Program-made: the position numbers and the translations under genes
Shown: positions 1 through 64,000 of the stretch, piece after piece
Position numbering within the stretch: position 1 is the first letter of the stretch
Layout: each line of letters opens with the position of its first letter
The notes under the pieces: model-generated
Told to the model about the DNA's origin: nothing
The model's input: only the letters and a program-made list of their open reading frames with translations
Database searches by the model: none
Assembly (NCBI GenBank): GCA_000991245.1
Contig: LBRD01000003.1
Span: forward strand, 6,734 to 70,733
Direction of reading: 5' to 3'
Length of the DNA stretch: 64,000 bases
Source of the DNA: Parcubacteria group bacterium GW2011_GWC1_36_108
Lineage (GTDB): Bacteria > Patescibacteriota > Minisyncoccia > Moranbacterales > GWC2-37-73

Positions 1-407
1 ACAAGACCACAATATTGTTTGCAATATTGAATGTCTTCGGCTTCTTCAAAATCCTTGCAACCATTTTTGCAATCGGAAGACAAAATTTCCAAAAAACTGT
101 TGTCTTCAATGATGATTGTGTCATCCAAATCTTCTTCGTCGATATCTTCGTCATCGAAATCTTCCGAATCGTCTTGGGTTTCATCTTCCTCATCTTCAAG
201 ATCGATTGCTTCGTCATCTTCAAATTCAGCTTCGCTTGTTTCGTCAAGAGATTCAGGAGTTGTTGTTTCTTCTGAAATAATTTCATTGGCCTCATTTTTT
301 TGCTCAGCAGGAAAATAGCGAGATTTCAAAACAGGAAATGCCAAAACAGAAAGGATAATAATAGCCAGACCGAAGATGATAAGAGGGGCTTTGGGAGGAA
401 GAGACAT
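1..407 (-). CDS. hypothetical membrane-anchored acidic protein (partial, C-terminus beyond window edge)
   Basis: ATG at 407-405. The minus frame stays open to base 1, so it is absent from the track (no stop in window). N-terminal hydrophobic helix MSLPPKAPLIIFGLAIIILSVLAF, then a D/E-rich tail. Track ORFs 15..275 and 31..318 are antisense shadows. Confidence 0.5.
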   Translation of the reverse strand, partial: MSLPPKAPLIIFGLAIIILSVLAFPVLKSRYFPAEQKNEANEIISEETTTPESLDETSEAEFEDDEAIDLEDEEDETQDDSEDFDDEDIDEEDLDDTIIIEDNSFLEILSSDCKNGCKDFEEAEDIQYCKQYCGL

Positions 408-413
408 TGGATA

Positions 414-499
414 ATTTCAAATTAAAAATTAAAAATATCAAATAAATTAAAAACAAATTAAAAATTAAAAATATCAAATAAATTTTAAATTACTAAATT
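414..499. repeat. AT-rich word array (AATTTCAAATTAAAAATTAAAAATATCAAATAAATT), 30-nt unit duplicated in tandem (419-448, 455-484)
   Basis: Direct reading. An inverted partner lies at 880-911 on the other side of the four-helix-bundle gene. A near-identical copy in reverse orientation lies at about 20675-20717. Confidence 0.7.
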
Positions 500-865
500 T
501 CAATTTTGTTTTGTCTTTGTAATTATTGCTGAAAATATTAGCGTAAGTTCTTGGCATTCCCGCCATAATTCTCTAGACTCGTTACTTACTTCCGAGTCTG
601 CAACAGCAATCATTCTGAGCCAATGCTTGGTCTCCTTGCTTTCTTTTTTGCAAATGCCTAATTTGTGGATAAAGTCTTTTCGAGATTCTGCACCGTCAGC
701 TTCCATATAATTTGCGCCAATACTTGTTCCGCTTCTTACAATTTGACTGATCAGTGGTTTTGTTACTTCGCTTTTGGAAATACATTTAGAAAATTTAATA
801 ATTTTTTCTCCAAAAATTGCTGTACGCTCCTCCAAGTCAAATTTTATTGGTTTTTCATTTGTCAT
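500..865 (-). CDS. four-helix-bundle protein (23S rRNA intervening-sequence protein family)
   Basis: 121 aa. Family-typical pattern IVRSGTSIGANYMEA...SRKDFIHKLGICKKESKETKHWL. Confidence 0.8.
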   Translation of the reverse strand: MTNEKPIKFDLEERTAIFGEKIIKFSKCISKSEVTKPLISQIVRSGTSIGANYMEADGAESRKDFIHKLGICKKESKETKHWLRMIAVADSEVSNESRELWRECQELTLIFSAIITKTKQN

Positions 866-879
866 TTTTTTGGACTTTT

Positions 880-911
880 ATTTGAAATTTGATATTTGAA
901 ATTTGATATTC
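880..911. repeat. tandem 14-mer ATTTGAAATTTGAT x2, inverted relative to array 414-499
   Basis: Direct reading. Confidence 0.65.
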
Positions 912-916
912 TAATA

Positions 917-2377
917 CTAGTATTCTTTGACGATGTTTATACCGGAATAGTAGTAGCTGAGGATGCGGGTCCATTGCCAAGAGTGGTCACTGGCAAGAAC
1001 TCTGGCTCCATTGGCTGAAAGTCCAACCATATGATTGCCAGCGCTAGGATTGGAGATTGCTCCATATGGATCTGCTACTGATTGCAGATATGGATGATTT
1101 GAAAGTCCCCAAGCTTCTTCGGCACTTTTTGTTCGACCGTCAGTGTTGCTGCAATATGCACCCAAAACAATGTCGCTGCCATATTTCATTATAATCCCGT
1201 TGGTTTTTTGCGCTGCATCTGGAATAAAAGAATGTGTCAGTTCATAATCATATCCGTTGTAAATTTGATTAACAGGACTGGCAATCAAATCGAAACCAGC
1301 CATATCCCATTTGGTGGCATATTCAACCCACCAACGAGCATATGAGCGAGCGGCGACCATCATTGTTTTTGCCAAATGCTCAATTCCACCGGTACTCATT
1401 TCTCCATAGCCCCAAAGGTATAATTCCAAAGGCAATTCGTTGATTACCCAAACTCTGCGGCAAGCATTTTCCGGATCCCAAGCTGGGAAAGTTGCATCTT
1501 GATACAAACTGCAATTTGCATTTCCATCATTTGGAAGATTAGGATCAAGACTGTGCTGAATTTTAATCTTGCCTCTATATTGATCATATCCTGATCCTGA
1601 ATCGCCATCATAAAGAAGTGGCCTGTTAACATCAAAAATCATATCCGAATTGTTTCCGTCAACTGCATCAAAACAAATTTTATCCCCAACATTAGCGTTG
1701 GCCAAAATCAAAGGATCTGAATTGTATGCATTTAAAACTCCATCTCCTGCATATGAAACTCTGACATTTTGTCCAATTGCAATTGAAGGAGCAACAACGG
1801 TTGCTGCGCAATTTGTCACGCGGAAAGCCTTGTTGGCTGTTATTTTGAACGGATTGGCAGCAAGATCGATGGTATTTGAACTCCAAAGTCCGACTTTGAT
1901 TTCTGGTCCTCGGTTGGTAGTAACATTATCAATGTCAGCCATAAAAACTTTGTATCGATTGTATCCGTCTTTGTATGCACTTGAGCCATAATTTTTGTAA
2001 TTGTCATATTCCTTCTTGTCATATTTTTTGTATTTGGAATATTTTTTCACAGGCACGTATTTTTCCTTGTAAGTTTTGTATTTTTTGTATTCCTTAAGAA
2101 GCCCAGCATATTTTTGATTTGCGGCTGGATTTTTTTTGTACAATCTGTAATTGTCGTAAGCTTTTTTGTATCTCAGTCTTTCCTCAGTATTCTTAAAGCC
2201 GTATTTTGCTTTTGCTTTCTTGTATTTTGAGTAATCTTTCTTTTTTTCGTATTTACTGTATAAAGGATATTTTTCATAGTAATTAGCATCGTCAGACAAA
2301 GCGGCATCAGCCTTAAAGGTTGGTGTTAACAAGAAAGAGAGGATAATTACTACTAATACTATTTTTATTTTTGACAT
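917..2377 (-). CDS. SpoIID/LytB-domain protein with Lys/Tyr-rich N-terminal region
   Basis: Signal-like N-terminus MSKIKIVLVVIILSFLL. About 110 aa of K/Y-rich low complexity. C-terminal SpoIID-like motifs (MVAARSYARWW, YCSNTDGRT, NHMVGLSANGA, ILSYYYSG). Confidence 0.7.
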   Translation of the reverse strand: MSKIKIVLVVIILSFLLTPTFKADAALSDDANYYEKYPLYSKYEKKKDYSKYKKAKAKYGFKNTEERLRYKKAYDNYRLYKKNPAANQKYAGLLKEYKKYKTYKEKYVPVKKYSKYKKYDKKEYDNYKNYGSSAYKDGYNRYKVFMADIDNVTTNRGPEIKVGLWSSNTIDLAANPFKITANKAFRVTNCAATVVAPSIAIGQNVRVSYAGDGVLNAYNSDPLILANANVGDKICFDAVDGNNSDMIFDVNRPLLYDGDSGSGYDQYRGKIKIQHSLDPNLPNDGNANCSLYQDATFPAWDPENACRRVWVINELPLELYLWGYGEMSTGGIEHLAKTMMVAARSYARWWVEYATKWDMAGFDLIASPVNQIYNGYDYELTHSFIPDAAQKTNGIIMKYGSDIVLGAYCSNTDGRTKSAEEAWGLSNHPYLQSVADPYGAISNPSAGNHMVGLSANGARVLASDHSWQWTRILSYYYSGINIVKEY

Positions 2378-2408
2378 TATCTTTTATTTTTAAATTTAAA
2401 ATTGCAAC

Positions 2409-2441
2409 AAAAACTGCCACAATACAATTGTAGCAGTTTTC
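2409..2441 (-). terminator. rho-independent terminator-like hairpin
   Basis: CTGCCACAAT-aca-ATTGTAGCAG (9/10 bp), flanked by an A-run and a T-run, downstream of minus gene 2570..3202. Confidence 0.55.
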
Positions 2442-2466
2442 CCAGCTTCTTCCAAGTTTATTTTTT

Positions 2467-2541
2467 TCAGAAGTTACGCATTTCGAAACATTTCTTTTTT
2501 GGCCAATTGTTGGCGACAGCGACTCTTTGAGCTTTTGGATA
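2467..2541 (-). mobile_element. truncated copy of TIR element D (reverse orientation)
   Basis: tcagaagttacgcatttcgaaacatttcttttttggccaattgttggcgacagcgactctttgag is the reverse complement of 49172-49237. Confidence 0.7.
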
Positions 2542-2569
2542 CTCGCCCCGTCAAATTGTTCACAGATTT

Positions 2570-3202
2570 TTATTTAAATTTCTTTAAAAGTTTGCCATAT
2601 TTGCTTGATGGGTAATAGCAGTTTGGATTCGGTGTTTCGTCTGGGTCAAGACAACATTCCATATCCATATGTTTCTTTTTGCCCTTGTCACTTTTTTGAG
2701 GTTTGTCGTTTTTATTACTGCAAACTTTTTTGCCATCAGCATTTCTTTTAAAAATATAAGGTTCTGGCGCTTTTTTAATTGAAGGTGGTGCGGGAGTAAT
2801 TTTTTTTGTGTTAATATTTTCTTTGGGTTTGGGAATATCTTTTTTTGGAATTGTTTTTTCTGGGGATGCTATTGTTGGTGGTGTTACTGGTGTAATAATT
2901 TGAGTTTCTTGTGATTGATTTTCTTGTTCAGGTTCAGGCTGAGATTTTTTTTCATCATCAATGGTCGCGACAGGCGTGTTTTCAACTGGAATTTCTTTTT
3001 GCATATTTATGGCTGTTAAAAAAAACCCATTGATTGTCGATTCATTTATAAATTCAAGAAATGGTATAGAAACAGGCTTATCTTCTGAAACCTCAATATT
3101 TTGTGCCAGCAAAACTTTTGTTGGCAAGAAAACAATGAAAGACCCCAAAAAAATAAGTGGTAAAATTAGTGCTTGTTTTTTGATGTAAGATGTAGTCTTC
3201 AT
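2570..3202 (-). CDS. secreted or membrane-anchored Pro/Lys-rich hypothetical protein
   Basis: The track ORF starts at a TTG (3208); the first ATG is at 3202. N-terminal hydrophobic segment, P/K/E-rich middle, Cys-rich C-terminus. Confidence 0.55.
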   Translation of the reverse strand: MKTTSYIKKQALILPLIFLGSFIVFLPTKVLLAQNIEVSEDKPVSIPFLEFINESTINGFFLTAINMQKEIPVENTPVATIDDEKKSQPEPEQENQSQETQIITPVTPPTIASPEKTIPKKDIPKPKENINTKKITPAPPSIKKAPEPYIFKRNADGKKVCSNKNDKPQKSDKGKKKHMDMECCLDPDETPNPNCYYPSSKYGKLLKKFK

Positions 3203-3206
3203 AAAC

Positions 3207-3291
3207 AAAAGTTTTAAAGTTTTTAAAGTTATAAAGTTTTTAAAGTAAATTTCACACCTTTACCTTATGAACATTACAAACTTTACGAACA
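3207..3291. repeat. palindromic 9-bp-period array (GTTTTTAAA/GTTATAAAG words, then the inverted CTTATGAAC...TTTACGAAC)
   Basis: Direct reading. Confidence 0.65.
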
Positions 3292-3383
3292 AATTAAAGA
3301 TTTAGCTCACCACAACTTCGGCTATGTTATAATTCATCCTCGTTTGTCTTGAAGGTAATACCAATAAAATTAGAAAATAGTTC

Positions 3384-3418
3384 AAAAAACTGCCACCCTA
3401 TTGGGCGGCAGTTTTTTT
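3384..3418 (-). terminator. rho-independent terminator (bidirectional shape)
   Basis: CTGCCACCC-tatt-GGGCGGCAG between an A-run and a T-run, just downstream of minus gene 3435..3863. Confidence 0.7.
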
Positions 3419-3434
3419 GTTTTTGCTATATTTT

Positions 3435-3863
3435 TTATTGTTGTGCTTTTTGAGCTTGCTTCAAGGCTTTTGCTGCGAGTCTGGCAGCTTTTTTGGCTTC
3501 TTTGGCTGCGATTCTTTCTGCTTTGATTTTTTGTCTTTCAGCAATTTTAGCTTCTTTTGCTAGTCTTTTTGCTTCTTGTTTTTTCAAACGCTCAGCTTTT
3601 TTGATTTGCTGTGCTAATCTTTTTTCTTCCTGCTTTTTCAAAAGAGCGGCTTTTTTTGCAATTTGCGCTAGTCTTTTTGCTTCTTGTTTGGCTTTGATTG
3701 CTGCCAATCTTTCTGCTTGGCGTGCTTTGTTTGCTGCGAGTCGTTGTTGTTTTTTTGCTTGCGTGGTTGTTTCGGTTGTTGTTGTCGTTTCGTTTGCGCT
3801 AACAAACGTCACTGGGAAAGCAAATGCAACCATAAGGGCAATTGCCACGAGTTTTTTCTTCAT
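3435..3863 (-). CDS. secreted Lys/Ala/Glu-rich coiled-coil repeat protein
   Basis: Start moved to MKKKLVAIALMVAFAFPVTFVSA (signal-peptide-like). Reiterated KRLAQ/AKEAK motifs. The upstream extension in the track has no support. Confidence 0.6.
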   Translation of the reverse strand: MKKKLVAIALMVAFAFPVTFVSANETTTTTETTTQAKKQQRLAANKARQAERLAAIKAKQEAKRLAQIAKKAALLKKQEEKRLAQQIKKAERLKKQEAKRLAKEAKIAERQKIKAERIAAKEAKKAARLAAKALKQAQKAQQ

Positions 3864-4058
3864 TGTTTTTATTTTTAATAAATTACATCTGTTATTATAC
3901 AGCTTTGAAGCGAGAGCCACAAGGGAGTTGTGCACACCCGTCCGCATCGTCACGCGAGCAAGCTCGTTTGCCAGGGTCACATAAAATTTTTTAAATATTG
4001 TCTATAAATCAAATTTGCGCTATACTGGATAGGTAAATATTGAATAAATCAAACAATT

Positions 4059-5000
4059 ATGGAAGGTCAAAAACCGTTTATCTCAGTTGTCGTGCCTTTG
4101 TATAATGAAGAAGGAAATGTGAGGGAATTACACAAGCGTATTTTAGATGCGTGTGAAAAACTGGGAAAACCATTTGAAATTATCTTTATTGATGACGGTT
4201 CTAAGGATGAGACAATCAAAAATGCCCAAGGCTTGACTCCTCTTACTTTAATCAAATTTCGCAAAAATTTTGGACAAACCGCAGCTTTTGATGCTGGTAT
4301 TAAGCAAGCGCAGGGTGAGATTGTGATCACAATGGATGGAGATTTGCAAAATGATCCTGCTGACATCGGGCTGCTGTTATCCAAAATGGAAGAAGGATTC
4401 GATGTTGTTTCGGGTTGGCGTTTCAAGCGAAAAGATTCGTTGAGCAAAAAAATATTTTCACGTACTGCCAATTTGCTGCGAAAAATTCTGATTCAGGACA
4501 CGATTCACGATAGCGGTTGTTCTCTGAAAGCGTATAAACGAAATTGTTTCGAAGACGTTGATCTTTTTGGAGAGATGCATCGTTTTATGCCGGCATTGCT
4601 GGAACTTCAAGGGTATAAAATTGGTGAAGTGAAAGTGAATCATTATCCTCGCGTGCATGGCGTGACCAAATATAATTGGAAACGTGGGATGAAGGGTTTT
4701 GTGGATATGATTTCGATTTGGTTTTGGCGCAAATATTCCAACAGGCCGCTGCATCTTTTTGGTGGAACCGGCATCGTTGTTTCATTTTTGGGGACATTGG
4801 TTCTTGTTTGGATGGTGGTTGAGAAAATTTTCTTTGGCGCATCACTTTCAGAAAAAATATGGCCTTTGGTGGGAATCTTTTTGGTTCTCGTTGGCATTCA
4901 ACTTTTCGTGTTCGGACTTTTGGCCGATATTATGCTTAAGAATTATTACAAAGGACAAAAGAGGATGAATTACAATATCAAAGAAATTAGTCAAAGCTAA
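4059..5000 (+). CDS. GT2 polyprenol-phosphate glycosyltransferase (GtrB/ArnC-like)
   Basis: VVVPLYNEE...IFIDDGSKD...MDGDLQNDP, plus two C-terminal TM helices. Confidence 0.85.
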   Translation: MEGQKPFISVVVPLYNEEGNVRELHKRILDACEKLGKPFEIIFIDDGSKDETIKNAQGLTPLTLIKFRKNFGQTAAFDAGIKQAQGEIVITMDGDLQNDPADIGLLLSKMEEGFDVVSGWRFKRKDSLSKKIFSRTANLLRKILIQDTIHDSGCSLKAYKRNCFEDVDLFGEMHRFMPALLELQGYKIGEVKVNHYPRVHGVTKYNWKRGMKGFVDMISIWFWRKYSNRPLHLFGGTGIVVSFLGTLVLVWMVVEKIFFGASLSEKIWPLVGIFLVLVGIQLFVFGLLADIMLKNYYKGQKRMNYNIKEISQS

Positions 5001-5008
5001 TTTCTTAT

Positions 5009-5093
5009 TGTCATTCCCGTGAAAACGGGAATCCAGGACTGAGCCTAACTTGCGCGCAAACCTGGATCCCGGATCTGCTGTCCGGGACGACAC
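5009..5093. mobile_element. MITE-like hairpin element, family A copy 1
   Basis: GTCATTCCCGTGAAAACGGGAATCCAGG...CCTGGATCCCGGATCTGCTGTCCGGGACGAC. Three nested hairpins, with GTCAT / (G)ACGAC termini. Confidence 0.7.
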
Positions 5094-5106
5094 GAGTACA
5101 TGTCGA

Positions 5107-5175
5107 TTTCTTAACGCTCATCACTCGTTTTTTGCCTACGTACTTCATATGGTGCAAAGGGATGCGGGATACAAG
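5107..5175 (+). repeat. mosaic repeat: module C plus tail
   Basis: 5107-5156 matches 6677-6726 (50 nt, 2 mismatches). The tail ggtgcaaagggatgcgggataca matches 9446-9476. Confidence 0.75.
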
Positions 5176-5203
5176 ATATATAATTAGTATAATATTTTAA
5201 ATT

Positions 5204-6529
5204 ATGAAAATTGGAGTTATTGGAACTGGATATGTGGGTAGTGTGACAGGAGCTTGTTTTGCGGAAATGGGGAACACTGTTATTTGCGTGGACAATGATC
5301 AAAAAAAAGTTGATCAGTTTTCTTCTGGCAAAGTTCCACTTCACGAAAAAGGTTTGGATGAATTGGTTTCTCGAAATTTGAAAAACAAAACTTTGACATT
5401 CACGACTGATCTTGAAGATACTTTGAAAAAATCTGACATTATTTTTATCGCTGTTGGGACACCTCCAAATGAAGATGGAAGCGCCGACCTTTCTCACGTG
5501 CTTGGCGTGGCAACCTCAATCGGGCAAATGATGGATCATAAACTTATCATCGTGGACAAATCAACTGTGCCGGTTGGAACTGCTGAAAAAGTTTCCAAAA
5601 ATATCGCTAAAGAGCTTAAGGATAGAGGGGTCGAGATTCCTTTTTCCGTGGTTAGTAATCCCGAGTTTTTGGCGCAAGGAACTGCTGTCAAAGATTTCTT
5701 GGAACCGAGTCGTATTGTTATTGGCGCAGATGATCCAAAAGTAATTGAAACGATGCGCGAACTGTATGAACCTTTTATGCGTCGTGAAGGACGTTTCTTT
5801 TCAATGGATGCAAAAACAGCCGAGATTGTGAAATATGCTTCAAACTGTTTCTTGGCTGCCAAAATTTCTGTGAACAATGAGTTGGCAAACATTTGCTCAA
5901 AGGCAGGAGCTGATTTTGACAATGTGCGCAAAGCGATGGGCGCCGATCCGCGCATTGGAGAACCTTTTATGTATGCGGGTCCCGGTTTTGGTGGATCTTG
6001 TTTTCCAAAAGATGTGAAAGCACTTGTCAAAACAGCCAAGGATTTTGGATATGACGCTGAAATGTTGAAACAAACACTGGGAACAAACGACAAGCAAAAA
6101 TTTGTGTTGTCTCAAATGGTTATTGATGAGCTTGGGGAGGATTTGAAAAACAAAGTTTTTGGTGTTTGGGGATTGGCTTTCAAAGCGGGAACTGATGATA
6201 TGCGCGAATCTTCAGCGCTTACTATTATCAGTGAACTCATCAAAAGAGGAGCCAAAATTCAAGCGCACGATCCAGAAGCAATGAAAATGGCGCAGCGCGA
6301 GGAATATTTTGGCGAAAATTCAAGCATTACATATTTTGAAAATAAATATGATGCACTTAAGGAAGCGGATGCGATGCTTGTTATTACTGAATGGAAAGAA
6401 TTTCGCACACCAGATTTTGATGAGATTAAAAAACTTTTGAAAACTCCTATGATTTTTGATGGCAGGCTTTTGTATGAACCCAAGAAAATGAAAGAAATGG
6501 GATTTGATTATAAATCGATAGGAAGATAA
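5204..6529 (+). CDS. ugd: UDP-glucose 6-dehydrogenase family protein
   Basis: MKIGVIGTGYVGSVTGACFAEMG Rossmann N-terminus, GGSCFPKD catalytic-Cys motif, 441 aa. Confidence 0.85.
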   Translation: MKIGVIGTGYVGSVTGACFAEMGNTVICVDNDQKKVDQFSSGKVPLHEKGLDELVSRNLKNKTLTFTTDLEDTLKKSDIIFIAVGTPPNEDGSADLSHVLGVATSIGQMMDHKLIIVDKSTVPVGTAEKVSKNIAKELKDRGVEIPFSVVSNPEFLAQGTAVKDFLEPSRIVIGADDPKVIETMRELYEPFMRREGRFFSMDAKTAEIVKYASNCFLAAKISVNNELANICSKAGADFDNVRKAMGADPRIGEPFMYAGPGFGGSCFPKDVKALVKTAKDFGYDAEMLKQTLGTNDKQKFVLSQMVIDELGEDLKNKVFGVWGLAFKAGTDDMRESSALTIISELIKRGAKIQAHDPEAMKMAQREEYFGENSSITYFENKYDALKEADAMLVITEWKEFRTPDFDEIKKLLKTPMIFDGRLLYEPKKMKEMGFDYKSIGR

Positions 6530-6726
6530 ACTCATTTCCACATTTCTTTTTCCCGCAAAAAGAAACCTGGAGGAAAGAAAAGCTCGCACCTGATGAAGAT
6601 ACTGTGGCAAAAACTTCACTCTTCACTAAAATTTCTAACCGCCTCCGTCATTTTTGAAAATGACTCCGCGAAGAAATTTCTTAACGCTCATCACTCGTTT
6701 TTCGCCTATGTACTTCATATGGTGCA
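6530..6726 (+). repeat. mosaic repeat: module B (6530-6632), linker, module C (6677-6726)
   Basis: Module B is about 103 nt and nearly identical to 9341-9443. It contains the hairpin TTTCTTTTT-cccgc-AAAAAGAAA and starts 1 nt after the ugd stop. Confidence 0.8.
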
Positions 6727-6823
6727 GATAGGCTCAAAAAAATACAAACAGTTGCAGAATTTGAATGCAAATAAAAAAGACTTAGCGGGTTTTCTCGCTA
6801 AGCCTTTTGTTTATGTTAGGTCA

Positions 6824-7111
6824 CTAAGTCCATACGATTGAGTGACCTGGGTATATTTTTTGAATTTGTTTGATAAAATCCTCCTTTGAAATCGGAACGC
6901 AGAAGCGTTTGATTTTATCTATACCTCCAGAATAAAGAAGTGAAAATCCTGGAATATCAAACAGCGAAGCTTCGTTATGTTTCGTTGAAACATAAAGAAG
7001 AGGCGATCGTTTTGAGACCACAAAATCGTAGTCTTTTTGAAGTAGCGTTTTTTCTGTTGCTGTATCGGAAGCTTCTTTGATAATAATTGTTTTGCTCCTC
7101 CCGTCCTTCAT
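6824..7111 (-). CDS. hypothetical protein
   Basis: Start moved to the ATG preceded by AGGAGGAGGATT (strong SD). 95 aa. Confidence 0.5.
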   Translation of the reverse strand: MKDGRSKTIIIKEASDTATEKTLLQKDYDFVVSKRSPLLYVSTKHNEASLFDIPGFSLLYSGGIDKIKRFCVPISKEDFIKQIQKIYPGHSIVWT

Positions 7112-7121
7112 AATCCTCCTC

Positions 7122-7490
7122 CTATTTTGTGAGATTTGAAGATACAATCATACACACTGCGTTTACGTGCGTGGAAGATACATCAAGGGCAATTTCCTTT
7201 ACTCGCTTGTGTGTTCTGAGTACAAGACTACACGCTCTTTCCTGAACCTTTTTGTCAGAGAGAGCTTTTACGCGCAGAGCCTGCATCATAATTCGTTGAG
7301 CGTGGTCGTCGTCTATCTCTTTCAAGTCGTATTCCTTAAAAGAGGCGATATGTATACTTATGCCAAAGTTAAGTTCAGGATTATCATTCAAAAATTCACC
7401 AACAATTGCGGACACGGATTTAACCGCGGAATCCTTGTTGAAATTTTTGAGTTTTAGCTCCGCTGCTGCGTCAATAGTTGTTCTTTTCAT
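7122..7490 (-). CDS. hypothetical protein
   Basis: Start moved to the ATG preceded by TAGGGGGTAATACG (SD-like). 122 aa. Lies 10 nt upstream of 6824..7111, so probably forms an operon with it. Confidence 0.5.
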   Translation of the reverse strand: MKRTTIDAAAELKLKNFNKDSAVKSVSAIVGEFLNDNPELNFGISIHIASFKEYDLKEIDDDHAQRIMMQALRVKALSDKKVQERACSLVLRTHKRVKEIALDVSSTHVNAVCMIVSSNLTK

Positions 7491-7657
7491 CGTATTACCC
7501 CCTAAGTTTTTAAAGTGCATGGGCACTTTTTGGTATTTCAGCTATTATACACCTAAACGGGCAACGTGTCAATATGGGCGCCATTTTGCCCGCCTGCAAC
7601 GCTGTAGCACTGCGGGCAGGCCCTTGAGAAAGCGGAGAAAAGGTGGTAGGATGTAAT

Positions 7658-7788
7658 AGTTCATAAAGTTTTTAAAGTTCTTAAGGTTTATAAAGTAAAA
7701 TGCAAAAAGTTGTAAGGTTTTTAAGGTTTGTAAAGTTTATAATGTAAAATACAAAAAACTCCAAAGTTTATAAAGTTCATAAGGTAAA
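7658..7788 (+). repeat. 9-bp-period array, three sub-arrays each ending in GTAAAATRCAAAAA
   Basis: gttcataaa gtttttaaa gttcttaag gtttataaa ... read directly. Immediately upstream of four-helix-bundle gene 7794. Confidence 0.75.
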
Positions 7789-7793
7789 ACAAA

Positions 7794-8144
7794 ATGGCGA
7801 AATTTGAGACATTTGAAGATATTGTTGCTTGGCAAAAATCAAGAATTCTTGTAACTGATATTTATCAAGTATTCAGAAGCAGCAAGGACTATTCTTTTCG
7901 AGATCAAATACAGAGAGCTGCAGTTTCAATTATGAATAATATCGCCGAAGGTTATGAAAGAAAAGGAAATAAGGAATTTGCAAAGTTTTTATATATAGCA
8001 AAAGGTTCTTGCGCAGAGGTTCGTTCAATGCTTTATCTCGCTCTAGATTTAAGATATATTAATAGGGAAGAATTTAATAACTTTTCTGAACAATCACTTG
8101 TAATTTCTAAGATGTTATCAAGTCTCATAAAAACATTGTGTTAG
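7794..8144 (+). CDS. four-helix-bundle protein (23S rRNA intervening-sequence protein family)
   Basis: 116 aa. Motifs QIQRAAVSIMNNIAEGYER and FLYIAKGSCAEVRSMLYLA. Confidence 0.8.
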   Translation: MAKFETFEDIVAWQKSRILVTDIYQVFRSSKDYSFRDQIQRAAVSIMNNIAEGYERKGNKEFAKFLYIAKGSCAEVRSMLYLALDLRYINREEFNNFSEQSLVISKMLSSLIKTLC

Positions 8145-8146
8145 GG

Positions 8147-8166
8147 ACTTTAAAAACTTTAAGAAC
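8147..8166 (-). repeat. short inverted 9-mer array (ACTTTAAAA ACTTTAAGA)
   Basis: Reverse complement of the words in 7658-7788. It closes an inverted pair around gene 7794..8144. Confidence 0.55.
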
Positions 8167-8172
8167 TATACT

Positions 8173-9339
8173 ATGCGAATTTTATTCTTCAATTATGAAT
8201 TTCCACCGTTGGGTGGGGGAGCGGGAAATGCTTCTTTTTATTTGTTGCGCGAATATGCAAAAAATTCTGATTTGGAAGTTGATTTTGTGACAGCTTCAGT
8301 TGATGGGCAATATCATCTTTTGAAAATGGGAGAGAATGTTAATATTCATCGACTCCCGATTGGAAAAAATGCTGAAAATATTCATTATCAAACAAAGAAA
8401 GACTTGATTTTATACACTTGGAAAGCATATTGGTTTTCCAGAAAGTTGGCCAAGAAAAATCAATATGACTTGTCGCACTCATTTTTTTCTGTGCCTTGCG
8501 GAGCAATTTCATTGTTACTAAAATGGGAGTTCAAATTGCCATATATTGTTTCACTTCGTGGAAGCGACGTTCCTGGTTATAGTGAGCGATTTGTTGGGCT
8601 TTACAGGTGGATCACGCCGACTATTTTGAAAATTTGGAAAAATGCTTTTTTTGTGGTTGCCAACAGCCAAGGACTAAAAGAATTGGCAGTTAAATCTGAG
8701 CCGAAAAAAGAAATAGGTGTTATTTATAACGGCGTTGACGTCAAAGAATTTGTTGCTGATCCAAGCAAGCGCAATCCTGAGCACTTTACTATTATTTGTG
8801 TTTCACGTGTTACGCCGAGAAAAGGTATTCGTTTTTTGATTCAAGCTTTCAAGATGCTCTCTGGACGTTATGATAATGTGCAGCTTTTGATTGTGGGAGA
8901 TGGTAATGAAAAAAAATCACTTGAAGATTTGGTGCGAAGTCTTGAAATTGAAAACAGAGTTGAATTTGCAGGAGCGATTGATCACACAAATGTATTGGCA
9001 TATTATCAGCGAGCTGATGTTTTTGTGCTTCCGTCGCTTAATGAAGGAATGAGTAATGTGATGCTTGAAGCGTTGGCGGTTGGATTGCCAGTGGTTGCAA
9101 CTGATACGGGCGGTACCAAGGAACTTTTGACTGATAATGTGAATGGTTTGGTTGTTAAAATGAAAGATTCAAATGATTTGGCTGAAAAAATTGAAAAATT
9201 AATCGTGAATGATGAACTCAGAAAAACAATGAGTTTGGAGAGTCGCAAATTGGCGGAAAGGATGAGTTGGGAAAAAGTGGCAGGAGAATATGTTGAATTG
9301 TATAAAAAAATAGATAATTCGAGGAAGATGAAGGGGTAA
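8173..9339 (+). CDS. GT4 glycosyltransferase
   Basis: FPPLGGGAGN N-terminus. C-terminal LPSLNEGMSNVMLEALAVGLPVVATDTGG (E-x7-E region). Confidence 0.85.
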   Translation: MRILFFNYEFPPLGGGAGNASFYLLREYAKNSDLEVDFVTASVDGQYHLLKMGENVNIHRLPIGKNAENIHYQTKKDLILYTWKAYWFSRKLAKKNQYDLSHSFFSVPCGAISLLLKWEFKLPYIVSLRGSDVPGYSERFVGLYRWITPTILKIWKNAFFVVANSQGLKELAVKSEPKKEIGVIYNGVDVKEFVADPSKRNPEHFTIICVSRVTPRKGIRFLIQAFKMLSGRYDNVQLLIVGDGNEKKSLEDLVRSLEIENRVEFAGAIDHTNVLAYYQRADVFVLPSLNEGMSNVMLEALAVGLPVVATDTGGTKELLTDNVNGLVVKMKDSNDLAEKIEKLIVNDELRKTMSLESRKLAERMSWEKVAGEYVELYKKIDNSRKMKG

Positions 9340-9340
9340 G

Positions 9341-9476
9341 ACTCATTTCCACATTTCTTTTTCCCGCAAAAAGAAACCTGGAGGAAAGAAAAGCTCGCAC
9401 CGGATGAAGATACTGTGGCAAAAACTTCGTTCTTCACTAAAATTGGTGCAAAGGAATGCGGGATGCGGAATACAAA
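9341..9476 (+). repeat. mosaic repeat: module B (9341-9443) plus tail
   Basis: Near-identical to 6530-6632, starting 2 nt after the GT4 stop. The tail matches 5151-5175. Confidence 0.8.
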
Positions 9477-9480
9477 TCCA

Positions 9481-10413
9481 ATGAAAATATTGAATAATAA
9501 AATTGTGAAGTTTGTTGTAAAGTTAATAATCAGTCTTGCTTTTGTGGCTTGGTTGATTTTTGAGATTGATTGGTTGCAGGTTTGGGGGTATTTGAAAGAG
9601 CTTAGTCTTGTTTCGATTGTTTTATATGTGGCAGTGCTTCTTTTGGGGATGATGATTTCAGCTTGGAAGTGGAAAATGCTTTTGGCGCATAAAAATATTT
9701 CCATTAGTTTGAAGAAAAGTTTTCAACTTTATTTGACAGGCGCCTTCATTAATAATTTTATGCCCTCGACAATTGGAGGGGATACATATCGCGCATATCA
9801 AATTGGCAAAGACTCCAAAAGGTTTTCCGCGGTTAGTTCAAGTGTGGTTTTTGATCGTGTGACAGGACTTTTTGCAGTAATTCTTTTGACTGGGCTGATT
9901 GCGATTTTCCGGTGGAATGAAATTTCCAAATTTGCAGAATTGAAACTTGCTGTTATTGCTGTGCTTATCATTATGCACGCGATTATTTTTTTTGGTATTT
10001 TGACGAAGTTTTCTTTTTGGAAAAAAATTGCCGGCAAATTTCCAAAAATTGTGCAGGATTTTGCAATTGAGCTTGCACATTACAAAGAAGATGGGGCATA
10101 TTTGAGAGCAATTGGAATTTCAATTTTGTTCAGTGTTGTCGGTCTTGGATTGGTCAATTGGATTCTTTTTTCCGGACTTGGAATAACGGTGGGAATTTGG
10201 CAATATCTTTCAGTGATTTTTCTTATAAGCATAATTTCTGCTTTGCCAATCAGTATAAATAACATAGGGCTCAAAGAATGGGCCTATGTGACGTTCTTTG
10301 GTTTCTTTGGTGTTCCGGCCAGTGCTGTGGTTGCTGTGGCACTGATAAGCCGCGTGCTGCAAATGATTGTAAGTTTCACAGCACTGTCGATGTATTTGAG
10401 GAGCAAAAAATAG
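9481..10413 (+). CDS. flippase-like membrane protein (lysyl-PG synthase TM-region / UPF0104 family)
   Basis: Polytopic. Motif NNFMPSTIGGDTYRAYQIG. Start moved past the repeat-derived N-terminus of the track ORF. Confidence 0.65.
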   Translation: MKILNNKIVKFVVKLIISLAFVAWLIFEIDWLQVWGYLKELSLVSIVLYVAVLLLGMMISAWKWKMLLAHKNISISLKKSFQLYLTGAFINNFMPSTIGGDTYRAYQIGKDSKRFSAVSSSVVFDRVTGLFAVILLTGLIAIFRWNEISKFAELKLAVIAVLIIMHAIIFFGILTKFSFWKKIAGKFPKIVQDFAIELAHYKEDGAYLRAIGISILFSVVGLGLVNWILFSGLGITVGIWQYLSVIFLISIISALPISINNIGLKEWAYVTFFGFFGVPASAVVAVALISRVLQMIVSFTALSMYLRSKK

Positions 10414-10432
10414 TTTTGAATCTTTGTTCCTA

Positions 10433-13147
10433 TTAGTGAATTTCTTTTTCCAGATGGAATCCGTCTTTATTCCAAGTGAAATATGCCCAAGAGCCATTTG
10501 ATTTGCGAAATTCATCGATAATGTAATATTGAATGTTTCCTTGTTTTTCTTCGTGCCAAAGATGAGCTTCGCCGGAAATAGCCACGATTTCTTTTCCACT
10601 TTTTTCCAATAACTCTCTTACTTTGTCTCCATTGACGACATCATAAACTTTTTTTTGCGAGGTAAATTTGAACAATGGATGATCACTGAAGATAAGCACG
10701 CGGGAATGTTGCGTTGCGTTTATATCCGCAGAAAGCCAAGCCAATTCTTTTTCTAATATTTGCCCGCGATCACGAATACTCCATGAGCGGGTAATTTTTC
10801 TTGAATTATACATTTCTTGAAAAATAAAATTGAGAGCTTGTTTTTCTTCCGCGAGAGTTTTTTTCGAGTCAGTGTATTTCTGAGTGTATGTTTTAAATGA
10901 GATTTTGTTTAATTCTGAAAGACGATTTTCGATTAGTGTGCAATAAACATCCTCTTGGCAGGAAAGACCCATTGGTTCTCCTCCAAGAACTGTATCTAAA
11001 ATAATAATATGCAAATTTTTCAAATCAAAAGAATAGAATGTTTCATTTCTTTTGGTTGTTTCCAGCCAGTTTCGGTAGGATTTGACATTGCTTTCTATGT
11101 CATGATCTCCAAGAACAAAATGTGTCGGCAAGGCTGAATTTCTCAAATAATCGGCAACAAAGCGCGCATCCATATCTGCAGTTGTCGAGCAGCTTCTGAG
11201 ACGATGACTTGCATTATCTCCGAGACTGATTATAAAATCAGCTTTTTTTTCTCCACTAAAATCAATAAAAGCTTCAAGTTTTTCAGTTGAAACAGCTTCT
11301 CTTGAGGGACAGTGATCGATGTCTGTTATGATTGCAGCGCGCAGTTCATTATCGGAAATTTTTTTTATGTCTGACACCTTATTAAGGAGCGTTGAATTTA
11401 GGAATAAATCTTTCCATGAATGCATTTTTTCTATTGCTGAAAGTTGGCTCCTTTTTTGCATTGTTGTCTTGATATTGGCGTCATCTTCGATAGCAATTTT
11501 TGGTTTCAAATGCGTAACCTTCATTATCCCGAAATCTTTAATTTCAATAACATCAAAAAAATCAGAAAACTTTTCAGAATCGTTCTTTTTTTTGTTAGCA
11601 CTTAATTGTATTGAAAAATATTCTCCATTCTCACGTGGTTTTTCATTGTTAAATTCTTCAAAATAATTGTAGCCTTTATTTTGAAGAATAATCCAATATG
11701 TTGGTTCATATTCTGATTCTGATGAAATGAAAATTTTCGTGTTTTTGTTTGGAACTTGTTGTTCCATATAATCCGAAATTTTCTGATGTATGAATAGCGG
11801 AGTTCTATAATAATTGGGGAAGACATCTTCAGTTTCAATCTTAACCGCAACTTGCTGAGAATTTTTCAGTTGCCAAAAGCTGTCTGATATTTTTGTTGAA
11901 TTTATTATTACAATTAATAATGTAATCGTAATAATAAGGACAGTGTTGGTAAGTTTTTTTCTGAAAATTATTTTTTCAAATATTAGACCCAGAAGTATGA
12001 ACGCAAGTGGTGCAAGCACAAGATAAAACCTTGGGTATATGTACAATTTGTTTAAGGTTAAGGATATAAAATAAGCACTGCCGATGGATAGCCATAGTGC
12101 TGAAAGTATCAAAAAATCTTTTCTCTCTTCATTCTTTTCTTTTTTAATGTTCCACCCAAGAAGAAAAATGGATGTAATATATAAAAATAGTGCTGATAAT
12201 CTCCAGATGCGATCTTCTTTGCACGTGTTGCATAATATCCCCAGCGAATATCCATTTGGACGACTTGTGTTTATTCTGTCTTCTCCTGTGAGTATGAGAA
12301 AAAATTCTCCGGAATTGTAACGCAGATTCTGCACTATTTTTTCTGAAATATTTTTTTCTTCTGACTCTTCTTTTTCTTTCGAATTGCCTGAAATTTTTTC
12401 AATTAATAATTTTGAATTTGAAAAATCATATTTTAATTCATGCAATATAACAGGGGAATAGATGAGAATTGAAAATAAGACTGCATAAGCCCATGTTTTG
12501 ATGGGGAAGTGCGGTCTTTTTATTAGAAGAAAAATTACATATGCAGGGACAATAATAAAAAGACCGTTGAAATGCAATTGACTTATTATTGAAAGAATTG
12601 TTAATGAAGATATGAAAAAAACATCTCGTTTTTTTTCTTCGGGAGAAATGCTTCTTAGCAGTAAATAAAAGGTTGCTAGAACAAAAAAGGGTAAAACATT
12701 TGGATTCCAGGAAAAGCGAGCATATTGAATCAGATAAAATGAAGTGGCATATAAAGCCAGCAGCGATGCGGAAATTATTCGGGAAAAATAAAGACGCGCA
12801 AAAACAAGGAACAATGGCATAGCAGCAATAGCGAGAATTAAGTTTGGCGTGGCATGACCCTGTGGGGTGTTTCCAAAAATTTTTCCACCAAGATATTCAA
12901 TATAATAATATGCTGGTCCTATGCGCAATTCTTCTGCTCCAGCTCTTGGCCCAAGCAGCTTAAGATTTTCTATTCCATTTTGAATTGCGGGAGATGTTAT
13001 GAGATAATCATCTGTTTGATCGGTTTCAAAATGAATCCAATCGTTGAAATGATAAATTCGTAGAAATGAACCGGCAAGAATGATAAAAACTATGACAATA
13101 AGAAACCATTTTTTCTTCGTTAAGTCTAATATTTTTTTTGGGGTCAT
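10433..13147 (-). CDS. GT-C (ArnT/PMT-like) membrane glycosyltransferase fused to a C-terminal metallophosphoesterase domain
   Basis: The N-terminal ~400 aa are polytopic and paralogous to 15551..17344. The C-terminus has calcineurin-like motifs (DIDHCP, SLGDNASH, VLGDHDIE, IFSDHPLF, ISGEAHLWH). Confidence 0.7.
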   Translation of the reverse strand: MTPKKILDLTKKKWFLIVIVFIILAGSFLRIYHFNDWIHFETDQTDDYLITSPAIQNGIENLKLLGPRAGAEELRIGPAYYYIEYLGGKIFGNTPQGHATPNLILAIAAMPLFLVFARLYFSRIISASLLALYATSFYLIQYARFSWNPNVLPFFVLATFYLLLRSISPEEKKRDVFFISSLTILSIISQLHFNGLFIIVPAYVIFLLIKRPHFPIKTWAYAVLFSILIYSPVILHELKYDFSNSKLLIEKISGNSKEKEESEEKNISEKIVQNLRYNSGEFFLILTGEDRINTSRPNGYSLGILCNTCKEDRIWRLSALFLYITSIFLLGWNIKKEKNEERKDFLILSALWLSIGSAYFISLTLNKLYIYPRFYLVLAPLAFILLGLIFEKIIFRKKLTNTVLIITITLLIVIINSTKISDSFWQLKNSQQVAVKIETEDVFPNYYRTPLFIHQKISDYMEQQVPNKNTKIFISSESEYEPTYWIILQNKGYNYFEEFNNEKPRENGEYFSIQLSANKKKNDSEKFSDFFDVIEIKDFGIMKVTHLKPKIAIEDDANIKTTMQKRSQLSAIEKMHSWKDLFLNSTLLNKVSDIKKISDNELRAAIITDIDHCPSREAVSTEKLEAFIDFSGEKKADFIISLGDNASHRLRSCSTTADMDARFVADYLRNSALPTHFVLGDHDIESNVKSYRNWLETTKRNETFYSFDLKNLHIIILDTVLGGEPMGLSCQEDVYCTLIENRLSELNKISFKTYTQKYTDSKKTLAEEKQALNFIFQEMYNSRKITRSWSIRDRGQILEKELAWLSADINATQHSRVLIFSDHPLFKFTSQKKVYDVVNGDKVRELLEKSGKEIVAISGEAHLWHEEKQGNIQYYIIDEFRKSNGSWAYFTWNKDGFHLEKEIH

Positions 13148-13164
13148 AGATAATTTTTAATTCA

Positions 13165-15471
13165 TCAGTTATTTTTGTATAGATCGAAAAATTCTTGATC
13201 AAGCTTGATCACTTTTATGAAATTTCTAGGACGCCCGTTTATTTCCAGTTTGTAGACAACTTTTTCATCATCTCTGTCATAAAGAGTGTCAAAGCGAATC
13301 AAATCTTTTTTGATGGTCAAAGGAGTGACCATTTTTTTTGTTCGGGCAGATCTGCCAGCCGAAACGATTGCATAATCAAGATTGGCAGCTCGCAGTTTTG
13401 GATAGGCAAAACCAGAATAACATTTCGCCTTGAGAAAAGGGCAGACACCTTTTTTATCGGTCCATACTTGCAACTCCTCAGGATTTGGCAGGGAATTGAT
13501 GAATTGCGCAGCCTCGTAACTTCCAGTGCCCATATCCTTAAGGTCCGTGTAATATTTTTCAGGCAAAAGAGGGGAATCATAACTTATGAAAAATGGTTTG
13601 GCAAAATAAAGAGTGCCGATACCTAGGATTAGAAATAGTAATACGGTAATGTTTTTCTTGTCGAGTTTGTTTTTGATGAATTTTTCATAAAAAATACCCA
13701 TACCGATGCCGCCCAATATCATAGCCAATGGAAAGACCATAATTTGATAGCGATTCATTGCCGCAACTTTGTTAACGGTCGTTGCTAAATAATAGAGAAA
13801 GATAAAAAGAGAAAGGGAGAAAATGGTTGAGCTTGTTCTGGTGGGAATATTTTTTCCAAATATACTTATAATGGCGGCGAAAACCAGAAAGATTAGTGAT
13901 AATGGAGCTATGCTGAAAACTAATGGAAAAAAGTTTGCAAAGAACAGTCCATCATATCCACCCGTGGTGTAGGCTGATTTTGGGGAAGATATGATTGCTT
14001 CAAAATCATACCAAGACATATTCGTGTAAGTGTTGGCAAAAGTAAACGCGATAAAAAAAAGAAAAAGAGCTGAAATTGAAATGAGAAAAACTTTGCTGTA
14101 TCTGGAAAGAAAATTTAAAACATATGAAGATATTTTTCCACCTATTGCTGCAATGTCAATCAAGAGGAGTGCAAAAAAACCAGCGAAAATCGGCCAAGTG
14201 CTTTCAAAAGCCTGACTGAGCAATGTTCCCTCGAGAAGTCTTGAGGGCTTTATCCAAACTGCAGGAAACAAGACATAAAAAACCACCAATGAAACAAAAA
14301 AGAGAATGAGATAATCAGTGAGAGATTCTTTAATATATCTTTTGAGTGTCATTTTCGCATAGTTTGCTTTGTGGAAAACATATTCGACGAAAATCAGACC
14401 CAAGAAGAAAACGGAAAGAATATTGGCGACATATTTTGTCAGAAGTGCTAGTCCGAGCAATATTCCTGATAAATACAGATAAAAAGGAGTTCTTCTTTTT
14501 TGATAAACCAAAAAGGATAGCAGTGAAAGAGGTGCAAAAACCCAAAGGATAGCATCAGGATTTATGATGCTTGCCATCCCAATCAAAAGCGGAGAAAGAC
14601 CAATTGAGATATAGGAAAAAAGAGCTGTTTTCTTTCCTAAAAGTCTTTCCATAAGAAAATAGAAAAATGGAAGCATCAAGATGGTAAACAGTAAAATTGG
14701 AAATCTGAAAGTAAAATTCAATTTTTCAAAATCAAAACGATTAAGTTCGGTTCCTATCAATCCTCTGCCATAAGCCGATTTGTATGTTTTTGGACTTTCA
14801 AACAGGAGTCCTGCTCCCGAGATTATTGCTACCGTTATGCCCGGCTTGTCACTGATTTTTGTGTTTCGCCAATCTCTTTCCTTGAGATTTTTCCAATAAC
14901 TTGGAATTCGATCAAATGTCCAAAGTGGTTCATCAACTGCTCCAAATTTTGCCAGATTATATGTTCCAAGCCCCAAATTTGTCAGCATCACAGCAAAAAT
15001 AACAAACCAAGCAACTTTTCCTTGCAGTTTTGCCCATATTTTGAAAGATGAAAATGTGTTTTTGACCTCGTTCTCTTTCCATATGAAATTTCTTCTACCA
15101 ATCAGAAAGAATCCTGCTAGGATTACGTATAGTCCTGATGCGATATAAAAAAGATAATGAAAATCGGTTGATTGACTGAGACCATAAAGCATCACGAATT
15201 CTGCTGGCAAAAAAGTCAGCAACAACTTTTCAATGGTCAGTTTCAAGCTTGTTTCTTTGGTATAAAAAAAAGCGATGATTCCAAACGTCAAAACAATGAG
15301 TATGAAATATGCCAAATAGTGATTTGTCGTGCGGCTGGAAATGTTGAACATTGAAAGATTCTTTACCTCGCGGGAAATGAAAAACAATGTGTTTATAGTG
15401 AAGGCAAAAGACAGAAAAGTCAGCAGCGCATCAAGTGTATTTTTAGGAATATTATTCAAGAAATTTTTCAT
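13165..15471 (-). CDS. GT-C family membrane glycosyltransferase (PMT_2/ArnT-like)
   Basis: Many TM helices. The first ATG (15471) is preferred over the track's TTG at 15498. Confidence 0.6.
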   Translation of the reverse strand: MKNFLNNIPKNTLDALLTFLSFAFTINTLFFISREVKNLSMFNISSRTTNHYLAYFILIVLTFGIIAFFYTKETSLKLTIEKLLLTFLPAEFVMLYGLSQSTDFHYLFYIASGLYVILAGFFLIGRRNFIWKENEVKNTFSSFKIWAKLQGKVAWFVIFAVMLTNLGLGTYNLAKFGAVDEPLWTFDRIPSYWKNLKERDWRNTKISDKPGITVAIISGAGLLFESPKTYKSAYGRGLIGTELNRFDFEKLNFTFRFPILLFTILMLPFFYFLMERLLGKKTALFSYISIGLSPLLIGMASIINPDAILWVFAPLSLLSFLVYQKRRTPFYLYLSGILLGLALLTKYVANILSVFFLGLIFVEYVFHKANYAKMTLKRYIKESLTDYLILFFVSLVVFYVLFPAVWIKPSRLLEGTLLSQAFESTWPIFAGFFALLLIDIAAIGGKISSYVLNFLSRYSKVFLISISALFLFFIAFTFANTYTNMSWYDFEAIISSPKSAYTTGGYDGLFFANFFPLVFSIAPLSLIFLVFAAIISIFGKNIPTRTSSTIFSLSLFIFLYYLATTVNKVAAMNRYQIMVFPLAMILGGIGMGIFYEKFIKNKLDKKNITVLLFLILGIGTLYFAKPFFISYDSPLLPEKYYTDLKDMGTGSYEAAQFINSLPNPEELQVWTDKKGVCPFLKAKCYSGFAYPKLRAANLDYAIVSAGRSARTKKMVTPLTIKKDLIRFDTLYDRDDEKVVYKLEINGRPRNFIKVIKLDQEFFDLYKNN

Positions 15472-15550
15472 ATAAAAATGGTTGATTTCACGGTGCAATT
15501 GTAATATAATACCGGTGTGATCAATTTAATGTTTATACTTATCATTATAC

Positions 15551-17344
15551 ATGAATAATCCAATAGATAAAGAGTCTTTGAAGTCTTTGGTTGGGAGCAG
15601 ATTTTTTGTTGGAGCAATCTTGATTGCGATTTTGGCAGTTGGTGTTTTTTTGCGCGCATATAACTTTTCTGACTGGCAACATTTTGAACTTGATCAATCT
15701 CGCGATGCAAAGGTTATAGATTTGGCGGTGGAAAACGGAGTGGGGGATCTTCCTCTTTTGGGACCAAAGGCAGCGGGGTCATTTTTGCGTCTCGGTCCAA
15801 TATTTTATTATTTCGGTTATGTGAGCGCAAAAGTATTTGGTAACACGCCTTCTGGGATTGCTGTCATTTCACTCATTTTTTCTTGTTTAACGCTGCCCCT
15901 GTTTTATTTGTTTGTCAGAAGATTTTTTTCAAAAAAAATAGGACTTATGCTTCTAGGAGTTTTTTCCGTTTCAATTTTTCTTGTTCTGTACTCACGTTTT
16001 TCATGGAATCCTAATAATTTGCCATTTTTCATTTTGGGTGCACTTTATGGTCTCCTTCGTGCAACGGATGAGAATGAAAAAAGAAAAGGCTGGTGGTTGA
16101 TTGTAGGAGTTGTTTCTTTGACTATTGCAACTCAACTTCACTTTGTGGCTTTTTTGGGCTTGCCGATGATTGCCGTCGCGTATCTTCTAATAAAAAGACC
16201 TTTAATAAACTGGAAATATTGGCTGGCTTCTATCGCATGCATTGTTTTTTTGTATATTCCTTCGATAATAAATGATTTCAAGACAGGTGGTTCAAATATT
16301 ATTGAATTTGAAAAAGTGTTCGCAAAAACATCCACCAAGGGCGAGCATACTCTTGTTGAAAAAATAATAAGAAACATCGACAAGAGTTCGGCTGGATATG
16401 TCTTGCTGATAAGTGGAAATTCACAGGCCGAATTGCCAAAGGTGAAGATTCCAAGAATACGACCAATTTTTACATGTGATGAGGATTGCAAAAAAGGTGT
16501 CCCAATGGGAATTTTTTCACTATTCTTTGCTATTATTGGAAGTGCACTTTTGGGTTGGAATATTTTCAAAACAAAAGAAACTTCGCGCAGAGATTTTTTG
16601 ATCATCGTGGCTATTTGGGTATTGGTTACGCTGGCACTTTTTACTCCGATTTCATATGATATGGCTCCAAGATTCTTTCTGCTGGTTGCTCCGATCCCAT
16701 TTGTTTATTTGGGGCTTATTTTGGATTTTTTTGAAAAAAGAAAAGCCAGTGTTCTTTCTTGGGTTTTCGTTTTGATTCTCTTGGCTTCAAATGGCTGGCT
16801 TGTTAAAGAAAGATTTAGCGAACTTGCAAATGCTCCCGTTAAAGAATTTGAGATATCTTCGGACAAAATTCTCAAAGAAAACGAACGAGTAACCCTTGAG
16901 CAACAGCTTCTGATTACCAAATATATTGAAAGTATTTATAATCAAAACAACTTTCCAGTTTATGTTAATAGTGAGGCATTTTATCGCAGATCATTTTTGT
17001 ATCATCTGGAACAACGTTTGATAGTTCGCGATGATTTTCGCAATACCAGAAGTGTTTATTCTGAGGGAAATTATTTTTTGGTGTATCCATCTTCTTCAAC
17101 TGTGGAAAAAATTTATGAAAATTATCAGGATAAATATGATATTGCTGAAATCAAGGAATTTGGCACGCTTAGAGTTGTGCGCTTGCTTCCAAAATTGCAA
17201 ATGATAACAGCGGTGCGTCAGGAATTTGCTCCAGCAAGAAAACCAATCAGCGCTCCTGGCGTGCCAGTGCGTTGTCGTTGGAATGAAATTTTTTCCCAAT
17301 GTAATAGTGACGGAACGGAGGCGGAGGATGAAAGTAGTTTATAA
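15551..17344 (+). CDS. GT-C family membrane glycosyltransferase (ArnT-like)
   Basis: FLRAYNFSDWQHFELDQSRD...LLGPKA...GPIFYY, paralogous to the N-terminus of 10433..13147. Confidence 0.7.
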   Translation: MNNPIDKESLKSLVGSRFFVGAILIAILAVGVFLRAYNFSDWQHFELDQSRDAKVIDLAVENGVGDLPLLGPKAAGSFLRLGPIFYYFGYVSAKVFGNTPSGIAVISLIFSCLTLPLFYLFVRRFFSKKIGLMLLGVFSVSIFLVLYSRFSWNPNNLPFFILGALYGLLRATDENEKRKGWWLIVGVVSLTIATQLHFVAFLGLPMIAVAYLLIKRPLINWKYWLASIACIVFLYIPSIINDFKTGGSNIIEFEKVFAKTSTKGEHTLVEKIIRNIDKSSAGYVLLISGNSQAELPKVKIPRIRPIFTCDEDCKKGVPMGIFSLFFAIIGSALLGWNIFKTKETSRRDFLIIVAIWVLVTLALFTPISYDMAPRFFLLVAPIPFVYLGLILDFFEKRKASVLSWVFVLILLASNGWLVKERFSELANAPVKEFEISSDKILKENERVTLEQQLLITKYIESIYNQNNFPVYVNSEAFYRRSFLYHLEQRLIVRDDFRNTRSVYSEGNYFLVYPSSSTVEKIYENYQDKYDIAEIKEFGTLRVVRLLPKLQMITAVRQEFAPARKPISAPGVPVRCRWNEIFSQCNSDGTEAEDESSL

Positions 17345-17392
17345 AGTTTGTAAAGTTATAAAGTTCATAAAGTTTATAAAGTTCATAAAGTT
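17337..17392 (+). repeat. 9-bp-period array (GTTTATAAA/GTTCATAAA x6)
   Basis: Direct reading. It generates the fake KFIKFIKFIK N-terminus of track ORF 17226. Confidence 0.75.
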
Positions 17393-17399
17393 AAAAAAT

Positions 17400-18926
17400 A
17401 TGAAAAAGACATTTCTTATCTTGTTTGCCATCATAATTCTGGGTGCTTTTTTGCGCTTTTATAAATTGGGAGAACTTTCTTTTGTGGCGGATGAATTTTT
17501 GGATATGAATTCTTCCTATGCTTATGCTCAAACTGGAACTTGGCAATCCTGGGATTTTAATCGTGGAGTTGTTAATGTGGAAAATGAATTTGCACCGCGC
17601 GATGAAAGAGCATGGCCATATAAGATTCAAGTTGCCAAACTGTTTGGTTTTTTTGCTCCGACTGAAGAGGTGGCAAGGAGTATTAGTGCGGTGTGGGGAA
17701 TCTTGAGTATTATCCTAATTTTTTTCGTGGCAAAATATTTTACTAGGAAAAATTCAATCGGACTTCTCAGTGCATTTTTGTTTGCAATAAGTGTCAGCGG
17801 AATCATTTTTGACAGACGTCTTCGAATGTATGCAATGTTCTTCCCATTTTTTCTGCTTTTCTCTTGGTTGACGTATAAATTTTTTGAGGAATCTTATGGA
17901 GGCAAGCTCAGGGTTTTTAAATATGTAAATGAAAAAATAGGTGTAAATTTGAAATATATCCTGCCAATGCTTCTGTCAGGATCGATGAGTCTGAAGATTC
18001 ATGATTTGACGGTCAGTATGGTTGCTATCTTTACTACATATGTCTTTATTATGACAACCAAGACTTTCTTGGAAAAAAAGACATTCATTTGGAATAAATA
18101 TTCTGTGACATTAAGCGTTGTCTTGGTCGCTGCTGCAGGAATTTTTACTTTTGCATCTGAAAAGATTGGAATGTATGCAGCTGGTATAAAATTTTTCAAC
18201 GACAATTTTAGTTATTTTTCAATAGTTACTTCGGACTATAGCCATCCATTGTTGGCACTTTTGTTTTTTGTTGCCGGTATTTATTATCTGGCGGTGCATA
18301 AAAAACTTTCCAAGGAGGGAATATGGCTGGCAGTTTCTTTTTTGGTTCCGCTTTTAATGGCAGTATTTTTGTGGAGGAGAAATGCGGGCGCCCAATATAT
18401 TTTCTTTGCTCAGTCTTTTGCTATTATCTTGATTGCATCTGGTGTTTACGGTGCAGCAAAATTTTTCAAAAATAATCTCGAGACTTTTTCTGCAAAAAAA
18501 GTATATTTCGTGACCATTGCCTTATCTCTGATGCTTTTGCCAAACTACGCATATTTTTTTCAGGAGAACAACGCTTACAGCCAGACTTCAGCAGCTGAAA
18601 ATCCGAATTATCGAAGCATCTTCACATATTTCAAGAAGAAAAAAATCGATGGCGATGTTCTGATAACAAGAAATTTTCGAAACTATTATTGGAGTGGACA
18701 AAATGTGAAAGTGATTGACTTTGGTGGGGAATTGGCTGAAGAAAAATTTTCATTAGCCCAACTTACAAATGTCGTGAATGAAAATAAGACAGGTTGGGTA
18801 ATTCTTTCCGACAATGATGACCGCTACATTTCAAATGAGGCTTCTGTTTATATGCAAGAAAATATGACCAAGATAAATGATATTGCAGTGCGAGGAAACG
18901 TGCTGGTTTACAGATGGGGGATGTAA
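17400..18926 (+). CDS. GT-C family membrane glycosyltransferase (GT39/GT83-like)
   Basis: Start moved to MKKTFLILFAIIILGAFLRFYKLGE. Polytopic. Confidence 0.7.
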   Translation: MKKTFLILFAIIILGAFLRFYKLGELSFVADEFLDMNSSYAYAQTGTWQSWDFNRGVVNVENEFAPRDERAWPYKIQVAKLFGFFAPTEEVARSISAVWGILSIILIFFVAKYFTRKNSIGLLSAFLFAISVSGIIFDRRLRMYAMFFPFFLLFSWLTYKFFEESYGGKLRVFKYVNEKIGVNLKYILPMLLSGSMSLKIHDLTVSMVAIFTTYVFIMTTKTFLEKKTFIWNKYSVTLSVVLVAAAGIFTFASEKIGMYAAGIKFFNDNFSYFSIVTSDYSHPLLALLFFVAGIYYLAVHKKLSKEGIWLAVSFLVPLLMAVFLWRRNAGAQYIFFAQSFAIILIASGVYGAAKFFKNNLETFSAKKVYFVTIALSLMLLPNYAYFFQENNAYSQTSAAENPNYRSIFTYFKKKKIDGDVLITRNFRNYYWSGQNVKVIDFGGELAEEKFSLAQLTNVVNENKTGWVILSDNDDRYISNEASVYMQENMTKINDIAVRGNVLVYRWGM

Positions 18927-18980
18927 AACAAACAACAATCAACTTACAACAAACAACAAGAATTCATACTATTGGATAAC

Positions 18981-19008
18981 AAAAAAGACTCTTCACGAGT
19001 CTTTTTTT
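18981..19008. terminator. bidirectional terminator hairpin
   Basis: AAAAAAGACTC-ttcac-GAGTCTTTTTTT between convergent genes. Confidence 0.6.
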
Positions 19009-19053
19009 GGAATGCATTTTTTGCTATATGCTATATGCTATATGTTTTATGAT

Positions 19054-20583
19054 CTATGCGCTTGGTTCGTTACCAGAAAGTTCTTCTTGAATCTCAGTTT
19101 TCTTTTTCTTGGAGATGATGCTTTTTAAATATTCAAAATCTGTCAGCGTGATTTCTTTCAGCAAGATAAGGATAAAAATATAAAGGGAGAGCAGTGCGAC
19201 AGACCAGATTAGGAAGATGAAAGTTCCTTGAGAGAAAAATAGGGAAGCGAAATACATAATAATTCCTGCAAAAATCATTTTGAGCAAGCTTTTAATTTTA
19301 ATCAAAGTTCCGAAATCTTTTTGAATGTAATACAAGATTGCGAGCATTACCACAAAAGAAGTGATTGATGTTGCAATGGCGCTGCCAGCAAGAGCATATT
19401 TTTTGATCAAAATCACATTGAGGACGGTGTTGAGAATGACACCGAAGATTGAAATCCACATTGGAATTTTTGTTTTGCCGGCGCCGTTAGCCACAAAGCT
19501 CATCACATAAAAAATAGTGAGAAATCCCACACCATATGCCAAGATCGACATTGGATATGCTGCATCAAGATACTCAGCGGAATAAAAAAGTTTGATGATT
19601 GGAGCAGAAAATTGTGCCATCAAAATTACAGCTGGAATCAAGAAGATTAACATTAGTCGCAGGGAATGTTGAATGATCTGGTTGGTTTTGGCGCTGTCGT
19701 TTTCAGAAGTGCTTTTTGAAACCACTGGCAAAAGCATTATCGTGAGCGCATAAAAAATGTAATATGGGATGCGTCCAACAGTTAGAGCAGCGTTATAGAT
19801 TCCAGTTAGATGATCATTGTGCAAGATGCCTTTTACGAGGTACAAATCAATGCTGATAAGAAGCTCGTAGGCCAAAAAGAATAATATAACCTGCCAAGCG
19901 TAGTTAAGCAGTTTTTTGGTCTCAAATTCACTCTGTAGGCTCAAATTTTGCACCTTGGCGGCCTTTTTAATTTCTTTGGTATATTTGAGCTGATCAAGAG
20001 AAAAGGCAATTATAAAGACGCTTAATGCGGCTAGGGCATATCCCACAATCGATCCTGGCACTCCAAAAGCGTATGCAAGCCCTACGATTGCCACTACCTT
20101 CAAGATAGAGCGCAGGGTTTTGAGGATTGATTGGACATTGAACTTATGCAGGGCTGTATAGAAGGAAAAATAGAAAGAGGCCGCGGCAAAAGTAGGGATT
20201 ATGAGTGTTGAAATGCGAAATAGTGGCGTAAGCGTCTCATCTCCTAATGCTCTACTTATAAGTGGGGCACAAAAAAAGAAAATGACAGTGATTGATCCAA
20301 TAAGAAGAGATTGCAAAATAAGTGCTTTTCTTTTGATAACCAGCACTAGGCGCGGGTTGGTTTCAAAAATCTCGCTGATATATTTTGCCATCGCAGTCGG
20401 AATGCCATTGCCGATCAAAATAATGATCATTGTAGTCATTGTCACAACCAAACCATAGCGACCATAATCTGCCGGTCCCAAAATGCGCCCAACAAAAGAA
20501 TGGATGATATATCCGGAAAGATTGAAGATTATTTCACTGGCAATAAGCCACATTGTTGATTTTGCGAGATTTTTTGAGGTCAT
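19054..20583 (-). CDS. polysaccharide flippase (Wzx / MOP superfamily)
   Basis: 509 aa, about 14 TM segments, typical flippase N-terminus. Confidence 0.8.
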   Translation of the reverse strand: MTSKNLAKSTMWLIASEIIFNLSGYIIHSFVGRILGPADYGRYGLVVTMTTMIIILIGNGIPTAMAKYISEIFETNPRLVLVIKRKALILQSLLIGSITVIFFFCAPLISRALGDETLTPLFRISTLIIPTFAAASFYFSFYTALHKFNVQSILKTLRSILKVVAIVGLAYAFGVPGSIVGYALAALSVFIIAFSLDQLKYTKEIKKAAKVQNLSLQSEFETKKLLNYAWQVILFFLAYELLISIDLYLVKGILHNDHLTGIYNAALTVGRIPYYIFYALTIMLLPVVSKSTSENDSAKTNQIIQHSLRLMLIFLIPAVILMAQFSAPIIKLFYSAEYLDAAYPMSILAYGVGFLTIFYVMSFVANGAGKTKIPMWISIFGVILNTVLNVILIKKYALAGSAIATSITSFVVMLAILYYIQKDFGTLIKIKSLLKMIFAGIIMYFASLFFSQGTFIFLIWSVALLSLYIFILILLKEITLTDFEYLKSIISKKKKTEIQEELSGNEPSA

Positions 20584-20589
20584 CGAAGA

Positions 20590-20717
20590 TGAAAAATTTT
20601 AAATGTCAAAATTAAAATTTCAAATAAATGACTAAATATTTAATTTATTAAAAAATATTTTTATCATTAAGGAATTTGAAATTTATTTGATATTTGTAAT
20701 TTTTAATTTGAAATTAT
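20590..20717. repeat. palindromic AT-rich word array related to 414-499
   Basis: The reverse complement of about 20675-20717 is nearly identical to 414-448. Confidence 0.65.
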
Positions 20718-21305
20718 TTATGCTATCTGGGATTTTATAATGCTAAATATTTCTTCTTTATCTTTATTGCCGTCTACTATTTTTAAATTCCAGACAGTTG
20801 CTGCTTGGTCGAGAAGCGCTTTTTTCTTGTTTAAATATTCCAATCCTTGATCTGGCACGCGGTCACGTTGCATTATTTTTTCTGGAGAGGTGTTGAGATA
20901 AAAAGCAAAATCGGGAGTAGGAATTAGGTGGTAGGAATTAGGTGGTAGGGGGGAATTTTGAAGGTATAAAATATTAATAATGTTGTCGTAGAAATAGCGG
21001 TCGGAAAGAATGTAGTCGTAGCCGGAGTTACGTAGCTTGTTACGTAGCAAAACAAAACGCAGCAGGTCAATGTGCAGCGCAACTTTGCGCAGTTGGATTT
21101 GCAGCCAACCAGCCTTTGTTACACTTTTTGTTTCCTGTTGACCGTTGATTGTTGATTGTTGATTGTTAAGAACATTGGCGATTGAAAACTGGACAGCGTG
21201 AAAATAAAAAACTTTCTTGCCTTGTGATTCAAGATAATTTTTCAATAAATTTATTTGGGTCGATTTGCCGCTGCCGTCTAAACCTGAGATTGAAATTATT
21301 TTCAC
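20718..21305 (-). CDS. thymidylate-kinase-like nucleotide kinase carrying two in-frame tandem-repeat insertions
   Basis: GTG start. P-loop GLDGSGKST and an LSDRYFYD (DRY) motif. Repeats at 20917-20953 and 21144-21167. Confidence 0.6.
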   Translation of the reverse strand: MKIISISGLDGSGKSTQINLLKNYLESQGKKVFYFHAVQFSIANVLNNQQSTINGQQETKSVTKAGWLQIQLRKVALHIDLLRFVLLRNKLRNSGYDYILSDRYFYDNIINILYLQNSPLPPNSYHLIPTPDFAFYLNTSPEKIMQRDRVPDQGLEYLNKKKALLDQAATVWNLKIVDGNKDKEEIFSIIKSQIA

Positions 21306-21306
21306 A

Positions 21307-21389
21307 AAAGTTTATAAGGTTCATAAAGTTCTTAAGGTTCATAAAGTGTTTTTGTATTTACTTTATAAACTTTATAACTTTATAACTTT
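21307..21389. repeat. palindromic 9-bp-period array with loop GTTTTTGTATTT
   Basis: Forward words 21307-21346, inverted words 21360-21389. Confidence 0.75.
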
Positions 21390-21396
21390 TTACTAT

Positions 21397-22896
21397 TTAG
21401 TACATTATTACTGCCACTGGTTGCATTTTGGCGACAATATGTGCGACGCCGTTGGCTTCAACTCCTTTGATCACTTCATCAATATTTTTATATTTGGCGC
21501 TGTCTTGGTTGATGACGATTGAGGACTGGGCATTGTAAAGTCTAACACCTTTTTCTTCCATTTTGGCAAAAAGTTCTTCCTTGTTGGAAATGCTTTTTTC
21601 GTTGTTGTTTTTTCCTTTGCCGGTTCCGTGTGGTGCAGAATAAAAACTTTGATCGTTTCTGTCAGTGCCGACACAGATGTATGCATCAGTGCTCATTGAA
21701 GAGGGGATAAATGCTGGTTCTCCTGTTTCTTTATAAATCGGATGGTGCGACATTTTTGCAGGACCAAAGGCGCGCGAAGTGTTGGAACGATGAATCATCA
21801 CATCTTTTCCGAAATGCTCCTCCTTGGTGATGGAAATGTGCGGCAGGTCATAAATTAAATCCATTTCAGGGTCGCGGCCGAGAATTTTTTTGATAGCCTG
21901 CGAAATGTTGTGCGTGATGACAGCTCGGTTGGCTGTTCCAAAATTGCTTGCAGCTGCTCGGGCGTTCATATACATTTCGCCATCTTCTCCGTTGGCATCA
22001 TATTTCAAAAGCGAATCATCTTTGGTCATATGCAGCTTTATTTTTTTCTGCATCTTTTTGTAAACATCTTTTTTGCGAGAACTGAATGTGAGGCGACCAA
22101 GCGCAACCATAAGAGCTTGCGAAAGATGTTCAGCTTTTTTGGCTGTGTGAGTATACATTGTGTATTGGCCAAGAATGCCACTTCCGGTGTGAATCATAAA
22201 AAGATATTGGCCCTTTTTAATTCCAAATTTTTCTGCCATCTCAGCATCAACAATGTCTCCAACTTTCATTAAGTCAAGAAAGTGATTGCCAGCAGCGCCA
22301 AGAACTCCCAATCGATATTTCGCAAAGTTTAAATATAGTTTCGGGATGACATCAAAAATATCTTGTCGGGTCATTTCTTTTTCAAAAAAACTTCCTCCAC
22401 TCTGGGTGTTTTCCAATTCATTTTTGGTGGTAATTCCAAGATGTTTGATGATGGCCTTTGTGCCTTGACGGCAGATGTCCACCACGACATTGAAGGGAAC
22501 TTTTGTGCCGACAAATTTCTTGGTGGGAACAACCGAAACTAATTCTTGAAATAGCTTATGAATTTCTTCCGGCGAAATGTTTTCATCGCTAAGATTTGTT
22601 TTGACAAGTCGCATTCCGCAATTAGGATCAGAGTCATTAACTTGCGGGAGAATATATTTTTCACTGGCGATTGTTGTGCCAGCAGCATTTTTTCTTCCTG
22701 GCTTGGAACAAACATCTGGCATAGCGACGGTGCTTCTAAAAAAAGTGTCTTTATTTGAAGCGATGTCTTCCACTTGAGAGAATGTTTCTTCTTCTGGCAA
22801 AAGATTTTGATTCATAAAAAAAAGTGCCGGCACAGACATTTTGTCGGTTTTAAATTCTTTTATGTTCTCAGAAAGTGATTTCGTTTCGTATTTCAT
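21397..22896 (-). CDS. rtcB: RtcB-family RNA ligase (divergent)
   Basis: Ordered RtcB-like blocks: MPDV, PNCGMR, GNHFLD, HTGSG, FGTANR, HRSNTSRAFGP, SAPHGTGKG. Confidence 0.7.
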   Translation of the reverse strand: MKYETKSLSENIKEFKTDKMSVPALFFMNQNLLPEEETFSQVEDIASNKDTFFRSTVAMPDVCSKPGRKNAAGTTIASEKYILPQVNDSDPNCGMRLVKTNLSDENISPEEIHKLFQELVSVVPTKKFVGTKVPFNVVVDICRQGTKAIIKHLGITTKNELENTQSGGSFFEKEMTRQDIFDVIPKLYLNFAKYRLGVLGAAGNHFLDLMKVGDIVDAEMAEKFGIKKGQYLFMIHTGSGILGQYTMYTHTAKKAEHLSQALMVALGRLTFSSRKKDVYKKMQKKIKLHMTKDDSLLKYDANGEDGEMYMNARAAASNFGTANRAVITHNISQAIKKILGRDPEMDLIYDLPHISITKEEHFGKDVMIHRSNTSRAFGPAKMSHHPIYKETGEPAFIPSSMSTDAYICVGTDRNDQSFYSAPHGTGKGKNNNEKSISNKEELFAKMEEKGVRLYNAQSSIVINQDSAKYKNIDEVIKGVEANGVAHIVAKMQPVAVIMY

Positions 22897-23136
22897 AATT
22901 TTTTATTGTGTCAGGGTTGAGCTTCTTCAGAATTAAATTTTTTAAAAAATATTCTCGACGCTCCTTATTTTTTATCTGCACCCTCCGGGTATATATTATC
23001 CGGACAAAATCACAGATTTTGAAGGATGATTAAAATTTTCCCTCAATCAACACAATTATAGGAAAATTTTAGAAAAAATAAGGGCTTACTCAATCAAAAA
23101 ATATTTTTAAAAAAATTTATTCTTCAGTCGCTCCTC

Positions 23137-24249
23137 CTAGGATTTTAAAAGGTTGTTATAGACTTCTTGATATCTTTTGGCAACATCTTGAATGTCAAAA
23201 TTTTCCGCTACATAATTTCTTGCTACTGCACCTATTTTGGCACATTTTTCCTTATTTTCAAATAGATCAACAATTGCTGCATTAAGCTGGGACGAATCTT
23301 TAGGATTAATAACAATCGAATTTTCTTGAGAGGTAAATTCTTGCAGGATTGGAAGATTTGAGATTATTACGGGTTTGGCACAGGCCATTGCTTCAATGAC
23401 AGCAAGCGGCACGTCAAATTTTCCTTGCATATTTTGAACTGGAAAAATGACAATGTCAGAAAGGTTATATATTTTTGGCATATCAGAAAAAGTGTCTGTG
23501 AAGACAACTTTCTCCAAAATTCCTTTTTCCTTCAGTGTTGCGATAATTTCATCTTTTTTGCGTGCATCTTTTTCATTTTTTATGCGATTTGCAAAAACAA
23601 ATTTGGCGTTGGGAATTTTTGCAAAAAGCTCCGGCAGGGAAGAGACAATGTCATCAGTCGCGCCCAGGCGAGTGTATTCTCCTGGGTAGGAAATTACAAA
23701 ATCGGATTGCTTGATTTTGAAAATTTCCATTGCGGAGAAATCTTTTGGCTTGGGGAAAAATAATTCAATATCGATACCGGGATAAATTCGCACAACATTT
23801 TTAAAACCAATTTTTTCAAGTTTGTTTTTTGCATAGTCGGAATATGTGATAATCAGGTCAGCAAAAATAATTTTTTTGAAATCTTCATCGGAAAAAAGAT
23901 CTTCGCGCAAAGTGGCGATGGTTTGGATCGTCTTTGTTTGTTTGTTTGTTAAAAAAGTTTTGAAAGCCCAGGTGTTGAGTTTGTTGGGCGTGAGCATAAA
24001 GTGGGCGATGTCAAAATTTTTGATCATCGGTGCAATTTTTAGTAGTCGCAAACGCTCGCTCCAATCCAAGTGATTTTTTGAATAAATTGGAATTTGACTT
24101 ATTTTTTCCGGAAAGTCGCTGATAATTTTTGGAGTTAGCAAGCTAAAATCAAAACCGTCAACGCTTTTGGCGAGATAGTATGCGAAATTTTTGGATGCTT
24201 CATCCCACGGTGGAGCGATGGGGCGGGTAATTAGCAGAATTTTTTTCAT
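23137..24249 (-). CDS. GT4 glycosyltransferase
   Basis: 370 aa. C-terminal FPVQNMQGKFDVPLAVIEAMACAKPVIISN. Confidence 0.8.
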   Translation of the reverse strand: MKKILLITRPIAPPWDEASKNFAYYLAKSVDGFDFSLLTPKIISDFPEKISQIPIYSKNHLDWSERLRLLKIAPMIKNFDIAHFMLTPNKLNTWAFKTFLTNKQTKTIQTIATLREDLFSDEDFKKIIFADLIITYSDYAKNKLEKIGFKNVVRIYPGIDIELFFPKPKDFSAMEIFKIKQSDFVISYPGEYTRLGATDDIVSSLPELFAKIPNAKFVFANRIKNEKDARKKDEIIATLKEKGILEKVVFTDTFSDMPKIYNLSDIVIFPVQNMQGKFDVPLAVIEAMACAKPVIISNLPILQEFTSQENSIVINPKDSSQLNAAIVDLFENKEKCAKIGAVARNYVAENFDIQDVAKRYQEVYNNLLKS

Positions 24250-24259
24250 AAATAGTGTT

Positions 24260-24346
24260 TGTCATTCCGGACTTGATCCGGAATCCCGAGTTTTAGCTTA
24301 TAAGCCGTTCTGCTGCGAGAGATCCTGAAACAAGTTCAGGATGACA
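24260..24346. mobile_element. MITE-like hairpin element, family A copy 2
   Basis: GTCATTCCGGACTTGATCCGGAATCC...GATCCTGAAACAAGTTCAGGATGAC. Confidence 0.7.
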
Positions 24347-24356
24347 CAATATAAAA

Positions 24357-24710
24357 TTACAAACTCTTATATATTTCCTTAGTGTTTCCGTCACTTGTAA
24401 TAATCACGGTGATTTTTTTGTTTGTGATTCCATCAGAGGAAACGGGAATTGTTTTTTTTGCTCCGTTTGTAATCACGCTGTTGCCTTGGGTGACGCTGTC
24501 CTTGTCTGCCAAAATTTCCCAGTGAAAATTTGTACTGAGTGAATGATTTTCAATGGTAAAATTCAATGATTTGTCTTTAGGGTTTTCAAAATAAATCATC
24601 CACACATTTTTAGTGTTGATGTCTGCTTGTTTTCTTTCAACAAATGACAAAAAAACAAAACTTGTCAGGAGAAAAAAACTTGTTGCTAGGATGATGAGTT
24701 TATTGTTCAT
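24357..24710 (-). CDS. small membrane-anchored hypothetical protein
   Basis: N-terminal TM segment LIILATSFFLLTSFVFLSFV. Confidence 0.5.
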   Translation of the reverse strand: MNNKLIILATSFFLLTSFVFLSFVERKQADINTKNVWMIYFENPKDKSLNFTIENHSLSTNFHWEILADKDSVTQGNSVITNGAKKTIPVSSDGITNKKITVIITSDGNTKEIYKSL

Positions 24711-24724
24711 GTATGTGTAGTTGT

Positions 24725-24841
24725 TGTCATCCTGAGCGAAATTGAGACTGATAAGTCGAAATGTAGTCGAAGGATCTGAGCCCAGATTTCTCGACTGCGC
24801 TAATCTTCCCCATGGTTAGATTAGCTTCGCTCGAAATGACA
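24725..24841. mobile_element. MITE-like hairpin element, family A-related copy 3 (117 bp)
   Basis: TGTCATCCTGAGCGAA...TTCGCTCGAAATGACA, with internal hairpin GCTAATCT-N11-AGATTAGC. Confidence 0.65.
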
Positions 24842-24850
24842 TAGTGATGT

Positions 24851-26782
24851 TTAATTTGCTTTATAAAATATGCCAATGTCGTCGGCTGAGTAGACTTGCC
24901 AAAATTCTTTTAGACGAGAAAATTGCGAGCTGTCTATTTTTGGGTTTATCATAATGAAATCAGTGCCAGTGCCGTCGTAACATTGTTTGGCTTCTTTTGC
25001 GGTTGGGGTGGATATCATAAAATTGGTACACTGTTCACGTGGTTTTGTTTCATCTTCATATCGCTTGAAATATCCTCTTGAAAGGGGATAGCTGTAGCCG
25101 CGCATTGTGAAAAGTTTGATCCAAGAATCACCAGCGAGATAGTTGTGATCTTTGAGAATCATATCTTTGGCATCGCTGCGTTTGGTAATATATTCGGAAG
25201 CATTATACGTTTGCAAGGCTTTATTGGCGCTGCTAGCATCATTAAGAGCAAGGGCGTTGTCATAAAGTCCGCTTGTTGCAATGAATGATAAGAAAATAAA
25301 AAAAGTGGCCAATAGAAAAATCGGGTTGAGATAATTTTTTCCTTCTGATTTGAGTGCGGTTAAAATTTTTATCAGTGCATATGCTGCAATGATGGTTATT
25401 GGAAATACAATATAACTGGCGACGCGATTGGAAGGAATGTCCACAAAGAGCCAATTGGGACGAAGCGACATAATGGTCAGTGCGACAATCCATCCAATTA
25501 AAAAAGCTTGATTGTATTTTCCCAAACTGCGAGCAAAAAATAATATTACAATTCCGAGAAGTGCAAATGCAAAACGTGCTTCGCCAGCTGTTGACTTGAA
25601 TTGGTCAAATGTAAGTCCAGTGCGGGTGGCCTTGCTTGGCGCGCCAACTGCAGTGTCGATGGCTGTAGTGTTTAGATAGGTTGGGGTATATAAGAAGAAA
25701 ATAAAAATAATTCCTGCCGTAAGCACACCCAAAACCCAAGGAGAAATTATTAATTTCATCCATCCTTTTGCATCTTGTAAGAGTGTTTTGGGGTTGATTA
25801 TTGCATATGCAATGATTGTGAAAAAGAAAATAAATGCAAAAACAAAAGTGCTGAGATGATGCGTATATGCCAATCCAAAACTTAAAAATAGTGCGTAGGC
25901 AAGAATCTTTGATTTTTTTTCAATAAGCGCTTTCAAAAAAAGTAAGATAATCAAGGGTATTAAAAGGTTGCCAATATTATTTCCAATAACTCCACCGCTG
26001 GCGAATTTTGCTTGAGGCGAAGCAATTGCCCAAAGAGGACCAACGAGAAAAAGGGTCGCAGTAGCAATGGCGTTTTGGTGTTTTGAATTTTTAAACAGAG
26101 CTTGAGTGAGAACAAAAATAGCCAAAACAGACATAAGATGAATCAAAAATAGCGTGATGGCAGGGAATGCAGAAATGACACTGGCGCTTGAGATTATTGC
26201 AATGGCTGCAAATGGCAAGTGTTCGCCAATAATAAAATCAGCAATAGGCGACGGTTCTTCCAATGTGAAATCTTCTTGAATTTCAACCTTTTCATATTTT
26301 GGCAGTTCTCCAGTGACGGCAATAACTTTCGTCCAATACATATGATGTCCAAGATCAGTCGAGGTTGGGAAAATAGCATCTTTGAAATAAATTGTTTTGA
26401 TAAAGATTGTCAAAAGTAAAAGAGTGATGACCAAAATTGTGGAATGTTTTTTTATTCTTGATGATGAAATTGCTGGGGCTGGAATCGAAGGTTCGCTGTT
26501 GTTTTTTTTGTTAAAAATAAAATAAACGGTAAGGCAAATAACACTAAAAAGAACGATTCCACCCACGATGCTATTTCGAGTGATGCCAAGAGGGGATTTG
26601 CCAAGTATGATTACAAGAAAATCAATCAAGGCTATGCTGCTTCCAAATGACAAAACGAACAATTCCAACAGTGAAAATTCCTTGTGCATTCTTGTGCCCA
26701 GAATCAGAAAAAACCCAGGGACAAAAAGCACCAGGATTAGTGTTAAATAAAGTATTGTTTGTGAGAAGATGAAATCGAACAT
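24851..26782 (-). CDS. polytopic membrane protein, function unknown (glycan-assembly context)
   Basis: 643 aa, more than 12 hydrophobic segments. Confidence 0.55.
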   Translation of the reverse strand: MFDFIFSQTILYLTLILVLFVPGFFLILGTRMHKEFSLLELFVLSFGSSIALIDFLVIILGKSPLGITRNSIVGGIVLFSVICLTVYFIFNKKNNSEPSIPAPAISSSRIKKHSTILVITLLLLTIFIKTIYFKDAIFPTSTDLGHHMYWTKVIAVTGELPKYEKVEIQEDFTLEEPSPIADFIIGEHLPFAAIAIISSASVISAFPAITLFLIHLMSVLAIFVLTQALFKNSKHQNAIATATLFLVGPLWAIASPQAKFASGGVIGNNIGNLLIPLIILLFLKALIEKKSKILAYALFLSFGLAYTHHLSTFVFAFIFFFTIIAYAIINPKTLLQDAKGWMKLIISPWVLGVLTAGIIFIFFLYTPTYLNTTAIDTAVGAPSKATRTGLTFDQFKSTAGEARFAFALLGIVILFFARSLGKYNQAFLIGWIVALTIMSLRPNWLFVDIPSNRVASYIVFPITIIAAYALIKILTALKSEGKNYLNPIFLLATFFIFLSFIATSGLYDNALALNDASSANKALQTYNASEYITKRSDAKDMILKDHNYLAGDSWIKLFTMRGYSYPLSRGYFKRYEDETKPREQCTNFMISTPTAKEAKQCYDGTGTDFIMINPKIDSSQFSRLKEFWQVYSADDIGIFYKAN

Positions 26783-26842
26783 TGTTGAAATAATTTTAAG
26801 TTTTAAGTTTTAAATTTAAAATTGAACCATCGTCCTCTGTGC

Positions 26843-27967
26843 TTATGATCGCTTATTATTTATAGCCTTCTCTATCTCACTTAAATATATCTGTGAAATT
26901 CTTTTCCATTGATAATTTTCAATAACGAAATCGCGAACTTTTTGACCATATGTTTCGCGAGGACTTCCATTTGTGAAAAGCTCGTTGATTTTTTGAACAT
27001 AAGCTTCGGCATTTTCTGATTCAACCAAAAATCCATTTTTACCTTCCTTGATGGCATCTTTCAATCCTTCCATATTAGAAGCGAGTACAGGCAGGCGACA
27101 GGCGCCAGCTTCAATAACGGAGATGCCGAATCCTTCCATATCGCCAGCAATTTTGATGTTTGGTTGCACAAAAAGATCTGCAGTTGCCCAAAGAATGTTC
27201 CGATCTTCGTCTGGAATATATCCAAGCATTGCTACACGATTTTCAAGGCGATTGTTTTTAATCGCTTGGCTTATGTTTTCCTTGTCAGGGCCAGCGCCTG
27301 CAACAACGTATAAAAAGTTTTCATCCAGTTTTGGCATCACATTTGAAATAAACCACGCCACACCTTTTCTTTTGGCGAGTCTCCCGGAAGTCATTAAAAC
27401 TTTTTTGTCTGCAGTCGATTTCCCAATGATTTTCTCAAGATCAGTTTGCGTCGCTTGGACAAGATGTTTTTCAGTGTCGACTCCGTTAGGAATGAAAACA
27501 AATTTTTCTGCAGGAATATTTTTTTCTATGCCAACTTTTATAGTCTCATTGCCAACGGCGATTAATTTATCAAAGCTTTTAATGAAAACACCAATCCAAA
27601 AGGTTTGATATAATTTAATAAGAATTTTCTCATACCAGACGCCAAGGGAGGATGATCCATAATTTATATCTAGTCCGTGCACTACACACAATGTTGGTTT
27701 CTTATAAAACAATTTTATAATCCAACTTAAAATTGCTAGGGTACCATCTCCAATGAGCAGTGCATCATATCTTGGCATCAAAAATAATGCCCGTAGTAGT
27801 GCATAGGGTGCAAAAACAGGAAGAAATTTTCGTCCTCTAGTGTTGGCAATAATTTTTATTTCTGCAATTTCTCCTAGCCATGTTGCTAGTTCATAATTTT
27901 GGTTTTCAATGCCGCCAACAGTTGGAGGATAAGCCCTTGAAATGAAGAGTATTTTTAGATTATTCAT
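26843..27967 (-). CDS. GT4 glycosyltransferase
   Basis: Start moved to MNNLKILFISRAYPPTVGGIENQ. C-terminal EGFGISVIEAGACRLPVLAS. Confidence 0.8.
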   Translation of the reverse strand: MNNLKILFISRAYPPTVGGIENQNYELATWLGEIAEIKIIANTRGRKFLPVFAPYALLRALFLMPRYDALLIGDGTLAILSWIIKLFYKKPTLCVVHGLDINYGSSSLGVWYEKILIKLYQTFWIGVFIKSFDKLIAVGNETIKVGIEKNIPAEKFVFIPNGVDTEKHLVQATQTDLEKIIGKSTADKKVLMTSGRLAKRKGVAWFISNVMPKLDENFLYVVAGAGPDKENISQAIKNNRLENRVAMLGYIPDEDRNILWATADLFVQPNIKIAGDMEGFGISVIEAGACRLPVLASNMEGLKDAIKEGKNGFLVESENAEAYVQKINELFTNGSPRETYGQKVRDFVIENYQWKRISQIYLSEIEKAINNKRS

Positions 27968-28064
27968 ATACCTTATTCTAGCGCAAAAACAAATTAATTT
28001 CAACCTATTATAAAGAAAAAATGTCATAAGACATTTTTTCTAAAAAACGTAATTTTTTGTGTTT

Positions 28065-29015
28065 TTATCTCTTGTATTTTTCGACTTTCATCATATACAT
28101 CTGATCCTCAGTAAGTTTTCTGCTGGATTTGATCATATCAGCGATAAGTGCAAAAACCAAGAACTGAAGGCCAATAAGAAAACTTGAAATTGAAAAAATT
28201 AAATAATTGCGGTAAGGAGATATTTTGAATTCTTGAAAATATAACATTATGAAATATCCAAATACCGCTAAAGAGATGATTATTAAGAATAATCCAGGAA
28301 CACCAAAAAATTTCATTGGGCGCACATCGCGCACAGCCTTGAGAATTATTTTTGCGCTGTTGTTTACATATTTATAAATGCTGCGAACAACGCGAGATTT
28401 TCTTCCTTCAAAGTAAGTAACCTCCACTGGAATCCATTTAATTTTTAAATTTTTTCCAAGCGCATCAATAATAACTTCTTGTGTGTAAGTGAAAGCACCC
28501 GGAAGGTTTAATCGTAGCAATGTCTCTTTGTTATAACCGCGAAAACCACAAGTAAGATCCTTGATTGGATAATTCATAAACCAGCCTATGATCCAAGCGG
28601 CGAAACGGTTTAGATAATATTTGGCAGCCGGCATGTTTTTGGCTTTGTGCTTGCCAAAACGATCAGCGCTGGTCATATCAACCTCGCCATTTAAAATAGG
28701 TTCAATTATTTTTGAAATATCATTGGGATTGAATTGTCCGTCAGCGTCAATATTTACCATTATGTCAGCTCCATTTTCGAGAGCTTTTTCGGTGGCTGTT
28801 CTGAATGTTATGCCTAGTCCACGATTTACTTTATGTGAAAAAACAAAATCAGCTCCAGCTTCTTTTGCCTTTGTGGCTGTTTGATCTTTTGAGCCATCAT
28901 CAATAACCTGAACCAAAACCTCATCGATACCCTTGATTGTGCGTGGAATGCTTTTAATGGTTTCTGCAATTTTTTCTTCTTCATTAAATGCTGGAAGGTT
29001 TACAATCAGTCTCAT
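28065..29015 (-). CDS. GT2 polyprenol-phosphate glycosyltransferase (DPM/DPG-synthase-like)
   Basis: VIDDGSKD, NIDADGQ, and C-terminal TM helices. Confidence 0.85.
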   Translation of the reverse strand: MRLIVNLPAFNEEEKIAETIKSIPRTIKGIDEVLVQVIDDGSKDQTATKAKEAGADFVFSHKVNRGLGITFRTATEKALENGADIMVNIDADGQFNPNDISKIIEPILNGEVDMTSADRFGKHKAKNMPAAKYYLNRFAAWIIGWFMNYPIKDLTCGFRGYNKETLLRLNLPGAFTYTQEVIIDALGKNLKIKWIPVEVTYFEGRKSRVVRSIYKYVNNSAKIILKAVRDVRPMKFFGVPGLFLIIISLAVFGYFIMLYFQEFKISPYRNYLIFSISSFLIGLQFLVFALIADMIKSSRKLTEDQMYMMKVEKYKR

Positions 29016-29016
29016 A

Positions 29017-29247
29017 CTATTGTTTTTCGATTATTAATTTAGGATCAACACAATTGAGATCACATTTGGCATTCTGAGTTCCTTGTTTGATAAATTCTTT
29101 TGAACAATCGTTTAATTTCTGTTGACAAACAGATTTGCTTTCATTGAAATAATTCAAATTAACTTCATATCCAAAATAGGGAAGCGTGAAATATGCGACA
29201 ACTGCGATTCCTGCGAGCCAGATTGCAAATTTAATGAGATGAAACAT
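29017..29247 (-). CDS. small membrane protein with four Cys
   Basis: 76 aa, N-terminal TM. Its stop abuts the start of 28065..29015. Confidence 0.5.
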   Translation of the reverse strand: MFHLIKFAIWLAGIAVVAYFTLPYFGYEVNLNYFNESKSVCQQKLNDCSKEFIKQGTQNAKCDLNCVDPKLIIEKQ

Positions 29248-29256
29248 AGAAAAGTC

Positions 29257-29342
29257 AAAAAGTTTTTAAGGTTCTTAAGGTTTTTAAAGTATAAGCAGGT
29301 GTATGCCTTATGAACTTTATAACTTTATGAACTTTATAACTT
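29257..29342. repeat. palindromic 9-bp-period array
   Basis: Forward words 29257-29290, inverted words 29307-29342. Confidence 0.75.
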
Positions 29343-29349
29343 GTTTTTA

Positions 29350-30633
29350 TTATCGTCCGATTCCTTTATAGATTATACCACGTTTTTGAATTTCAGCCTT
29401 ATCGAGACAATTTTTTCCGTCAGTGATAACTTTGATGTTATTTTGTACAAATTTTTCAACAGGAATATCAATAAATTCTTGATGATTGGTAGCAAGTAGG
29501 ACAGCTTCACTTTTTTCCAATAGATCATCAATATTCTTAGCACTTGACATTGCAGGTACGAAAGGATCAAAGGTAACAACCTTGGCTCCATTTTTTTCCA
29601 AAAGCTTAATCAGTTCAAATGAAGGACTTTCTCTGAGGTCTCCAACGTTGGCTTTGTATGATAATCCTAATACTCCAACAGTTGTTCCTTTGAGAGATTT
29701 TTCAATTTCATTAAGTTGATCTTGCAAAAGTTCGATTGTGTATTCCGGCATACTGTTGTTTATTTTTCTGGCAGCTCGCAAAAACACGTGGTCGAAATCG
29801 TTTTCTTTGGCTTTTTCAATTAGGTAATATGGATCAACTGGAATGCAGTGACCACCAACTCCGCAGCTTGGCCAGTGTGCCAAAAATGAAAACGGTTTGG
29901 TGGATGCACCTTTAATCACGTTGGTAACATCTATATCCATTCGCTCAAAAGACCTGGCCAACTCATTTACAAAGGCAATATTGATATCACGGAAAGAGTT
30001 TTCGGTAATTTTCACAGCTTCTGCTTCTCGGATTGTTGCCATTGGCATAATTGGGGCATCCACAATGCTTTCATAAAACTCTTGTGAACGTTTCAAGCCA
30101 ATTTCATCAAAAGATCCAACCACACGCGGAATGTTTGAAACATTCCATTTTGGATCGCCGGGATTAACACGCTCTGGGCAGTGTGAAATAAAAACATCCT
30201 TACCAACTTCATAGCCTGCTTTTTCAAAAATTGGTTTGACGACTTCCTCACTAACTCCGGGATTGACGGTTGATTCAAGAATGACAAGCGAACCCTTCTT
30301 CATATTCTTAGCAACCGTTTCTGATGCACTTATAACTGGACTAAGATCTGGAAAATATTTATCATCTACTGGGGTTGGAACACATATGATATGGATATCA
30401 CACTGCGACATTAATTTTGGATCGCTGAAAACGTTTATTTTGACCTTTGGTAAGAGTTCCTCTAAAAATTCCTCCTTAAAAGGGGATATGCCTTGCTTGA
30501 TTAAATCTAATTTTTTCTGGTCATTATCAAAACCATATACTTCGTAACCCTTATTTGCGGCAACTGCGGCTAATGGTAAGCCCACATACCCCATTCCAAC
30601 AACGCACACTACTGGTTTTTCATTTTGATTCAT
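29350..30633 (-). CDS. nucleotide-sugar dehydrogenase (UDP-ManNAc/UDP-Glc dehydrogenase family)
   Basis: VCVVGMGYVGLPLA Rossmann N-terminus, GGHCIPVDP catalytic Cys. Confidence 0.85.
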   Translation of the reverse strand: MNQNEKPVVCVVGMGYVGLPLAAVAANKGYEVYGFDNDQKKLDLIKQGISPFKEEFLEELLPKVKINVFSDPKLMSQCDIHIICVPTPVDDKYFPDLSPVISASETVAKNMKKGSLVILESTVNPGVSEEVVKPIFEKAGYEVGKDVFISHCPERVNPGDPKWNVSNIPRVVGSFDEIGLKRSQEFYESIVDAPIMPMATIREAEAVKITENSFRDINIAFVNELARSFERMDIDVTNVIKGASTKPFSFLAHWPSCGVGGHCIPVDPYYLIEKAKENDFDHVFLRAARKINNSMPEYTIELLQDQLNEIEKSLKGTTVGVLGLSYKANVGDLRESPSFELIKLLEKNGAKVVTFDPFVPAMSSAKNIDDLLEKSEAVLLATNHQEFIDIPVEKFVQNNIKVITDGKNCLDKAEIQKRGIIYKGIGR

Positions 30634-30689
30634 ATTTTTTTGAAATTAAAAAATTTTTTTATTACATAGGCAAAAAAGCCAATGTGTAT

Positions 30690-30718
30690 AGTATATCTTT
30701 CTATAGAAATTAGGTCAA
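30690..30718 (-). promoter_or_regulatory. sigma70-like promoter (TTGACC-17-TATACT) for the minus-strand operon
   Basis: Read on the minus strand: -35 at 30718-30713, -10 at 30695-30690. Confidence 0.5.
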
Positions 30719-30732
30719 TTGTGATAGGGTTG

Positions 30733-30835
30733 ACCCCGTTAGAGATTTCACATTTATTGTTTAGTTTGAATATTGTACTTTATCTCTCAAAATAGACATA
30801 TTATTTGAGTTTACTTTTGAAATCTCTAACGGGGT
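30733..30835. repeat. perfect 18-bp inverted repeat ACCCCGTTAGAGATTTCA, arms 67 bp apart (operator or MITE-like)
   Basis: 30733-30750 is the exact reverse complement of 30818-30835. Lies between divergent promoters. Confidence 0.8.
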
Positions 30836-30863
30836 TGACAAAAGTGCTATTTGGGTGTATAAT
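30835..30863 (+). promoter_or_regulatory. consensus sigma70 promoter TTGACA-17-TATAAT
   Basis: -35 at 30835-30840, -10 at 30858-30863, both exact consensus. Confidence 0.6.
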
Positions 30864-30890
30864 AGATTGTTAATTTGTAAGTACAAAATT

Positions 30891-31028
30891 ATGCATAGAC
30901 AGCACCATAAAATGCACAAAGAGGAAATTATTTTCCATTTAATAGTCCCTGTGGTTATATTCGCGACAGTTGCGGCAATGGGATATTATGTGGTTATGCT
31001 TGTTACTGATATTATGAAAATGGCATAA
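30891..31028 (+). CDS. small membrane protein (45 aa), below track threshold
   Basis: MHRQHHKMHKEEIIFHLIVPVVIFATVAAMGYYVVMLVTDIMKMA. Sits downstream of the consensus promoter and upstream of a hairpin terminator. No clear SD. Confidence 0.4.
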   Translation: MHRQHHKMHKEEIIFHLIVPVVIFATVAAMGYYVVMLVTDIMKMA

Positions 31029-31043
31029 AGATTCAAAAAATTT

Positions 31044-31082
31044 AAAGACACTGGTTGCTGTTTGGCGATTAGTGTCTTTTTT
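31044..31082 (+). terminator. terminator-like hairpin
   Basis: AAGACACT-N19-AGTGTCTT followed by a T-run. Confidence 0.5.
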
Positions 31083-31096
31083 GTTATACTTACAAC

Positions 31097-32311
31097 ATGA
31101 TTAAAGTAGGAATAAATGCGTCATTTTTGCGCAAACAAAATACGGGGATAGGGCAAGTAAACATCAATTTTATTAAAAAATTGATGGAATTTCGAATTCC
31201 TGCCCGAAATGCTTCGCATAACGAAGCAGGCGGGTCGAATTTTGAATTTCTAAACAATAAGGAAGTTGAGTTTGTTTTGTATCTTGAAGAAGATGTTGAT
31301 TTAGATTTGCCGGATGGGTTCAGTAAAAAAGTTTTTTTGCCTGTATATAAGAGGGATGATTTGATACGTAAAATTTGGTGGGAAATGTTTTCACTCCCGA
31401 GAATTGCAAAAAGGGATAAATGTGATGTTTTTCTTAGTCTTTATCAGTCGCCAACAGTAATGCCAAAGAAAATAAAGCATATTATTGTTGCGCATGATAT
31501 TATTCCAAAACTTTTTCCAGAATATTTAAATAATTGGCGAAAAAAGATTTACCAATGGCTCATAGAACGAGCTATGAAAAAAGCTAATAAAATTATTGCG
31601 GTTTCGCATCGCACAGAAAAAGATTTGATTGCTCACTTAGAAATTGATGCCAAGAAAATTACAGTTTGCCATGTTGATGTGGATGAGATTTATAAAAAAG
31701 AAATTTCAGAAAAAGAAAGTCAGCGCGTTTTGAAAAAATATAATTTAGAAGCGGGATATATTTATTCCGGAGGGGGATTGGAAGTTAGAAAAAACACGGA
31801 GAATGTCCTTAGAGCCTATAAGATTTTGTTTGAAGCCTATGGTCATGCTAGTTGGCTTCCGAAAGTTGTTGTTTCTGGAAAAATGATGCCGCAGCTTGCT
31901 CCGTTGGTTACTGATGTTGAAGCTGTTGTGAAAGGTCTTGAACTCGAAAGCGAAGTTTCCTTATTGGATTTTGTACCGCAGGAAGATTTGCCGGCGCTAT
32001 ATAAAAATGCCAAAGTTTTTGTGTATCCATCATTATATGAGGGATTTGGACTTCCCGTTTTGGAAGCAATGAGTCAGGGCACTCCCGTGATAACATCAAA
32101 AACATCTTCACTGCCTGAGATTGGTAGTGACAGTGTTGTTTATTGCGACCCAAAGAGTGTGGACGACCTGGCGATGGTGATGAAGAATGTTTTGATGAGT
32201 AATCATTTGCTCAGTTCACTTTCAATAAAAGGCAAAGAGCGTGCTACGCATTTTTCATGGGATAAGTTTACTGAAAAGATGATAAATATAATAATTGATT
32301 TGAAAAAATAG
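31097..32311 (+). CDS. GT4 glycosyltransferase with an in-frame palindromic insertion
   Basis: YPSLYEGFGLPVLEAMSQGTPVITS. GC-rich palindrome at 31196-31238 encodes IPARNASHNEAGGS. Confidence 0.8.
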   Translation: MIKVGINASFLRKQNTGIGQVNINFIKKLMEFRIPARNASHNEAGGSNFEFLNNKEVEFVLYLEEDVDLDLPDGFSKKVFLPVYKRDDLIRKIWWEMFSLPRIAKRDKCDVFLSLYQSPTVMPKKIKHIIVAHDIIPKLFPEYLNNWRKKIYQWLIERAMKKANKIIAVSHRTEKDLIAHLEIDAKKITVCHVDVDEIYKKEISEKESQRVLKKYNLEAGYIYSGGGLEVRKNTENVLRAYKILFEAYGHASWLPKVVVSGKMMPQLAPLVTDVEAVVKGLELESEVSLLDFVPQEDLPALYKNAKVFVYPSLYEGFGLPVLEAMSQGTPVITSKTSSLPEIGSDSVVYCDPKSVDDLAMVMKNVLMSNHLLSSLSIKGKERATHFSWDKFTEKMINIIIDLKK

Positions 32312-32323
32312 TGTTGCGTGTTT

Positions 32324-32430
32324 AAAATTCCGTACAAATATATATTTTTTGTTTGCCTTTCCCTCGCCAGCCAAGGAAAAAACATGGCATCGGCCGGACT
32401 GCACAAAAAATAATATTTGTACGAAATTTT
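32324..32430. mobile_element. 107-bp element with ~28-bp imperfect terminal inverted repeats
   Basis: AAAATTCCGTACAAATATATATTTTTTGT ... ACAAAAAATAATATTTGTACGAAATTTT. Confidence 0.6.
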
Positions 32431-32461
32431 AAAAGTTATTATCAAGCGACAATAAAAAGAT

Positions 32462-34165
32462 ATGCCAATCATTAAACAAATTTTGGATCAAATTTTTAAA
32501 AATCCAACAAAGCTGTATCTCATTTTGGCCAATGTTGTTTTGGTTTCTTTTGCTATTTGGTTTTCAAATGTTGGACTTTTGCCGTTTAAAAACTTTGGAG
32601 ACTTTGCAGTTTTTGCAGTGTTGACTTTGATTTTGGGATTGTATCGTCCTGGTTGGACATTTCTTTTTTTTGTGGGAGCATTGGCCTTGAAGAATATTAA
32701 TCTTGTGCCAAAGGAGATTGGTTTGTCACTCAGACCATATCAATTTTTTGGGTTCATCACGATAATCGCGCTCTTGGTTCAGACTTTGTCAAAACGTCTT
32801 GCATTTTCATTGCCAAAATTTGCTTGGTATGACGCAATGCCTGTTGTTTTTGCTGTGGCTGGTTTTTTGAGCGCCTTGGGTGCAACAAACAAAGGGATGA
32901 GTTTCAAACAATCAATAATCGCTCTTACATTTGTCGCTTTGTATTTTTTAACCAGGATTTATGTGCAATCTTTTGATGATGCGAAACGCGTTCTGCCATT
33001 TTTTCTGAGCAGTGGATTGGTAGTGATGATATATTCTATTTGGCAAAATATCAGATTTTTAACTGGTGGAAATTCTTTTGAGGTAATGCCCGGCAGACCC
33101 AATGGAACTTTTACCGAGGCTGACTGGCTAGGAATATTTGTCACTTTTATTTTAGCTGTTTTATTAACAATATTGTATGCGCTTAATAGAAATTATATAA
33201 AAGATAGTGCTGGTCAAATTTCCAATTTCCAATTTCCAATTTCCAATAAATTCTTAAATTTACAAATTTTTAAAAAAGTAAGTGCTTATGTTTTTATTAC
33301 ACTTACGTTAATAACACTCATTCTGACTGTTTCTCGTAGTGCTTGGGTGGGGGCGGTGTTTGTGGCGGTTGTTTTTCTTAAATTTGTTCTCCTTGGAAAT
33401 TATGCGGAGCTTGGAGAAGGAGATCGAAGTAAATGGAAAAGATTGCTAAACATTTTGAAAATGCAAAAGTGGCAATGGAAAAAAGCCGGAACTCAGCTGC
33501 TGTTTGTTTTGCTTGCACTTGCTGTTGCACTTGCAATTGCAATGCCTCTGACACGTTTTCAATTGGCAAGCAGAGCAGCGAGCACAGCAGGATTTCAGAA
33601 AATAACGGTTGCGTGTCATAGTAGCGCTGACAATATTGTACCGCAAAAAATTCTCAGTGTTGATGAATTGGGAGGCTATGGTTGCAGACACATTAATCTG
33701 GAAGATATTGAAAAAGAAAAAGCTCTTGGCAATATGGTTATTGAAGTTGACAGGCCTGATCCAAATGTGAACATTCGCGCTGAAATTTATCAAAAATCTT
33801 GGCAGCAAATAAAATCACATCCTGTTTTTGGAATTGGGTGGGGAAGCATCTCGCAAGTTTTAGGCACAGACGAGCGTGGTGCGGGACTTAATGCGAGCAA
33901 TATCTTTTTGGAAGTCTGGCTGGGAAGTGGACTGCTTGGAATATTGTCGTTTGTGGTATTGCTTGGATATATTCTTGTATCATCAATCGGTGTGTTTTTG
34001 GATAATGGTAATAAGAATAAAAATGGTGCAGCACTTCTTTTTGTGATGGCCGGCTGGGCGGCTGTTGTTTTTCCAAATCTTTTTAATTCCGGAATATTCT
34101 TAGGATTCGTCTGGGTGTATTTAGGAGTAGCGGTGAGCTTATTACGAAATCATAAAAACATATAA
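32462..34165 (+). CDS. O-antigen ligase/polymerase-like membrane protein (Wzy_C-type)
   Basis: Polytopic, with LTVSRSAWVGAVFVAV and a large loop. In-frame AATTTCC repeat at 33215-33271. Confidence 0.7.
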   Translation: MPIIKQILDQIFKNPTKLYLILANVVLVSFAIWFSNVGLLPFKNFGDFAVFAVLTLILGLYRPGWTFLFFVGALALKNINLVPKEIGLSLRPYQFFGFITIIALLVQTLSKRLAFSLPKFAWYDAMPVVFAVAGFLSALGATNKGMSFKQSIIALTFVALYFLTRIYVQSFDDAKRVLPFFLSSGLVVMIYSIWQNIRFLTGGNSFEVMPGRPNGTFTEADWLGIFVTFILAVLLTILYALNRNYIKDSAGQISNFQFPISNKFLNLQIFKKVSAYVFITLTLITLILTVSRSAWVGAVFVAVVFLKFVLLGNYAELGEGDRSKWKRLLNILKMQKWQWKKAGTQLLFVLLALAVALAIAMPLTRFQLASRAASTAGFQKITVACHSSADNIVPQKILSVDELGGYGCRHINLEDIEKEKALGNMVIEVDRPDPNVNIRAEIYQKSWQQIKSHPVFGIGWGSISQVLGTDERGAGLNASNIFLEVWLGSGLLGILSFVVLLGYILVSSIGVFLDNGNKNKNGAALLFVMAGWAAVVFPNLFNSGIFLGFVWVYLGVAVSLLRNHKNI

Positions 34166-34226
34166 TATAACATAAAACATGTAACAATAAATACAAGAAT
34201 GTTACATGCTATATGCTACATGCTTC

Positions 34227-35372
34227 ATGGATATTGGAATCGACATTAGATTAATAGGGAAGAAGAGGACTGGCGATGAGGTGGTTGTTTTTAATTTGGT
34301 CAAGAACTTCGTACGGATAAATACGGATCACAAATTCAGACTTTTTACGGATGTTACAGATAAGGTGGTGCTTGAGAAAATCAGTGAGCAATTGGGAATT
34401 ATTGAAAGAGAAAATTTTGAAATTATTTCACTTCCAACCAAAAATAAATTCGTTTGGAATTTTTGGACGCTGCCAAAATATCTCAAAAAAAATCCGGTTG
34501 ATGTATATCACACGCAATACATCACACCGTTTTTTGTTTCAAGAAAAGTTAAGATTGTGACGATTGTGCACGACATTTCCTTTAATTTTTTTCCGCAGTT
34601 TATAAAATTTTCAGATTTATTTTTTTTGAAAACATTGATTCCGCTGAGTTTGAAACGCGCAGATAAAATTGTTGGTGTTTCGCAATTTACCAAAGATGAA
34701 ATTATTAAATATTATAAAGTTAATCCTGAAAAAGTTGAGTGGATTCACAATTCGATTAGTGATGAATTTGCAAAAACGATAGAGGCGCAAAATCTTGCGT
34801 CTGTGCGCGAAAAATATCACTTGCCTGAAAAATTCATTTTATATTTGGGCACTTTGCAGCCGCGAAAAAACGTTTCGCACCTAGTTTCCGCCTTTGCTCG
34901 TATTAAAGATAGTCTTGATGGCACAAAGCTTGTTATTTGTGGCAACATTGAAGGACACAATGCTGACAGTCAAATCAAGAAAAACGTGGTTAAGTTCAAT
35001 CTTGAGGAAGATGTGTTGTTTCCTGGTTTTATTGATGAACAAGACAAGGTGGCAGTTTTTGCTTTGGCGCATTCTTTTGTTTTTCCTTCATTGTATGAAG
35101 GATTTGGTATTCCTGTGCTTGAGGCGATGAGTCAAGGTGTGCCAGTGCTTTGCTCTGATATTCCAAGTTTGAAAGAAATTGCCGAGAATGGCGCATTATT
35201 CTTTGATTTGCAAGACCTTGATGATTTTTCAAAAAAGTTGTATGATATATCTATGAATTTGGACCTTCGAAGTGAGCTAATTCGATTGGGAAAACAGCGA
35301 GTTAGCTTTTTTTCTTGGGAAAAATCAGCACATAGGATGCTTGCAATTTATGAAAATATGCGGCATAATTAA
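34227..35372 (+). CDS. GT4 glycosyltransferase
   Basis: Start moved to MDIGIDIRLIGKKRTG. FPSLYEGFGIPVLEAMSQGVPVLCS. Confidence 0.8.
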   Translation: MDIGIDIRLIGKKRTGDEVVVFNLVKNFVRINTDHKFRLFTDVTDKVVLEKISEQLGIIERENFEIISLPTKNKFVWNFWTLPKYLKKNPVDVYHTQYITPFFVSRKVKIVTIVHDISFNFFPQFIKFSDLFFLKTLIPLSLKRADKIVGVSQFTKDEIIKYYKVNPEKVEWIHNSISDEFAKTIEAQNLASVREKYHLPEKFILYLGTLQPRKNVSHLVSAFARIKDSLDGTKLVICGNIEGHNADSQIKKNVVKFNLEEDVLFPGFIDEQDKVAVFALAHSFVFPSLYEGFGIPVLEAMSQGVPVLCSDIPSLKEIAENGALFFDLQDLDDFSKKLYDISMNLDLRSELIRLGKQRVSFFSWEKSAHRMLAIYENMRHN

Positions 35373-35419
35373 GCAGATTGTTTAGAAAATTTTAATTAAC
35401 GTAAAAAATAATATTTTGT

Positions 35420-36622
35420 ATGGAAAATGAACAGGGTTTTGGCCGAAATTCAAAGGCTGAATTGAAAAAAACAACTAAAAAAAGGTGGTTAAAGCCACTT
35501 CTTGTTATTATTGTCTTATTATTGCTTATTGGTGGTGTTTTTGCTTGGAAAGCAGGTAGCATTTTTGATAAAATTTCGACAGATGGTAATGTTTTTGGAA
35601 GTCTTACCCGTATGATTCCGGGTGTGGATAATGAATTGATAGGTGAAAAGGAGGGGAGAGTGAATATTTTGCTTTTGGGAATGCGAGGAGAGGAATTGAC
35701 CGGTGGTGGTCTTTTGGCTGACACCATTATGGTTGCAAGCATCGCACCTGCAGAAAACAAAATATCATTGTTTTCTTTGCCGCGAGATTTGTATGTTCAA
35801 AATCCCGGGACGGAATCAAGAAGCAAAATCAACGCCGTATATGCTTATGGCGAAGAAAAAAGAAAAGGAGGAGGAATGGAGGATATGAAAACAGTTGTTA
35901 GTGAGATTGTTGGTCAGCCAATCGGATATGCTTTGGCGATTAACTTTAAAGGCTTCACTGACTTGGTCAATGCTATTGATGGTGTGGAAGTTGATTTGAA
36001 GCAACCGTTTGAAGAGAATATGCAATTCAATGAAGAGCGTGCGTGTGATTCATATACTTTCACTAAGCCAACTGGAAAATTTGAAAATAAATATTACACC
36101 AGAAGTGAGGGAACTAAATATCTCGCAAAAAGTTATCCTCTTTGCACAAATCCAAATGTTGAATGTGGCGGCGATTTCAAATTGCCAGCCGGCAAGCAGA
36201 CTCTAAGTGGAGAGCAAGCTCTTTGCTACGCTCGTTCAAGAAAGACCTCAAGTGATTTTGAACGCGCAAAAAGACAACAACTTGTGATTCAGAAAATAAA
36301 AGAAAAAGCTCTTTCATTGGGAACATTGACTGATTTCAATAAGGTAAATGGAATAATTGATAGTCTTGGTAATAATGTTAGAACCGATATGCAAGCTTGG
36401 GAAATGAAACGTCTCTATGAAATTGAAAGAGGCCTGGAAAATCCGCAAATGGCTCAAAGAGTTTTGGAAAATTCAGAGGAAGGGTTGCTTTATAATCCTG
36501 AACAACGACCAGAAACGGGATACATTTTGCTTCCAATTGGTGATAACTATGACAAAATAAGAGAAGTGTTTAAGAATATTTTCACACTTCCTGCTCAGTC
36601 TGACATTGAACCAAAAGCATAA
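35420..36622 (+). CDS. LytR-CpsA-Psr (LCP) family glycopolymer ligase
   Basis: NILLLGMRG...LADTIMVASI...SLPRDLYV. Confidence 0.85.
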   Translation: MENEQGFGRNSKAELKKTTKKRWLKPLLVIIVLLLLIGGVFAWKAGSIFDKISTDGNVFGSLTRMIPGVDNELIGEKEGRVNILLLGMRGEELTGGGLLADTIMVASIAPAENKISLFSLPRDLYVQNPGTESRSKINAVYAYGEEKRKGGGMEDMKTVVSEIVGQPIGYALAINFKGFTDLVNAIDGVEVDLKQPFEENMQFNEERACDSYTFTKPTGKFENKYYTRSEGTKYLAKSYPLCTNPNVECGGDFKLPAGKQTLSGEQALCYARSRKTSSDFERAKRQQLVIQKIKEKALSLGTLTDFNKVNGIIDSLGNNVRTDMQAWEMKRLYEIERGLENPQMAQRVLENSEEGLLYNPEQRPETGYILLPIGDNYDKIREVFKNIFTLPAQSDIEPKA

Positions 36623-36627
36623 ACTTA

Positions 36628-37437
36628 ATGGAACTTTCTATAATCGTAACAAGTTATCGCAATCCCGAACTCCTACGAGTTTGCTTGGATTCAATCAGAA
36701 AATGCGTCACTGGGATCGCGTATGAGTTAATTGTGGCTGATAGTGCAACCCAGGAGGATATGGAGATGATGATGCGTGAAGATTATGCTGATGTTAAGTT
36801 TTTTTCTTTTGAAAAGAACGTTGGATTTCAAGCTTTGGTAAAAATAGGACTTGATAATTCTGTGGGCAAATATATATTAATGCTTAATGGGGATATTCTT
36901 GTTACGCCAGATTCTGTGACCAAGATGTTAGAATTTTTGAAAACGGATGCTTCAATTGGAATGGTTGGTCCAAAGCTGCTTAATTTTAATGGCACACTTC
37001 AACCTTCCTGTTTTCGTTTTTATAAGCCGATTACAATTGTTTATCGCAGAACATTTTTAAGCAAATTTTCTTTTGCAAAAAAACATTTGGATTGGTTTTT
37101 GATGAAAGACTATGATCACAGTGAGCCAAAGGAAGTTGATTGGATTATGGGAAGTGCGGTTATGATTTCAAGATCTGCTTTGGAAAAAGTAGGGATTATG
37201 GATCCTCGATATTTTATGTATATGGAAGATGTTGATTGGTGTCGCAGGTTTTGGGAGAATGGCTTTAAGGTGATATATTTTCCATTGGTTAGTATGCATC
37301 ATTATCACGGCAAAGGAAGTGCCAAGGGTGGCGTGATAAGATCACTATTGTTTAACAAATATACCTGGATTCATATTGCAAGTGGAATTAAATATTTCAA
37401 AAAGTTTTTAGGAAAACCGCTCCCAATTCATAATTAA
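36628..37437 (+). CDS. GT2 glycosyltransferase
   Basis: LSIIVTSYRN N-terminus, and a NGD...ED(V)DWC pattern. Confidence 0.8.
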   Translation: MELSIIVTSYRNPELLRVCLDSIRKCVTGIAYELIVADSATQEDMEMMMREDYADVKFFSFEKNVGFQALVKIGLDNSVGKYILMLNGDILVTPDSVTKMLEFLKTDASIGMVGPKLLNFNGTLQPSCFRFYKPITIVYRRTFLSKFSFAKKHLDWFLMKDYDHSEPKEVDWIMGSAVMISRSALEKVGIMDPRYFMYMEDVDWCRRFWENGFKVIYFPLVSMHHYHGKGSAKGGVIRSLLFNKYTWIHIASGIKYFKKFLGKPLPIHN

Positions 37438-37442
37438 TAGGA

Positions 37443-37575
37443 TTAGGACTTACGCATTTTCTCAACGATTTCTTTTTTGGCACGTTTTTGACCCAAGACT
37501 ATGGTTAAAAACTCAAAGAATTGCTGTCGCAATAATTGGCTAAAAAAGAAATGTTTCGAAATGCGTAACCTCTAA
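37443..37575 (+). mobile_element. TIR element D, full copy (133 bp)
   Basis: TTAGGACTTACGCATTT...AAATGCGTAACCTCTAA termini. About 85% identical to 49102-49238. Confidence 0.8.
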
Positions 37576-37594
37576 GTATTACAAAATTAATAAT

Positions 37595-38881
37595 ATGTCA
37601 GATTTTCAGCAGTCGAAAGATTTTCCGGAAGAATTTCAACTTTATAAAAAAAGAATGTTGAAATATTTCGTCCAAATATTTGCAATTATCTTGTTGGGCG
37701 GGGGAGTATTCTGGATGGGTTTTGAAAATGGAAAGAATAGTGGGCAATTAGAAGCTCCAATTTCAATTGAAGGTGCAATGTTTAAAAATAAAGATCAAGG
37801 TGCTGATGGCGCCATCGATTTTTCTTTGTTTTGGAGCGTCTGGGACTTGCTCAAGAGCAAATATGTTGATGCGGGAAGTTTGGATGCGAAAAAGCTATAC
37901 TACGGAGCTATAAAGGGTATGCTTGCAGCCACGGGAGATCCGTATACAACATTTCTTGATCCTATTGAAAATCAAAAATTTGGCGAGGATATTTCCGGAA
38001 ATTTCGAAGGAATTGGAGCTGAACTTGGAATAAAGAGTGGAATCCTTACGGTTATTGCACCACTTCAGGGAACACCAGCGGAAAAAGCGGGGATTCGCAG
38101 TGGTGACAAGATAATAAAAATTGATGGCAAATCTTCTGGCGATATGACAATTGAAGAAGCTGTCGATCATATTCGTGGGAAAAAGGGAACCAGTGTGGTG
38201 CTAACTGTTTATCGAGAAGGAAATGCTGATGCGCAGGATATTACCGTGCAAAGAGGTATAATCAATGTTAAGAGTGTGACTTTTGAGGTTAAAGAAAATA
38301 ATATTGCCTATATAAAAATTACGCGTTTTGGAGATGACACGAACAAGCTTTTTGCAGAAGCTATTAAAAAAGTTTCTACTGCAAAAAATCAGGGACTTGT
38401 GATTGATTTGCGGAATAATCCTGGTGGATATCTTGAAACATCAATAGATGTTGCCAGCAAATTATTGCCAAAAGGTAAAATCGTGGTTATTGAAGAGAGT
38501 GGCAACAAGAGTCAAAAGAAAATGTATACCCGAGGAGGTGATGTGGCCAGCGAGATTGAAACTGTGGTGCTTATCAACGAGGGAAGTGCTAGTGCCTCAG
38601 AAATTTTGGCAGGAGCGCTTAAAAATAATCGCAGCAATATAACCTTGGTTGGAAAAAAATCATTTGGCAAAGGATCGGTGCAGGAATTTATTGAAATGCC
38701 ACAAGGCACAGCTGCCAAAATAACAGTTGCGCGTTGGCTCACACCTGATGGCACGCAAATCAATGAGCAAGGCATCAAACCTGACAATGAAGTTGAGTTT
38801 AGTGACGAAGACTATGAAAATAATCGCGATCCTCAATTGGATGAAGCATTGAAGATATTGAAAGAAAAACTTTCTTTATAA
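37595..38881 (+). CDS. S41 C-terminal processing peptidase with PDZ domain
   Basis: GIRSGDKIIKIDG (PDZ), GSASASEILAGAL, FGKGSVQ. Confidence 0.85.
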   Translation: MSDFQQSKDFPEEFQLYKKRMLKYFVQIFAIILLGGGVFWMGFENGKNSGQLEAPISIEGAMFKNKDQGADGAIDFSLFWSVWDLLKSKYVDAGSLDAKKLYYGAIKGMLAATGDPYTTFLDPIENQKFGEDISGNFEGIGAELGIKSGILTVIAPLQGTPAEKAGIRSGDKIIKIDGKSSGDMTIEEAVDHIRGKKGTSVVLTVYREGNADAQDITVQRGIINVKSVTFEVKENNIAYIKITRFGDDTNKLFAEAIKKVSTAKNQGLVIDLRNNPGGYLETSIDVASKLLPKGKIVVIEESGNKSQKKMYTRGGDVASEIETVVLINEGSASASEILAGALKNNRSNITLVGKKSFGKGSVQEFIEMPQGTAAKITVARWLTPDGTQINEQGIKPDNEVEFSDEDYENNRDPQLDEALKILKEKLSL

Positions 38882-38906
38882 ATAAGTTACTTGTTTTGTA
38901 AGAGAT

Positions 38907-38934
38907 AAAAACACTCAGTTTCAACTGAGTGTTT
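38907..38934 (+). terminator. rho-independent terminator
   Basis: AAAACACTCAGT-ttca-ACTGAGTGTTTT. Confidence 0.7.
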
Positions 38935-38987
38935 TGCGTTTCAAACTCATTTCCACATTTCTTTTTCCCGTAAGCGGAATATAAATA

Positions 38988-39821
38988 CTATTTTACTAGT
39001 GGGAATCCTTTGTCTTTCCAGCCGGTCATCGCTGTGCGCATTACGTAGGGAGAAACAAGTAGCATATCATACATTTGAACCGAAGCTTGAAATTCCTGCA
39101 GTTCATTTAAGCCGACCACGATAACCTTTTTTTCTGTGATTTCGTTACGTCTTTTTTCAAGTTCTTCGAATGGAATGTTTTTTGCTTCTGCTATATGACC
39201 CTCGGCAAATTGCTCTTTGGAGCGAACGTCTATAATATAGATAGGAACTTTTTGCGTTATTGCATCATTGAGCTCAGCTGGATCAAGATATAAAACCTTT
39301 GCTTGATCCACAAATGATTTTGGATCGCCATAAGTAACAGTTGCTCCGATAATTTGAGTCCAAGAAGACATTCCTCCAGCCAGAACAATAATATTTTTGC
39401 AATCTTCTTCCTTAAGTTTTTCCAGTGCTGTGGAGATGTTTTTATCGGCGCTGTCACTTCCGATGACAACAATAAGATTTTTGGTGTTTATTTTTTCTTT
39501 TACTGGAAATTCATCAAGCGGAATGTTGATTGCGTCCACAATGTGTTCTTGAATGTATTCATTAAAAGGTCTGATGTCCAGCAAAGTAAATTCTTCTTTT
39601 GTTCCAATGCCTAGAATTTTTTTGTTAAGATCTTTTGCGCCGATTGTTTCATACGGCAGTGATGTTGAAAGCTGCGAATTTAAGTTGCTTTGCTTGGAGT
39701 CGGAATTATCTTTTTTTGTAAAATCAGAATTGCGAAGCAGTGTAAAAACAATAACAAAAAGAATCAAACCAAAACCAAGACCGATAATCATTTTTTCTTT
39801 TTTGTCTTTTTCTATTTCCAT
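38988..39821 (-). CDS. membrane-anchored tandem rhodanese-like domain protein (no obvious catalytic Cys)
   Basis: N-terminal TM segment, then two rhodanese-like repeats (LLDIRPFNEY..., IIDVRSKEQF...). Confidence 0.6.
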   Translation of the reverse strand: MEIEKDKKEKMIIGLGFGLILFVIVFTLLRNSDFTKKDNSDSKQSNLNSQLSTSLPYETIGAKDLNKKILGIGTKEEFTLLDIRPFNEYIQEHIVDAINIPLDEFPVKEKINTKNLIVVIGSDSADKNISTALEKLKEEDCKNIIVLAGGMSSWTQIIGATVTYGDPKSFVDQAKVLYLDPAELNDAITQKVPIYIIDVRSKEQFAEGHIAEAKNIPFEELEKRRNEITEKKVIVVGLNELQEFQASVQMYDMLLVSPYVMRTAMTGWKDKGFPLVK

Positions 39822-39857
39822 ATTTACTTGTGATTATATTCAATTTATAATATTGAA

Positions 39858-40820
39858 TTATTGCAAAATACTGCCGATAAAATTTGGATAACCGTTGATA
39901 AATTCTTTTATGGTTGCAGTTTTTTTGCCTTCTTTTTGAATTTCCTTGAGAATGACGATGCCTTCTTCGGTTTGAATTCCAATATCATCTCCCAATTCGA
40001 AAATCTCGCCAACCTGATGTTTTTCGATCGGATTAATTTTTTGTAGCTCGATGGAAATTAATTTCAGCCTGATGTTTTCCGCAGAGTTTTTCCAAAAAGT
40101 GAAAATGCCCGGCCAAGGAGTGAGGGCGCGATATTTGTTGAAGATATCCTGAGCACTGTCTGTCCAAAATATTCTACCATCTTCGCGTTCAATCAATTGG
40201 CAAAGCGTTGCCTGGCTGTGATCTTGAGCAGTGGGCTGGATTTTGCGTTCAATCCAAAGAGGAATAGTTTTTAACAATAGCGCTGCGCCTATAAAAGACA
40301 ATTTTTCCATTAAAATTGCAGTTGTGTCGTTTTGCTGGATGGTTACTTTTTCCTGAGTCAAAATATCTCCCGTATCAACACCTTCATCCATCAGCATTAT
40401 GGTCACGCCAGTCTCTGTTTCACCTGAAAGCAAAGCATTTTGGATAGGAGATGGACCGCGATATTTTGGCAAGAGCGAAACGTGCACATTGATGCAACCA
40501 AAACCTGGGATTTCCAAGGCTTCCTTGGGGATTATTTTTCCATATGCCGCTACGATAATAAGATCGGGTTTTAGTTTTTTCAATTCCTCAACTGCATCAG
40601 TTTTAAATTTGACAGGTTGAAAAACGGGGATGCTGCTTTGCTCAGCCAGTTGTTTTACCAAAGGTTTTTCAATTTCTTGTTTGCGTCCAACCTTGGTGTC
40701 AGGTTTCGTGAAAACCCCCACGATGTTATATTCATCGTCAATTAAGGCTCTGAGAACTTTTTCCGACAAATCGGAAGTTCCCATAAAAACAACCCGCAGT
40801 TTTATTTTTTTTGAATCCAT
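39858..40820 (-). CDS. fmt: methionyl-tRNA formyltransferase
   Basis: VVFMGTSD, INVHVSLLPKYRGPSPIQ. Confidence 0.9.
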   Translation of the reverse strand: MDSKKIKLRVVFMGTSDLSEKVLRALIDDEYNIVGVFTKPDTKVGRKQEIEKPLVKQLAEQSSIPVFQPVKFKTDAVEELKKLKPDLIIVAAYGKIIPKEALEIPGFGCINVHVSLLPKYRGPSPIQNALLSGETETGVTIMLMDEGVDTGDILTQEKVTIQQNDTTAILMEKLSFIGAALLLKTIPLWIERKIQPTAQDHSQATLCQLIEREDGRIFWTDSAQDIFNKYRALTPWPGIFTFWKNSAENIRLKLISIELQKINPIEKHQVGEIFELGDDIGIQTEEGIVILKEIQKEGKKTATIKEFINGYPNFIGSILQ

Positions 40821-40848
40821 TTTATTTTTTATAAAAATATTTTCACAT

Positions 40849-40930
40849 TGTCATTCCCGTGAAAACGGGAATCCAGGACTGAGTCTGACTGAAGAGCTAA
40901 ACTGGATCCTGAAACAAGTTCAGGATGACA
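40849..40930. mobile_element. MITE-like hairpin element, family A copy 4
   Basis: TGTCATTCCCGTGAAAACGGGAATCCAGG...GGATCCTGAAACAAGTTCAGGATGACA. Confidence 0.75.
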
Positions 40931-40940
40931 AACAATTAAT

Positions 40941-41429
40941 TTATTTTTTATTTTTAACATCATTCGGTTTAATTTTAGGTTGACGTGTTTTTTTCACTCT
41001 ATCAATAATGAGCATACCATCAAGATGATCAAGTTCGTGCTGAATGGCTCTGGCCAGTAAATCGCGACCCTTGAGCTTGCTTGCCTTGCCGTTTTCGTCA
41101 ATATATCTAACTTGCACTTCCTTGTAACGAGAAATCGGAAAAAATTTCCCCGGGAAACTAAGACAACCTTCTTCAGAAACAACCTTAATTTTTGATTTGG
41201 CGGTGATTTGGGGATTAATGAGGACATATTGAACACCTTCCGTTTCAATCACGCACACGCGCAAATTTGAGCCAACCTGCGTCGCTGCCAAGCCAACACC
41301 ATTATTGGCATACATCGTTTCAATCATATTTAAAACAAGCTCCTGCACATCTTTAGCAAGAGGATCTTTAATTTTCACCGTTTTCACCCGCAAAAGGGGA
41401 TTGGGATCTTTTAGGATTTTTAACTTCAT
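40941..41429 (-). CDS. def: peptide deformylase
   Basis: GVGLAATQV, EGCLSFP, HELDHL. Confidence 0.9.
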   Translation of the reverse strand: MKLKILKDPNPLLRVKTVKIKDPLAKDVQELVLNMIETMYANNGVGLAATQVGSNLRVCVIETEGVQYVLINPQITAKSKIKVVSEEGCLSFPGKFFPISRYKEVQVRYIDENGKASKLKGRDLLARAIQHELDHLDGMLIIDRVKKTRQPKIKPNDVKNKK

Positions 41430-41444
41430 ATTTATAGCTAGTGT

Positions 41445-42263
41445 TTAAAATGGGCTTTTGATGTTTCTAAGCATTGGATTAGTTACTTTCGTGTATATCT
41501 GTGTTGTTCTTATATTAGCATGTCCAAGCAATTCTTGTACATATCGCACATCAACCCCATTTTCAAGCAGATGAGTGGCAAAAGAATGTCTAAGTGAGTG
41601 AAAAGTGGCTTCTTTTTGAACCTCAGCTTTTTGCAGAGCATTTTCAAAAACTTTTTGTGCGCTACGCTCATCTAATTTTCCTCCGCGATTACTGGCAAAA
41701 ACATAATCATTTAAATCTCTAAGCGCAATCATATTAAGCAATTGTGGTTTCAATTTTTCTGAAATTACACTTATTCTATCCTTGTTTCCTTTAGCTCCTT
41801 TTATATGAATTGTTAATTCGTCTAAATTGATGTCTTTAATCTTTAAATTTATTGCTTCACTGACGCGAAAACCTGCGCCATAGGAAAGGGAAATGAGCAG
41901 CTTATGTTTCGGATTGCTTATGGAATCAATCATTCTTCCAATCTCATCCCTAGAAAGTACTACGGGCAATTTGCTGGCAGTTTTGGCAAATTTGATATCA
42001 ATTTCAATATTATTTTTAAAAACTTCTCTATAAAAGTATTTAATAGCTTGAAGATGCACATTCATCGTCTGTGAGGATTGTCCACGAGCTTGTTTTTCTA
42101 ATAAATATTTCTTAATTACTTCAATTTCCGGTTCGCGCTTAATAATTTTAATGTATTTGAAATATTCATTCAGACAAGACAAATAACTCTCAATTGTCCT
42201 TGGACTGTAATTTCGAAGTTTCAGTTCGTTTTTGATTTTTTCCAGCAACTCTTGGAGATTCAT
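41445..42263 (-). CDS. tyrosine site-specific recombinase (Xer/IntI-like, 272 aa)
   Basis: YSPRTIESY N-terminal SAM-like domain; KLPVVLSRDE; catalytic R (GFRVSE), K (KGNKDR), HSLRHSFATHL and LGHANIRTTQIYTKV (Tyr). There is no long insertion between the K and HxxR regions. Confidence 0.85.
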   Translation of the reverse strand: MNLQELLEKIKNELKLRNYSPRTIESYLSCLNEYFKYIKIIKREPEIEVIKKYLLEKQARGQSSQTMNVHLQAIKYFYREVFKNNIEIDIKFAKTASKLPVVLSRDEIGRMIDSISNPKHKLLISLSYGAGFRVSEAINLKIKDINLDELTIHIKGAKGNKDRISVISEKLKPQLLNMIALRDLNDYVFASNRGGKLDERSAQKVFENALQKAEVQKEATFHSLRHSFATHLLENGVDVRYVQELLGHANIRTTQIYTKVTNPMLRNIKSPF

Positions 42264-42321
42264 AAAAAATATGCTATATTTTATTCATAAATCAGTGATG
42301 GTTGTATTATACTAAAAGTTC

Positions 42322-42384
42322 GCATAACCTGCAACTTTCAACATACTATCAAACACTAAGTTCGTATATAAAGGAGTTATGTGC
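42322..42384 (+). other. attI-like region: GCATAAC (42322-42328) ... GTTATGTGC (42376-42384)
   Basis: Inverted AAC/GTT boxes 113 bp or less from the recombinase start. 42376 is where similarity to the right end of cassette 1 begins. Confidence 0.4.
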
Positions 42385-42489
42385 AATAGCCAGAAATACC
42401 CCATTATCTTTTAGAATTTTTTTTGGCGAAATGCAGGGTCGAATAACTCAAGGTAAAATTAATATTAATTAAATTAAACAACAAACATT

Positions 42490-43110
42490 ATGAAAGAAAT
42501 GTATCAACCATCGCAAGCTGAAATAAAAAAAGCAGAAGATGTCATGACTGAAGAACAAAAACTTGAGAGCATGACGAGAGAAAATGCTGTTCACGCAGGG
42601 GAAGCATCTTTCAGTGATTATGATGAAACAAAAAAAATTAACCCAGAAAAAACCCATAAAATTGAGATAGAACTGCAAGCCACAATTTATAAGGAATTCA
42701 ATGATCGAGTTAAAGAATTAGTTAAATCATATACAGAAAGCCTATCTGCCCTAAAAAGAGAAGCTAACTATGAAGACGACGAGCAGCTTGATGAGATAGA
42801 TAAAAAAATAAATGAATTAACAAAAAAATTATTTGAAGACTTTGGAGAACAGTATATGCGCTTAAGCAAGGTTGTAATAGACACCACAATAACAATATCA
42901 GATTTTGTAATTCATAAAAAAGACATGTTATTACAGCAAGAAGAAGATCAACAAAAAAGACAGGAGTTAGAAGCCAGCATACTTAAAAGCGAAAATGCAA
43001 AAATACAAAGAGCGGAAGCTGTCATAGCAAATCTTGAAAAATATATAAACGATGTTAAAAACAATTTTGAAAAAGGTGCTGAAGAATTAATGAAAGAAAT
43101 AAAGAAATAA
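42490..43110 (+). CDS. cassette 1 ORF: acidic coiled-coil protein, unknown function
   Basis: 206 aa, E/K-rich. Bracketed by inverted repeats 42376-42430 and 43117-43175. Confidence 0.6.
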   Translation: MKEMYQPSQAEIKKAEDVMTEEQKLESMTRENAVHAGEASFSDYDETKKINPEKTHKIEIELQATIYKEFNDRVKELVKSYTESLSALKREANYEDDEQLDEIDKKINELTKKLFEDFGEQYMRLSKVVIDTTITISDFVIHKKDMLLQQEEDQQKRQELEASILKSENAKIQRAEAVIANLEKYINDVKNNFEKGAEELMKEIKK

Positions 43111-43166
43111 GAAAAATTCGCCAAAAAAAATTAAACACAAATAAGGAATGGGTATTTCTAGCTACA

Positions 43167-43364
43167 GCACATAACAGCCCATATCTGGCTACAGGAAATT
43201 GACGCTAGTAAAAACAATATTGAGTGTCAATTTCCCTCCGCCCAAATTTTCATCCCTTGGTTTGATGAAGGTTTAGGCGGAGTGCATTAAAAAAAATATC
43301 AGCCTGTAATTAAAGTTTATCCTGCTAAACGGGATGAAAACTTCAGATATGGGCGACGTTGTGC
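43167..43364 (+). other. attC-like folded site 1
   Basis: GCACATAAC, then CCCATATCTG pairing with CAGATATGGG; hairpin GGAAATTGAC/GTCAATTTCC; CCCAAATT; GTTGTGC. Confidence 0.55.
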
Positions 43365-43527
43365 GAAATAAATTTTTTATCTATACTAATATTAGCGTTT
43401 AGTGATGCTAGTAAGGACAGAAAATTTGATTTTTTAATTATTTTAAGAGGGGTAATATGTGTTTTTCTGCTCTTTGGGGAGCAGAAAAAATTAATTCATT
43501 TGTAATTTATTTTTAAGCAATAAAACT

Positions 43528-44430
43528 ATGAGCATGGAACAACCAAAATTTAATCCACACAATCCTGAATATAAAAAAGTTGAGGATTTACCAAAAGAAG
43601 AACAAGTAAATTATTCTGACGTTGAAGGTGGTTTTGTTCAAAAAGAAGCAGCTGAGTTTTATAAAATAGCGCAGGACATTGAAAGAATTACAGAGCGCGA
43701 AAGTGGCTCAATGAGTGCTGACAAATTCATGATGCTTCTCGCGCAAGATGAGGACACGAAAAGAGAATGGGATGCGCTTACTGGAAAACAAAAGCTCAAT
43801 GTTCTCATGGGAAATCCTAAAAAAGAGGACATGGATTTATCGACTTGGAACACGAATAGGTCTGCGATAGAGAAAACTCTTGAAGAACATCCTGAACTTA
43901 GAGATAACAAGAAGCTTATGCTTAAATTGATTATTTCAGGTACCAGTCAGGCACCAGGGCTTGCTTCTGAAAAAGTGCGTAATGATAAGGGTTACGCTTT
44001 GGAGGCGGTAAAACGAAACGGAATGGCTCTCGGGTATCTTCCAGAGGAGATGCAAGACGATGAAGATGTTGTTATGGCAGCAGTTACTACGCGTGGATTA
44101 GCTCTTAGAGAGGCTTCTCCACGATTGCAGAACAATAGAGAAATTGTTGCTGCAGCAATCACCTCAGAGGATGGAGACTTTGGAGACATAATATATGCCT
44201 CCTCAGATGAGGTAATTGAAAGTTTATTGGATGAAAATAACCCAGCCAATAAGGATATTCTTTTAAAAGCGATGAATAACAAGCATGTCAATGATAATTA
44301 TAAAAGAATTGCCAGCTATAATCCAAATCATCCAGACTACCAGGGTGGGCAGTACGATGAAGTTTTCAAGAGATATGAGCATCTGCACATGCGTGAGAAA
44401 ATAGAGAAAATATTGGGAGAGAATTTATAA
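43528..44430 (+). CDS. cassette 2 ORF: DUF4116-type repeat protein
   Basis: Repeats of the form AVKRNGMALGYLPEEMQDDEDVVMAAVTTRGLALREASPRLQNNREIVAAAI. No SD. Confidence 0.6.
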   Translation: MSMEQPKFNPHNPEYKKVEDLPKEEQVNYSDVEGGFVQKEAAEFYKIAQDIERITERESGSMSADKFMMLLAQDEDTKREWDALTGKQKLNVLMGNPKKEDMDLSTWNTNRSAIEKTLEEHPELRDNKKLMLKLIISGTSQAPGLASEKVRNDKGYALEAVKRNGMALGYLPEEMQDDEDVVMAAVTTRGLALREASPRLQNNREIVAAAITSEDGDFGDIIYASSDEVIESLLDENNPANKDILLKAMNNKHVNDNYKRIASYNPNHPDYQGGQYDEVFKRYEHLHMREKIEKILGENL

Positions 44431-44455
44431 ATATCCAAAAAAATACCAATAAGGA

Positions 44456-44504
44456 GTCTTGAAAAAAGGAATTCACCCCTTACCCCTCTTCCTTTTTTCA
44501 AGAC
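44456..44504 (+). other. 15-bp perfect hairpin with conserved C-rich loop ATTCACCCCTTACCCCTCT
   Basis: GTCTTGAAAAAAGGA / TCCTTTTTTCAAGAC. The loop is complementary to AAGAGGGGTAA at 43445-43455 and 44782-44792. Confidence 0.7.
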
Positions 44505-44573
44505 AAAAATCAAATTTTCTTAGACGCAACACAACGTTTAGTTTAATAAAAAACGAGATAAAAAATTTACATC

Positions 44574-44700
44574 GCACAACAACTCATATCTGGCTCAAGA
44601 AATTGACACTTTAATGTTTCAGATGAAAGTCAATTTCTTTCGACCCAAATTTTTGTGCAATTACATTGCGCAAAAACTTCAGATATGAGTAACGTTAGCT
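44574..44700 (+). other. attC-like folded site 2
   Basis: GCACAAC, then ACTCATATCTG pairing with CAGATATGAGT; GAAATTGAC/GTCAATTTC; CCCAAATT; GTTAGCT. Confidence 0.55.
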
Positions 44701-44853
44701 GAAATATTTTTTTGTCTTTAGTAGTGATTTTTAGATTTGTGATTTAAATAGGGACAGAAAATTTGATTTTTAATTTATTTAAAGAGGGGTAATGGGATAT
44801 TTTTTTGCTCCTGGAATCGCAAAAAAAAGATTTATTTTATTTTTAAAAACAGT

Positions 44854-46431
44854 ATGGAAAAATATTCATTAGAAAATGCCCAGAGCGAAGCTACTGTTAT
44901 TAGAAATGATGCACAAGAGGCAAAACAAAAAAGAGTGCTAGAGGGCGAAAAAAGCGGTGAGCCAAATAGAGATGATTATGACAAAGCCGACAAAGCGATT
45001 GATAGCATTGGCATAAGTAATAGAAAAGAATTTGAGCAAAAACAAGCTGAGATACAAAATAAATATTCAACCGTATTGGAGGGGTCAAAAAATAGCGGTA
45101 ATCAAGAATCTGTAAAATTGCTTCAAGATAACATGAGTCAAGAACTATCTTTTATTGATAGCCAATCAAAGAAATTTAATAGTTTGGAATTTAAAAAGGG
45201 AGAGAAGGCGACGCGTGAATATATTAAAAAAAATAATCTTGATAAATTAGTAGAAGAATTCGGAATTGAGCCAATGAAAGAGGGTTGTCGTCTTTCATTG
45301 GTCATTCCAGCATGCAACGAGGGGCGTGATATTCAAAAAACATTACAATCCTTAGCAGAGCAGAAAGATGAAAATGGTGAAGGTATTAATCCTGATGAAT
45401 TTGAGGTTTTGATTACAGTCAATCAAAAAGAGCAATCAAGCGAGGAAATAAAAAAATCAAATCAACAAACACTTGAAGCAATAGAAGAATTCAAAAGGAA
45501 TAATCCATCTTTAAATATCCATGCTATTTTAAAAGAATTTACGGGCGAGCAAGGTGGTGTTGGTTGGGCAAGAAAATTAGGAAGTGATTTGGTACTTGCA
45601 AGAAGTTTTAGCAGAAATCAAGAATCTGAACGAGAACCGATGTATATTGCAGGAACTGACGCTGATACAATTGTTGGTGAGCAATATGTATCAGAAATTA
45701 TCAAGGCAGCAAATAAGTATGGCGATGCCGCCTATGGCGGTGGTGTTATTTTTGATGAGAATTGGGAAAAAGCATTGGGAAAAAATGCGTCCGACAAGCT
45801 CAGGGTATTCATGGAAGATATGCGTGGATTTCTATTAAAGGCATTAAATGGCGGTTTGCAAGGTGCAAACTTTGCCATACGCGAAGATATCTATGCTCGC
45901 ATGGAAGGAAGCTCAACAAAAGTACATAGCGAAGATGCGGAAAATGATGAACGATTACGAAGTTTGAAAAAAAATGTAACATTTTTAAATTCTGACCATA
46001 TCACTAGCTCTCGTAGGATGATTGGAGAATTCGAAAACTATATTGCTGGAATGCGAGGGCAAAAAATAGACTGGGAAACACGAAACAAGACTTATGGAAA
46101 GTCTGTCCCTACGGGAGAAAAAATTGACTTTACTGAATCCGAGCTTGATGAGGTAATTGCTTACCACAAATTACATAGATCAGATCTAATTATAGACAGT
46201 ATAACTTCGGAAAACGTAAATAATCCAGAGATGGTGCAATTGATTGGAGAAAAATATCATTCTGATTTTAAAGATTTAAAAACTGAAGAATTTAAGACAC
46301 TATTGAATGATAAAAATTTTAGAAAAAAATTACAAATTGAGATAGCATACAATATGTCTAAATTATTTGCATCGAAAATTTCATATACAGAAAAAGATAA
46401 ATTCATCATCGGAATTCCAGAAAAACAATAA
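44854..46431 (+). CDS. cassette 3 ORF: protein with central GT-A (GT2-like) glycosyltransferase fold
   Basis: LSLVIPACNEGRDIQKTLQSL and GTDADTIV (DxD-like). Coiled-coil N-terminus. No SD. Confidence 0.55.
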   Translation: MEKYSLENAQSEATVIRNDAQEAKQKRVLEGEKSGEPNRDDYDKADKAIDSIGISNRKEFEQKQAEIQNKYSTVLEGSKNSGNQESVKLLQDNMSQELSFIDSQSKKFNSLEFKKGEKATREYIKKNNLDKLVEEFGIEPMKEGCRLSLVIPACNEGRDIQKTLQSLAEQKDENGEGINPDEFEVLITVNQKEQSSEEIKKSNQQTLEAIEEFKRNNPSLNIHAILKEFTGEQGGVGWARKLGSDLVLARSFSRNQESEREPMYIAGTDADTIVGEQYVSEIIKAANKYGDAAYGGGVIFDENWEKALGKNASDKLRVFMEDMRGFLLKALNGGLQGANFAIREDIYARMEGSSTKVHSEDAENDERLRSLKKNVTFLNSDHITSSRRMIGEFENYIAGMRGQKIDWETRNKTYGKSVPTGEKIDFTESELDEVIAYHKLHRSDLIIDSITSENVNNPEMVQLIGEKYHSDFKDLKTEEFKTLLNDKNFRKKLQIEIAYNMSKLFASKISYTEKDKFIIGIPEKQ

Positions 46432-46434
46432 GGA

Positions 46435-46484
46435 GTTTTGTTTCAAAAAAATTCACCCCTACCCCTCTTTTTTTGAAACAAAAC
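46435..46484 (+). other. 17-bp perfect hairpin with conserved loop TTCACCCCTACCCCTC
   Basis: GTTTTGTTTCAAAAAAA / TTTTTTTGAAACAAAAC. The stem differs from 44456-44504 but the loop is conserved. Confidence 0.7.
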
Positions 46485-46553
46485 GAAAAATCAAATTTTC
46501 TTAGTAATAAAACAAAGTTTGTATTAATAAAATAGAAGACAAAAAAATACATC

Positions 46554-46743
46554 AGCTAACACGGCATATCTGGTTCAGAAATTTTTCACTTTTATACTTT
46601 TTAACGCCAAGGTTTGAAAAATTTCCTCTCCCAAATTGCGCTGTGATATGGCAAAGTTTAGTGATATAATTAAGGCAGGCAGAAAGTTGAAGTTTTAGCC
46701 AATGAATATGGGCGCAACTTCAGATGATGCCGATACGTTGTCG
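46554..46743 (+). other. attC-like folded site 3
   Basis: AGCTAAC, then GGCATATCTG pairing with CAGATGATGCC (one bulge); GAAATTTTTCA/TGAAAAATTTC; CCCAAATT; GTTGTCG. Confidence 0.5.
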
Positions 46744-46803
46744 GAAATATCAAAAAACAAATTCATTAATATTTTTTTCAAGCCCTTTTGAAATTCAGGT
46801 AAA

Positions 46804-46830
46804 GAAAAAACCGCACAGTATTCTGTGCGG
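46804..46830 (-). terminator. rho-independent terminator for the minus-strand small ORF
   Basis: Minus strand reads CCGCACAG-aata-CTGTGCGG followed by TTTTTT. Confidence 0.7.
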
Positions 46831-46848
46831 TCGTAATTACATTTGTCA

Positions 46849-47019
46849 TTATATCGCCCTCGACATTTCCTGAATTGAAGCCTCGCTTAGTTTGTTGTGT
46901 TCTTTTTCGTCACAAGAAGCTATCAAGTACGTGCACAAGATTATAGTACCACCAAATCCATTGGGAAAATGTTGGGCATGTCTACAGTCATCATCTTCGT
47001 ATGGACAACGCTTTTCCAT
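46849..47019 (-). CDS. cassette 4 ORF: 56-aa Cys/His-rich protein (below track threshold)
   Basis: AAGGAGGTGATTAAT-ATG strong SD. MEKRCPYEDDDCRHAQHFPNGFGGTIILCTYLIASCDEKEHNKLSEASIQEMSRAI. Has its own terminator. Confidence 0.5.
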   Translation of the reverse strand: MEKRCPYEDDDCRHAQHFPNGFGGTIILCTYLIASCDEKEHNKLSEASIQEMSRAI

Positions 47020-47092
47020 ATTAATCACCTCCTTGTTTAATGTGCTAGTATACTATTATTAGATAAATTATCAATATTGTCAAGCGGGGAAA

Positions 47093-47124
47093 AACTTCTC
47101 ATACTTAGATATGTTGTGCGAAAT
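47093..47124 (+). other. degenerate terminal site (AACTTC...TAGATAT-GTTGTGCGAAAT)
   Basis: Shares GTTGTGCGAAAT with 43358-43369 and retains a decayed AACTTCAGATATG box. Confidence 0.4.
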
Positions 47125-47212
47125 TTTTTAAAAATGCTGTGGATAAGTTACGGTGTACGGTTTTTAATTATAATGATACAATATCACTATAATTAAATAA
47201 AGAATAAAACTT

Positions 47213-48040
47213 ATGCAAAATCCAGAAAGTCACATTGCCATTTTCAAGGGAAAAACTATCAGAAAAATCATTTTTCAAAAGGAATGGTGGTTTTCTGTTG
47301 TGGATATTATACAGGTCATAACGGACAGTCCAACTCCAAGGCAATATTGGGGCAAGGTTAAGCAGCGTGAATTTACTGATCTTCAGTTGTCCCCAATTTG
47401 GGTACAACTGAAATTGGAAGCTTCTGATGGCAAAAAATATGAAACAGATTGTGCAAATACAGAAGGAATGCTTCGTATTATTCAATCAATACCATCTCCT
47501 AGGGTTGAACCATTGAAACGTTGGCTAGCAAAGGTTGGTTATGAGCGCATTCAAGAGGTAGAAAACCCAGAACTTGCCAGCAAACGGACAAGATTATTAT
47601 ATAAACTAAAAGGTTATCCTGAAGATTGGATTGAAATGCGTATGCGTGGTATTGCAATTCGCGAAGAATTGACAGATGAATGGCAAAAAAGAGGTGCAAA
47701 ATATAAACAAGATTACGAAATTTTAACTGCAGAAATATCTGAGGCCACATTTGGACTAAAACCAAATGAATATAAAAAAGTAAAAAGTCTGAAGCGTGAA
47801 AATCTTCGTGACCACATGGATGACTTCGAATTAATTTTGACTATGCTGGGCGAGCGAACCACAAAAGAAATTCATAAAACCAAAGATTCCAAAGGTATAC
47901 AAAGATTGAAAGATGATGCTAGACTTGGCGGAGAAGTAGCAGGAACAGCTAGAAAACAAATTGAAAGAAGAATTGGCAGACCAGTGATTTCAGAAAAGAA
48001 TTTTCTGAAATCTAACAATAGGAAGAAAATTAAAAAATAG
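47213..48040 (+). CDS. Bro-N domain protein (DinD/antirepressor-like)
   Basis: IAIFKGKTIRKIIFQKEWWFSVVDIIQVITDS N-terminal Bro-N pattern. DinD-like C-terminal half. Confidence 0.65.
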   Translation: MQNPESHIAIFKGKTIRKIIFQKEWWFSVVDIIQVITDSPTPRQYWGKVKQREFTDLQLSPIWVQLKLEASDGKKYETDCANTEGMLRIIQSIPSPRVEPLKRWLAKVGYERIQEVENPELASKRTRLLYKLKGYPEDWIEMRMRGIAIREELTDEWQKRGAKYKQDYEILTAEISEATFGLKPNEYKKVKSLKRENLRDHMDDFELILTMLGERTTKEIHKTKDSKGIQRLKDDARLGGEVAGTARKQIERRIGRPVISEKNFLKSNNRKKIKK

Positions 48041-48077
48041 AATATTTTCAAAAATAATAATAAGCAATCTTAATCTT

Positions 48078-48539
48078 ATGAAATATAAACACACTCAAAT
48101 TGGTTATCTGATGTTAGTTGTTACGTTGGCTGTGGCGGTGCTTTTCGCACGGATTTATATTATGGCTGCTGCCGAGCCACCTTCGGCTGATTCGGGCACA
48201 AATCTTCTTGTTACTGCTGTAATGTTATTAATCCTGTCTGTTCTTGCTTCCTTCGGGTCACTTCAAGTAATTATTGATGAAGAAAATTTAAGAATAAAAT
48301 TTGGCTACGGTATTTTTAGAAAAAAGTTTTCGCTTGATGATATAATTTCTGCTAAAACAGTGAAGAATCATTGGTATTATGGATGGGGAATAAAGATGTG
48401 GCTCTGGCCAAAAATGTGGATTTACAACGTTTCCGGTTTTGATGCGGTTGAAATAAAAATGAAGAATGGTAAAATGTATAGAATAGGCACGGATGAACCT
48501 GGAAAATTAGAACAAGCAATTTTGCAATCAATTAAATAA
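48078..48539 (+). CDS. membrane protein, two TM segments plus a small soluble domain
   Basis: 153 aa. Hydrophobic N-terminus. Confidence 0.5.
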   Translation: MKYKHTQIGYLMLVVTLAVAVLFARIYIMAAAEPPSADSGTNLLVTAVMLLILSVLASFGSLQVIIDEENLRIKFGYGIFRKKFSLDDIISAKTVKNHWYYGWGIKMWLWPKMWIYNVSGFDAVEIKMKNGKMYRIGTDEPGKLEQAILQSIK

Positions 48540-48574
48540 TTAAGACTAGGTAAAAAAATAAAAAAACAAAAACT

Positions 48575-48781
48575 ATGTTTAAACATCACAAAAAGAAAAA
48601 CCCATTCTTGTATCATTTAATATCAGGAATTGGGCTTATTATTTTTTGGCGAGGAATTTGGGGGATTATGGATCTGTATCTCTTTCCCGGAAATCCAACG
48701 CTGAGTCATTCTTTTGCAATTACACTTGGGCTTGTTATTTTATATTTCAATGATTTTTCAATATCAGAGTTGATCAAATAA
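48575..48781 (+). CDS. small membrane protein
   Basis: 68 aa, two hydrophobic segments. Confidence 0.45.
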   Translation: MFKHHKKKNPFLYHLISGIGLIIFWRGIWGIMDLYLFPGNPTLSHSFAITLGLVILYFNDFSISELIK

Positions 48782-49064
48782 GTGGCTCGGTTTTGACTTT
48801 CGGCGCATCTGATTTCTTGCCAATAATTTTGAAGAAGTAATTCCACTTTTGTCCTGTTTTGCAAAGCTCTTTGGTGTCGTTCATTGCGCGCTCAACGATT
48901 TGTTTGTTGTATTGCTTGCAGACACGAAAGATGGAACCGCGTTTGTCATTGGGAACATCAAAATCTTTGATAATTTTAAGTGCCAGCTCTTGCCACTGAT
49001 AAGCAGGAGCTTTTTGAACAACTCTTTTTTTCATTAATTCTCCAAAGGTTTTTAAATCTTTCAT
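48774..49064 (-). CDS. hypothetical protein
   Basis: 96 aa, basic, no recognisable motif. Confidence 0.45.
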   Translation of the reverse strand: MKDLKTFGELMKKRVVQKAPAYQWQELALKIIKDFDVPNDKRGSIFRVCKQYNKQIVERAMNDTKELCKTGQKWNYFFKIIGKKSDAPKVKTEPLI

Positions 49065-49101
49065 ATGTTTTTGCGGGGATTATCTTAATAATTTTTTATT
49101 G

Positions 49102-49238
49102 TTAGGACTTACGCACTTTCTCAACGATTTCTTTTTTGGCACGCTTTTGGATAAATACTCACTATCCAAAAACTCAAAGAGTCGCTGTCGCCAACAATTG
49201 GCCAAAAAAGAAATGTTTCGAAATGCGTAACTTCTGAA
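49102..49238 (+). mobile_element. TIR element D, full copy
   Basis: TTAGGACTTACGCACTT...AAATGCGTAACTTCTGAA. Track ORF 49080..49274 lies inside it. Confidence 0.8.
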
Positions 49239-49326
49239 TTTGTTTATTTTACCAGTAGGGGATGGTAAAAGCAAAGATGTTATTCAAAAAGGTTGATTTA
49301 ACGCTAAAAGCTGTTATAATAGGGCA

Positions 49327-49866
49327 ATGCAAAAGAAAAAAATATTTGTTGAAATAGAGGTTCCCGGACAGTTAAAAAGACGGTTGGCTCAGATTATAGC
49401 CAAGTGGTCTGATTTGCCGATCAAATGGATGAAAGAGGAAAATTTGCACATCACTGTGTCTTTTGTGGGATATGTTGATGAAAGCGTGCTGCCTGAAATT
49501 TGTCAAAAAGTCAGAGTGGCTGTGGAAAACTTTGAAGCTTTTGATTTGGAATTTGACCGCATCGAACTTGGACCAAATCCTGCTGATCCCAAAACAGTTT
49601 GGCTCACGGGACAGCCTTGCAGTGAGCTTGGCGTGCTTAATGAACAAGTCGAGCGAGCTCTTGGAATGAGACCGGAAACACACAAGGAATTTCGACCGCA
49701 CATCACGCTGGGGCGCATTCGCAAGCTGAAATGGGATGAACTTGTCGAAAAGCCTGAAATTTCTGAGAAAATTAATGTTTCAATGACGGTGGACAGTCTT
49801 TCGATTATGGAAAGTAAAGGCGGGGGAGCGGAATATGTTTCGTTGGAAGAATGTTCGCTGGCGTAA
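49327..49866 (+). CDS. thpR: RNA 2',3'-cyclic phosphodiesterase (2H phosphoesterase, ThpR/LigT)
   Basis: Two HxT/S motifs: LHITVSF and PHITLGR. Confidence 0.8.
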   Translation: MQKKKIFVEIEVPGQLKRRLAQIIAKWSDLPIKWMKEENLHITVSFVGYVDESVLPEICQKVRVAVENFEAFDLEFDRIELGPNPADPKTVWLTGQPCSELGVLNEQVERALGMRPETHKEFRPHITLGRIRKLKWDELVEKPEISEKINVSMTVDSLSIMESKGGGAEYVSLEECSLA

Positions 49867-49870
49867 AATA

Positions 49871-49906
49871 GTTCGTAAGGTTATAAGGTTTGTAAAGTTC
49901 ATAAAG
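49871..49906 (+). repeat. 9-bp-period array (4 words) abutting the next start codon
   Basis: gttcgtaag gttataag gtttgtaaa gttcataaa gta-ATG. Confidence 0.65.
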
Positions 49907-49908
49907 TA

Positions 49909-50646
49909 ATGCAGATACTTGGTGTGAGGATTGATAATTTTTCTAAAAAAGAAATTCTTGAAAAAATAGAATTTTTTTTGAATGAAGAAAATCTTCATCA
50001 AATTGCTACTGTTAATCCGGAGTTTATTTTGAGAGCTCAAAAAGATTTGGAATTTAAAAATATTTTGAATAAATCTGATTTGAATGTGGCTGATGGCGTT
50101 GGAATTTGGTATGCATTTTTGAGGTATGGGGGTCGCCTTAAAAACAGAATCGCGGGAGTTGATCTGATGGATATGATACTTAAAATGGCAGATGAAAAAA
50201 ACCTCAGTTTGTTTTTGGCAATACATAAAAATGGTTTGAGCTCGTTTGATGAGATTAAAAAGGTTTTAAATGAAAAATATCCCAACATTGAAGTTTTTGG
50301 TGGAGATATTGATTCTCGAAGGAATAAAAAGATTATACCTAATGTTGATCAGACATTAGTCCTGTGCAACTTTGGTTTTCCGGCGCAGGAAAAATTTATA
50401 AATTTACTCAAAAACAAACAAAATTCAAGCTTGCAGTTAAATAGCTGTCGGGGTAAAATAAGATTGGCTATAGGAGTTGGTGGCAGTTTTGATTTTGTCA
50501 CTGGAAAAATTTCGCGCGCTCCACATTGGATGCAAAAAATTGGTTTAGAATGGCTATGGAGATTTGCTCAAGAGCCAAAATATAGATTTAAAAGAATTAT
50601 AAACGCAGTTATTGTTTTTCCGATTAGAGTTTTGTTTAATAAGTAG
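49909..50646 (+). CDS. WecB/TagA/CpsF family (GT26) glycosyltransferase
   Basis: ATVNPEF...LNVADGVGI... family pattern. Confidence 0.8.
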   Translation: MQILGVRIDNFSKKEILEKIEFFLNEENLHQIATVNPEFILRAQKDLEFKNILNKSDLNVADGVGIWYAFLRYGGRLKNRIAGVDLMDMILKMADEKNLSLFLAIHKNGLSSFDEIKKVLNEKYPNIEVFGGDIDSRRNKKIIPNVDQTLVLCNFGFPAQEKFINLLKNKQNSSLQLNSCRGKIRLAIGVGGSFDFVTGKISRAPHWMQKIGLEWLWRFAQEPKYRFKRIINAVIVFPIRVLFNK

Positions 50647-50654
50647 TTAAAAAA

Positions 50655-50736
50655 TGTCATTCCCGTGAAAACGGGAATCCAGAACCGAGTCTAGCTGAAG
50701 AGCTAAACTAGATTCCGGATCAAGTCCGGAATGACA
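50655..50736. mobile_element. MITE-like hairpin element, family A copy 5
   Basis: TGTCATTCCCGTGAAAACGGGAATCCAG...GATTCCGGATCAAGTCCGGAATGACA. Confidence 0.75.
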
Positions 50737-50743
50737 ATGAAAT

Positions 50744-52291
50744 ATGACTGAATCAGAAAAAAAAGTTCGTGTGCGTTTTGCGCCATCGCCGACGGGCTAT
50801 ATGCACGTGGGAAATTTCAGGACGGCTTTGTATAATTATTTGTTTGCCAAAAAAACTAGTGGCGACTTTTTGATACGTATTGAGGACACTGATCAAACAC
50901 GGTTTGTTAATGGTGCTGCTGAACAGTTGTTGCAATCTATGAATGAGATGGGAATTATTTGGAGCGAAGGAAATTATTTAAAATCTCAAGTTAAAGATTC
51001 TGAATCTCAAAAATTAGTAGAATCAAAAACATATCCTAATACTGTAGAAATTGGTGAATTTGGACCATATGCTCAGTCAGAAAGAACTGAAATTTACAAG
51101 AAATATGCACAACAACTAGTTAATGATGGTCATGCCTACTATTGTTTTTGTGAGCCAGCTAGATTAAATGAGATGCGTGAGAATCAACAAAAAGAAAAGC
51201 GTGCGCCAATGTATGATCGTTATTGCTTGGCAAATCTTAGTCCTGATCAAATAAATCAAAAATTGAAAGAAAAATGTCCCGCAACTATCAGATTAAAAGT
51301 TCCAAAAGATGAAATTGTGGAATTTGATGATATGATTCGTGGAAAAGTTTCATTTAATACTAGTAATATTGACGATCAAGTTCTCTTAAAATCTGATGGT
51401 TTTCCAACTTATCATTTGGCGAATGTGGTTGACGATCATTTGATGCAAATTACACATGTTATTCGTGGAGAAGATTGGCTTCCTAGTACGCCTAAGCATA
51501 TTTTGTTGTATCGAGCTTTTGGTTGGGAAATTCCTGTTTTTGCACATTTGCCATTATTATTAAATCCGGACAGGTCAAAACTTTCTAAGCGACAAGGAGA
51601 CGTCGCTGTGGAGGATTATTTAGCTAAGGGATATCTTAAGGAGGCAATTTTGAATTTTGTGGCGATGCTTGGTTGGAATCCTGGAGAGGGAAGTGTGCAG
51701 GAAATTTTTTCAATGGAGGAATTGATTGAAAAATTTGAATTGGAAAAAGTGCACAAAGCTGGCGCAGTTTTTGATATTAAAAAATTGGATTGGATTAATG
51801 GGCAATATATTAAAAAACTTTCTGCAGATGATTTGCTTGAAAATGCACTGCCATTTTTTACCGAGAAAGATTTTTTTGCGAAAGCATCTGATGAAAAAAA
51901 AACTGATGATTATTTAAAAAGGGTTTTGACTGTAGAAAAAGAGCGTTTGGCAAAATTTACTGACGTGGGCGAGGAAAACAAATTCTTTTTTCAAGATATT
52001 TCTTATGAAAAAGAAATGTTACACTGGAAAACAAATACGAGTGAGGAAACAATAGCATCATTGAATACTGCGCAAACAGTGCTTGATGAAATTCCTGAAA
52101 ATGATTGGATGCTTGCAAAAATTGAAGAAAAACTATTGGCAGTAGCAGGGGATAAGCGCGGGGACTTGCTTTGGCCACTTCGTATGGCATTAACTGGTGC
52201 GCAAAAATCGCCATCACCATTTGAATGTGCTTGGGTGCTGGGAAAAATTGAAACGTTAAAAAGAATAGCTGAAGCGATAAAAAAGCTTTAA
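50744..52291 (+). CDS. gltX: glutamate--tRNA ligase
   Basis: RFAPSPTGYMHVGNFRTAL (HIGH region), KLSKRQG (KMSKS). Confidence 0.9.
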   Translation: MTESEKKVRVRFAPSPTGYMHVGNFRTALYNYLFAKKTSGDFLIRIEDTDQTRFVNGAAEQLLQSMNEMGIIWSEGNYLKSQVKDSESQKLVESKTYPNTVEIGEFGPYAQSERTEIYKKYAQQLVNDGHAYYCFCEPARLNEMRENQQKEKRAPMYDRYCLANLSPDQINQKLKEKCPATIRLKVPKDEIVEFDDMIRGKVSFNTSNIDDQVLLKSDGFPTYHLANVVDDHLMQITHVIRGEDWLPSTPKHILLYRAFGWEIPVFAHLPLLLNPDRSKLSKRQGDVAVEDYLAKGYLKEAILNFVAMLGWNPGEGSVQEIFSMEELIEKFELEKVHKAGAVFDIKKLDWINGQYIKKLSADDLLENALPFFTEKDFFAKASDEKKTDDYLKRVLTVEKERLAKFTDVGEENKFFFQDISYEKEMLHWKTNTSEETIASLNTAQTVLDEIPENDWMLAKIEEKLLAVAGDKRGDLLWPLRMALTGAQKSPSPFECAWVLGKIETLKRIAEAIKKL

Positions 52292-52306
52292 AACTCGTAG
52301 GTGGAT

Positions 52307-53668
52307 ATGAAAATCAATATAAAACAAAAAAAGAAATATATAAGTTTGTTTTTAATTGCAGCGCTTGGCGTTGGAATATCTTTTTTGTTTTGGCAAAATA
52401 TTAAAGCTGAAACTGATAGCATTGAAAATGAGATTACTGAGGCGCAAGAAGAAACGCAGGAAAAAATAGAGGAATTGGAAAAACGCGCGGATGTCTATCG
52501 CGAGATTATTGATATTAAAAAGAAGCAAGGCGAAACATTGAACAATCAGTTGGCTATAACTGATACTAGTATTCAACAGGTTCAAGCTCAAATAGAAGTC
52601 AGCAAACAACAAATTGATGATTATAACAGCCAAATAACACGCATTGAAGCGCAAATCAAAGAAAAGAGTGAAACAATTTTGTCACAGAAAGAAATGTTGG
52701 CAAATTTGATGCAAGCATATTATGAAGTGAATTTGGCAAGTCCAATTGTTTCATATTTAACTAGTGGTAACATCGCTTCTTTTATTGTTGAAAAAGACAG
52801 GCTTTCGCAGACTGGGGATAAAATCAAGGATTTGGTTGTTTCCGTTAAGGAAATTAGGGATGATCTTGAGGTTCAAAGCAAAGAACTTGATAAGAAAAAA
52901 GGAGAATTCGTGGTAACAAAAGAAAAATTGCAGAATCAAGGTTCTACTCTTGAGTCTGCAAAAAAACAAAAAGAAACTTTGCTAGCACAAACAAAGGGCG
53001 AAGAAGCACGCTATGCACAACTTCTTGAACGTGTTGAACAGCAAAAACAAGATTTGTTGAATATGGATCAACTCTTCTTGAGTGGAAATTTTAGTGTTGG
53101 TGGGCTTTCAGCAGATGAATATATTAAAAAAAATACGCCACCTTCATCAGTATTTGCTTCAACCAGTTGGTTTTTTTCTCAGAAAGATCCAAAATGGGCT
53201 GATGTGAATATTGGAAACTCAACTAGTGATATGAAAAACTGGGGATGCGCAGTGACTTCAGTTGCAATGGTTGCAAAATTTTATGGCGATAGTAAAATAA
53301 CCCCTGGAATATTGGCAAAAAAACCGATTTTTTCATTTGACCTTATGAAATGGCAAATGAATGAATGGTCAGATGCCAAAATAACACTTGTGGATACATA
53401 TGGGTCATCACATAGAAATTTGAGTTGGACAGCAATTGATTCACTTGTGAAAAACAAACAACCCGTAATTGTTTATATTGGAAAATCAGGTGGAAAAGGT
53501 GGTCACTATGTGGTTATTCATACGAAAGAATCTAAAACAGGGAAGTATGTTGTTCATGATCCATATTTTGGTGCTAATTTATATTTGGACACTTCTCGCG
53601 CTTTAGTTGGTGCTATGGGTACAAGCACAAGCACATATCTTGATCAAATGATTGTGTATAATGATTAG
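52307..53668 (+). CDS. secreted coiled-coil protein with C-terminal C39-like/papain-like peptidase domain (PcsB-like architecture)
   Basis: ATG at 52307 preferred over the track's GTG at 52301. N-terminal TM/signal, about 230 aa of coiled coil, then NWGCAVTSVAMV...GGHYVVIH. Confidence 0.6.
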   Translation: MKINIKQKKKYISLFLIAALGVGISFLFWQNIKAETDSIENEITEAQEETQEKIEELEKRADVYREIIDIKKKQGETLNNQLAITDTSIQQVQAQIEVSKQQIDDYNSQITRIEAQIKEKSETILSQKEMLANLMQAYYEVNLASPIVSYLTSGNIASFIVEKDRLSQTGDKIKDLVVSVKEIRDDLEVQSKELDKKKGEFVVTKEKLQNQGSTLESAKKQKETLLAQTKGEEARYAQLLERVEQQKQDLLNMDQLFLSGNFSVGGLSADEYIKKNTPPSSVFASTSWFFSQKDPKWADVNIGNSTSDMKNWGCAVTSVAMVAKFYGDSKITPGILAKKPIFSFDLMKWQMNEWSDAKITLVDTYGSSHRNLSWTAIDSLVKNKQPVIVYIGKSGGKGGHYVVIHTKESKTGKYVVHDPYFGANLYLDTSRALVGAMGTSTSTYLDQMIVYND

Positions 53669-53697
53669 AAATGCAGCTTATTTTTTGTAGCCAAACT

Positions 53698-53740
53698 AAA
53701 CATATAAATTATTTTGTATTTATATGTTTTTATTTTTTAT
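53698..53740 (+). terminator. terminator-like hairpin
   Basis: AAACATATAAAT-N8-ATTTATATGTTT followed by a T-rich tract. Confidence 0.5.
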
Positions 53741-53809
53741 ATACAAAGGGGTTGTGCGACATTAAAAAGGGCGGACCAATCTTAGTAGAGGATTGTTATT
53801 TATCGCCGC

Positions 53810-53879
53810 TGTCATTCCCGTAAAAACGGAAATCTGGAACTAGGCATCACTCTGGATCCCAGTTAAGCCGAAGATGACA
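53810..53879. mobile_element. MITE-like hairpin element, family A copy 6 (short)
   Basis: TGTCATTCCCGTAAAAACGGAAATCTGG...CTGGATCCC...GATGACA. Confidence 0.65.
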
Positions 53880-54588
53880 ATGTGCGCTTAGCTCATTATT
53901 CAAATTATTTTTTGTAATTTTTCAAAAAATTTTAAAATTTATTTTTTTTAAATTTTTATAGATAATAACATTTAAATGTATGTCCGTAGTTGGTATATTA
54001 GAGATAGCAAAAAGACCTCTTATTTTGCTCTAGAAGCTTTGTATTTGATTAATCTATATACAGACACTAGAAGTAATAAAATATACAATCCTGGGGCAAA
54101 AACAGCTAAAATACACCCCAAAAAGAGCTTAAAATGACCTCCAAATTATGGCTTAAACAAGCCATAAAACGACGCTCAAAATTGACCTGTAAGGCCCCTT
54201 TGGGTAAAAAGTGGTATACGTATACCTCCTAATATGGCTTATCTTAGGCATTATTTCACGATTATGTTAAAAATGAGATATTATTTAAGAAATCTCAAAA
54301 AAGGAATATGATTATTGAAATTATCAGATATGGTTTTGGAGAGTATTTGATTGGTTGAGCAGAGTAATAGCATCAGTAGATTGATAGTAGGGTTAAATAT
54401 GAATACAAAAGATATTATTGGATAGTTGGTGGTATATGACTAACTGATGTTCTATTTGTATTATATGTCGTAAAAGATATAATGTGCGACATTGTATATA
54501 TTTATAAATAAGGTGTCTTCTACCCTATTTATATATCAAAATGTAGAGATGTGTGCAGATTGAAGTAATTAATTTTTGAATTTAAAAA

Positions 54589-55002
54589 CTAAAAAGTCAT
54601 TCTGAATGTGTCCGTGTTATGCTTAACGAAACCAACTGATTCGTATAACTTCTGCGCAGCAACTCGCATCGGATTACTTGTAAGATTTATTTGTTTTATT
54701 TTCCGCTGCTTTGCAATTTCAATTAATCCTAGGACTAATGCTCGTCCAAGACCTCTTCCTTGGTTATTATCGCCAATAACAATATCTTCAAGTCTAGCCA
54801 CCTCCCCTTTCGTTGGAACTTTGTGAATTATCAGGGACCCAAAGCCGATCAATTCATCTCCTTCTTCAAAAACCAAACAGACAGCATTTGCATCAGCAAC
54901 TAATGACGCATCATCAATAAGGATTTCTTTGCCGGTTAAAATCTTAAACAGTGGTTTTAATTTTTCCGCATCCCCTACTTTTAATTCTCTTAAATTTGGC
55001 AT
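54589..55002 (-). CDS. GNAT family N-acetyltransferase
   Basis: QGRGLGRALV acetyl-CoA-binding motif. Confidence 0.8.
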   Translation of the reverse strand: MPNLRELKVGDAEKLKPLFKILTGKEILIDDASLVADANAVCLVFEEGDELIGFGSLIIHKVPTKGEVARLEDIVIGDNNQGRGLGRALVLGLIEIAKQRKIKQINLTSNPMRVAAQKLYESVGFVKHNTDTFRMTF

Positions 55003-55088
55003 AGGATTATTTTTTATTATCTAGTGAAACGAGCGAAATGATTCGTCAGCAGACGAGTATTTCCGAGTGAGCGACGATACCAAAAGGT

Positions 55089-55159
55089 TTAATACCTTCC
55101 CCGACTTTGTCGGGGTAAGCCCAAAGGGTCCAGGGCTTGCCCTGGGGTGTTAATACCTT
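55089..55159. repeat. 51-bp GC-rich double-hairpin segment flanked by the 10-bp direct repeat TTAATACCTT
   Basis: CCCCGAC-ttt-GTCGGGG and CCAGGG-cttg-CCCTGG. The right repeat contains the stop codon of 55150..55539. Confidence 0.55.
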
Positions 55160-55539
55160 TTATTTTTATAATTTTTAATAGCAGCGTGAAGCGCATCAGC
55201 AGCTAGGTTTGAACAGTGCATTTTTGCTGTTGGAAGTCCTCCTAGTTCTTCTGCCACACTCTTGTTGGTTATTTCCAAGGCTTGCTTGATGGTTTTCCCT
55301 TTTGCCAAATCAGTGGTCATTGATGATGTTGAAATGGCTGCACCACAACCCAGTGTTTCAAATTTCACATCTTTGATTATTTCTTGACCTTGTTTATCCT
55401 TGGAAACCTTGATGTATAGGCGCATAATGTCGCCACACTTTGGATTGCCAACAGTGCCAACACCGTCTGCATTTTTAATTTTCCCCTGATTATGGGGTTT
55501 GGTAAAGTGTTCTAAAACTTTTTTTGAATATTTTTGCAT
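55150..55539 (-). CDS. NifU/IscU-type Fe-S cluster scaffold
   Basis: GNPKCGD, LGCGAAI, HCSNLA (three conserved Cys). Confidence 0.85.
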   Translation of the reverse strand: MQKYSKKVLEHFTKPHNQGKIKNADGVGTVGNPKCGDIMRLYIKVSKDKQGQEIIKDVKFETLGCGAAISTSSMTTDLAKGKTIKQALEITNKSVAEELGGLPTAKMHCSNLAADALHAAIKNYKNKRY

Positions 55540-55705
55540 ATAAATTTCTAATTTTTATAATTACCAAAATAATAAGTAAATTAATTGTGGTGAGAATATT
55601 TTTTATTTTTTCACTTAAAACAAGTCTCATTGGCTGTTAATTTCAAAAGTTGCAATTGTTTTTCTGTGACAAAAATAAAAATATATTCGAACCACAAACT
55701 CAATA

Positions 55706-56926
55706 CTATTGGAAGTCTGCGAGGACGTTGCCGGAAATTTTTCGCAGGCGTTTTACAACTTCTTTTATTTTTTCAATGACAGTGTCTAGTTCTTTTTTGG
55801 TGGTATGTTTTCCTAAGGTTAGTCTGAGACTGCCGTGAGCTTGCTCGTGCTTAAGTCCCAAAGAAAGCAAAACGTGCGATGGATCAAGTGCTCCAGATGA
55901 GCAAGCAGAGCCCGTAGAAGCCGCGATGCCGTCTAAATCAAGTGAGAGTATTAATCCCTCTCCTTCAACATCATCAAAACGAAAATTGGCATTATTTGGA
56001 GATCTTTTTTCTAATGAGCCATTAAGATATGATTTAGGGATTTCTTTTAGTACACGTTTGATAAGATAATCTCGCAGCTTGGTTATTTCAATAATATTTT
56101 TTTGCGCGGCTGGAGTTTTGATCATATTAATTGCTTCTCCAAGACCAACTATTGCTGGAACGTTGTGCGTTCCTGCGCGCAGCCTGAATTCTTGATCGCC
56201 GCCATCTTGCACACGTTTAATCAAAGTGCCTTTTCTAACATACAAAAGTCCAATCCCCTTTGGACCATATATTTTGTGCGCCGACATTGAAAGCAAATCA
56301 ACTCCAAGTTCATTCACATCACAATCAAAATAGTTTATAGCTTGAGTGGCGTCAGTATGAAATGAGATGCGCGGCAGCTTGTTTTCTGCTCGCTCAACAT
56401 TTATTTTTTTTAGCAACTTCCCTATTTCAGCAATCGGCTGAACTGTGCCAATTTCATTATTAACGTACATCACGGAAATTAAAATCGTGTTAGGTTTGAT
56501 GGCTGCTTTGATATCTTTAACTGCGATTAAGCCTTCTTTATTGGGCGCAACGAATGTCACATCAGCAAGTCCATCTTTTTCGGCAAATTTGCAAGCATCT
56601 AAAACGCAATGATGTTCAAATTTGCTGGTAATGATATGTGGTTTTTCTCCTGCTTTTCTGGCAATGGAATAATATGAACGCAAACCTCCCTTTACAACAA
56701 GATTATTACTCTCCGTGGCTCCAGAGGTAAAAATTATTTCAGAAGCATTAGCGCGGAAAAAAAGTGCAGCTTTAGCTCTGGCATCATCAACTGCTTCTAA
56801 GGCTTCTTGACCAAAACTATGCACACTCATTGCATTACCAAAATTCTGCGAAAAATATGGCAACATTTTTTCAAACACTTTAGCATCAACTGGAGTTGTG
56901 GCTGCGTAATCTAAATATATTTTCAT
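55706..56926 (-). CDS. cysteine desulfurase (NifS/IscS class)
   Basis: YLDYAATTP, SAHKIYGPKGIG (PLP Lys), SSGSACSS (active Cys). Confidence 0.9.
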   Translation of the reverse strand: MKIYLDYAATTPVDAKVFEKMLPYFSQNFGNAMSVHSFGQEALEAVDDARAKAALFFRANASEIIFTSGATESNNLVVKGGLRSYYSIARKAGEKPHIITSKFEHHCVLDACKFAEKDGLADVTFVAPNKEGLIAVKDIKAAIKPNTILISVMYVNNEIGTVQPIAEIGKLLKKINVERAENKLPRISFHTDATQAINYFDCDVNELGVDLLSMSAHKIYGPKGIGLLYVRKGTLIKRVQDGGDQEFRLRAGTHNVPAIVGLGEAINMIKTPAAQKNIIEITKLRDYLIKRVLKEIPKSYLNGSLEKRSPNNANFRFDDVEGEGLILSLDLDGIAASTGSACSSGALDPSHVLLSLGLKHEQAHGSLRLTLGKHTTKKELDTVIEKIKEVVKRLRKISGNVLADFQ

Positions 56927-56929
56927 AAT

Positions 56930-56962
56930 AGGTTTTAGGTATTAGGTTTTAGTTTTTAGGTT
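56930..56962 (+). repeat. AGGTTTTAGGT word array
   Basis: Direct reading. An inverted partner lies at 57819-57856. Confidence 0.6.
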
Positions 56963-56992
56963 GCTCACTCTAAATGCTAATTTCTAATTAAG

Positions 56993-57385
56993 CTAGTTTT
57001 TTATTAGGTCACTTAATTTCATCCCGTACAGTGTTTTTTTAATTTGCACTCCTAATTTATTCCAAACAACACTTGATGGACATTTATGCTCGCTGGAACA
57101 GAATTTTCCTACACAGCGCATTGGCGCAATATCTCCATCCAAAAGTTCTATGATCTCGCCAACCGGAATTTTTTTTGGGTCTTTCGATAACACATAACCA
57201 CCCTGTTTTCCTTTTGAGCTTTGTACCACTTCCCCATTTCGAAGGATTCCCATCAGTCTCTCAAGATATTTTTGAGAAATATTTTCTTGACTGGCAATCT
57301 CGCCTATTGTTTTTTGGGCTGGATAACATTGAGCCAGGTTAGTCATAGCCTTAAGTCCATATTCTGCTTTAGTGGAGAATCTCAT
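56993..57385 (-). CDS. Rrf2 family transcriptional regulator (IscR-like)
   Basis: Start moved to MRFSTKAEYGLKAM. Cys cluster CVGKFCSSEHKC. Lies upstream of NifS-NifU. Confidence 0.8.
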   Translation of the reverse strand: MRFSTKAEYGLKAMTNLAQCYPAQKTIGEIASQENISQKYLERLMGILRNGEVVQSSKGKQGGYVLSKDPKKIPVGEIIELLDGDIAPMRCVGKFCSSEHKCPSSVVWNKLGVQIKKTLYGMKLSDLIKN

Positions 57386-57420
57386 ATTTTTATTAATGTC
57401 TACTAAATTAGTATACATTC

Positions 57421-57449
57421 ATAATAATAGGCTTTATACAAATTGTCAA
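57421..57449 (-). promoter_or_regulatory. sigma70-like promoter TTGACA-17-TATTAT for the Rrf2-NifS-NifU operon
   Basis: Minus strand: -35 at 57449-57444, -10 at 57426-57421. Confidence 0.5.
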
Positions 57450-57461
57450 ATCGTATCATTC

Positions 57462-57489
57462 TTGCTTAAAAGTTAACATTTAGTATAAT
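57462..57489 (+). promoter_or_regulatory. sigma70-like promoter TTGCTT-16-TATAAT
   Basis: Upstream of 57539. Confidence 0.45.
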
Positions 57490-57538
57490 TACAGTAGAAA
57501 AATATCATCATAGTACCTTAGTAAGAAGGAGGAGATGT

Positions 57539-57745
57539 ATGGAAAAAATTTTATTGTGTCCAGATTGTCTGGACAATGATGAAAGAAAAATCATAGGGTG
57601 TGAGGATAGTGGAAGAAAAAAAGAGTGTCTTTGGTGTAGCGCTAAAGACAAGGCAAATTGTCCCCAGCACAAGACACCCCTTATTTTCTTTGCTAATCCA
57701 GGTTTGCGATGTGATCCTTGTGATGAAATAAGGAATATTTGGTAA
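57539..57745 (+). CDS. Cys-rich small protein (zinc-ribbon-like)
   Basis: AGGAGGAG SD. CPDC...C...CLWC...C...CDPC. Confidence 0.55.
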   Translation: MEKILLCPDCLDNDERKIIGCEDSGRKKECLWCSAKDKANCPQHKTPLIFFANPGLRCDPCDEIRNIW

Positions 57746-57775
57746 AAAGGCTGTGCAGCGACACAGCCTTTTTTT
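57744..57775 (+). terminator. rho-independent terminator
   Basis: GGCTGTG-cagcga-CACAGCC followed by TTTTTTT. Confidence 0.75.
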
Positions 57776-57795
57776 CTTGCTCAAAAACTCTTATT

Positions 57796-57804
57796 TGTTA
57801 TAAT
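57796..57804 (+). promoter_or_regulatory. extended -10 element TGTTATAAT
   Basis: About 58 nt upstream of 57862. Confidence 0.4.
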
Positions 57805-57818
57805 AAATTAAGTTATCA

Positions 57819-57856
57819 TATCACCTAAAACCTAGCACCTAATCACCTAAAACCTA
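57819..57856 (-). repeat. inverted ACCTAAAAC word array
   Basis: Reverse complement of the words at 56930-56962. Confidence 0.6.
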
Positions 57857-57861
57857 TTCTT

Positions 57862-58992
57862 ATGCGTTTATCATATTCAGCACTCGATAGTTTTCAAAAT
57901 TGTAGTTTGAAATATAAATTTCAAAATATCGACAAAATTAAAGAACCCAAAAGCAAAGAAGCTGTTTTTGGAACGCTTGTTCATGGCACGATGAAATTTA
58001 TTCATAATCCTTCTTTACTACCCCCGAAATTGGAAGATGCTTTGGATTATTTTTCCAAAAATTGGAACAGTGATGTTTTTGAAGATGAACTTGAAGAACG
58101 CAGCGCTTTTTCAATGGGTGTGGCGATGATTCAACAATATTATAAAAATAATATTGTTTCTGAATATAATATTGTTGATTTGGAAAGCAGGTTTGCTATT
58201 GAAATAATAGATCCTAAAAATGGAGCTAACCATACTATTTCCGGTATTATTGACCGTATTGATAAAACAGAAGATGGCTATGAAATTATTGATTATAAGA
58301 CAACCAAAAAAATGCCTTCGCAAGACAAGGTGGATAATGATTTGCAGCTATCAGTTTACTTGAACGCATTTTTGGCTCGCTACCCAAAAGAAGCTGCAAA
58401 TCTGGATAAGATTACCGTTAGCCTTTATTATCTCAAGCACGGCGTAAAATTGAGCTCACAGCGTTCACTTGAACAACTTAAAAATGCAAACCAACTTTTC
58501 CTAGATGTTATTGCGGAAATTGAAAAAGGAATTTTCGTGCCTAATGTTACTCCACTTTGCGATTGGTGTGGTTTTCAAAAGATTTGTCCGATGTGGAAGC
58601 ATAAATTTAAGGAGGAGAGAAAAATTGATAGTGAAGAAATTAATGCTGCCATTGGTGATTATATCAATCTTAAATCAGCTATTGCTTCTACCAAAACTCA
58701 GTTTGCTGAGCTGCAAGAAAAAATTACCAAATATATGGAGCAAGAAGGTGTTGAAAGAGTTTTTTCTGATGAAGGAATCATTGCTCAGACACTGCGCAAG
58801 ACCTATAAATATGATGAAAAACAACTTCGTGAAATTCTGGAGCCTCTGGATAAATGGGAGTCAGTCCTCAAGGTTGATGGCATCGCACTGAAAAATATTA
58901 TGAGTGTGCTGCCGGTCAGCACGCGGCAGGACGTTGAACGCGCCCGCGTTTTAGATAAAGAAAGCAAGAGTTTGACTATCAAGAAGAAATGA
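57862..58992 (+). CDS. PD-(D/E)XK nuclease (RecB/Cas4/AddB-nuclease-like, with Cys cluster)
   Basis: IIDRID...YEIIDYKT nuclease core. C...CDWCGFQKIC Fe-S-type Cys motif. Confidence 0.75.
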   Translation: MRLSYSALDSFQNCSLKYKFQNIDKIKEPKSKEAVFGTLVHGTMKFIHNPSLLPPKLEDALDYFSKNWNSDVFEDELEERSAFSMGVAMIQQYYKNNIVSEYNIVDLESRFAIEIIDPKNGANHTISGIIDRIDKTEDGYEIIDYKTTKKMPSQDKVDNDLQLSVYLNAFLARYPKEAANLDKITVSLYYLKHGVKLSSQRSLEQLKNANQLFLDVIAEIEKGIFVPNVTPLCDWCGFQKICPMWKHKFKEERKIDSEEINAAIGDYINLKSAIASTKTQFAELQEKITKYMEQEGVERVFSDEGIIAQTLRKTYKYDEKQLREILEPLDKWESVLKVDGIALKNIMSVLPVSTRQDVERARVLDKESKSLTIKKK

Positions 58993-59042
58993 TTTAAGCT
59001 GTATAATCTTCTTTAAAAACTAAATCCAAGGAGGTATTGCAA

Positions 59043-59198
59043 ATGGAAACTGATCCTGTTGTTTGTGAGTATAATTCTAATGACGAAGTTCTAAAAGAAC
59101 TAGTAAGTATTTTCAAAGAAGATCTTTACAATAGTGGTTATATCGATAAAGAAGGAAATATAATTGGCGTTGGATTACAAGGCGAAGACTTTACCTGA
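59043..59198 (+). CDS. small acidic protein, 51 aa (below track threshold)
   Basis: AAGGAGGTATTGCAA-ATG strong SD. METDPVVCEYNSNDEVLKELVSIFKEDLYNSGYIDKEGNIIGVGLQGEDFT. Confidence 0.4.
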   Translation: METDPVVCEYNSNDEVLKELVSIFKEDLYNSGYIDKEGNIIGVGLQGEDFT

Positions 59199-59218
59199 TC
59201 TCCAAGGAGGTGTTACCA

Positions 59219-59536
59219 ATGGAAAAACAATTCTTTAAGAAATATTTTCTGGATTATTGGTTTGGCTTTTTCGTTTGGATTGTTCTTGCGGTGCTAATTT
59301 TCCTAGTTACTCCAAGCGCAATCATGTTTTTTCTTGTTTTAGTACTTTTAACTTCCGTTTGGTTAATCCCCTATGCGGATTACGTTTCTAAAACCGCAGT
59401 GGAATCGTATATAGAACGTATACGAAGGGAAACATACCCAACAACCAAAGATATCAATGAGGACACAGATCTTATTATTTTAGGATTTGATAATGGACTA
59501 TTAAAGACCAGCAAGCTTAGCAGAAAAATAAAATAA
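59219..59536 (+). CDS. small membrane protein
   Basis: AAGGAGGTGTTACCA-ATG. Two TM segments. Confidence 0.5.
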   Translation: MEKQFFKKYFLDYWFGFFVWIVLAVLIFLVTPSAIMFFLVLVLLTSVWLIPYADYVSKTAVESYIERIRRETYPTTKDINEDTDLIILGFDNGLLKTSKLSRKIK

Positions 59537-59551
59537 TTGAATATATTTCAA

Positions 59552-59577
59552 AAAAGCCGATCAATTGATCGGCTTTT
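59552..59577. terminator. bidirectional terminator
   Basis: AAAGCCGATC-aatt-GATCGGCTTTT between convergent genes. Confidence 0.7.
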
Positions 59578-60286
59578 AAAATTTTAAATATTTTTCCCAA
59601 TATTGATACAGCGCCTTGGTGGCTTGCAAGTCCCCTACATTATATTTTGCAATGTCGAGAAATCTTTTTTCCTTGAAAAGTTGACCAACGTCATCGCTGG
59701 AAATCCCTTCTTCTTTGGGACTTTTGATGCCAAAAGCTTTGCTCCAGAGATGCAAGTTTCCTTTGCGACGAACTGCACCATAAAAAGTTAATTGATCGAG
59801 TAAATCGATATGTTTGGCATTTTGCGGCTGGCTTGAGAGATATCGATTAGCCATTAAATTTTTAGTCGGACGTATTTTATTAATAGCACTTCTGACAAAT
59901 AAAAAAGGCACATCGAATGTGCGCCCGTTAAAGCTGACAAATTCATCATACTTTTCAGCCAAGTTCCAAAATTGCGCCAGCATTTCTTTTTCGCCCAAAA
60001 CTCTGAATTTTATATTGCCATCTTCATAATCAGAAACGCCACCATCTGGCGCTTGAAAATACACTGCGCCTTTGTCCTTTTCAACATCATACACTCCAAT
60101 AGCCACAATTTGCCCCGTAAGTGGCGAAAAACAAAGCCCATTTTTCACTTCTGCCAATTCTTTTTCGTATTCTTCATCCGAAGTTGTCTCTTTCTTGATC
60201 CAACGGGTAAGCGCTTCCTGTGAAATTTCATCCAGCAAGTTAAAATCATCCCCGATTGTTTCAATATCAAATACTAATTTCCCCAT
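59576..60286 (-). CDS. RNase H-like 3'-5' exonuclease (PolB-exonuclease-like DEDDy)
   Basis: FDIET (ExoI), SFNGRTFDVPFL (ExoII), YNVGDLQAT (ExoIII). Confidence 0.7.
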   Translation of the reverse strand: MGKLVFDIETIGDDFNLLDEISQEALTRWIKKETTSDEEYEKELAEVKNGLCFSPLTGQIVAIGVYDVEKDKGAVYFQAPDGGVSDYEDGNIKFRVLGEKEMLAQFWNLAEKYDEFVSFNGRTFDVPFLFVRSAINKIRPTKNLMANRYLSSQPQNAKHIDLLDQLTFYGAVRRKGNLHLWSKAFGIKSPKEEGISSDDVGQLFKEKRFLDIAKYNVGDLQATKALYQYWEKYLKF

Positions 60287-60422
60287 ATTGTTTTTCTATA
60301 GCTTAAACATATCAATTAATACCTGCTTGCACAAGTATTGACACAAAATACATAATATGTCACAATACAGCCTTCGCACATTAACAATAAAATATAAAAT
60401 ACATACAGGAAAGGGGTACGAA

Positions 60423-61475
60423 ATGGAAGAAAATAGAATGTTTAATGATTTAATGGGTCACTTATCAGTACTTGTGTTTTTTACTGATGAGCAGCTGTGT
60501 TTCACAAAGGTTAGTCAAGCAATGGCTAATTATTTGAATACAGATATGGAAAGTATGATTGGTAAATCAATCTTTGAATGCTTTCCTGAAAAAGAGGGTG
60601 ACCAAAATTGGTTGGCGCACATTAAGAATACTGGCAAATCCATTCGCGGTAAGCTTAAAAAATTAGCTGATTCTGATGGGAATGAAAGTTATTTAACTAT
60701 GGATATAGACTCAAGATATAATGAGGAACGTAAATTCCTTGGTCTAATGGGTTTTGCCATGGATGTAACAAAAATGATGGAATATGAACAAGCGTTAACA
60801 GATCTCGTGTTAAACGAATCACATGGGATTAAGGAGCCAATCATATCAGCAACAGGTTTTCTTTCAAGAATTATTGAAGGTAAATATGGTACGATGAATG
60901 ATGAAATTTTCAATAGAGTAAAGTTGGTTCATAAGACTAACACTTTTGCTCAGTTGAAAGTTATGAGTTCATTGACTCAATTGGCTATGATCAGTCCTGG
61001 TGAAAATAATTTTTTGATACGCAAAGTTAGAACAAATATTCAGCAAAGCATATTAGGACCTATTTTATATGCTTACTCTGAAAAAATAAAAGAGAGGAAT
61101 ATTAAAGTAGTAAATAAAATTGAGAACCAAGATATTCTTATCAGAACAAATAAGGATTGGATATCTTCTATTTTTGATAATTTTGTAGATAACGAAGTAA
61201 AATATCTTGAATATGGAGGAACGGTCGTAATAGATTCATATATGGAAGATAGTAAGGTTTATTTTTGCGTATCTGATTCCGGAAAACTTCTCGACGAAGA
61301 TTTCGTTCGCAACAGATTGTTTGGAAAATTTCAGCAGGAAAATGAAGACCAAGATGGTAGCGGAATTGGTTTGTATGCTAACAGAAAAACCATTCGTCTA
61401 CTAGGTGGTGATCTTGGTTATCGTATAAACGAAAATGGCCAAAATGAATTTTATTTCTGGCTGCCAATGCAATAA
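60423..61475 (+). CDS. cytoplasmic PAS-domain sensor histidine kinase
   Basis: Start moved to the ATG after AGGAAAGGGG. PAS-like N-terminus, ESHGIKEPI H-box-like motif, DNEVKY (N box), DSGKLL, GSGIGLYA (G2). Confidence 0.7.
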   Translation: MEENRMFNDLMGHLSVLVFFTDEQLCFTKVSQAMANYLNTDMESMIGKSIFECFPEKEGDQNWLAHIKNTGKSIRGKLKKLADSDGNESYLTMDIDSRYNEERKFLGLMGFAMDVTKMMEYEQALTDLVLNESHGIKEPIISATGFLSRIIEGKYGTMNDEIFNRVKLVHKTNTFAQLKVMSSLTQLAMISPGENNFLIRKVRTNIQQSILGPILYAYSEKIKERNIKVVNKIENQDILIRTNKDWISSIFDNFVDNEVKYLEYGGTVVIDSYMEDSKVYFCVSDSGKLLDEDFVRNRLFGKFQQENEDQDGSGIGLYANRKTIRLLGGDLGYRINENGQNEFYFWLPMQ

Positions 61476-61490
61476 AAGCAACAACATTAA

Positions 61491-61533
61491 AAAGAGCTCT
61501 GCGCGAGAATCATCGTGCAGAGCTCTTTAATTT
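61491..61533 (+). terminator. rho-independent terminator
   Basis: AAAGAGCTCTGC-N14-GCAGAGCTCTTT followed by a T-rich tract. Confidence 0.65.
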
Positions 61534-61544
61534 TTCAAAAAAAG

Positions 61545-61579
61545 AAAAAAGGCAACAGAGAAATCTCTATTTGCCTTTT
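61545..61579 (-). terminator. second hairpin terminator (serves the minus strand)
   Basis: AAAGGCAAcAGAGA-aa-TCTCTaTTGCCTTTT with A/T runs on both sides. Confidence 0.55.
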
Positions 61580-61815
61580 CGTTCGCCTTAGCATAGTTTT
61601 TTGATGAAATCTAGGGTGAGATCGCTCAAACCTTAAATTGCGGGTTCAATTGATGCAGGCCGTTCGAATCATGCTTACTATACTGGCTTCCACGTTCGTG
61701 GAAAATACGTTTAATCTCACCCCTATTTTTTATTTTTCCCCAATACTTGGGCTGGCAGTCCAGTTTCCATCATTCAGGGTGAGTAAGACAGAGTTCGCCA
61801 ACTCGATCGTCTTAA
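61546..61815 (-). ncRNA. candidate structured RNA of unknown class (about 270 nt)
   Basis: ORF-poor. Minus-strand promoter-like TTTGCA-16-TATAAT (61849-61822) and a terminator at 61545-61579. Several hairpins and mutually exclusive GGGTGAG/CTCACCC pairings. Confidence 0.3.
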
Positions 61816-61821
61816 AACGAT

Positions 61822-61849
61822 ATTATAACATTACTAGAAAATATGCAAA
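61822..61849 (-). promoter_or_regulatory. promoter-like TTTGCA-16-TATAAT
   Basis: Directly after the stop of 61856..62440. Confidence 0.4.
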
Positions 61850-61855
61850 TTTAAT

Positions 61856-62440
61856 TTATTCCCACTTGCCTACCTTAAAAAATGAAAGTCTGAGGGTTTT
61901 ATCGATGCTATCCTCATTGAAAGTTATAATGTAATCAACTTCCACGTTGTTAGGAAAATTTTTCAATGCAAGATTTTCATTTATTGATTTATCCGTATGA
62001 ATCCAGCAATATTGGTAATTCTTTACAACAAGAAGCGCGGCATCTGTTTCTTGTAGTGTTTTAGGATTATCAAAAGCACTAGGCTGAATACCTCCAAATT
62101 TACTTACGCGAATATTTTTCCACTTGGATTTATTTTGCATATCACAAATAGAACTTGCTATGTTAAATGTCAACCCCTGTTTCTTTTTATGATCAACGAT
62201 AGAATTTACACTGTTGCCCCAAAGAAGATCAAAAAAATCCCCGAATTTATTAAGCAGCTCCGGATAATTTCTGCTTAAAAAATAGAAAAATTTAGCTTCC
62301 TCCATGATTTCATACACAAAACATTCCATCCTTTTCATTAACCTTATTCGCATTTTACCTTCCAAGATTATGCCTATTAGTTTTAAAAGAGCCTTTGCCA
62401 ATTTTTCCGAACATCCGTCCATGCGGTTCGTTGTTTCCAT
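61856..62440 (-). CDS. hypothetical protein
   Basis: AAGGAGGCACAAA-ATG strong SD. 194 aa, no recognised motif. Confidence 0.55.
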   Translation of the reverse strand: METTNRMDGCSEKLAKALLKLIGIILEGKMRIRLMKRMECFVYEIMEEAKFFYFLSRNYPELLNKFGDFFDLLWGNSVNSIVDHKKKQGLTFNIASSICDMQNKSKWKNIRVSKFGGIQPSAFDNPKTLQETDAALLVVKNYQYCWIHTDKSINENLALKNFPNNVEVDYIITFNEDSIDKTLRLSFFKVGKWE

Positions 62441-62558
62441 TTTGTGCCTCCTTGGGCAATGGGATTTTTACTTCTGAATACAAACTAGCATAGATACACA
62501 AAAAAACAACCCTCTTGAGTTGTTTTTCTAGAAAGCTAAGAAGCTAATGCCTAATAAG

Positions 62559-63251
62559 CTATTTTATCATTGTTCCCACAAATTTCTCCCCATCCAAATA
62601 TCTCTGAAAGTTGTTCATTTTTTTGCCGTTTAAAATTGCAACCTCAATCCCCTCTTTGGCTGCCATTTTGGAAGCGATTGGATCAAATGGAACATTGGAG
62701 CCTGGATCCCAAGTTTCGCCGACTATTTTTTGAAAATCATTCCAATTTATTTCTTTGATTCTTTTGGCATCTTTGTGTTTCTTTGGATCTTTGTCACAAA
62801 CGTAATCAATATTGGAAAGGTTGGCAATTTTTTTAACATCAAAATGCTTAGCCAGCAGCACTGCAATATAATCCGTGGAATTTCCAGGTTTATATCCAGC
62901 CGCAACCAAAACTGATTCTTTGGCTTTTAAAAAACTTTCCAAATCATATGGATTTTTGTTAATCGTCGGATGTGCATATTTCTTGAAAATAGTTCGGATG
63001 AAATGTGCATTCATTCTGGTGGCATGAATCCCAATCCAATCCTTGTCTTCATCATCAATATCGCCCACTTTTGCGCCAGCTTCAATATATTTTCTTGCAG
63101 TCTTCCCCCCGCCAGTAATGATAATAAAACGAAAACCTTTGACAATTCCATCCTCAATAACTTTTTTAAATTGCTTAACAAATTTCCAATCAATTTCTTC
63201 CGGTACAATTAATGAACCACCAAGTGAAATAACGATTGTTTTTTTGTTCAT
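62559..63251 (-). CDS. pyrH: amino-acid-kinase-fold UMP kinase (archaeal-type PyrH)
   Basis: VISLGGSL..., IIITGGGKTAR, 230 aa without the long bacterial PyrH N-terminus. Confidence 0.7.
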   Translation of the reverse strand: MNKKTIVISLGGSLIVPEEIDWKFVKQFKKVIEDGIVKGFRFIIITGGGKTARKYIEAGAKVGDIDDEDKDWIGIHATRMNAHFIRTIFKKYAHPTINKNPYDLESFLKAKESVLVAAGYKPGNSTDYIAVLLAKHFDVKKIANLSNIDYVCDKDPKKHKDAKRIKEINWNDFQKIVGETWDPGSNVPFDPIASKMAAKEGIEVAILNGKKMNNFQRYLDGEKFVGTMIK

Positions 63252-63347
63252 AAGGTATAGTTGTAAAGTTCATAAAGTTTGTAAGGTTCATAAAGTATTT
63301 TTGTAATTCCACTTTATAAACTTTTGACTTTATAACTTTATAAACTT
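63246..63347. repeat. palindromic 9-bp-period array with loop ATTTTTGTAATTCC
   Basis: Forward words 63246-63296, inverted words 63311-63347. Confidence 0.75.
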
Positions 63348-63352
63348 TTTTA

Positions 63353-63661
63353 TTATTTAATATGCTCGTCGGCTTTGGCTTTTGTTTCAGTAAGCTTGGC
63401 TAAAGTGTTTTCCATCTCTTCCTTGATCCCTAAAAACATTTCCAAGCCCTTTTGCAATTTCTCAATATCATTTTTATACTTAGCAATGATTTCTTCGTTT
63501 TTAACTGGGCTTCCCTCTTGCAGCTTTCTTTCTTTTTCCAAAAGTTCTTCTCCCAATTTCAAAAAATTCTCAATCTCCCCAATCTCCATTCCAATCTGAA
63601 TCAAATTAGTCCTCAAATGCTCCTCAATTTCCTCAAATGTTTTAACCCGTTTATTTTCCAT
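63353..63661 (-). CDS. coiled-coil hypothetical protein
   Basis: ATG at 63661 preferred over the track's TTG at 63676. Starts 1 nt after the upstream stop. Confidence 0.5.
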   Translation of the reverse strand: MENKRVKTFEEIEEHLRTNLIQIGMEIGEIENFLKLGEELLEKERKLQEGSPVKNEEIIAKYKNDIEKLQKGLEMFLGIKEEMENTLAKLTETKAKADEHIK

Positions 63662-63662
63662 A

Positions 63663-64000
63663 TTATTTTGTTCCAATTATTTGCATAAAATATTTCGTAC
63701 CGCCATTACCAAAGTCAAATGGCTCAATTGAATTTATTATTAAACCATTCTCTTTAAATGATTCATCGATTTCCTTCATTGAATGCTTATAAAAAGTGTT
63801 TCTTGTGAGTGGTGTTATAGGGGTATTTGCTTTTCCGATAATTTTTTTACCATTTTCTTCTATATTATCATACGATTTTATCCAGCCCTCATATTCATCG
63901 GGATTTACAGTAATAATCATAAACTTGCCTGCCGGTTTTAATATTCGTGCAAGTTCTTTTGCGGCTTGGTTAAGATTTTCTAAATGAAACCAAACATTAA
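63663..64000 (-). CDS. class I SAM-dependent methyltransferase (partial, N-terminus beyond window edge)
   Basis: The frame stays open upstream of the track's Met. It reads ...NVWFHLENLNQAAKELARILKPAGKFMIITVNP, typical of the post-II/III region. Confidence 0.6.
   Translation of the reverse strand, partial: NVWFHLENLNQAAKELARILKPAGKFMIITVNPDEYEGWIKSYDNIEENGKKIIGKANTPITPLTRNTFYKHSMKEIDESFKENGLIINSIEPFDFGNGGTKYFMQIIGTK

Follow-up and report, generated by a model that had tools for sequence, protein, structure and literature searches.

Within a large glycosylation cluster of the 64,000-nucleotide stretch of DNA analyzed here (the window), two divergent promoters are separated by a perfect inverted repeat. 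The question raised by this locus is whether the repeat regulates the promoters or whether it is an insertion that came to lie between them. The first-pass annotation had offered two readings, namely a paired operator for a dimeric regulator that controls both promoters, or a 103-bp MITE that brought a promoter with it. Analysis of the window placed ACCCCGTTAGAGATTTCA at 30733-30750 and its exact complement at 30818-30835, with 67 nt between them, in agreement with that description. Just two matches to ACCCCGTTAGAGATTTCA were found in the 64-kb window when up to 3 mismatches were allowed (0.02 expected; two matches in 0/100 shuffled sequences), and the pair stood at the top of the list of 14 inverted-repeat pairs separated by no more than 300 nt. 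Both promoters were likewise located as claimed, and they were the best two promoter-like sites in a 4-kb scan. The features of the locus are given below, where L numbers denote loci from other genomes used for comparison.

29350-30633, minus strand: nucleotide-sugar dehydrogenase, first gene of the leftward glycosylation operon (Pfam UDPG_MGDP_dh N, central and C domains)
30690-30718, minus strand: native dehydrogenase-operon promoter TTGACC-17-TATACT (consensus 10/12; conserved in relatives)
30730-30733, no strand: left target-site duplication TTGA (direct repeat of 30835-30838; single TTGA at the L128/L129 empty site)
30734-30750, plus strand: left terminal inverted repeat CCCCGTTAGAGATTTCA (an identical 17-mer bounds dispersed elements in other genomes)
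30751-30817, no strand: element interior, 67 bp, AT-rich and non-coding, with a weak inner hairpin (no complete ORF, no Rfam match)
30818-30834, minus strand: right terminal inverted repeat, complement of the left (repeat search)
30835-30838, no strand: right duplication TTGA, bases 1-4 of the -35 hexamer (direct repeat; empty-site comparison)
30835-30863, plus strand: native small-ORF promoter TTGACA-17-TATAAT, rebuilt by the duplication (consensus 12/12; element-free in L006, L049, L050 and L128)
30891-31028, plus strand: conserved gene for a 45-aa membrane protein with one predicted helix and an N-terminus rich in His and Lys (codon changes, hydropathy)
31044-31085, plus strand: intrinsic terminator of the small ORF (16-pair stem, then a T run)
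31097-32311, plus strand: GT4 glycosyltransferase, first gene of the rightward cluster (Pfam; in L131/L132 directly after the dehydrogenase promoter region, with no small ORF)

Examination of the repeat boundaries upheld the perfect pairing but not the claimed length of 18 bp. The 18th pair consists of the A and the T of the two flanking TTGA copies, which leaves 17 nt (30734-30750 and 30818-30834) for the inverted repeat proper. The element that it bounds spans 30734-30834 and measures 101 bp plus two 4-bp duplications, rather than 103 bp. It has the properties expected of a MITE: it is short, it has no complete ORF and no RNA family match, its terminal inverted repeats are perfect (17/17), and a fixed-length target-site duplication borders it. 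A related genome also supplied an empty site. In Moranbacteria GW2011_GWE1_36_7, whose dehydrogenase is 95% identical, the corresponding sequence is GGTCAAttacactagtcTTGACAaaaagatgatttgggtgTATAAT, which equals the window minus the element and one TTGA. The empty site in L128 and L129 reads GGTCAAttacactagtcTTGACAaaaag, with one TTGA, both divergent promoters intact and their -35 hexamers 11 bp apart. The window reads GGTCAAttgtgataggg-TTGA-(101 bp)-TTGA-CAaaag, which is the empty-site arrangement with the element and an extra TTGA added. In GW2011_GWE1_36_7 (L128 1-170) the small-ORF promoter is followed by different sequence downstream.

We also compared the two promoters with their counterparts in relatives. 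The -35 sequence GGTCAA and a TATAnT -10 of the left promoter are kept in L035, L128, L131, L006 and L049. For the right promoter, L006, L050 and L049 carry an identical TTGACA-17-TATAAT followed by the small ORF and its terminator, with no repeat and with a co-directional EamA or DUF218 gene as the upstream neighbour. The presence of promoter, ORF and terminator in three element-free relatives indicates that the promoter is native and not imported, and because homology between the window and these three loci starts at the -35 hexamer, that hexamer was already there when the element inserted into it. The proposal that the element brought a promoter with it, as a Correia-type MITE would, is thus contradicted, since the empty site has both the -35 and the -10, and neither falls within the element.

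These comparisons show the following insertion history. The dehydrogenase and small-ORF promoters originally stood back to back, at the 11-bp distance between -35 hexamers seen in the empty site. Integration took place at the TTGA that opens the small-ORF -35 hexamer TTGACA, with duplication of those four bases, probably through a staggered 4-bp cut made by a transposase acting in trans. As TTGA is duplicated, the right junction reads GGGG directly followed by TTGACA, which leaves the hexamer intact and still 17 bp from TATAAT; the promoter survived insertion because the duplication restored its -35 box. At the left junction the spare TTGA is fused to CC, and the net effect was to move the promoters apart by about 105 bp. 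To judge by the sequence, the insertion was probably near-neutral for both promoters, and we infer no demonstrated regulatory role for the window element. The TTGA duplication, the empty site in a close relative and the dispersal of the same arms across genomes all bear out the mobile-element reading. We consider it highly probable (about 0.88) that the inverted repeat marks the two ends, 17 bp each, of a MITE-like, non-autonomous mobile element of 101 bp.

The repeat might instead be a structure in its own right, a cruciform, transcript hairpin or terminator that insulates or attenuates the divergent units. Single-strand folding revealed a strong predicted fold both as RNA (-40.7 kcal/mol, z = -7.0) and as DNA (-19.3 kcal/mol, z = -6.4), as this explanation would have it. 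However, the repeat lies upstream of both promoters and is therefore transcribed by neither, no T run follows the stem, and the 67-nt loop would be expected to make cruciform extrusion unfavourable. Rfam searches of the whole window at gathering thresholds, and of the locus at E <= 1, returned noise and no family match for the element; the noise comprised FasX at 19.7 bits (threshold 100 bits) and a CRISPR repeat model on the terminator. A tRNA/tmRNA scan of the window identified none. In addition, the promoters are conserved in relatives that lack the repeat, and are hence judged functional there. A structural role of this kind is very improbable, and the MITE-like insertion is retained as the explanation of the repeat.

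A search for other copies of the repeat found the 17-mer dispersed in a sister genome and in many phyla. The family was collected by 17-mer scans of genomes (one per species) and metagenomes, which yielded 66 unique paired elements. The sister genome, Parcubacteria GW2011_GWD2_38_11, contains at least 8 copies (the 17-mer in six contigs, and two further copies in the same loci), and the two arms lie about 100 bp apart in most of these contigs. Multiple dispersed copies, as expected of a MITE, are thus present in this genome, and one copy is present in the 64-kb window. Hosts of the paired elements included Omnitrophota, Planctomycetota, Nitrospirota, Cloacimonadota, Gammaproteobacteria and several candidate-phyla-radiation lineages. 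Of the 66 unique elements, 36 were flanked by perfect direct repeats of 4 bp, compared with 0/66 in a control using adjacent 4-mers; only 2 duplications extended to 5 bp, and the duplicated sequences were mostly TTGA, TTTA/TAAA and TTCA/TGAA. The elements measured 29 bp (CCCCGTTAGAGATTTCATCTCTAACGGGG) at the shortest and about 300 bp at the longest, and those of Moranbacteria-like contigs clustered at 100-102 bp. The interiors of different copies were unrelated, even within one genome. Nested copies were found in L095, and tandem copies with a common duplication in L124.

Among the loci examined, no further empty sites were found for the sister-genome copies. A scan of viral contigs with the 17-mer and a search of plasmid and phage records with the element gave no match. 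Literature searches with the element end sequence returned primer coincidences only, and those on MITEs in candidate-phyla-radiation bacteria returned nothing relevant. The kind of element is known, and the family is apparently undescribed. In the sister genome, the L040 and L018 contigs both start 89 bp before an element copy, with the element at position 90, which suggests that the element repeat breaks short-read assemblies.

The window element is one of several that adjoin a promoter. In Moranbacteria-like contigs, 9 independent copies were located in TTGAC[A/T] hexamers, every one with TAnnnT 16-17 bp further on, and one of them lies upstream of greA. Where TTGA flanked an element, the next bases were CA in 7/11 cases and the next base was C in 9/11, compared with 6.6% (10/151) and 15% of intergenic TTGA sites in the window (P about 1e-6 for the enrichment of CA, with a background from one window and copies from several organisms). 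The 4 nt on the outer, 5' side of the duplication were G-rich in 12/72 cases against a background of 3.6% (P = 1e-5), so the target tends to resemble the element's own GGGG end. These figures would fit a mobilizing enzyme that prefers TTGAC-type sites or promoter DNA and makes the hexamer a hot spot for repeated insertion. The duplication common to the tandem and nested copies (L124, L095) would fit such an enzyme as well, as would the interior of the window copy, which is nearer to that of L040 at another sister-genome locus (3/67 differences) than to that of the copy at the same position in L035 (13/67). In other phyla, however, the duplications are TTTA, TAAA, TTCA and TGAA and carry no promoter signature; no enzyme is known for the element; and in a genome this gene-dense (82% in long ORFs) a survival filter could itself enrich scar-free sites. 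We therefore regard targeting as possible but doubtful. The -35 association may reflect target preference or the survival of harmless insertions. Downstream of the promoter that carries copy L033#1, a G+C-rich, structured-looking segment (L033 971-1230) has no long ORF and no Rfam or tRNA match, and may be an unclassified RNA gene.

To the interior differences just given can be added those of the arms, where the window and L035 copies differ at 0/34 positions. Across five copies of the same subfamily, the arms differ at 0-1/34 positions and the interior at up to 24/68. This estimate of arm conservation is inflated, because the loci were retrieved with an exact 17-mer. Selection on the arms, gene conversion and repeated insertion at the same site are possible sources of the pattern. 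The arms are better conserved than neutral drift would predict, which counts against the MITE reading and leaves room for a function of the arms. One such function would be that of operators, or of a co-opted protein-binding site, controlling the small-ORF promoter, the dehydrogenase promoter or both, and likewise the other promoters that bear elements. Invariant arms beside diverged interior and flanks are consistent with this, as are the identical geometry with which an arm adjoins the -35 hexamer in all nine independent Moranbacteria-like copies and the rarity of CA after TTGA at intergenic sites in the window. Against it, the sites are not conserved together with the promoters: L128 keeps both promoters without the repeat, and in L006 and L049 conserved promoters again stand without it. 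The arms are no palindromic half-sites, being devoid of internal dyad symmetry, and their centres are 85 bp apart. No regulator gene was found within 25 kb of the repeat, the nearest being an Rrf2-family gene at 56993-57418, and identical arms occur inside coding genes and a tRNA gene of other genomes. The paired operator of a dimeric regulator put forward in the first-pass annotation is not supported, and the broader version of a protein-binding site is improbable. The MITE-like element accounts for the arms as its ends.

The copies outside promoters were also analyzed. At locus L018 of the sister genome (LBTZ01000005.1), a 102-bp copy lies in the 5' end of a tRNA-Pro(TGG) gene (90-259), with the element at 90-191 and the tRNA at 187-259 (ARAGORN). 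Bases 1-5 of the tRNA are the element's CGGGG and are followed by the duplicated CGTG. The displaced original, GGGGCGTG, is found at the left flank of the element, and L102 carries the same sequence. The element's CGGGG and the duplicated CGTG together re-form the 5' end of the tRNA-Pro, which consequently stays intact. Copies were also found in frame in genes for TatD (L011 6078-6106, L070 323-351, L081, L094 and L126), RecG (L063, L068, L078 and L087, where they are nested) and UvrA (L093 1822-1880), in a thioredoxin-reductase-like gene and in a PD-(D/E)XK nuclease gene, the in-frame loci including L076 2407-2465 and L026 6105-6184. These in-frame copies are 29, 59 or 80 bp long, so that their length plus 4 is divisible by 3. 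In coding-gene copies the arms translate to PVR...SNG or PLE...LTG, and the product of the TatD insertion reads GIHP-VRDEISNG-xxPH, with PVRDEISNG as the element-encoded peptide. Scar-free insertion would thus appear to be a habit of the family.

Carried further, these observations might describe an undescribed, cross-phyla palindromic family that inserts without a scar, homes to sigma-70 -35 hexamers in Moranbacteria, and has its arms kept by a bound protein, either a transposase or a derivative of one. If this were true, the target would be a sequence that resembles the element's own end plus 4 bp (GGGG followed by NNNN), insertion into which rebuilds a hexamer, a tRNA 5' end or a reading frame, and one binding site would stand in identical geometry at nine or more promoters. 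Taken as a whole, this description is unlikely.

A mobilizer was sought both near the window element and near the rest of the family. No transposase or autonomous parent was detected in the window, or in 960 kb of loci around 120 matches. Clustering of the proteins that recur near elements revealed only histidine kinases, PCMT, T2SSE, MraW and TPR proteins, and no transposase. End pairs 0.4-4 kb apart with matching duplications amounted to a 622-bp pair that spans two 29-bp copies and one chance pair, and single-arm loci were mostly chance matches in coding genes (e.g. a conserved Methanosarcina gene) or degenerate hairpins. The missing parent counts against the MITE reading, as do the unrelated interiors within one genome, which would be unusual for a family with a single progenitor.

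Prokaryotic MITEs in general have been reviewed (PMC10969869). The present family resembles them in being short, non-coding and dispersed, with perfect terminal inverted repeats, a fixed duplication, an empty site and nested or tandem copies. The searches turned up no parent insertion sequence for it, and it further differs from typical MITEs in that interiors are unrelated even within one genome, copies of 29 bp look functional, and 17-bp ends are identical across several phyla. Correia elements of Neisseria are about 100-150 bp long, have terminal inverted repeats, often lie just upstream of genes and affect promoters, and contain an IHF site along with sigma-70-like promoters of their own (PMC10969869). 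The window element is like them in its length of about 100 bp, its terminal inverted repeats and its placement upstream of genes. Correia elements duplicate TA, whereas the duplication here is 4 bp, and the -35 and -10 at this locus are outside the element and older than it. Rickettsia palindromic elements are selfish palindromes that reside in frame within housekeeping genes, which tolerate them (PMC10969869). The copies in frame in TatD, RecG, UvrA and other genes recall them by placement, although the window copy is intergenic. Rickettsia palindromic elements are about 150 bp long and found in Rickettsia only, whereas the family described here ranges from 29 bp to about 300 bp, occurs in several phyla, has clear 4-bp duplications and is also found in promoters and a tRNA gene.

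With regard to a possible source of transposase, IS1380/piggyBac elements have ends that start CC or CCC, and make 4-5-bp duplications at T/A-rich targets such as TTAA. The CCCC ends and the TTNA/TNAA-kind duplications of the present family make this group a candidate mobilizer by resemblance, which is a lead only, and no IS1380-type or other transposase was found adjoining the family ends. Short dispersed palindromes, sometimes in inverted pairs, are also a feature of RAYT-mobilized REP/REPIN sequences. REPs are headed by GTAG and do not duplicate their target. The clear 4-bp duplications speak against a REP/RAYT identity, and the window contains no gene for a RAYT transposase. Three other candidates were rejected: an integron attC site, as core-like motifs are in the wrong order and the outer bases are wrong; a CRISPR repeat, as the copies are single with duplications and not in arrays; and a Tn3-derived element, as members of the Tn3 family duplicate 5 bp of target and their outer ends are GGGG, not CCCC.

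The gene on the right of the element was assessed independently. The 45-aa ORF was present as claimed, and so was its hairpin terminator (31044-31079, followed by a T run); the ORF had been called unannotated, but it is listed in public gene calls, and a 98%-identical copy at NCBI is named 'hypothetical protein PHP62_02390'. Compared with L006 and L050, the ORF showed 4 synonymous and 0 non-synonymous codon changes, and compared with L049 4 synonymous and 1 non-synonymous, making 8 synonymous versus 1 non-synonymous in the close comparisons. The more distant L035 differed by 12 synonymous and 13 non-synonymous changes with identical length, start and stop, and frame and length are thus kept at 29% amino-acid divergence. 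Hydropathy above 2 over residues 12-39 predicted one membrane helix. No Pfam match was obtained, and the homologues found were all very close. In the terminator, 16/16 pairs were retained in four relatives, with one pair altered on both sides. At the level of sequence comparison, these data show that the small ORF is a real, conserved and independent gene under purifying selection, predicted to encode a small membrane protein and equipped with its own strong promoter and terminator. More distant relatives, in which the dehydrogenase is 84-92% identical, lack the ORF, and the gene is therefore lineage-restricted. The module of promoter, ORF and terminator is variable in its occurrence, being absent upstream of the dehydrogenase in L131-L133, and in L006 and L049 three to four extra genes lie between the dehydrogenase and the small ORF.

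The genes around the repeat belong to the same glycosylation cluster on both sides. Leftward, the dehydrogenase is followed by a 76-aa ORF, GT2, GT4 and DUF1616 genes; rightward, the order from the repeat is small ORF, GT4, Wzy_C, GT4, LytR and GT2. The dehydrogenase matches a protein of Candidatus Moranbacteria bacterium GW2011_GWC2_37_73 at 100% identity, and the contigs that share its gene come from Rifle aquifer metagenomes. Several smaller features were observed in and near the cluster. The GT4 gene contains a 36-nt in-frame insertion at 31199-31234 (CCTGCCCGAAATGCTTCGCATAACGAAGCAGGCGGG; 12 aa, PARNASHNEAGG), which contains a small palindrome, is absent from the orthologues in L006, L131 and L132 and is unrelated in sequence to the 101-bp element. 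In L049, some 300 bp of additional DNA (4200-4440) separates the terminator of the small ORF from the GT4 gene; it includes an inverted repeat of its own, gttttgcctgttt...aaacaggcaaaac, and could be a further small insertion. Further along the window, positions 41445-49000 have lower G+C (0.325-0.353) and a positive AT skew, contain genes for a tyrosine recombinase (41445-42263), a DUF4116 protein and a BRO-N domain protein (47213-48040), and may be an integrated element. Perfect 16-17-nt hairpins were found at 44456-44504 and 46435-46484. An ORF at 500-865 matches the 23S rRNA-intervening-sequence protein family (PF05635, E = 2e-16).

For this locus, since the divergent promoters and the small membrane-protein gene prove to be native, an attractive regulatory explanation falls away. 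To our knowledge, there is little documentation of mobile elements in the reduced genomes of the candidate phyla radiation. With its apparent tendency to settle in promoters, in a tRNA gene and, in frame, within housekeeping genes, the family is a candidate for the source of peptide insertions and rearranged promoters in these genomes.

Follow-up and report, generated by a model that had tools for sequence, protein, structure and literature searches.

An integron-like cassette array with a dif-like attI beside an Xer-type recombinase gene in Candidatus Moranbacteria

Integrons, especially sedentary chromosomal ones, have a recombinase gene that is divergent from the cassette array, with attI adjoining. 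Their cassettes mostly carry one sense ORF and end in an imperfect palindrome, which combines a conserved AAC/GTT triplet with R and L boxes; its asymmetric spacer is unpaired, one base is extrahelical and the terminal structure is variable. The crossover is at G|TT, and new cassettes enter at the attI-proximal position. Cassette content is highly diverse, mostly of unknown kind and strain-variable, and the sites resemble each other within a lineage. Single-recombinase Xer/dif modules (XerS/difSL, XerH/difH, archaeal XerA/dif) comprise one compact Xer-type recombinase and a 28–30-bp site with two inverted arms that adjoins the recombinase gene, as difSL adjoins xerS. These modules resolve chromosome dimers and have no cassette arrays. 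In IMEX, an Xer-type enzyme integrates the element at a dif-like site, and tandem arrays form; CTX-phi, TLC and the gonococcal island exploit XerCD in this way. Whether phage, plasmid or island, an IMEX carries replication or transfer genes of its own. The attP(+) of CTX-phi, which integrates at dif as folded single-stranded DNA, consists of two inverted dif-like sequences about 100 nt apart, giving a forked hairpin with an unpaired centre. In Acinetobacter, small pdif gene modules between Xer-type sites move among replicons without a transposase; these plasmid-borne modules have a complete XerC/XerD site at either end, the two being in opposite orientation.

The locus described here resembles integrons in each of the integron features named above, and the best solved-structure match of its recombinase is IntI4. 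Several points set it apart from integrons. The recombinase has no I2 domain and falls short of the integron-integrase cut-off of NCBIfam, and attI has a dif-like 11-7-11 layout. The R stem reaches 25 to >60 bp into the cassette (7 bp in integrons), and the variable region exceeds that of integrons in length and contains inner helices that are conserved. The cassettes have long non-coding frames, conserved on the 5′ and 3′ sides, and possibly promoters of their own, and the host is among the Patescibacteria. The locus shares with Xer/dif modules the single compact recombinase, the two-armed site beside its gene and an NCBIfam XerA score above the cut-off. Unlike in those modules, cassettes bounded by hairpins follow the site as a variable array, and attI does not lie at a GC-skew switch within the window (the whole 64-kb stretch of DNA that was analysed). 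The array sites have the same paired, forked design as the CTX-phi attP(+), but the units are promoter/ORF/site cassettes of 0.2–3.4 kb with one site design phylum-wide. They are small modules between Xer-type sites, as in the pdif system; in contrast to it, the sites are hairpin-forming direct repeats in the same orientation, and the array is chromosomal and beside the recombinase gene. No description of such a system was found in the open-access and bioRxiv literature searched. We consider the locus a chromosomal cassette-capture platform that works in an integron-like way on the base of an Xer/dif-type module (probability about 0.8). The system functions like an integron, yet it stands outside canonical integron membership.

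The host is an ultra-small groundwater bacterium of Candidatus Moranbacteria. Many of its relatives also carry an array of exchangeable single-gene cassettes adjoining an Xer-like recombinase gene. In the window, this gene (41445–42263, minus strand) encodes a 272-aa Xer/IntI-like tyrosine recombinase (Pfam PF00589 Phage_integrase, 1.9e-41) with a SAM-like domain at its N-terminus (Pfam) and a complete catalytic set (R133, K158, H222, R225, H248 and Y257). The recombinase scored 224.5 bits against NCBIfam XerA_Arch (cut-off 220) and 212.5 bits against the integron integrase model TIGR02249 (cut-off 265), the latter match being split in two stretches. The comparison with IntI4 (PDB 2a3v, E 9.6e-46) left IntI residues 186–240 unmatched, and the structure model of the recombinase has no helix in residues 180–198; the IntI-specific insertion is missing, as the sequence-only reading had claimed. 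Integron integrases and archaeal XerA are its nearest relatives, at about equal distance, and it is without the IntI-specific I2 domain. Its amino acid identity across genera is 70–89%, and one copy is present per locus set, with the exception of one MAG. Such high conservation fits a housekeeping Xer and a dedicated integrase equally well. We infer that the adjoining recombinase is the catalyst of cassette movement.

The attI core, AAGTTCGTATAT-AAAGGAG-TTATGTGCAAT, is located at 42358–42387 (plus strand) and is conserved in nearly all loci, where its distance to the recombinase ATG is also nearly always about 96–122 nt. A lone attI-like GTTATGTGC had previously been noticed at 42376, 113 nt from the recombinase ATG. 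Its position holds, and the surrounding region is now seen to be a conserved dif-like site. The predicted crossover (G|TT) falls between G42376 and T42377. The attI core resembles the dif of E. coli, GGTGCGCATAA-TGTATA-TTATGTTAAAT. The attI is the sole copy, with no further attI-like site in the 64-kb window. A promoter-like TTCATA-18-TATACT from the promoter scan (42284–42313, plus strand) is directed into the array and is a candidate Pc; the total of promoter-like matches in the scan was not above chance, and ATTATACT and TTCATAA are kept across loci. A putative recombinase promoter, TTGCAG-17-TATAAT (42334 to 42306, minus strand), was read from the sequence and was unlisted by the scan. Inside its spacer falls an accessory copy of the recombinase-arm motif, GTTCGCATAAC (42318–42328, plus strand), which occupies the same place in about 30 loci and may function as an autoregulatory operator.

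The array in the window contains four cassettes, all on the plus strand. Cassette 1 (42376–43357) carries the ORF 42490–43110 (206 aa, no family match), cassette 2 (43358–44693) the ORF 43528–44430 (300 aa, DUF4116), and cassette 3 (44694–46736) the ORF 44854–46431 (525 aa, family-2 glycosyltransferase). The ends of these cassettes are 22/25, 23/25 and 23/25 complementary, respectively. Cassette 4 (46737–47112) carries a reverse Cys/His-rich ORF (46849–47028, minus strand) that matches no Pfam or NCBIfam family. Its product has 59 aa if read from GTG and 56 aa if read from the ATG at 47019; the ORF has a putative promoter of its own at 47083 to 47055 and a terminator at 46832 to 46809. The first three cassettes are closed by attC-like sites with AAC...GTT lengths of 188, 119 and 182 nt, and the fourth by a half-site. 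Site 1 (43150–43360, plus strand, as are the others) consists of R″ 43150–43175 with AAC at 43173–43175, a 2-nt spacer, L″ 43178–43187, a structured variable region, L′ 43344–43353, a 4-nt spacer and GTT at 43358–43360. Site 2 (44556–44696) has AAC at 44578–44580, L″ 44583–44592, L′ 44680–44689 and GTT at 44694–44696; in both sites the L stem is 10/10 Watson-Crick. Site 3 (46536–46739) has AAC at 46558–46560, L″ 46563–46572, L′ 46721–46731 with a bulged G at 46726, a 5-nt spacer and GTT at 46737–46739, and contains an extended -10-like TGATATAAT at about 46660–46670. The fourth site, missed earlier, is the 3′ half AACTTCTCATAC..GATAT-GTTGTGCGAAAT (47086–47124, GTT at 47113; nhmmer, E 1e-3). 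No matching 5′ half was found for it, and the array could be traced no further than this half-site.

The sequence-only reading had placed the recombinase, the three sense ORFs, the reverse ORF and the AAC and GTT triplets of sites 1–3 at these coordinates, all of which hold. The integron-like layout of the window is a confirmed observation. The site motifs are specific to the array stretch. Compared with shuffled sequences, as had been proposed, site 1 (z −6.3 on the plus and −5.5 on the minus strand) and site 2 (−5.6 and −5.0) folded far better on both strands, with 0/200 shuffles as good. This did not extend to site 3, the free energy of which was no better than that of shuffles (z −0.4 on the plus and 0.0 on the minus strand); it retains the conserved stems, namely hairpin 1 and the 10-bp L stem with its bulged G.

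Gene content at these loci is not fixed. The window's own strain has the same array on all its contigs, and contigs with an identical recombinase protein (P0015) differ in their divergent-side genes. Related genomes are alike through the ..ACGAG of attI and divergent beyond. The backbones of L011 and L016 are 95–97% identical, and the two loci are unrelated from 2 nt past the G of the attI GTT. Contigs break at attI in 15 of the 48 genome contigs. Cassette 1 of L010 and cassette 3 of L023 are one three-gene restriction-modification cassette, with 88–96.5% nucleotide identity against 71–74% in the backbone; homology begins 2 nt past one G of GTT and extends to the next GTT. Cassette 2 of L040 and cassette 2 of L044 are 87% identical, against 74–81% in the backbone. 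Judged by these alignments, discrete cassettes have moved between genomes and array positions, and their boundaries coincide exactly with the predicted crossover. The family cassettes (n = 64) have a median of 923 nt and a range of 0.2–3.4 kb, and ORF-less cassettes of about 181 nt stand at array position 1 or 2 in four genomes. The ORFs are nearly all unique (69 sense and 6 antisense), their content is accessory (NUDIX, restriction-modification, transporters, glycosyltransferase), and conserved 5′ and 3′ non-coding frames surround unrelated ORFs.

No replication, transfer or phage genes were found among the family cassettes, and the GC skew has a positive sign to either side of the array, with no terminus signature at attI within the window. 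Both observations speak against a housekeeping Xer/dif system with parasitic IMEX-like insertions, in which the recombinase would be a dimer resolvase, attI its dif, and the cassettes small elements exploiting Xer with no dedicated capture system. We hold this to be possible, at less than even odds. It would accommodate the XerA score above the cut-off, the dif architecture of attI and its resemblance to E. coli dif, and an extremely conserved recombinase that is single per locus set save in one MAG. The CTX-phi attP(+), too, is designed as a hairpin in which two inverted dif-like sites surround an unpaired centre, and the 'Cand' recombinase group is classed as Xer (Smyshlyaev 2021). Single accessory ORFs in one orientation and a phylum-wide site design are integron-like and not IMEX-like. 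The difference from the cassette-capture reading lies mainly in the beneficiary; the recombination chemistry would be the same.

The site design was compared across 51 loci of Patescibacteria (Candidate Phyla Radiation, CPR). Half-site matches numbered 121, every one of them on the divergent strand and within the 185 kb that lie upstream of the recombinase; the 325 kb downstream of it gave 0, as did the 300 kb taken from 24 control loci. The AAC..GTT length in the wider family is 68–424 nt (median 141). The variable terminal structure of canonical attC is 20–100 nt (Cury 2016, PMC4889954), and the earlier statement that the sites are 2–3 times longer than known attC was overstated, as the family range overlaps canonical attC. 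Each cassette start is complementary to its own end, which had gone unmentioned before: a median of 22/25 nt pair between the first and last 25 nt (59 cassettes), compared with 11.8 ± 3.0 of 25 for non-cognate pairs and a median of 11 of 25 with the adjacent cassette. Complementarity is poor in about 13/59 cassettes (indels or missed sites). In the R-stem alignment of 35 selected sequences, with six poorly complementary cassettes left out, 95.5% of cells pair and 19/23 pairs show double changes, which 0/500 shuffles reach. The L stem is 10/10 Watson-Crick in 36/47 sites with 26 distinct sequences, indicating covariation; the spacer beside it measures 2 nt in the 5′ half and 4–5 nt in the 3′ half, and a base is bulged in 13/47 sites. 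In an independent RNAalifold consensus, two inner helices emerged besides the R box and the L stem, with covariation. Comparative evidence strongly supports the integron-like interpretation first proposed from the window, through variable gene content, folding and covarying sites, and moved cassettes; three checks that could have overturned it did not do so.

In the mechanism that we propose, the recombinase would bind the double-stranded dif-like attI about 113 nt upstream of its own gene, through a left arm ACTTCGCATAT, a centre of about 7 nt and a right arm TTnnnnGAAAT. The attC-like site of each cassette consists of two inverted imperfect attI copies (R″-2 nt-L″...variable structured region...L′-4/5 nt-R′). 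In the excised circular cassette, the two halves would fold into a long hairpin. Its R stem would span at least 25 bp, two conserved mismatches included, and an asymmetric spacer that stays unpaired would separate it from the 10-bp L stem; the L stem often bulges one base, and the terminal structure is variable. Strand exchange at G|TT in attI and the folded site would insert the cassette beside attI, leaving R′ and the cassette body at the cassette start and R″-L″-VTS-L′ at its end. Repeated insertions would stack cassettes, and site × site recombination would excise them. By analogy with attC and the CTX-phi attP(+), the substrate is probably the folded single strand, with a single strand exchange resolved by replication. 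The R stem pairs in the circular form only. Pairing of R″ with its own cassette start and not with the neighbour makes sense only for the excised circle, not for an array transcript. The strand preference of the sites is ambiguous, because the bottom strand is more stable in 35/47 sites and a conserved C-A mismatch becomes G-T on it, yet the L stem is closed by an invariant G-T on the top strand. The I2 helix is seen by the field as an adaptation for single-stranded attC recombination (PMC4792948, PMC7790495), and recombination of folded DNA stays a proposal here because the recombinase has no I2 helix.

The missing helix would suit classical double-stranded recombination, in which only the L′-spacer-R′ duplex half reacts with attI, and IntI itself keeps double-strand activity (PMC4792948). 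Each L′-spacer-R′ half is also a full duplex site, the 3′ half fits the attI consensus (ACTTCnnnATAT..ACG|TTnnnnGAAAT), and the terminal site 47086–47124 is a 3′ half alone. The inverted 5′ half and the long stems would then have another role, such as transcription termination, mRNA stability or second-strand priming, and sense-strand G-T pairs would be tolerable in RNA. We regard this as unlikely. The conserved mismatches, the asymmetric spacer and the bulged base correspond to the three features that are left unpaired in attC (PMC5027507, PMC4889954). The ATAT-to-GTT distance is 6 nt in attI and 7–9 nt in the attC halves, and this centre, 1–3 nt longer in the duplex 3′ half, argues against exchange between two double strands. 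The R″ arm pairs with its own cassette start (22/25) and not with the neighbour (11/25).

A third reading, that of REP/BIME- or MITE-like repeats or RNA motifs in a variable island beside a recombinase gene by chance, with no recombination system, is close to refuted: structured intergenic repeats of 100–200 nt are common in bacteria, and integron cassettes do not usually have conserved non-coding frames enclosing unrelated ORFs, but in the 51 loci 121/121 matches share one side and one strand relative to the recombinase, blocks common to genomes end exactly at GTT...GTT with the ORF included, divergence begins exactly at the attI GTT, and the sites have no Rfam match even at E ≤ 1 and no other copies within the 64-kb window.

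Under the cassette-capture reading, the recombinase may double as the housekeeping Xer, with attI as its dif; this would enrich the reading and not refute it. Since its recombinase is without a domain thought to be essential for integrons, the system seems to represent a form of gene capture that is undescribed and possibly ancestral.

The gene at 41445–42263 on the minus strand encodes a tyrosine recombinase of 272 aa (Pfam Phage_integrase, 1.9e-41, plus an N-terminal SAM-like domain), in which all catalytic residues were found. The protein is 100% identical to one of Candidatus Moranbacteria bacterium GW2011_GWC2_37_73. Its score against the NCBIfam model NF040815 (XerA_Arch) was 224.5, just over the cut-off of 220, which makes it a member of the Xer family. 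Against the integron-integrase model TIGR02249 it scored 212.5, under the cut-off of 265, and the match was split into two stretches. The best solved-structure match by sequence was the Vibrio integron integrase IntI4 (2a3v, 9.6e-46), followed by the archaeal XerA, with XerD far behind; a Foldseek search with the AlphaFold model again returned 2a3v and XerA as top matches. Residues 186–240 of IntI4, where the IntI-specific domain lies, correspond to only 12 residues in the recombinase, and residues 180–198 form no helix in the AlphaFold model (pLDDT 80.5). By the NCBIfam scores, the 186–240 gap and the helix-less model, the recombinase resembles IntI and XerA but lacks the IntI-specific additional domain (I2), as the sequence-only reading had proposed. 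The I2 helix around patch III is the intI_Cterm signature, and the domain defines IntI (PMC9668308; PMC4889954). It is viewed as the innovation behind single-stranded recombination (PMC4792948; PMC7790495). Smyshlyaev et al. placed such enzymes in the "Cand" subgroup of Xer-related recombinases and did not mention cassettes. Patescibacteria hold thousands of close homologues, the best 120 of which share 71–89% identity with the recombinase.

The array begins at 42376 and is divided into cassettes running from one GTT to the next. The first three carry ORFs on the plus strand, divergent from the recombinase gene: 42490–43110 (no family match), 43528–44430 (DUF4116) and 44854–46431 (family-2 glycosyltransferase). 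Cassette 4 (46737–47112) contains a minus-strand ORF at 46849–47028 for a Cys/His-rich protein of 59 aa without a family match. The detectable array ends with a fourth site, of which only the 3′ half is present (47086–47124, plus strand). The AAC and GTT triplets of the sites lie exactly where they had been placed from the sequence alone. The cassette 4 ORF is preceded by a promoter-like site close to consensus (TTGACA-17-AATAAT, 47083 to 47055) and a strong ribosome-binding site, and it has its own intrinsic terminator (46832 to 46809); promoter-like sites in the scan were not more numerous than expected by chance, and single sites are leads only. The array did not vary in the window's own strain, where 24 contigs with the identical recombinase all have the same array. 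An 89%-identical relative has one first cassette common to its three contigs, which is unlike the first cassette of the window.

The two ends of each cassette are complementary, a feature that the sequence-only reading did not contain. The stretch right after GTT pairs with the stretch right before the next AAC of the same cassette: 42376–42401 with 43150–43175, 43358–43382 with 44556–44580, and 44694–44718 with 46536–46560. This complementarity covers 25–26 nt at 88–92%, and its sequence differs between cassettes. It is expected if a circular cassette with one long hairpin is opened by the G|TT crossover. Both ends could be identified for 59 cassettes, in which the opening 25 nt paired with the closing 25 nt of the same cassette at a median of 22/25; no cassette exceeded 23, because two mismatches (ACATC versus GAAAT) are conserved. 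Non-cognate ends paired at 11.8 ± 3.0 of 25, and ends of neighbouring cassettes in an array at a median of 11. The circular-form junctions were then reconstituted (n = 35, leaving out six poorly matching junctions and five near-duplicates). In this set 95.5% of cells pair, compensatory double changes occur in 19/23 pairs, none of 500 shuffles was as good, and slid controls reached 34–48%. The hairpin pairing is under selection, and this R stem exists in the circular form only.

The sites have the order R″-L″-variable region-L′-R′ and the palindromic build of attC. In 36/47 complete sites the L stem showed 10/10 Watson–Crick pairs, and 26 sequence variants of it occur. R and L are separated by 2 nt on the 5′ side but by 4–5 nt on the 3′ side, 13/47 sites have a bulged base (mostly G), AAC/GTT is near-invariant, and the variable region is roughly 36–390 nt long. 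In published descriptions, attC sites likewise leave the central spacer unpaired and have extrahelical bases and a variable terminal structure (PMC5027507; PMC4889954). RNAalifold on 14 long sites independently recovered the R box and the L stem, together with a conserved hairpin and a long-range helix that covaries, which supports the conserved internal helices of the sequence-only reading. The claim that the sites exceed attC in length holds in part: they are somewhat longer but overlap the canonical range (AAC..GTT 68–424 nt, median 141). Folding much better than shuffled sequence was likewise seen on both strands of site 1 (z −6.3/−5.5) and site 2 (z −5.6/−5.0) but not for site 3, though this keeps the conserved stems. 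Family-wide z-scores are rough, being based on 10 mononucleotide shuffles. The bottom strand was more stable in 35/47 sites; as to strand choice, free energies and wobble-pair counts point in contradictory directions.

The site between the recombinase gene and the first cassette, attI, has the consensus ACTTCGCATAT-AAACGAG-TTnnnnGAAAT, conserved in ~40 loci. Nearly all loci have the form (A)CTTCGCATAT-AAACGAG-TTnnnnGAAAT, at ~96–122 nt upstream from the recombinase ATG. Its 11-centre-11 layout is that of a dif site, with inverted ~11-bp arms and a 6–8-bp centre. The E. coli dif site is GGTGCGCATAA-TGTATA-TTATGTTAAAT, and attI resembles it in both arms. A second copy of the arm motif (42318–42328) sits in what would be the spacer between the −35 and −10 boxes of a putative recombinase promoter. 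No other attI-type site occurs in the whole window. GC skew did not flip at attI in the window; it was positive on both sides, with a plateau from ~54–62 kb, 12–20 kb off, in a short window where skew tracks gene strand.

Comparison of loci located the crossover. The loci are alike up to ...ACGAG of attI and unrelated beyond. Two loci from other genomes, L011 and L016, share 95–97% identity to 2 nt past the G of attI and then continue with two and three different cassettes, respectively. One identical recombinase protein (P0015) adjoins differing gene sets. Gene content beside the recombinase is thus not fixed, in agreement with the suggested cassette capture. Assembly breaks at attI, or just beyond it, end 15/48 genome contigs 103–253 nt upstream from the recombinase ATG, as a polymorphic or repeated junction would lead one to expect (L013, L030, L038, L042, L043, L045, L048–L051, L055–L057, L059 and L060). 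On this comparative evidence, attI stands beside a divergent integrase gene, cassettes enter at attI and the crossover is G|TT, as in integrons. The same fixed crossover position is common to attI and the sites.

Two half-site HMMs built from the window's sites were iterated and applied to 51 loci with recombinase genes from different genomes, counting matches at E < 0.01. Upstream of these genes, 185 kb of sequence contained 121 matches, every one on the strand opposite to the recombinase gene. The 325 kb on the downstream side had no match, nor did 300 kb from 24 control loci whose recombinases are distant. Sites were present in 26 of the 29 genome loci having at least 1 kb of upstream sequence, with 1 to 6 or more per array. 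The labels of the loci include Moranbacteria, Wolfebacteria (complete genome CP011209), Paceibacterota and Shapirobacteria. An exact-match metagenome scan with the left arm of the window's attI returned three unrelated stretches, and viral contigs scanned with a common L′-R′ 23-mer gave no match. MAG UBA4824 contains two differing recombinase-plus-array loci (L020 and L023, 77% and 75% identity to the window's recombinase); it either has two platforms or mixes strains. Patescibacteria-type recombinases with sites also occur in MAGs labelled Bdellovibrionales, Cyanobacteriota and Gammaproteobacteria (L013, L014, L024, L030, L037, L040, L044, L057 and L061), whose contigs are probably mis-binned.

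Among 64 cassettes the median length was 923 nt; their ORFs, 69 sense and 6 antisense, were nearly all unique, so that the array is variable and made mostly of single-ORF sense cassettes, as in integrons. Together with attI beside a divergent recombinase and the AAC/GTT palindromes, this bears out the integron-like layout first read from the sequence. Pfam content was accessory (NUDIX, restriction-modification, CbiM, ion exchangers/efflux, SMR, SET and glycosyltransferase), and most ORFs had no family. A 3.2-kb cassette encoding a HinfI/TdeIII-type restriction enzyme and two methyltransferases occurs in L010 and L023 at 88–96.5% identity, against backbones of just 71–74%. It is first, by attI, in L010 and third, after another site, in L023; in both genomes the homology runs from 2 nt past the G of one GTT to the next GTT. 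Likewise, the second cassettes of L040 and L044 share 87% identity against a 74–81% backbone. Cassettes are discrete units.

ORF-less cassettes of ~181 nt were found at position 1 or 2 in four genomes, with GAT/ATC in place of GTT/AAC, a further compensatory change. They lie at 8949–9129 in L019 (cassette-oriented), 9538–9721 in L023, 8931–9111 in L025 and 9923–10102 in L047. They consist only of an R′-loop-R″ hairpin and an L″-variable region-L′ hairpin, are GC-rich and are 81–91% alike across the four genomes. In other cassettes, unrelated ORFs sit inside conserved non-coding frames of ~80–180 nt at the 5′ end and 100–300 nt at the 3′ end. Those of the window are 42376–42489/43111–43175, 43358–43527/44431–44580 and 44694–44853/46432–46560; frames also occur in L007, L010, L016, L047 and L053. 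The ends of window cassette 1 and L053 cassette 3 are 79% and 92% alike, and those of L010 cassette 2 and L016 cassette 1 are 93–95% alike around different ORFs. Partial complementarity between 5′ and 3′ frames extends far past the 25-nt stem. These conserved frames may bear on how cassettes are made.

Other features lie within the arrays. In the 5′ frames at 43445–43505 and 44782–44840, a strong Shine–Dalgarno-like AAGAGGGGTAAT, a short ORF and a T-run/hairpin/A-run precede the real ORF, which may be a leader peptide or translational-coupling device. An extended −10-like TGATATAAT (GTGATA-16-TATAAT in the scan) at 46643–46670 lies inside the variable part of site 3 and points toward the next cassette. 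L022, L034 and L047 have a −10-like box at the same relative place, and many sites have a TATAAT-like box there. An aminoglycoside-phosphotransferase-like gene lies past the last detected site in L011 (10835–11065, cassette-oriented) and L016 (11892–12055), with ~90% identity and different 5′ frames. No recognisable site follows the gene, and older array parts may therefore decay.

Several known identities were considered for the system. MITE or REP repeats were rejected, as position, strand and exact block boundaries speak against them. A known ribozyme or RNA motif was rejected as well: Rfam gave no RNA family in the whole 64-kb window at gathering thresholds, and no family in the array at E ≤ 1. 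The 64-kb search had no tRNA, rRNA or riboswitch match either. Acinetobacter pdif modules, which lie between complete Xer sites of inverted orientation, were rejected because all sites here are direct repeats on one strand. Integrative mobile elements exploiting Xer (IMEX, CTX-phi type) bring their own replication, phage or transfer functions; the cassettes here lack such genes, and their ORFs are accessory or without family. The system shares the Xer-family recombinase and the two-arm dif layout with Xer/dif. With the integron it shares attI, hairpin cassettes having all three unpaired features and the G|TT crossover, but a canonical integron was rejected because the I2 domain is missing. The system works like an integron, with a design common to Xer/dif modules and IMEX hairpin integration; it is not filed as one because it fails the IntI-domain test that defines the class. 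Among open-access papers and bioRxiv preprints, none was found to describe such a system for Patescibacteria.

We propose that the adjacent recombinase would catalyse insertion between attI and a folded site, and excision between two sites. By analogy with attC and the CTX-phi attP(+), the unpaired centre would permit one strand exchange only, which replication would resolve. A folded substrate is supported because the duplex 3′ halves have centres 1–3 nt longer than attI. Two points oppose it: I2 is missing from the enzyme, and every 3′ half amounts to a complete duplex site. The broadest reading is a proto-integron, in which, across the Candidate Phyla Radiation, one I2-less recombinase resolves chromosome dimers at dif and also captures cassettes there in the form of folded single-stranded DNA. 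We regard it as a tentative reading, with about three chances in ten of being correct.

If the proto-integron reading is true, the system would represent the Xer-to-IntI transition in living organisms, or would have invented it independently, and the IntI-specific domain would not be needed for attC-type recombination. In that case, new cassettes would arise from the ORF-less 181-nt units and from the conserved non-coding frames that enclose unrelated ORFs. The IntI-specific domain both defines integrons and serves to search for them; here a full integron-style architecture is linked to an Xer-type enzyme that lacks it. Current integron surveys would overlook the whole platform class, or at best record integrase-less attC clusters. 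The origin of integrons from Xer/dif becomes a concrete experimental question, and cassette creation becomes testable, with ORF-less cassettes and shared frames as candidate intermediates. Dozens of genomes have the architecture, in a huge radiation that is poorly understood and has tiny genomes, and its cassettes are variable and horizontally shared. It points to a route of gene flux in supposedly streamlined genomes, for restriction-modification systems, transporters, NUDIX hydrolases and glycosyltransferases.

Follow-up and report, generated by a model that had tools for sequence, protein, structure and literature searches.

Background

Classical integrons, namely class 1 integrons and the chromosomal integron of Vibrio cholerae with its integrase VchIntIA and its VCR sites, are the best-known platforms for capturing single-gene cassettes. 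Integron integrases recognise the folded attC site through their I2 domain, which reads the extrahelical bases; these bases sit between the R and L boxes. Xer-type sites also delimit gene modules in Acinetobacter plasmids, where the pdif sites are 28-bp, double-strand, plasmid-borne and served by XerC plus XerD. To our knowledge, pdif modules have neither covarying stems nor extended arms, and no dedicated recombinase lies beside them. For the established integron mechanism, we rely on PMC4792948. In integration of the CTX-phage type (PMC4792948; PMC3442271), Xer recombinases integrate a folded single-strand attP hairpin that mimics dif, and replication resolves the single strand exchange. In the archaeal integrons of Ghaly et al. 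2022 (PMC9668308), which standard integron tools detected, the IntIs carry the IntI-specific additional domain and the attCs fold canonically as single strands. Integrons in Patescibacteria are described in no paper that we found.

Here, we analyze a 64,000-nt stretch (“the window”) of contig LBRD01000003.1 from a groundwater CPR bacterium of the Moranbacteria group, in which a chromosomal recombinase gene is adjoined by three single-ORF cassettes (Table 1). An earlier note on this DNA had proposed that the two ends flanking each ORF are complementary to each other and contain a fixed 2-nt mismatch. Our analysis confirms the pairing of these arms and extends it to related Patescibacteria loci. 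With a probability of about 0.75, we read the array as a chromosomal integron-like gene-capture platform consisting of an Xer/IntI-type recombinase, a dif-like attI-like site and three cassettes, each an ORF plus an attC-like structured site. It is apparently an integron-like variant that has not yet been described, and it is widespread in CPR bacteria. Cassette ends that can pair with each other are a signature of integron-type gene capture, and they occur here despite a recombinase without the protein domain thought necessary for integron-type chemistry.

Table 1. Features of the recombinase-plus-array locus (positions in the window)
Feature	Positions	Strand	Remarks
Tyrosine recombinase, 272 aa, divergent from array	41445..42263	-	IntI/XerA-like, without IntI-specific I2 insertion
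attI-like double-strand site	42358..42387	+	L-type arm AGTTCGTATAT, 6-7 nt centre AAAGGA(G), R arm TTATGTGCAAT
Cassette 1 left arm (R' half + extension)	42376..42430	+	AA mismatch at 42385-42386
Cassette 1 ORF, 206 aa	42490..43110	+	No family assignment
Cassette 1 right arm (R'' half + extension), terminal AAC	43117..43175	+	CA mismatch at 43165-43166
Site 1, AAC..GTT, 188 nt	43173..43360	+	1-nt spacer, L'' stem GCCCATATCTGG, branched variable region with conserved CCCAAATT, then L' stem CAGATATGGGC, 3-nt spacer GAC
Cassette 2 left arm	43358..43470	+	Core 43358-43382, weaker pairing to ~43470; AA at 43367-43368
Cassette 2 ORF, 300 aa	43528..44430	+	DUF4116 repeats
Cassette 2 right arm	44452..44580	+	Core 44556-44580; CA at 44570-44571; local 16-bp hairpin at 44456-44504
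Site 2, 119 nt	44578..44696	+	
Cassette 3 left arm	44694..44810	+	Core 44694-44718; AA at 44703-44704
Cassette 3 ORF, 525 aa	44854..46431	+	Family-2 glycosyltransferase domain
Cassette 3 right arm	46432..46560	+	Core 46536-46560; CA at 46550-46551; local 17-bp hairpin at 46435-46484
Site 3, 182 nt	46558..46739	+	
Orphan left arm GTTGTCGGAAATATC...	46737..46760	+	End of recognisable array; no cognate right arm downstream
Orphan 3' half-site AAAACTTCTCATACTTAGATAT|GTTGTGCGAAAT	47091..47124	+	No 5' partner; E = 7.9e-3

Complementary arms bracket each ORF

In an inverted-repeat search of positions 42200-47300, the three cassette arm pairs are among the longest inverted repeats, with 88% complementarity over 26 nt in cassette 1 (23/26; 42376-42401 with 43150-43175) and 92% over 25 nt (23/25) in the cores of both cassette 2 and cassette 3. 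All three pairs that the earlier note had listed are recovered at their coordinates. When gaps are allowed, complementarity reaches ~60-115 nt: the ~59-nt pairing claimed for the full arms of cassette 1 is reproduced, and in cassettes 2 and 3 the entire 5' UTR aligns with the reverse-complemented 3' UTR over ~110-117 nt. Chance is excluded as the source of this pairing because 30 dinucleotide-preserving shuffles contain no 25-nt window with at least 23 complementary positions (best 19-22), compared to two observed.

The pairing is specific to arms around the same ORF. Cognate arms give local-alignment scores of 56, 45 and 67, versus 19-33 for non-cognate pairs, and two arms of the window that face each other across one intergenic site agree at only 10-14 of 30 positions. 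We assembled a comparative set of 40 candidate cassettes, defined as 40 consecutive GTT-to-AAC pairs from the window and ~20 related Patescibacteria loci. Full matches at the four variable bases that follow GTT occur in 24/40 ORF-bracketing versus 1/37 site-bracketing pairs, and positions 13-25 match at 10.3/13 versus 4.6/13 (Mann-Whitney p = 8.7e-9), so the assertion that the arms bracket ORFs, and match less well around a site, holds in the relatives as well. In a subset of 18 cassettes, chosen beforehand because their arms match at 21/30 positions or more, 94% of cells are paired and 21 of 25 pairs have changed on both sides; none of 500 shuffles is as paired, and slid registers give 35-51%. 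The R stem extends 25 to ~115 nt past its 9 paired positions.

Such long pairing might instead serve at the RNA level, with the 5' and 3' UTRs of a cassette pairing in the transcript (e.g., to let RNase III process a polycistronic transcript of the array, or for mRNA stability or translational control) and the DNA symmetry as a by-product. The span of the pairing, across whole UTRs to the ORF edges, would suit this role, as would the complementarity between an SD-like AAGAGGGGTAAT in the 5' arm and ACCCCTCT, a conserved hairpin loop of the 3' arm. However, the pairing begins exactly at the invariant GTT/AAC exchange point, G.U-compatible mismatches are not in excess on the coding strand (21 G.T vs 26 A.C), ORF-less units have the same ends, and Rfam gives no match even at E <= 1. 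We consider an RNA-level function highly improbable.

Structure of the intergenic site and the exchange point

Comparison of the loci brings out an attC-like structured element between cassettes, with two patterns of covariation: an inner L stem covaries within the site, and the outer R stem covaries across the ORF. The L-box palindrome pairs within the site at 156/162 variable stem positions (shuffle mean 83, maximum 104), and the L stems comprise 16 different 4-nt cores. The claim that the complementarity brackets an ORF “rather than one intergenic palindrome” consequently stands for the outer stem and fails for the inner one. The L stem is ~13 bp long, the unpaired spacer is asymmetric (1 nt vs 3-4 nt), the outer R stem begins AAC/GTT, and the central regions vary in sequence and length (7-9 nt). 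In the array, the R stem of a site has only 3 + 2 conserved pairs, and excision by in-array folding therefore looks unfavourable; when reconstructed as circle junctions, the sites gain 13-17 kcal/mol of folding stability over their in-array form. A folded single DNA strand would be the substrate, with cassettes excised as circles and a single-strand exchange that replication resolves.

A different account treats R''-spacer-L'' and L'-spacer-R' as ordinary double-strand Xer-type sites in alternating orientation, as in the Acinetobacter pdif modules. The ORF and “loop” segments would then be independent modules moved by conventional two-strand exchange, and cognate arms would match because each half-site remains attached to its own module. 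Each half does resemble an 11 + 6-9 + 11 Xer site, the attI-like site is dif-like, the recombinase is Xer-like and without an I2 domain, one site (in L090) has an ORF inside a 563-nt “loop”, and L070 and L082 share a cassette without its downstream site. But co-inheritance leaves unexplained both the inverted identical variable bases over 25-115 nt and the L cores that always pair, whereas selection for folding explains both. Moreover, the differing centres would block two-strand exchange between double-strand partners, and a 175-nt repeated unit (see below) joins an R module and an L module. For these reasons, we think an array of double-strand modules unlikely.

The recombination point can be mapped by comparing the junction sequences. 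Within GTT, the first base stays with the unit upstream, and the four bases after the triplet stay with the downstream cassette, which places the crossover at G|TT, as in integrons. After one mini-cassette type, junctions read A|TTnnnnGAAAT, and the right arm of that cassette still ends in AAC. In the mechanism we propose, strands would be exchanged at G|TT of the R stem, and an incoming circular cassette would be opened inside its own R stem. After integration, the 3' strand of the R stem (TTnnnnGAAAT...) would form the start of the cassette, and the 5' strand (...ACATCnnnnAAC), together with the L stem and loop, its end. Opening within its own R stem would explain why an ORF is bracketed by its own complementary ends and why the arms around one site are unrelated.

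The arms, with their GTT start and AAC end, also resemble terminal inverted repeats, as expected if each ORF segment were a small transposon in a repeated target. However, the units carry no transposase, their removal leaves concatenated loop segments but nothing that could plausibly have been a target, the first base of GTT is part of the upstream unit, and the repeated unit takes in the downstream site. Empty target sites, identical to filled ones except for precisely GTT..AAC and a target duplication, were not seen, and we judge this the least probable of the explanations.

A conserved mismatch in the R stem

All three window cassettes have the AA described for the left arm, at nt 10-11 counted from the G of GTT, opposite CA on the right arm. 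Conservation in related genomes had been set beforehand as the test that could refute it. All 40 cassettes have a right arm reading ...ACATCnnnnAAC, and 38 of them a left arm reading GTTnnnnGAAAT. At the mismatch positions, TG appears in every reverse-complemented right arm (40/40) and AA in 38/40 left arms. Both left-arm exceptions (GTTGTGGCGAAAT) are shifted in register because one base is inserted after GTT. This invariant mismatch is composed of A.A and C.A on the top strand and of T.T and G.T on the bottom strand. The suggestion that it might mark one strand, as the extrahelical bases of attC do, is plausible. However, it is found outside the R box, whereas attC carries its extrahelical bases between the R and L boxes, and the I2 domain, through which integron integrases read such bases, is missing from this recombinase. 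The mismatch may be read by the recombinase or otherwise set strand or orientation.

The recombinase and its attI-like site

The recombinase, in whose translation the catalytic motifs are readable, is nearest to IntI and XerA. It matches Pfam Phage_integrase (1.9e-41) and also Phage_int_SAM_4, scores 224.5 against a cutoff of 220 for NCBIfam NF040815 (“site-specific tyrosine recombinase/integron integrase”), and reaches 212.5 for TIGR02249 IntI, under the cutoff of 265. Its top PDB match is VchIntIA (2a3v), in an alignment split in two, where recombinase residues 184-195 (12 residues) stand in place of IntI4 residues 186-240. This adjacent recombinase is presumably the enzyme acting on the cassettes. 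At least one site is present in 24 of the 28 related loci with at least 1.5 kb available on the array side. The attI-like site looks like dif, has the consensus nAnTTCGnATATAAAnGA|GTTnnnnGAAAT (23 loci) and always lies ~96-113 nt from the recombinase start codon; the first cassette begins within it, at GTT 42376.

One could imagine that the recombinase is a housekeeping CPR Xer and the attI-like site its dimer-resolution site dif, at which CTX-phage-like hairpin elements have piled up. The dif-like site adjoins a single Xer-like gene, the hairpin site mimics an Xer site, and the recombinase family is conserved, CPR-wide and very large (at least 4523 clusters); a “Cand” Xer-related subgroup has been described as a possible housekeeping substitute (PMC8138268). 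However, GC skew has the same sign on both sides of the locus, with no switch, in the window and 12 related loci, and the locus is therefore not at the replication terminus. In addition, one MAG holds two recombinase-plus-array loci (L074 and L077), and the genomic neighbourhood of the recombinase is not constant across genomes. We regard elements piled up at dif as very unlikely.

Mobility and strain comparison

Units are repeated, absent or transposed among the loci compared, which come mostly from metagenome-assembled genomes, where repeats are open to misassembly. A 175-nt ORF-less unit occurs in three copies in one array at 100% identity; each copy starts at GTT and ends before the next G, and the unit includes the R module and the L module together with the downstream site. 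L146-L148 carry a ~1.6 kb cassette that is missing from L145, with an identical recombinase; because the breakpoints fall in a direct repeat of 200 nt, this strain difference could have arisen by homologous recombination. The same small cassette is found in L070 and L082 between unrelated flanks, its downstream site not carried along. Site 3 with its 3' arm is 82% identical to a site in L101, and the homology stops at GTT 46737. Cassette proteins (n=38) include only 2 related pairs, and none of the window's three was found in 49 related loci. The window array is identical in all of the at least 24 assemblies read and therefore gives no sign of recent activity in this strain. As for the idea that units excise as circles by recombination at GTT, the arm pattern is as predicted, the exchange point maps to G|TT and the 175-nt repeats start at GTT, but no circular form, excision junction or empty junction was observed.

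Comparison with known systems

Like classical integrons, the locus has a divergent tyrosine recombinase adjoining an attI-type site and a co-oriented array of mostly single-ORF cassettes, whose functions are unrelated and mostly unknown. The sites are imperfect palindromes in which structure rather than sequence is conserved; they combine conserved AAC...GTT triplets with R and L boxes, a spacer that does not pair and a terminal structure that varies. Exchange at G|TT would make a cassette begin with the end of its own site. Unlike them, it has a recombinase without the I2 domain and under the IntI family cutoff, an R stem that runs 25-115 nt past a 7-bp R box, an invariant AA/CA mismatch outside the R box (in place of, or in addition to, extrahelical bases between R and L), four free bases after GTT rather than RRRY, sites and arms like Xer half-sites, and a host among the Patescibacteria. 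Archaeal integrons (PMC9668308) are likewise arrays in uncultivated lineages known from metagenome-assembled genomes, but the IntI-specific additional domain and canonical attC folding are features of the archaeal systems. With the Acinetobacter plasmid modules (PMC7399989), the locus shares gene modules between inversely oriented Xer-type sites, with the same arm type on both flanks as a result. CTX-phage integration (PMC4792948; PMC3442271) likewise brings together an Xer-type enzyme that lacks I2, a hairpin whose folding restores a two-arm Xer site around an imperfect centre, and a double-strand partner site resembling dif. In the CPR locus, by contrast, the target is not at the terminus, the stem has a conserved mismatch and an asymmetric bulge, and the elements are not phages but single-gene cassettes in an ordered array beside the recombinase gene.

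Arrangement of the locus

The host is a groundwater CPR bacterium, and the locus consists of a tyrosine recombinase gene and three ORFs that read away from it. We call each ORF with its flanking arms a cassette; the left arm starts with GTT and the right arm ends with AAC.

Coordinates of the recombinase gene, cassette ORFs and intervening elements in the window
Feature	Position	Strand	Remarks
Tyrosine recombinase, 272 aa	41445-42263	minus	directly downstream of def and fmt
Cassette 1 ORF, 206 aa	42490-43110	plus	no family
Cassette 2 ORF, 300 aa	43528-44430	plus	DUF4116
Cassette 3 ORF, 525 aa	44854-46431	plus	GT2 domain
Three related non-coding elements	43173-43360, 44578-44696, 46558-46739		bounded by AAC/GTT; separate the ORFs

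A check for a Pc-type promoter returned weak sigma-70-like matches at 42253-42313, with a match count not above that of shuffled sequence. Since the counts of the promoter and terminator scan were likewise not above shuffles, no cassette promoters can be claimed. A tRNA/tmRNA scan found none.

Beyond the last full site lie an orphan left arm (46737) and a reverse-oriented 59-aa gene (46849-47028; region 46737-47124), which has its own strong promoter match (TTGACA-17-AATAAT, 47083-47055) and a terminator (46832-46809). An orphan 3' half-site follows at 47091-47124, and a search extending to 49600 gave neither of the orphan left arms (46737, 47113) a cognate partner. The interval from the array to LigT (47213-49326; a Bro-N protein, a 153-aa protein and small ORFs) has no counterpart in a syntenic related locus (L089), where the roughly 4.3 kb between recombinase and LigT hold other content; it may represent older decayed cassettes or another insertion.

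Complementary arms bracket ORFs and carry an invariant mismatch

The earlier note had paired the sequence after each GTT with the sequence before the next AAC, so that each pair encloses one ORF, and the three pairs it named do rank with the longest inverted repeats that this region contains (one of 26 nt at 88%, two of 25 nt at 92%). In gapped alignments the pairing extends over about 59 nt in cassette 1 and about 110-117 nt in cassettes 2 and 3, where almost the entire 5' UTR aligns with the reverse complement of the 3' UTR. A 23/25 match arose in 0 of 30 dinucleotide-preserving shuffles (best shuffle 19-22), and cognate arms scored 56, 45 and 67, as against 19-33 for every other combination.

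For a broader comparison, 40 consecutive, unselected GTT-to-AAC (ORF-bracketing) pairs from the related genomes and the window were set against 37 AAC-to-GTT (site-bracketing) pairs flanking a single intergenic site. Boundaries were located by regular expressions and then by half-site HMMs, models trained on the same family that recovered several degenerate sites. The preference for ORF bracketing persisted across this set: the four variable bases after GTT were fully matched in 24/40 ORF-bracketing but only 1/37 site-bracketing pairs, and positions 13-25 matched at 10.3/13 versus 4.6/13 (Mann-Whitney p = 8.7e-9). Most of the non-matching ORF-bracketing pairs include a degenerate boundary that went undetected.

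The mismatch behaves as the note had described, both in the window, where AA at positions 10-11 of every left arm faces CA in every right arm, and in other genomes. The right arm reads ...ACATCnnnnAAC in 40/40 pairs and the left arm GTTnnnnGAAAT in 38/40; in the two exceptions a single base inserted after GTT shifts the register (GTTGTGGCGAAAT), with no substitution at positions 10-11, and we therefore regard the mismatch as invariant.

When 18 circle junctions (the site as reconstructed in an excised cassette) were compared, 94% of cells paired, a figure biased upward because the junctions had been preselected at ≥ 21/30 matching positions. Of 25 pairs, 21 had changed on both sides; no shuffle matched this pairing, and slid registers reached 35-51%. 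One could suppose that the arms pair at the RNA level, but this is not supported: the mismatches show no wobble asymmetry (21 G.T versus 26 A.C), and Rfam yielded no family at the gathering threshold in the whole window nor at E ≤ 1 in 42200-47300.

Anatomy of the cassette site

Elements of the cassette site, 5' to 3'
Element	Content
1	ACATC + 4 free bases + AAC
2	single A
3, stem strand	4 free bases, (A/G)TAT, 2 free bases, GG
4, variable region	local hairpins; conserved CCCAAATT
5	AACTTC + complementary stem strand
6	spacer of 3-4 nt, ending AC
7	GTT + 4 free bases + GAAAT

AAC and GTT are invariant across sites, and we refer to the outer stem that contains them as R and to the inner stem as L, with R'' and L'' on the 5' side and R' and L' on the 3' side. 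The two stems pair differently, R in the ORF-bracketing and L in the site-bracketing mode, and the changeover from L-type to R-type pairing falls in the segment from the 3' spacer to base 4 after GTT. Within sites, 156/162 L stem positions are paired (shuffle mean 83, maximum 104), with 16 different 4-nt and 5 different 2-nt cores. The unpaired spacer is asymmetric (1 nt versus 3-4 nt), and site length ranges from 66 to 563 nt owing to the variable region. At the place where integrons have the extrahelical bases that set strand choice, between the R and L boxes, the sites showed no conserved G/T bulges; the sole invariant mismatch sits outside the R box. Folding calculations favoured the reconstructed circle junctions over the corresponding sites in their array context by 13-17 kcal/mol, and the bottom strand of the junction was 2-3 kcal/mol more stable than the top strand, because the mismatch there becomes T.T beside a G.T wobble.

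An array of double-strand dif modules would explain part of this arrangement. It accounts for the alternating half-sites and for the ORF inside one loop of the complete Wolfebacteria genome L090, and leaves both the covariation and the variable centres unexplained. That loop belongs to a 563-nt site, and its ORF lies on the reverse strand.

A single site of 27 has 0/4 core pairs: in L083 (reverse complement, 11722-11840) the 5' L core ACTA is unpaired with the 3' L core GCCG, the commonest L core type. This hybrid could be the product of an exchange within a site.

Position of the exchange and traces of movement

Several comparisons bear on where cassettes are joined. The 3' arm and third site of the window are 82% identical to a site in L101, and the homology stops at the GTT at 46737. 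A 175-nt GC-rich unit without an ORF occurs in three copies at 100% identity in one array of L090; each copy runs from a GTT up to the base that precedes the next G. Cassettes located after a GC-rich mini-cassette in L145-L148 start with ATTnnnnGAAAT, and their right arms nevertheless end in AAC; from this we assign base 1 to the upstream unit and the free bases to the downstream unit, which places the exchange at G|TT. The comparison thus suggests a crossover at G|TT of R', such that an integrated cassette would start with the last bases of its own site. Integron R' boxes exchange at the same point (PMC4792948). A transposon with terminal inverted repeats, which would also place complementary sequences around an ORF, is contradicted by the mapping of the exchange to G|TT and by the composition of the repeated unit.

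The mini-cassettes of L145-L148 (reverse complement, first ~6 kb; GTTATGCCGAAAT...TTTTCGGCATAAT...ACTTCGCTTATTCCGAAGCCA) alternate with ORF cassettes; the AA/CA mismatch is missing from the pairing of their own arms, and their internal length varies between strains.

With respect to mobility, a 93-aa cassette is common to L070 and L082 at 88-89% identity, in unrelated flanks. Four contigs share an identical recombinase (P0088) but differ in a stretch of ~1.6 kb, the equivalent of one cassette; since the breakpoints lie inside a repeated mini-cassette, this difference is possibly due to homologous recombination. For two other proteins, P0074 and P0039, the gene tables gave mostly truncations and no clear cassette differences. 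Cargo is very diverse, with only 2 related pairs among 38 cassette proteins, and the three cassette proteins of the window are present in 0/49 related loci. An exact look-up of the recombinase and the three cassette proteins returned one identical arrangement in all of at least 24 assemblies, and this lack of strain variation counts against recent activity of the window's array.

Shared arms around unrelated ORFs

The arms of cassettes 2 and 3 (5' ~120-150 nt, 3' ~125 nt; 43358-43527 and 44431-44580 for cassette 2, 44694-44853 and 46432-46560 for cassette 3) are 75-85% identical to arms that surround unrelated ORFs of 194-331 aa in six other genomes (L069, L074, L076, L090, L091 and L101). Conservation reaches almost to the start codon and restarts at AAGGAGTT by the stop codon, and the shared arms look like a common "chassis" receiving different ORFs. 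The 5' arm (43445-43516, 44782-44880) has an SD-like AAGAGGGGTAAT followed by a short upstream ORF (43457-43516; 20 codons, stop included) and by a local hairpin. A 16-17 bp hairpin with compensatory changes between genomes lies in the 3' arm (44456-44504, 46435-46484), and its conserved loop ATTCACCCCTnACCCCTCT is complementary to the SD-like motif. L090 (reverse complement, 10915-13100) also holds an "empty" 48-nt cassette that consists of two arms only (GTTGGACGAAATGCCAT...ATGGCACATCGTCCAAC). Cassettes appear to be built on a conserved palindromic chassis, with shared arms around unrelated ORFs and with empty 48-nt and 175-nt forms. The chassis and the ORF-less cassettes bear on the unsolved origin of cassettes and hint at how they are made.

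The recombinase and its attI-like site

The recombinase passes the cutoff of the NCBIfam XerA / "integron integrase" model (224.5, cutoff 220) and falls below those of TIGR02249 (IntI; 212.5 versus 265) and PRK15417 (132 versus 435). Its best solved relative is VchIntIA (2a3v), to which it aligns in two pieces, with 12 residues (184-195) in place of the 55 residues 186-240 of IntI4. We take that VchIntIA segment to comprise the I2 helix, the additional helix specific to IntI, and the residues that touch the extrahelical bases. The split alignment and the sub-cutoff scores indicate that the IntI-specific additional domain (the I2 helix around patch III) is absent from this recombinase.

The family is very large: at E ≤ 1e-60 it comprises at least 4523 clusters, all of ~272-280 aa and named XerD or "site-specific tyrosine recombinase/integron integrase" in their sources. 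A survey of tyrosine recombinases assigns the Xer-related enzymes that candidate phyla encode to a "Cand" subgroup and discusses them among possible housekeeping substitutes (PMC8138268). Scanning one genome per species gave 49 loci, mostly metagenome-assembled and nearly all from Patescibacteria, with recombinases 55-82% identical to the one studied here; at least one such site was present in 24/28 related loci having ≥ 1.5 kb on the array side. Among viral contigs no close relative of the recombinase was found. The exact pattern TACAN7AACAN3CATATCTGG matched 63 metagenome contigs from unrelated environments, nearly all with single matches, which we take as chance.

Within L067-L115, 17 of the 49 contigs stop within 250 nt of the recombinase start codon, that is, at the array start, which would fit assembly breaks from repeats or strain heterogeneity in the arrays. 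One MAG (UBA4824) contains two different recombinase-plus-array loci (L074 and L077, ~76% and 74% identical to the window's recombinase), which points to two platforms within a single genome or else to a mixed bin.

Beside the recombinase gene, 23 loci share an attI-like junction TTCGnATATAAAnGA|GTTnnnnGAAAT, 96-113 nt from the start codon (fuller consensus nAnTTCGnATATAAAnGA|GTTnnnnGAAAT), at which the first cassette appears to start. This site has the Xer-type layout of two 11-bp arms and a centre (11 + 6/7 + 11), and the 3' half of every cassette site shares that layout with a longer and variable centre. The XerC and XerD arms of dif in E. coli look similar to its two arms, a likeness that we treat as a lead only. 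The layout would be expected of a housekeeping dif/Xer site at the replication terminus, accompanied by Xer-exploiting elements. That location was rejected, as GC skew keeps the same sign on both sides of the locus in the window and in 12 related loci.

Proposed mechanism

We propose that each cassette passes, if only briefly, through a circular form. There its two arms, together with the AAC/GTT triplets and the L stem, would make up one long hairpin that recreates a Xer-type site with two arms and an imperfect centre. At G|TT, a single strand would be exchanged by the recombinase with either the double-strand attI-like site or the site of another cassette; replication would resolve the product, as described for integrons and CTX phage (PMC4792948). 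Integration would split the R stem, and the ORF bracketing seen in arrays would follow from that split. For cassette 2, the predicted circle junction is ...CAGATATGAGTAACG joined to TTGTGCGAAATAAATTTTTTATC, and its loss should leave ...CAGATATGGGCGACG joined to TTAGCTGAAATATTTTTTTG.

The mismatch occupies positions 9-10 of the 11-bp R arm; both of its bases are invariant, and its shape differs by strand. It may be a signal to the enzyme that replaces the I2/extrahelical-base system. It may instead follow from R' and R'' needing different sequences, e.g., for keeping R''-L'' from double-strand activity, or it may act as a break that limits stem stability. Overall, we give a probability of about 40% to the reading that these arrays represent a widespread, I2-less form of integron-type gene capture in CPR bacteria, in which a Xer/IntI-like recombinase would act on folded, dif-mimicking hairpins, with strand or orientation set by the A.A/C.A mismatch that invariably sits at the R arm's outer edge; such a system would be a surviving pre-I2 "proto-integron" or an independent invention.

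Comparison with known systems

A classical integron cassette starts with the last part of its own recombination site, and ORF bracketing alone is therefore expected of an integron-type array. No account of such arrays in CPR bacteria was found in the literature covered, and an earlier description is possible in subscription journals, which lay outside that coverage; the IntegronFinder 2.0 and archaeal integron papers make no mention of them. The array is of real interest because the field has explicitly asked how either attC sites or the I2 domain could have preceded the other, a chicken-and-egg problem between the sites and the domain needed to read them (PMC4792948). According to PMC7790495, it was the acquisition of the I2 helix that allowed attC sites to recombine as folded single strands. 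Here, attC-like cassettes stand beside an I2-less IntI/XerA-like recombinase whose family numbers at least 4523 protein clusters across Patescibacteria. If active, these arrays would offer a natural I2-less system for a direct test of that chicken-and-egg question, and would add a major uncultivated radiation with tiny genomes to the range of integron-type gene capture.

As in integrons, each site is an imperfect palindrome whose R''/R' (AAC/GTT) and L''/L' boxes are accompanied by an unpaired spacer and a terminal structure that varies; it is the structure, not the sequence, that is conserved. The attI-like site adjoins the recombinase gene, with cassette 1 beginning there. Unlike in integrons, the recombinase is without I2, the R stems are 25-115 nt longer, the outer mismatch is invariant, the half-sites are Xer-like and the host belongs to the CPR/Patescibacteria. 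The attI-like site and the XerA-level score are shared with Xer/dif systems, whereas the locus lies off the GC-skew switch. The comparison with pdif modules, which on plasmids are bounded by inversely oriented double-strand XerC/XerD sites, points both ways: half-site pairs do alternate in orientation, but the array is chromosomal with one adjacent recombinase, and its stems covary, which the pdif model does not require.
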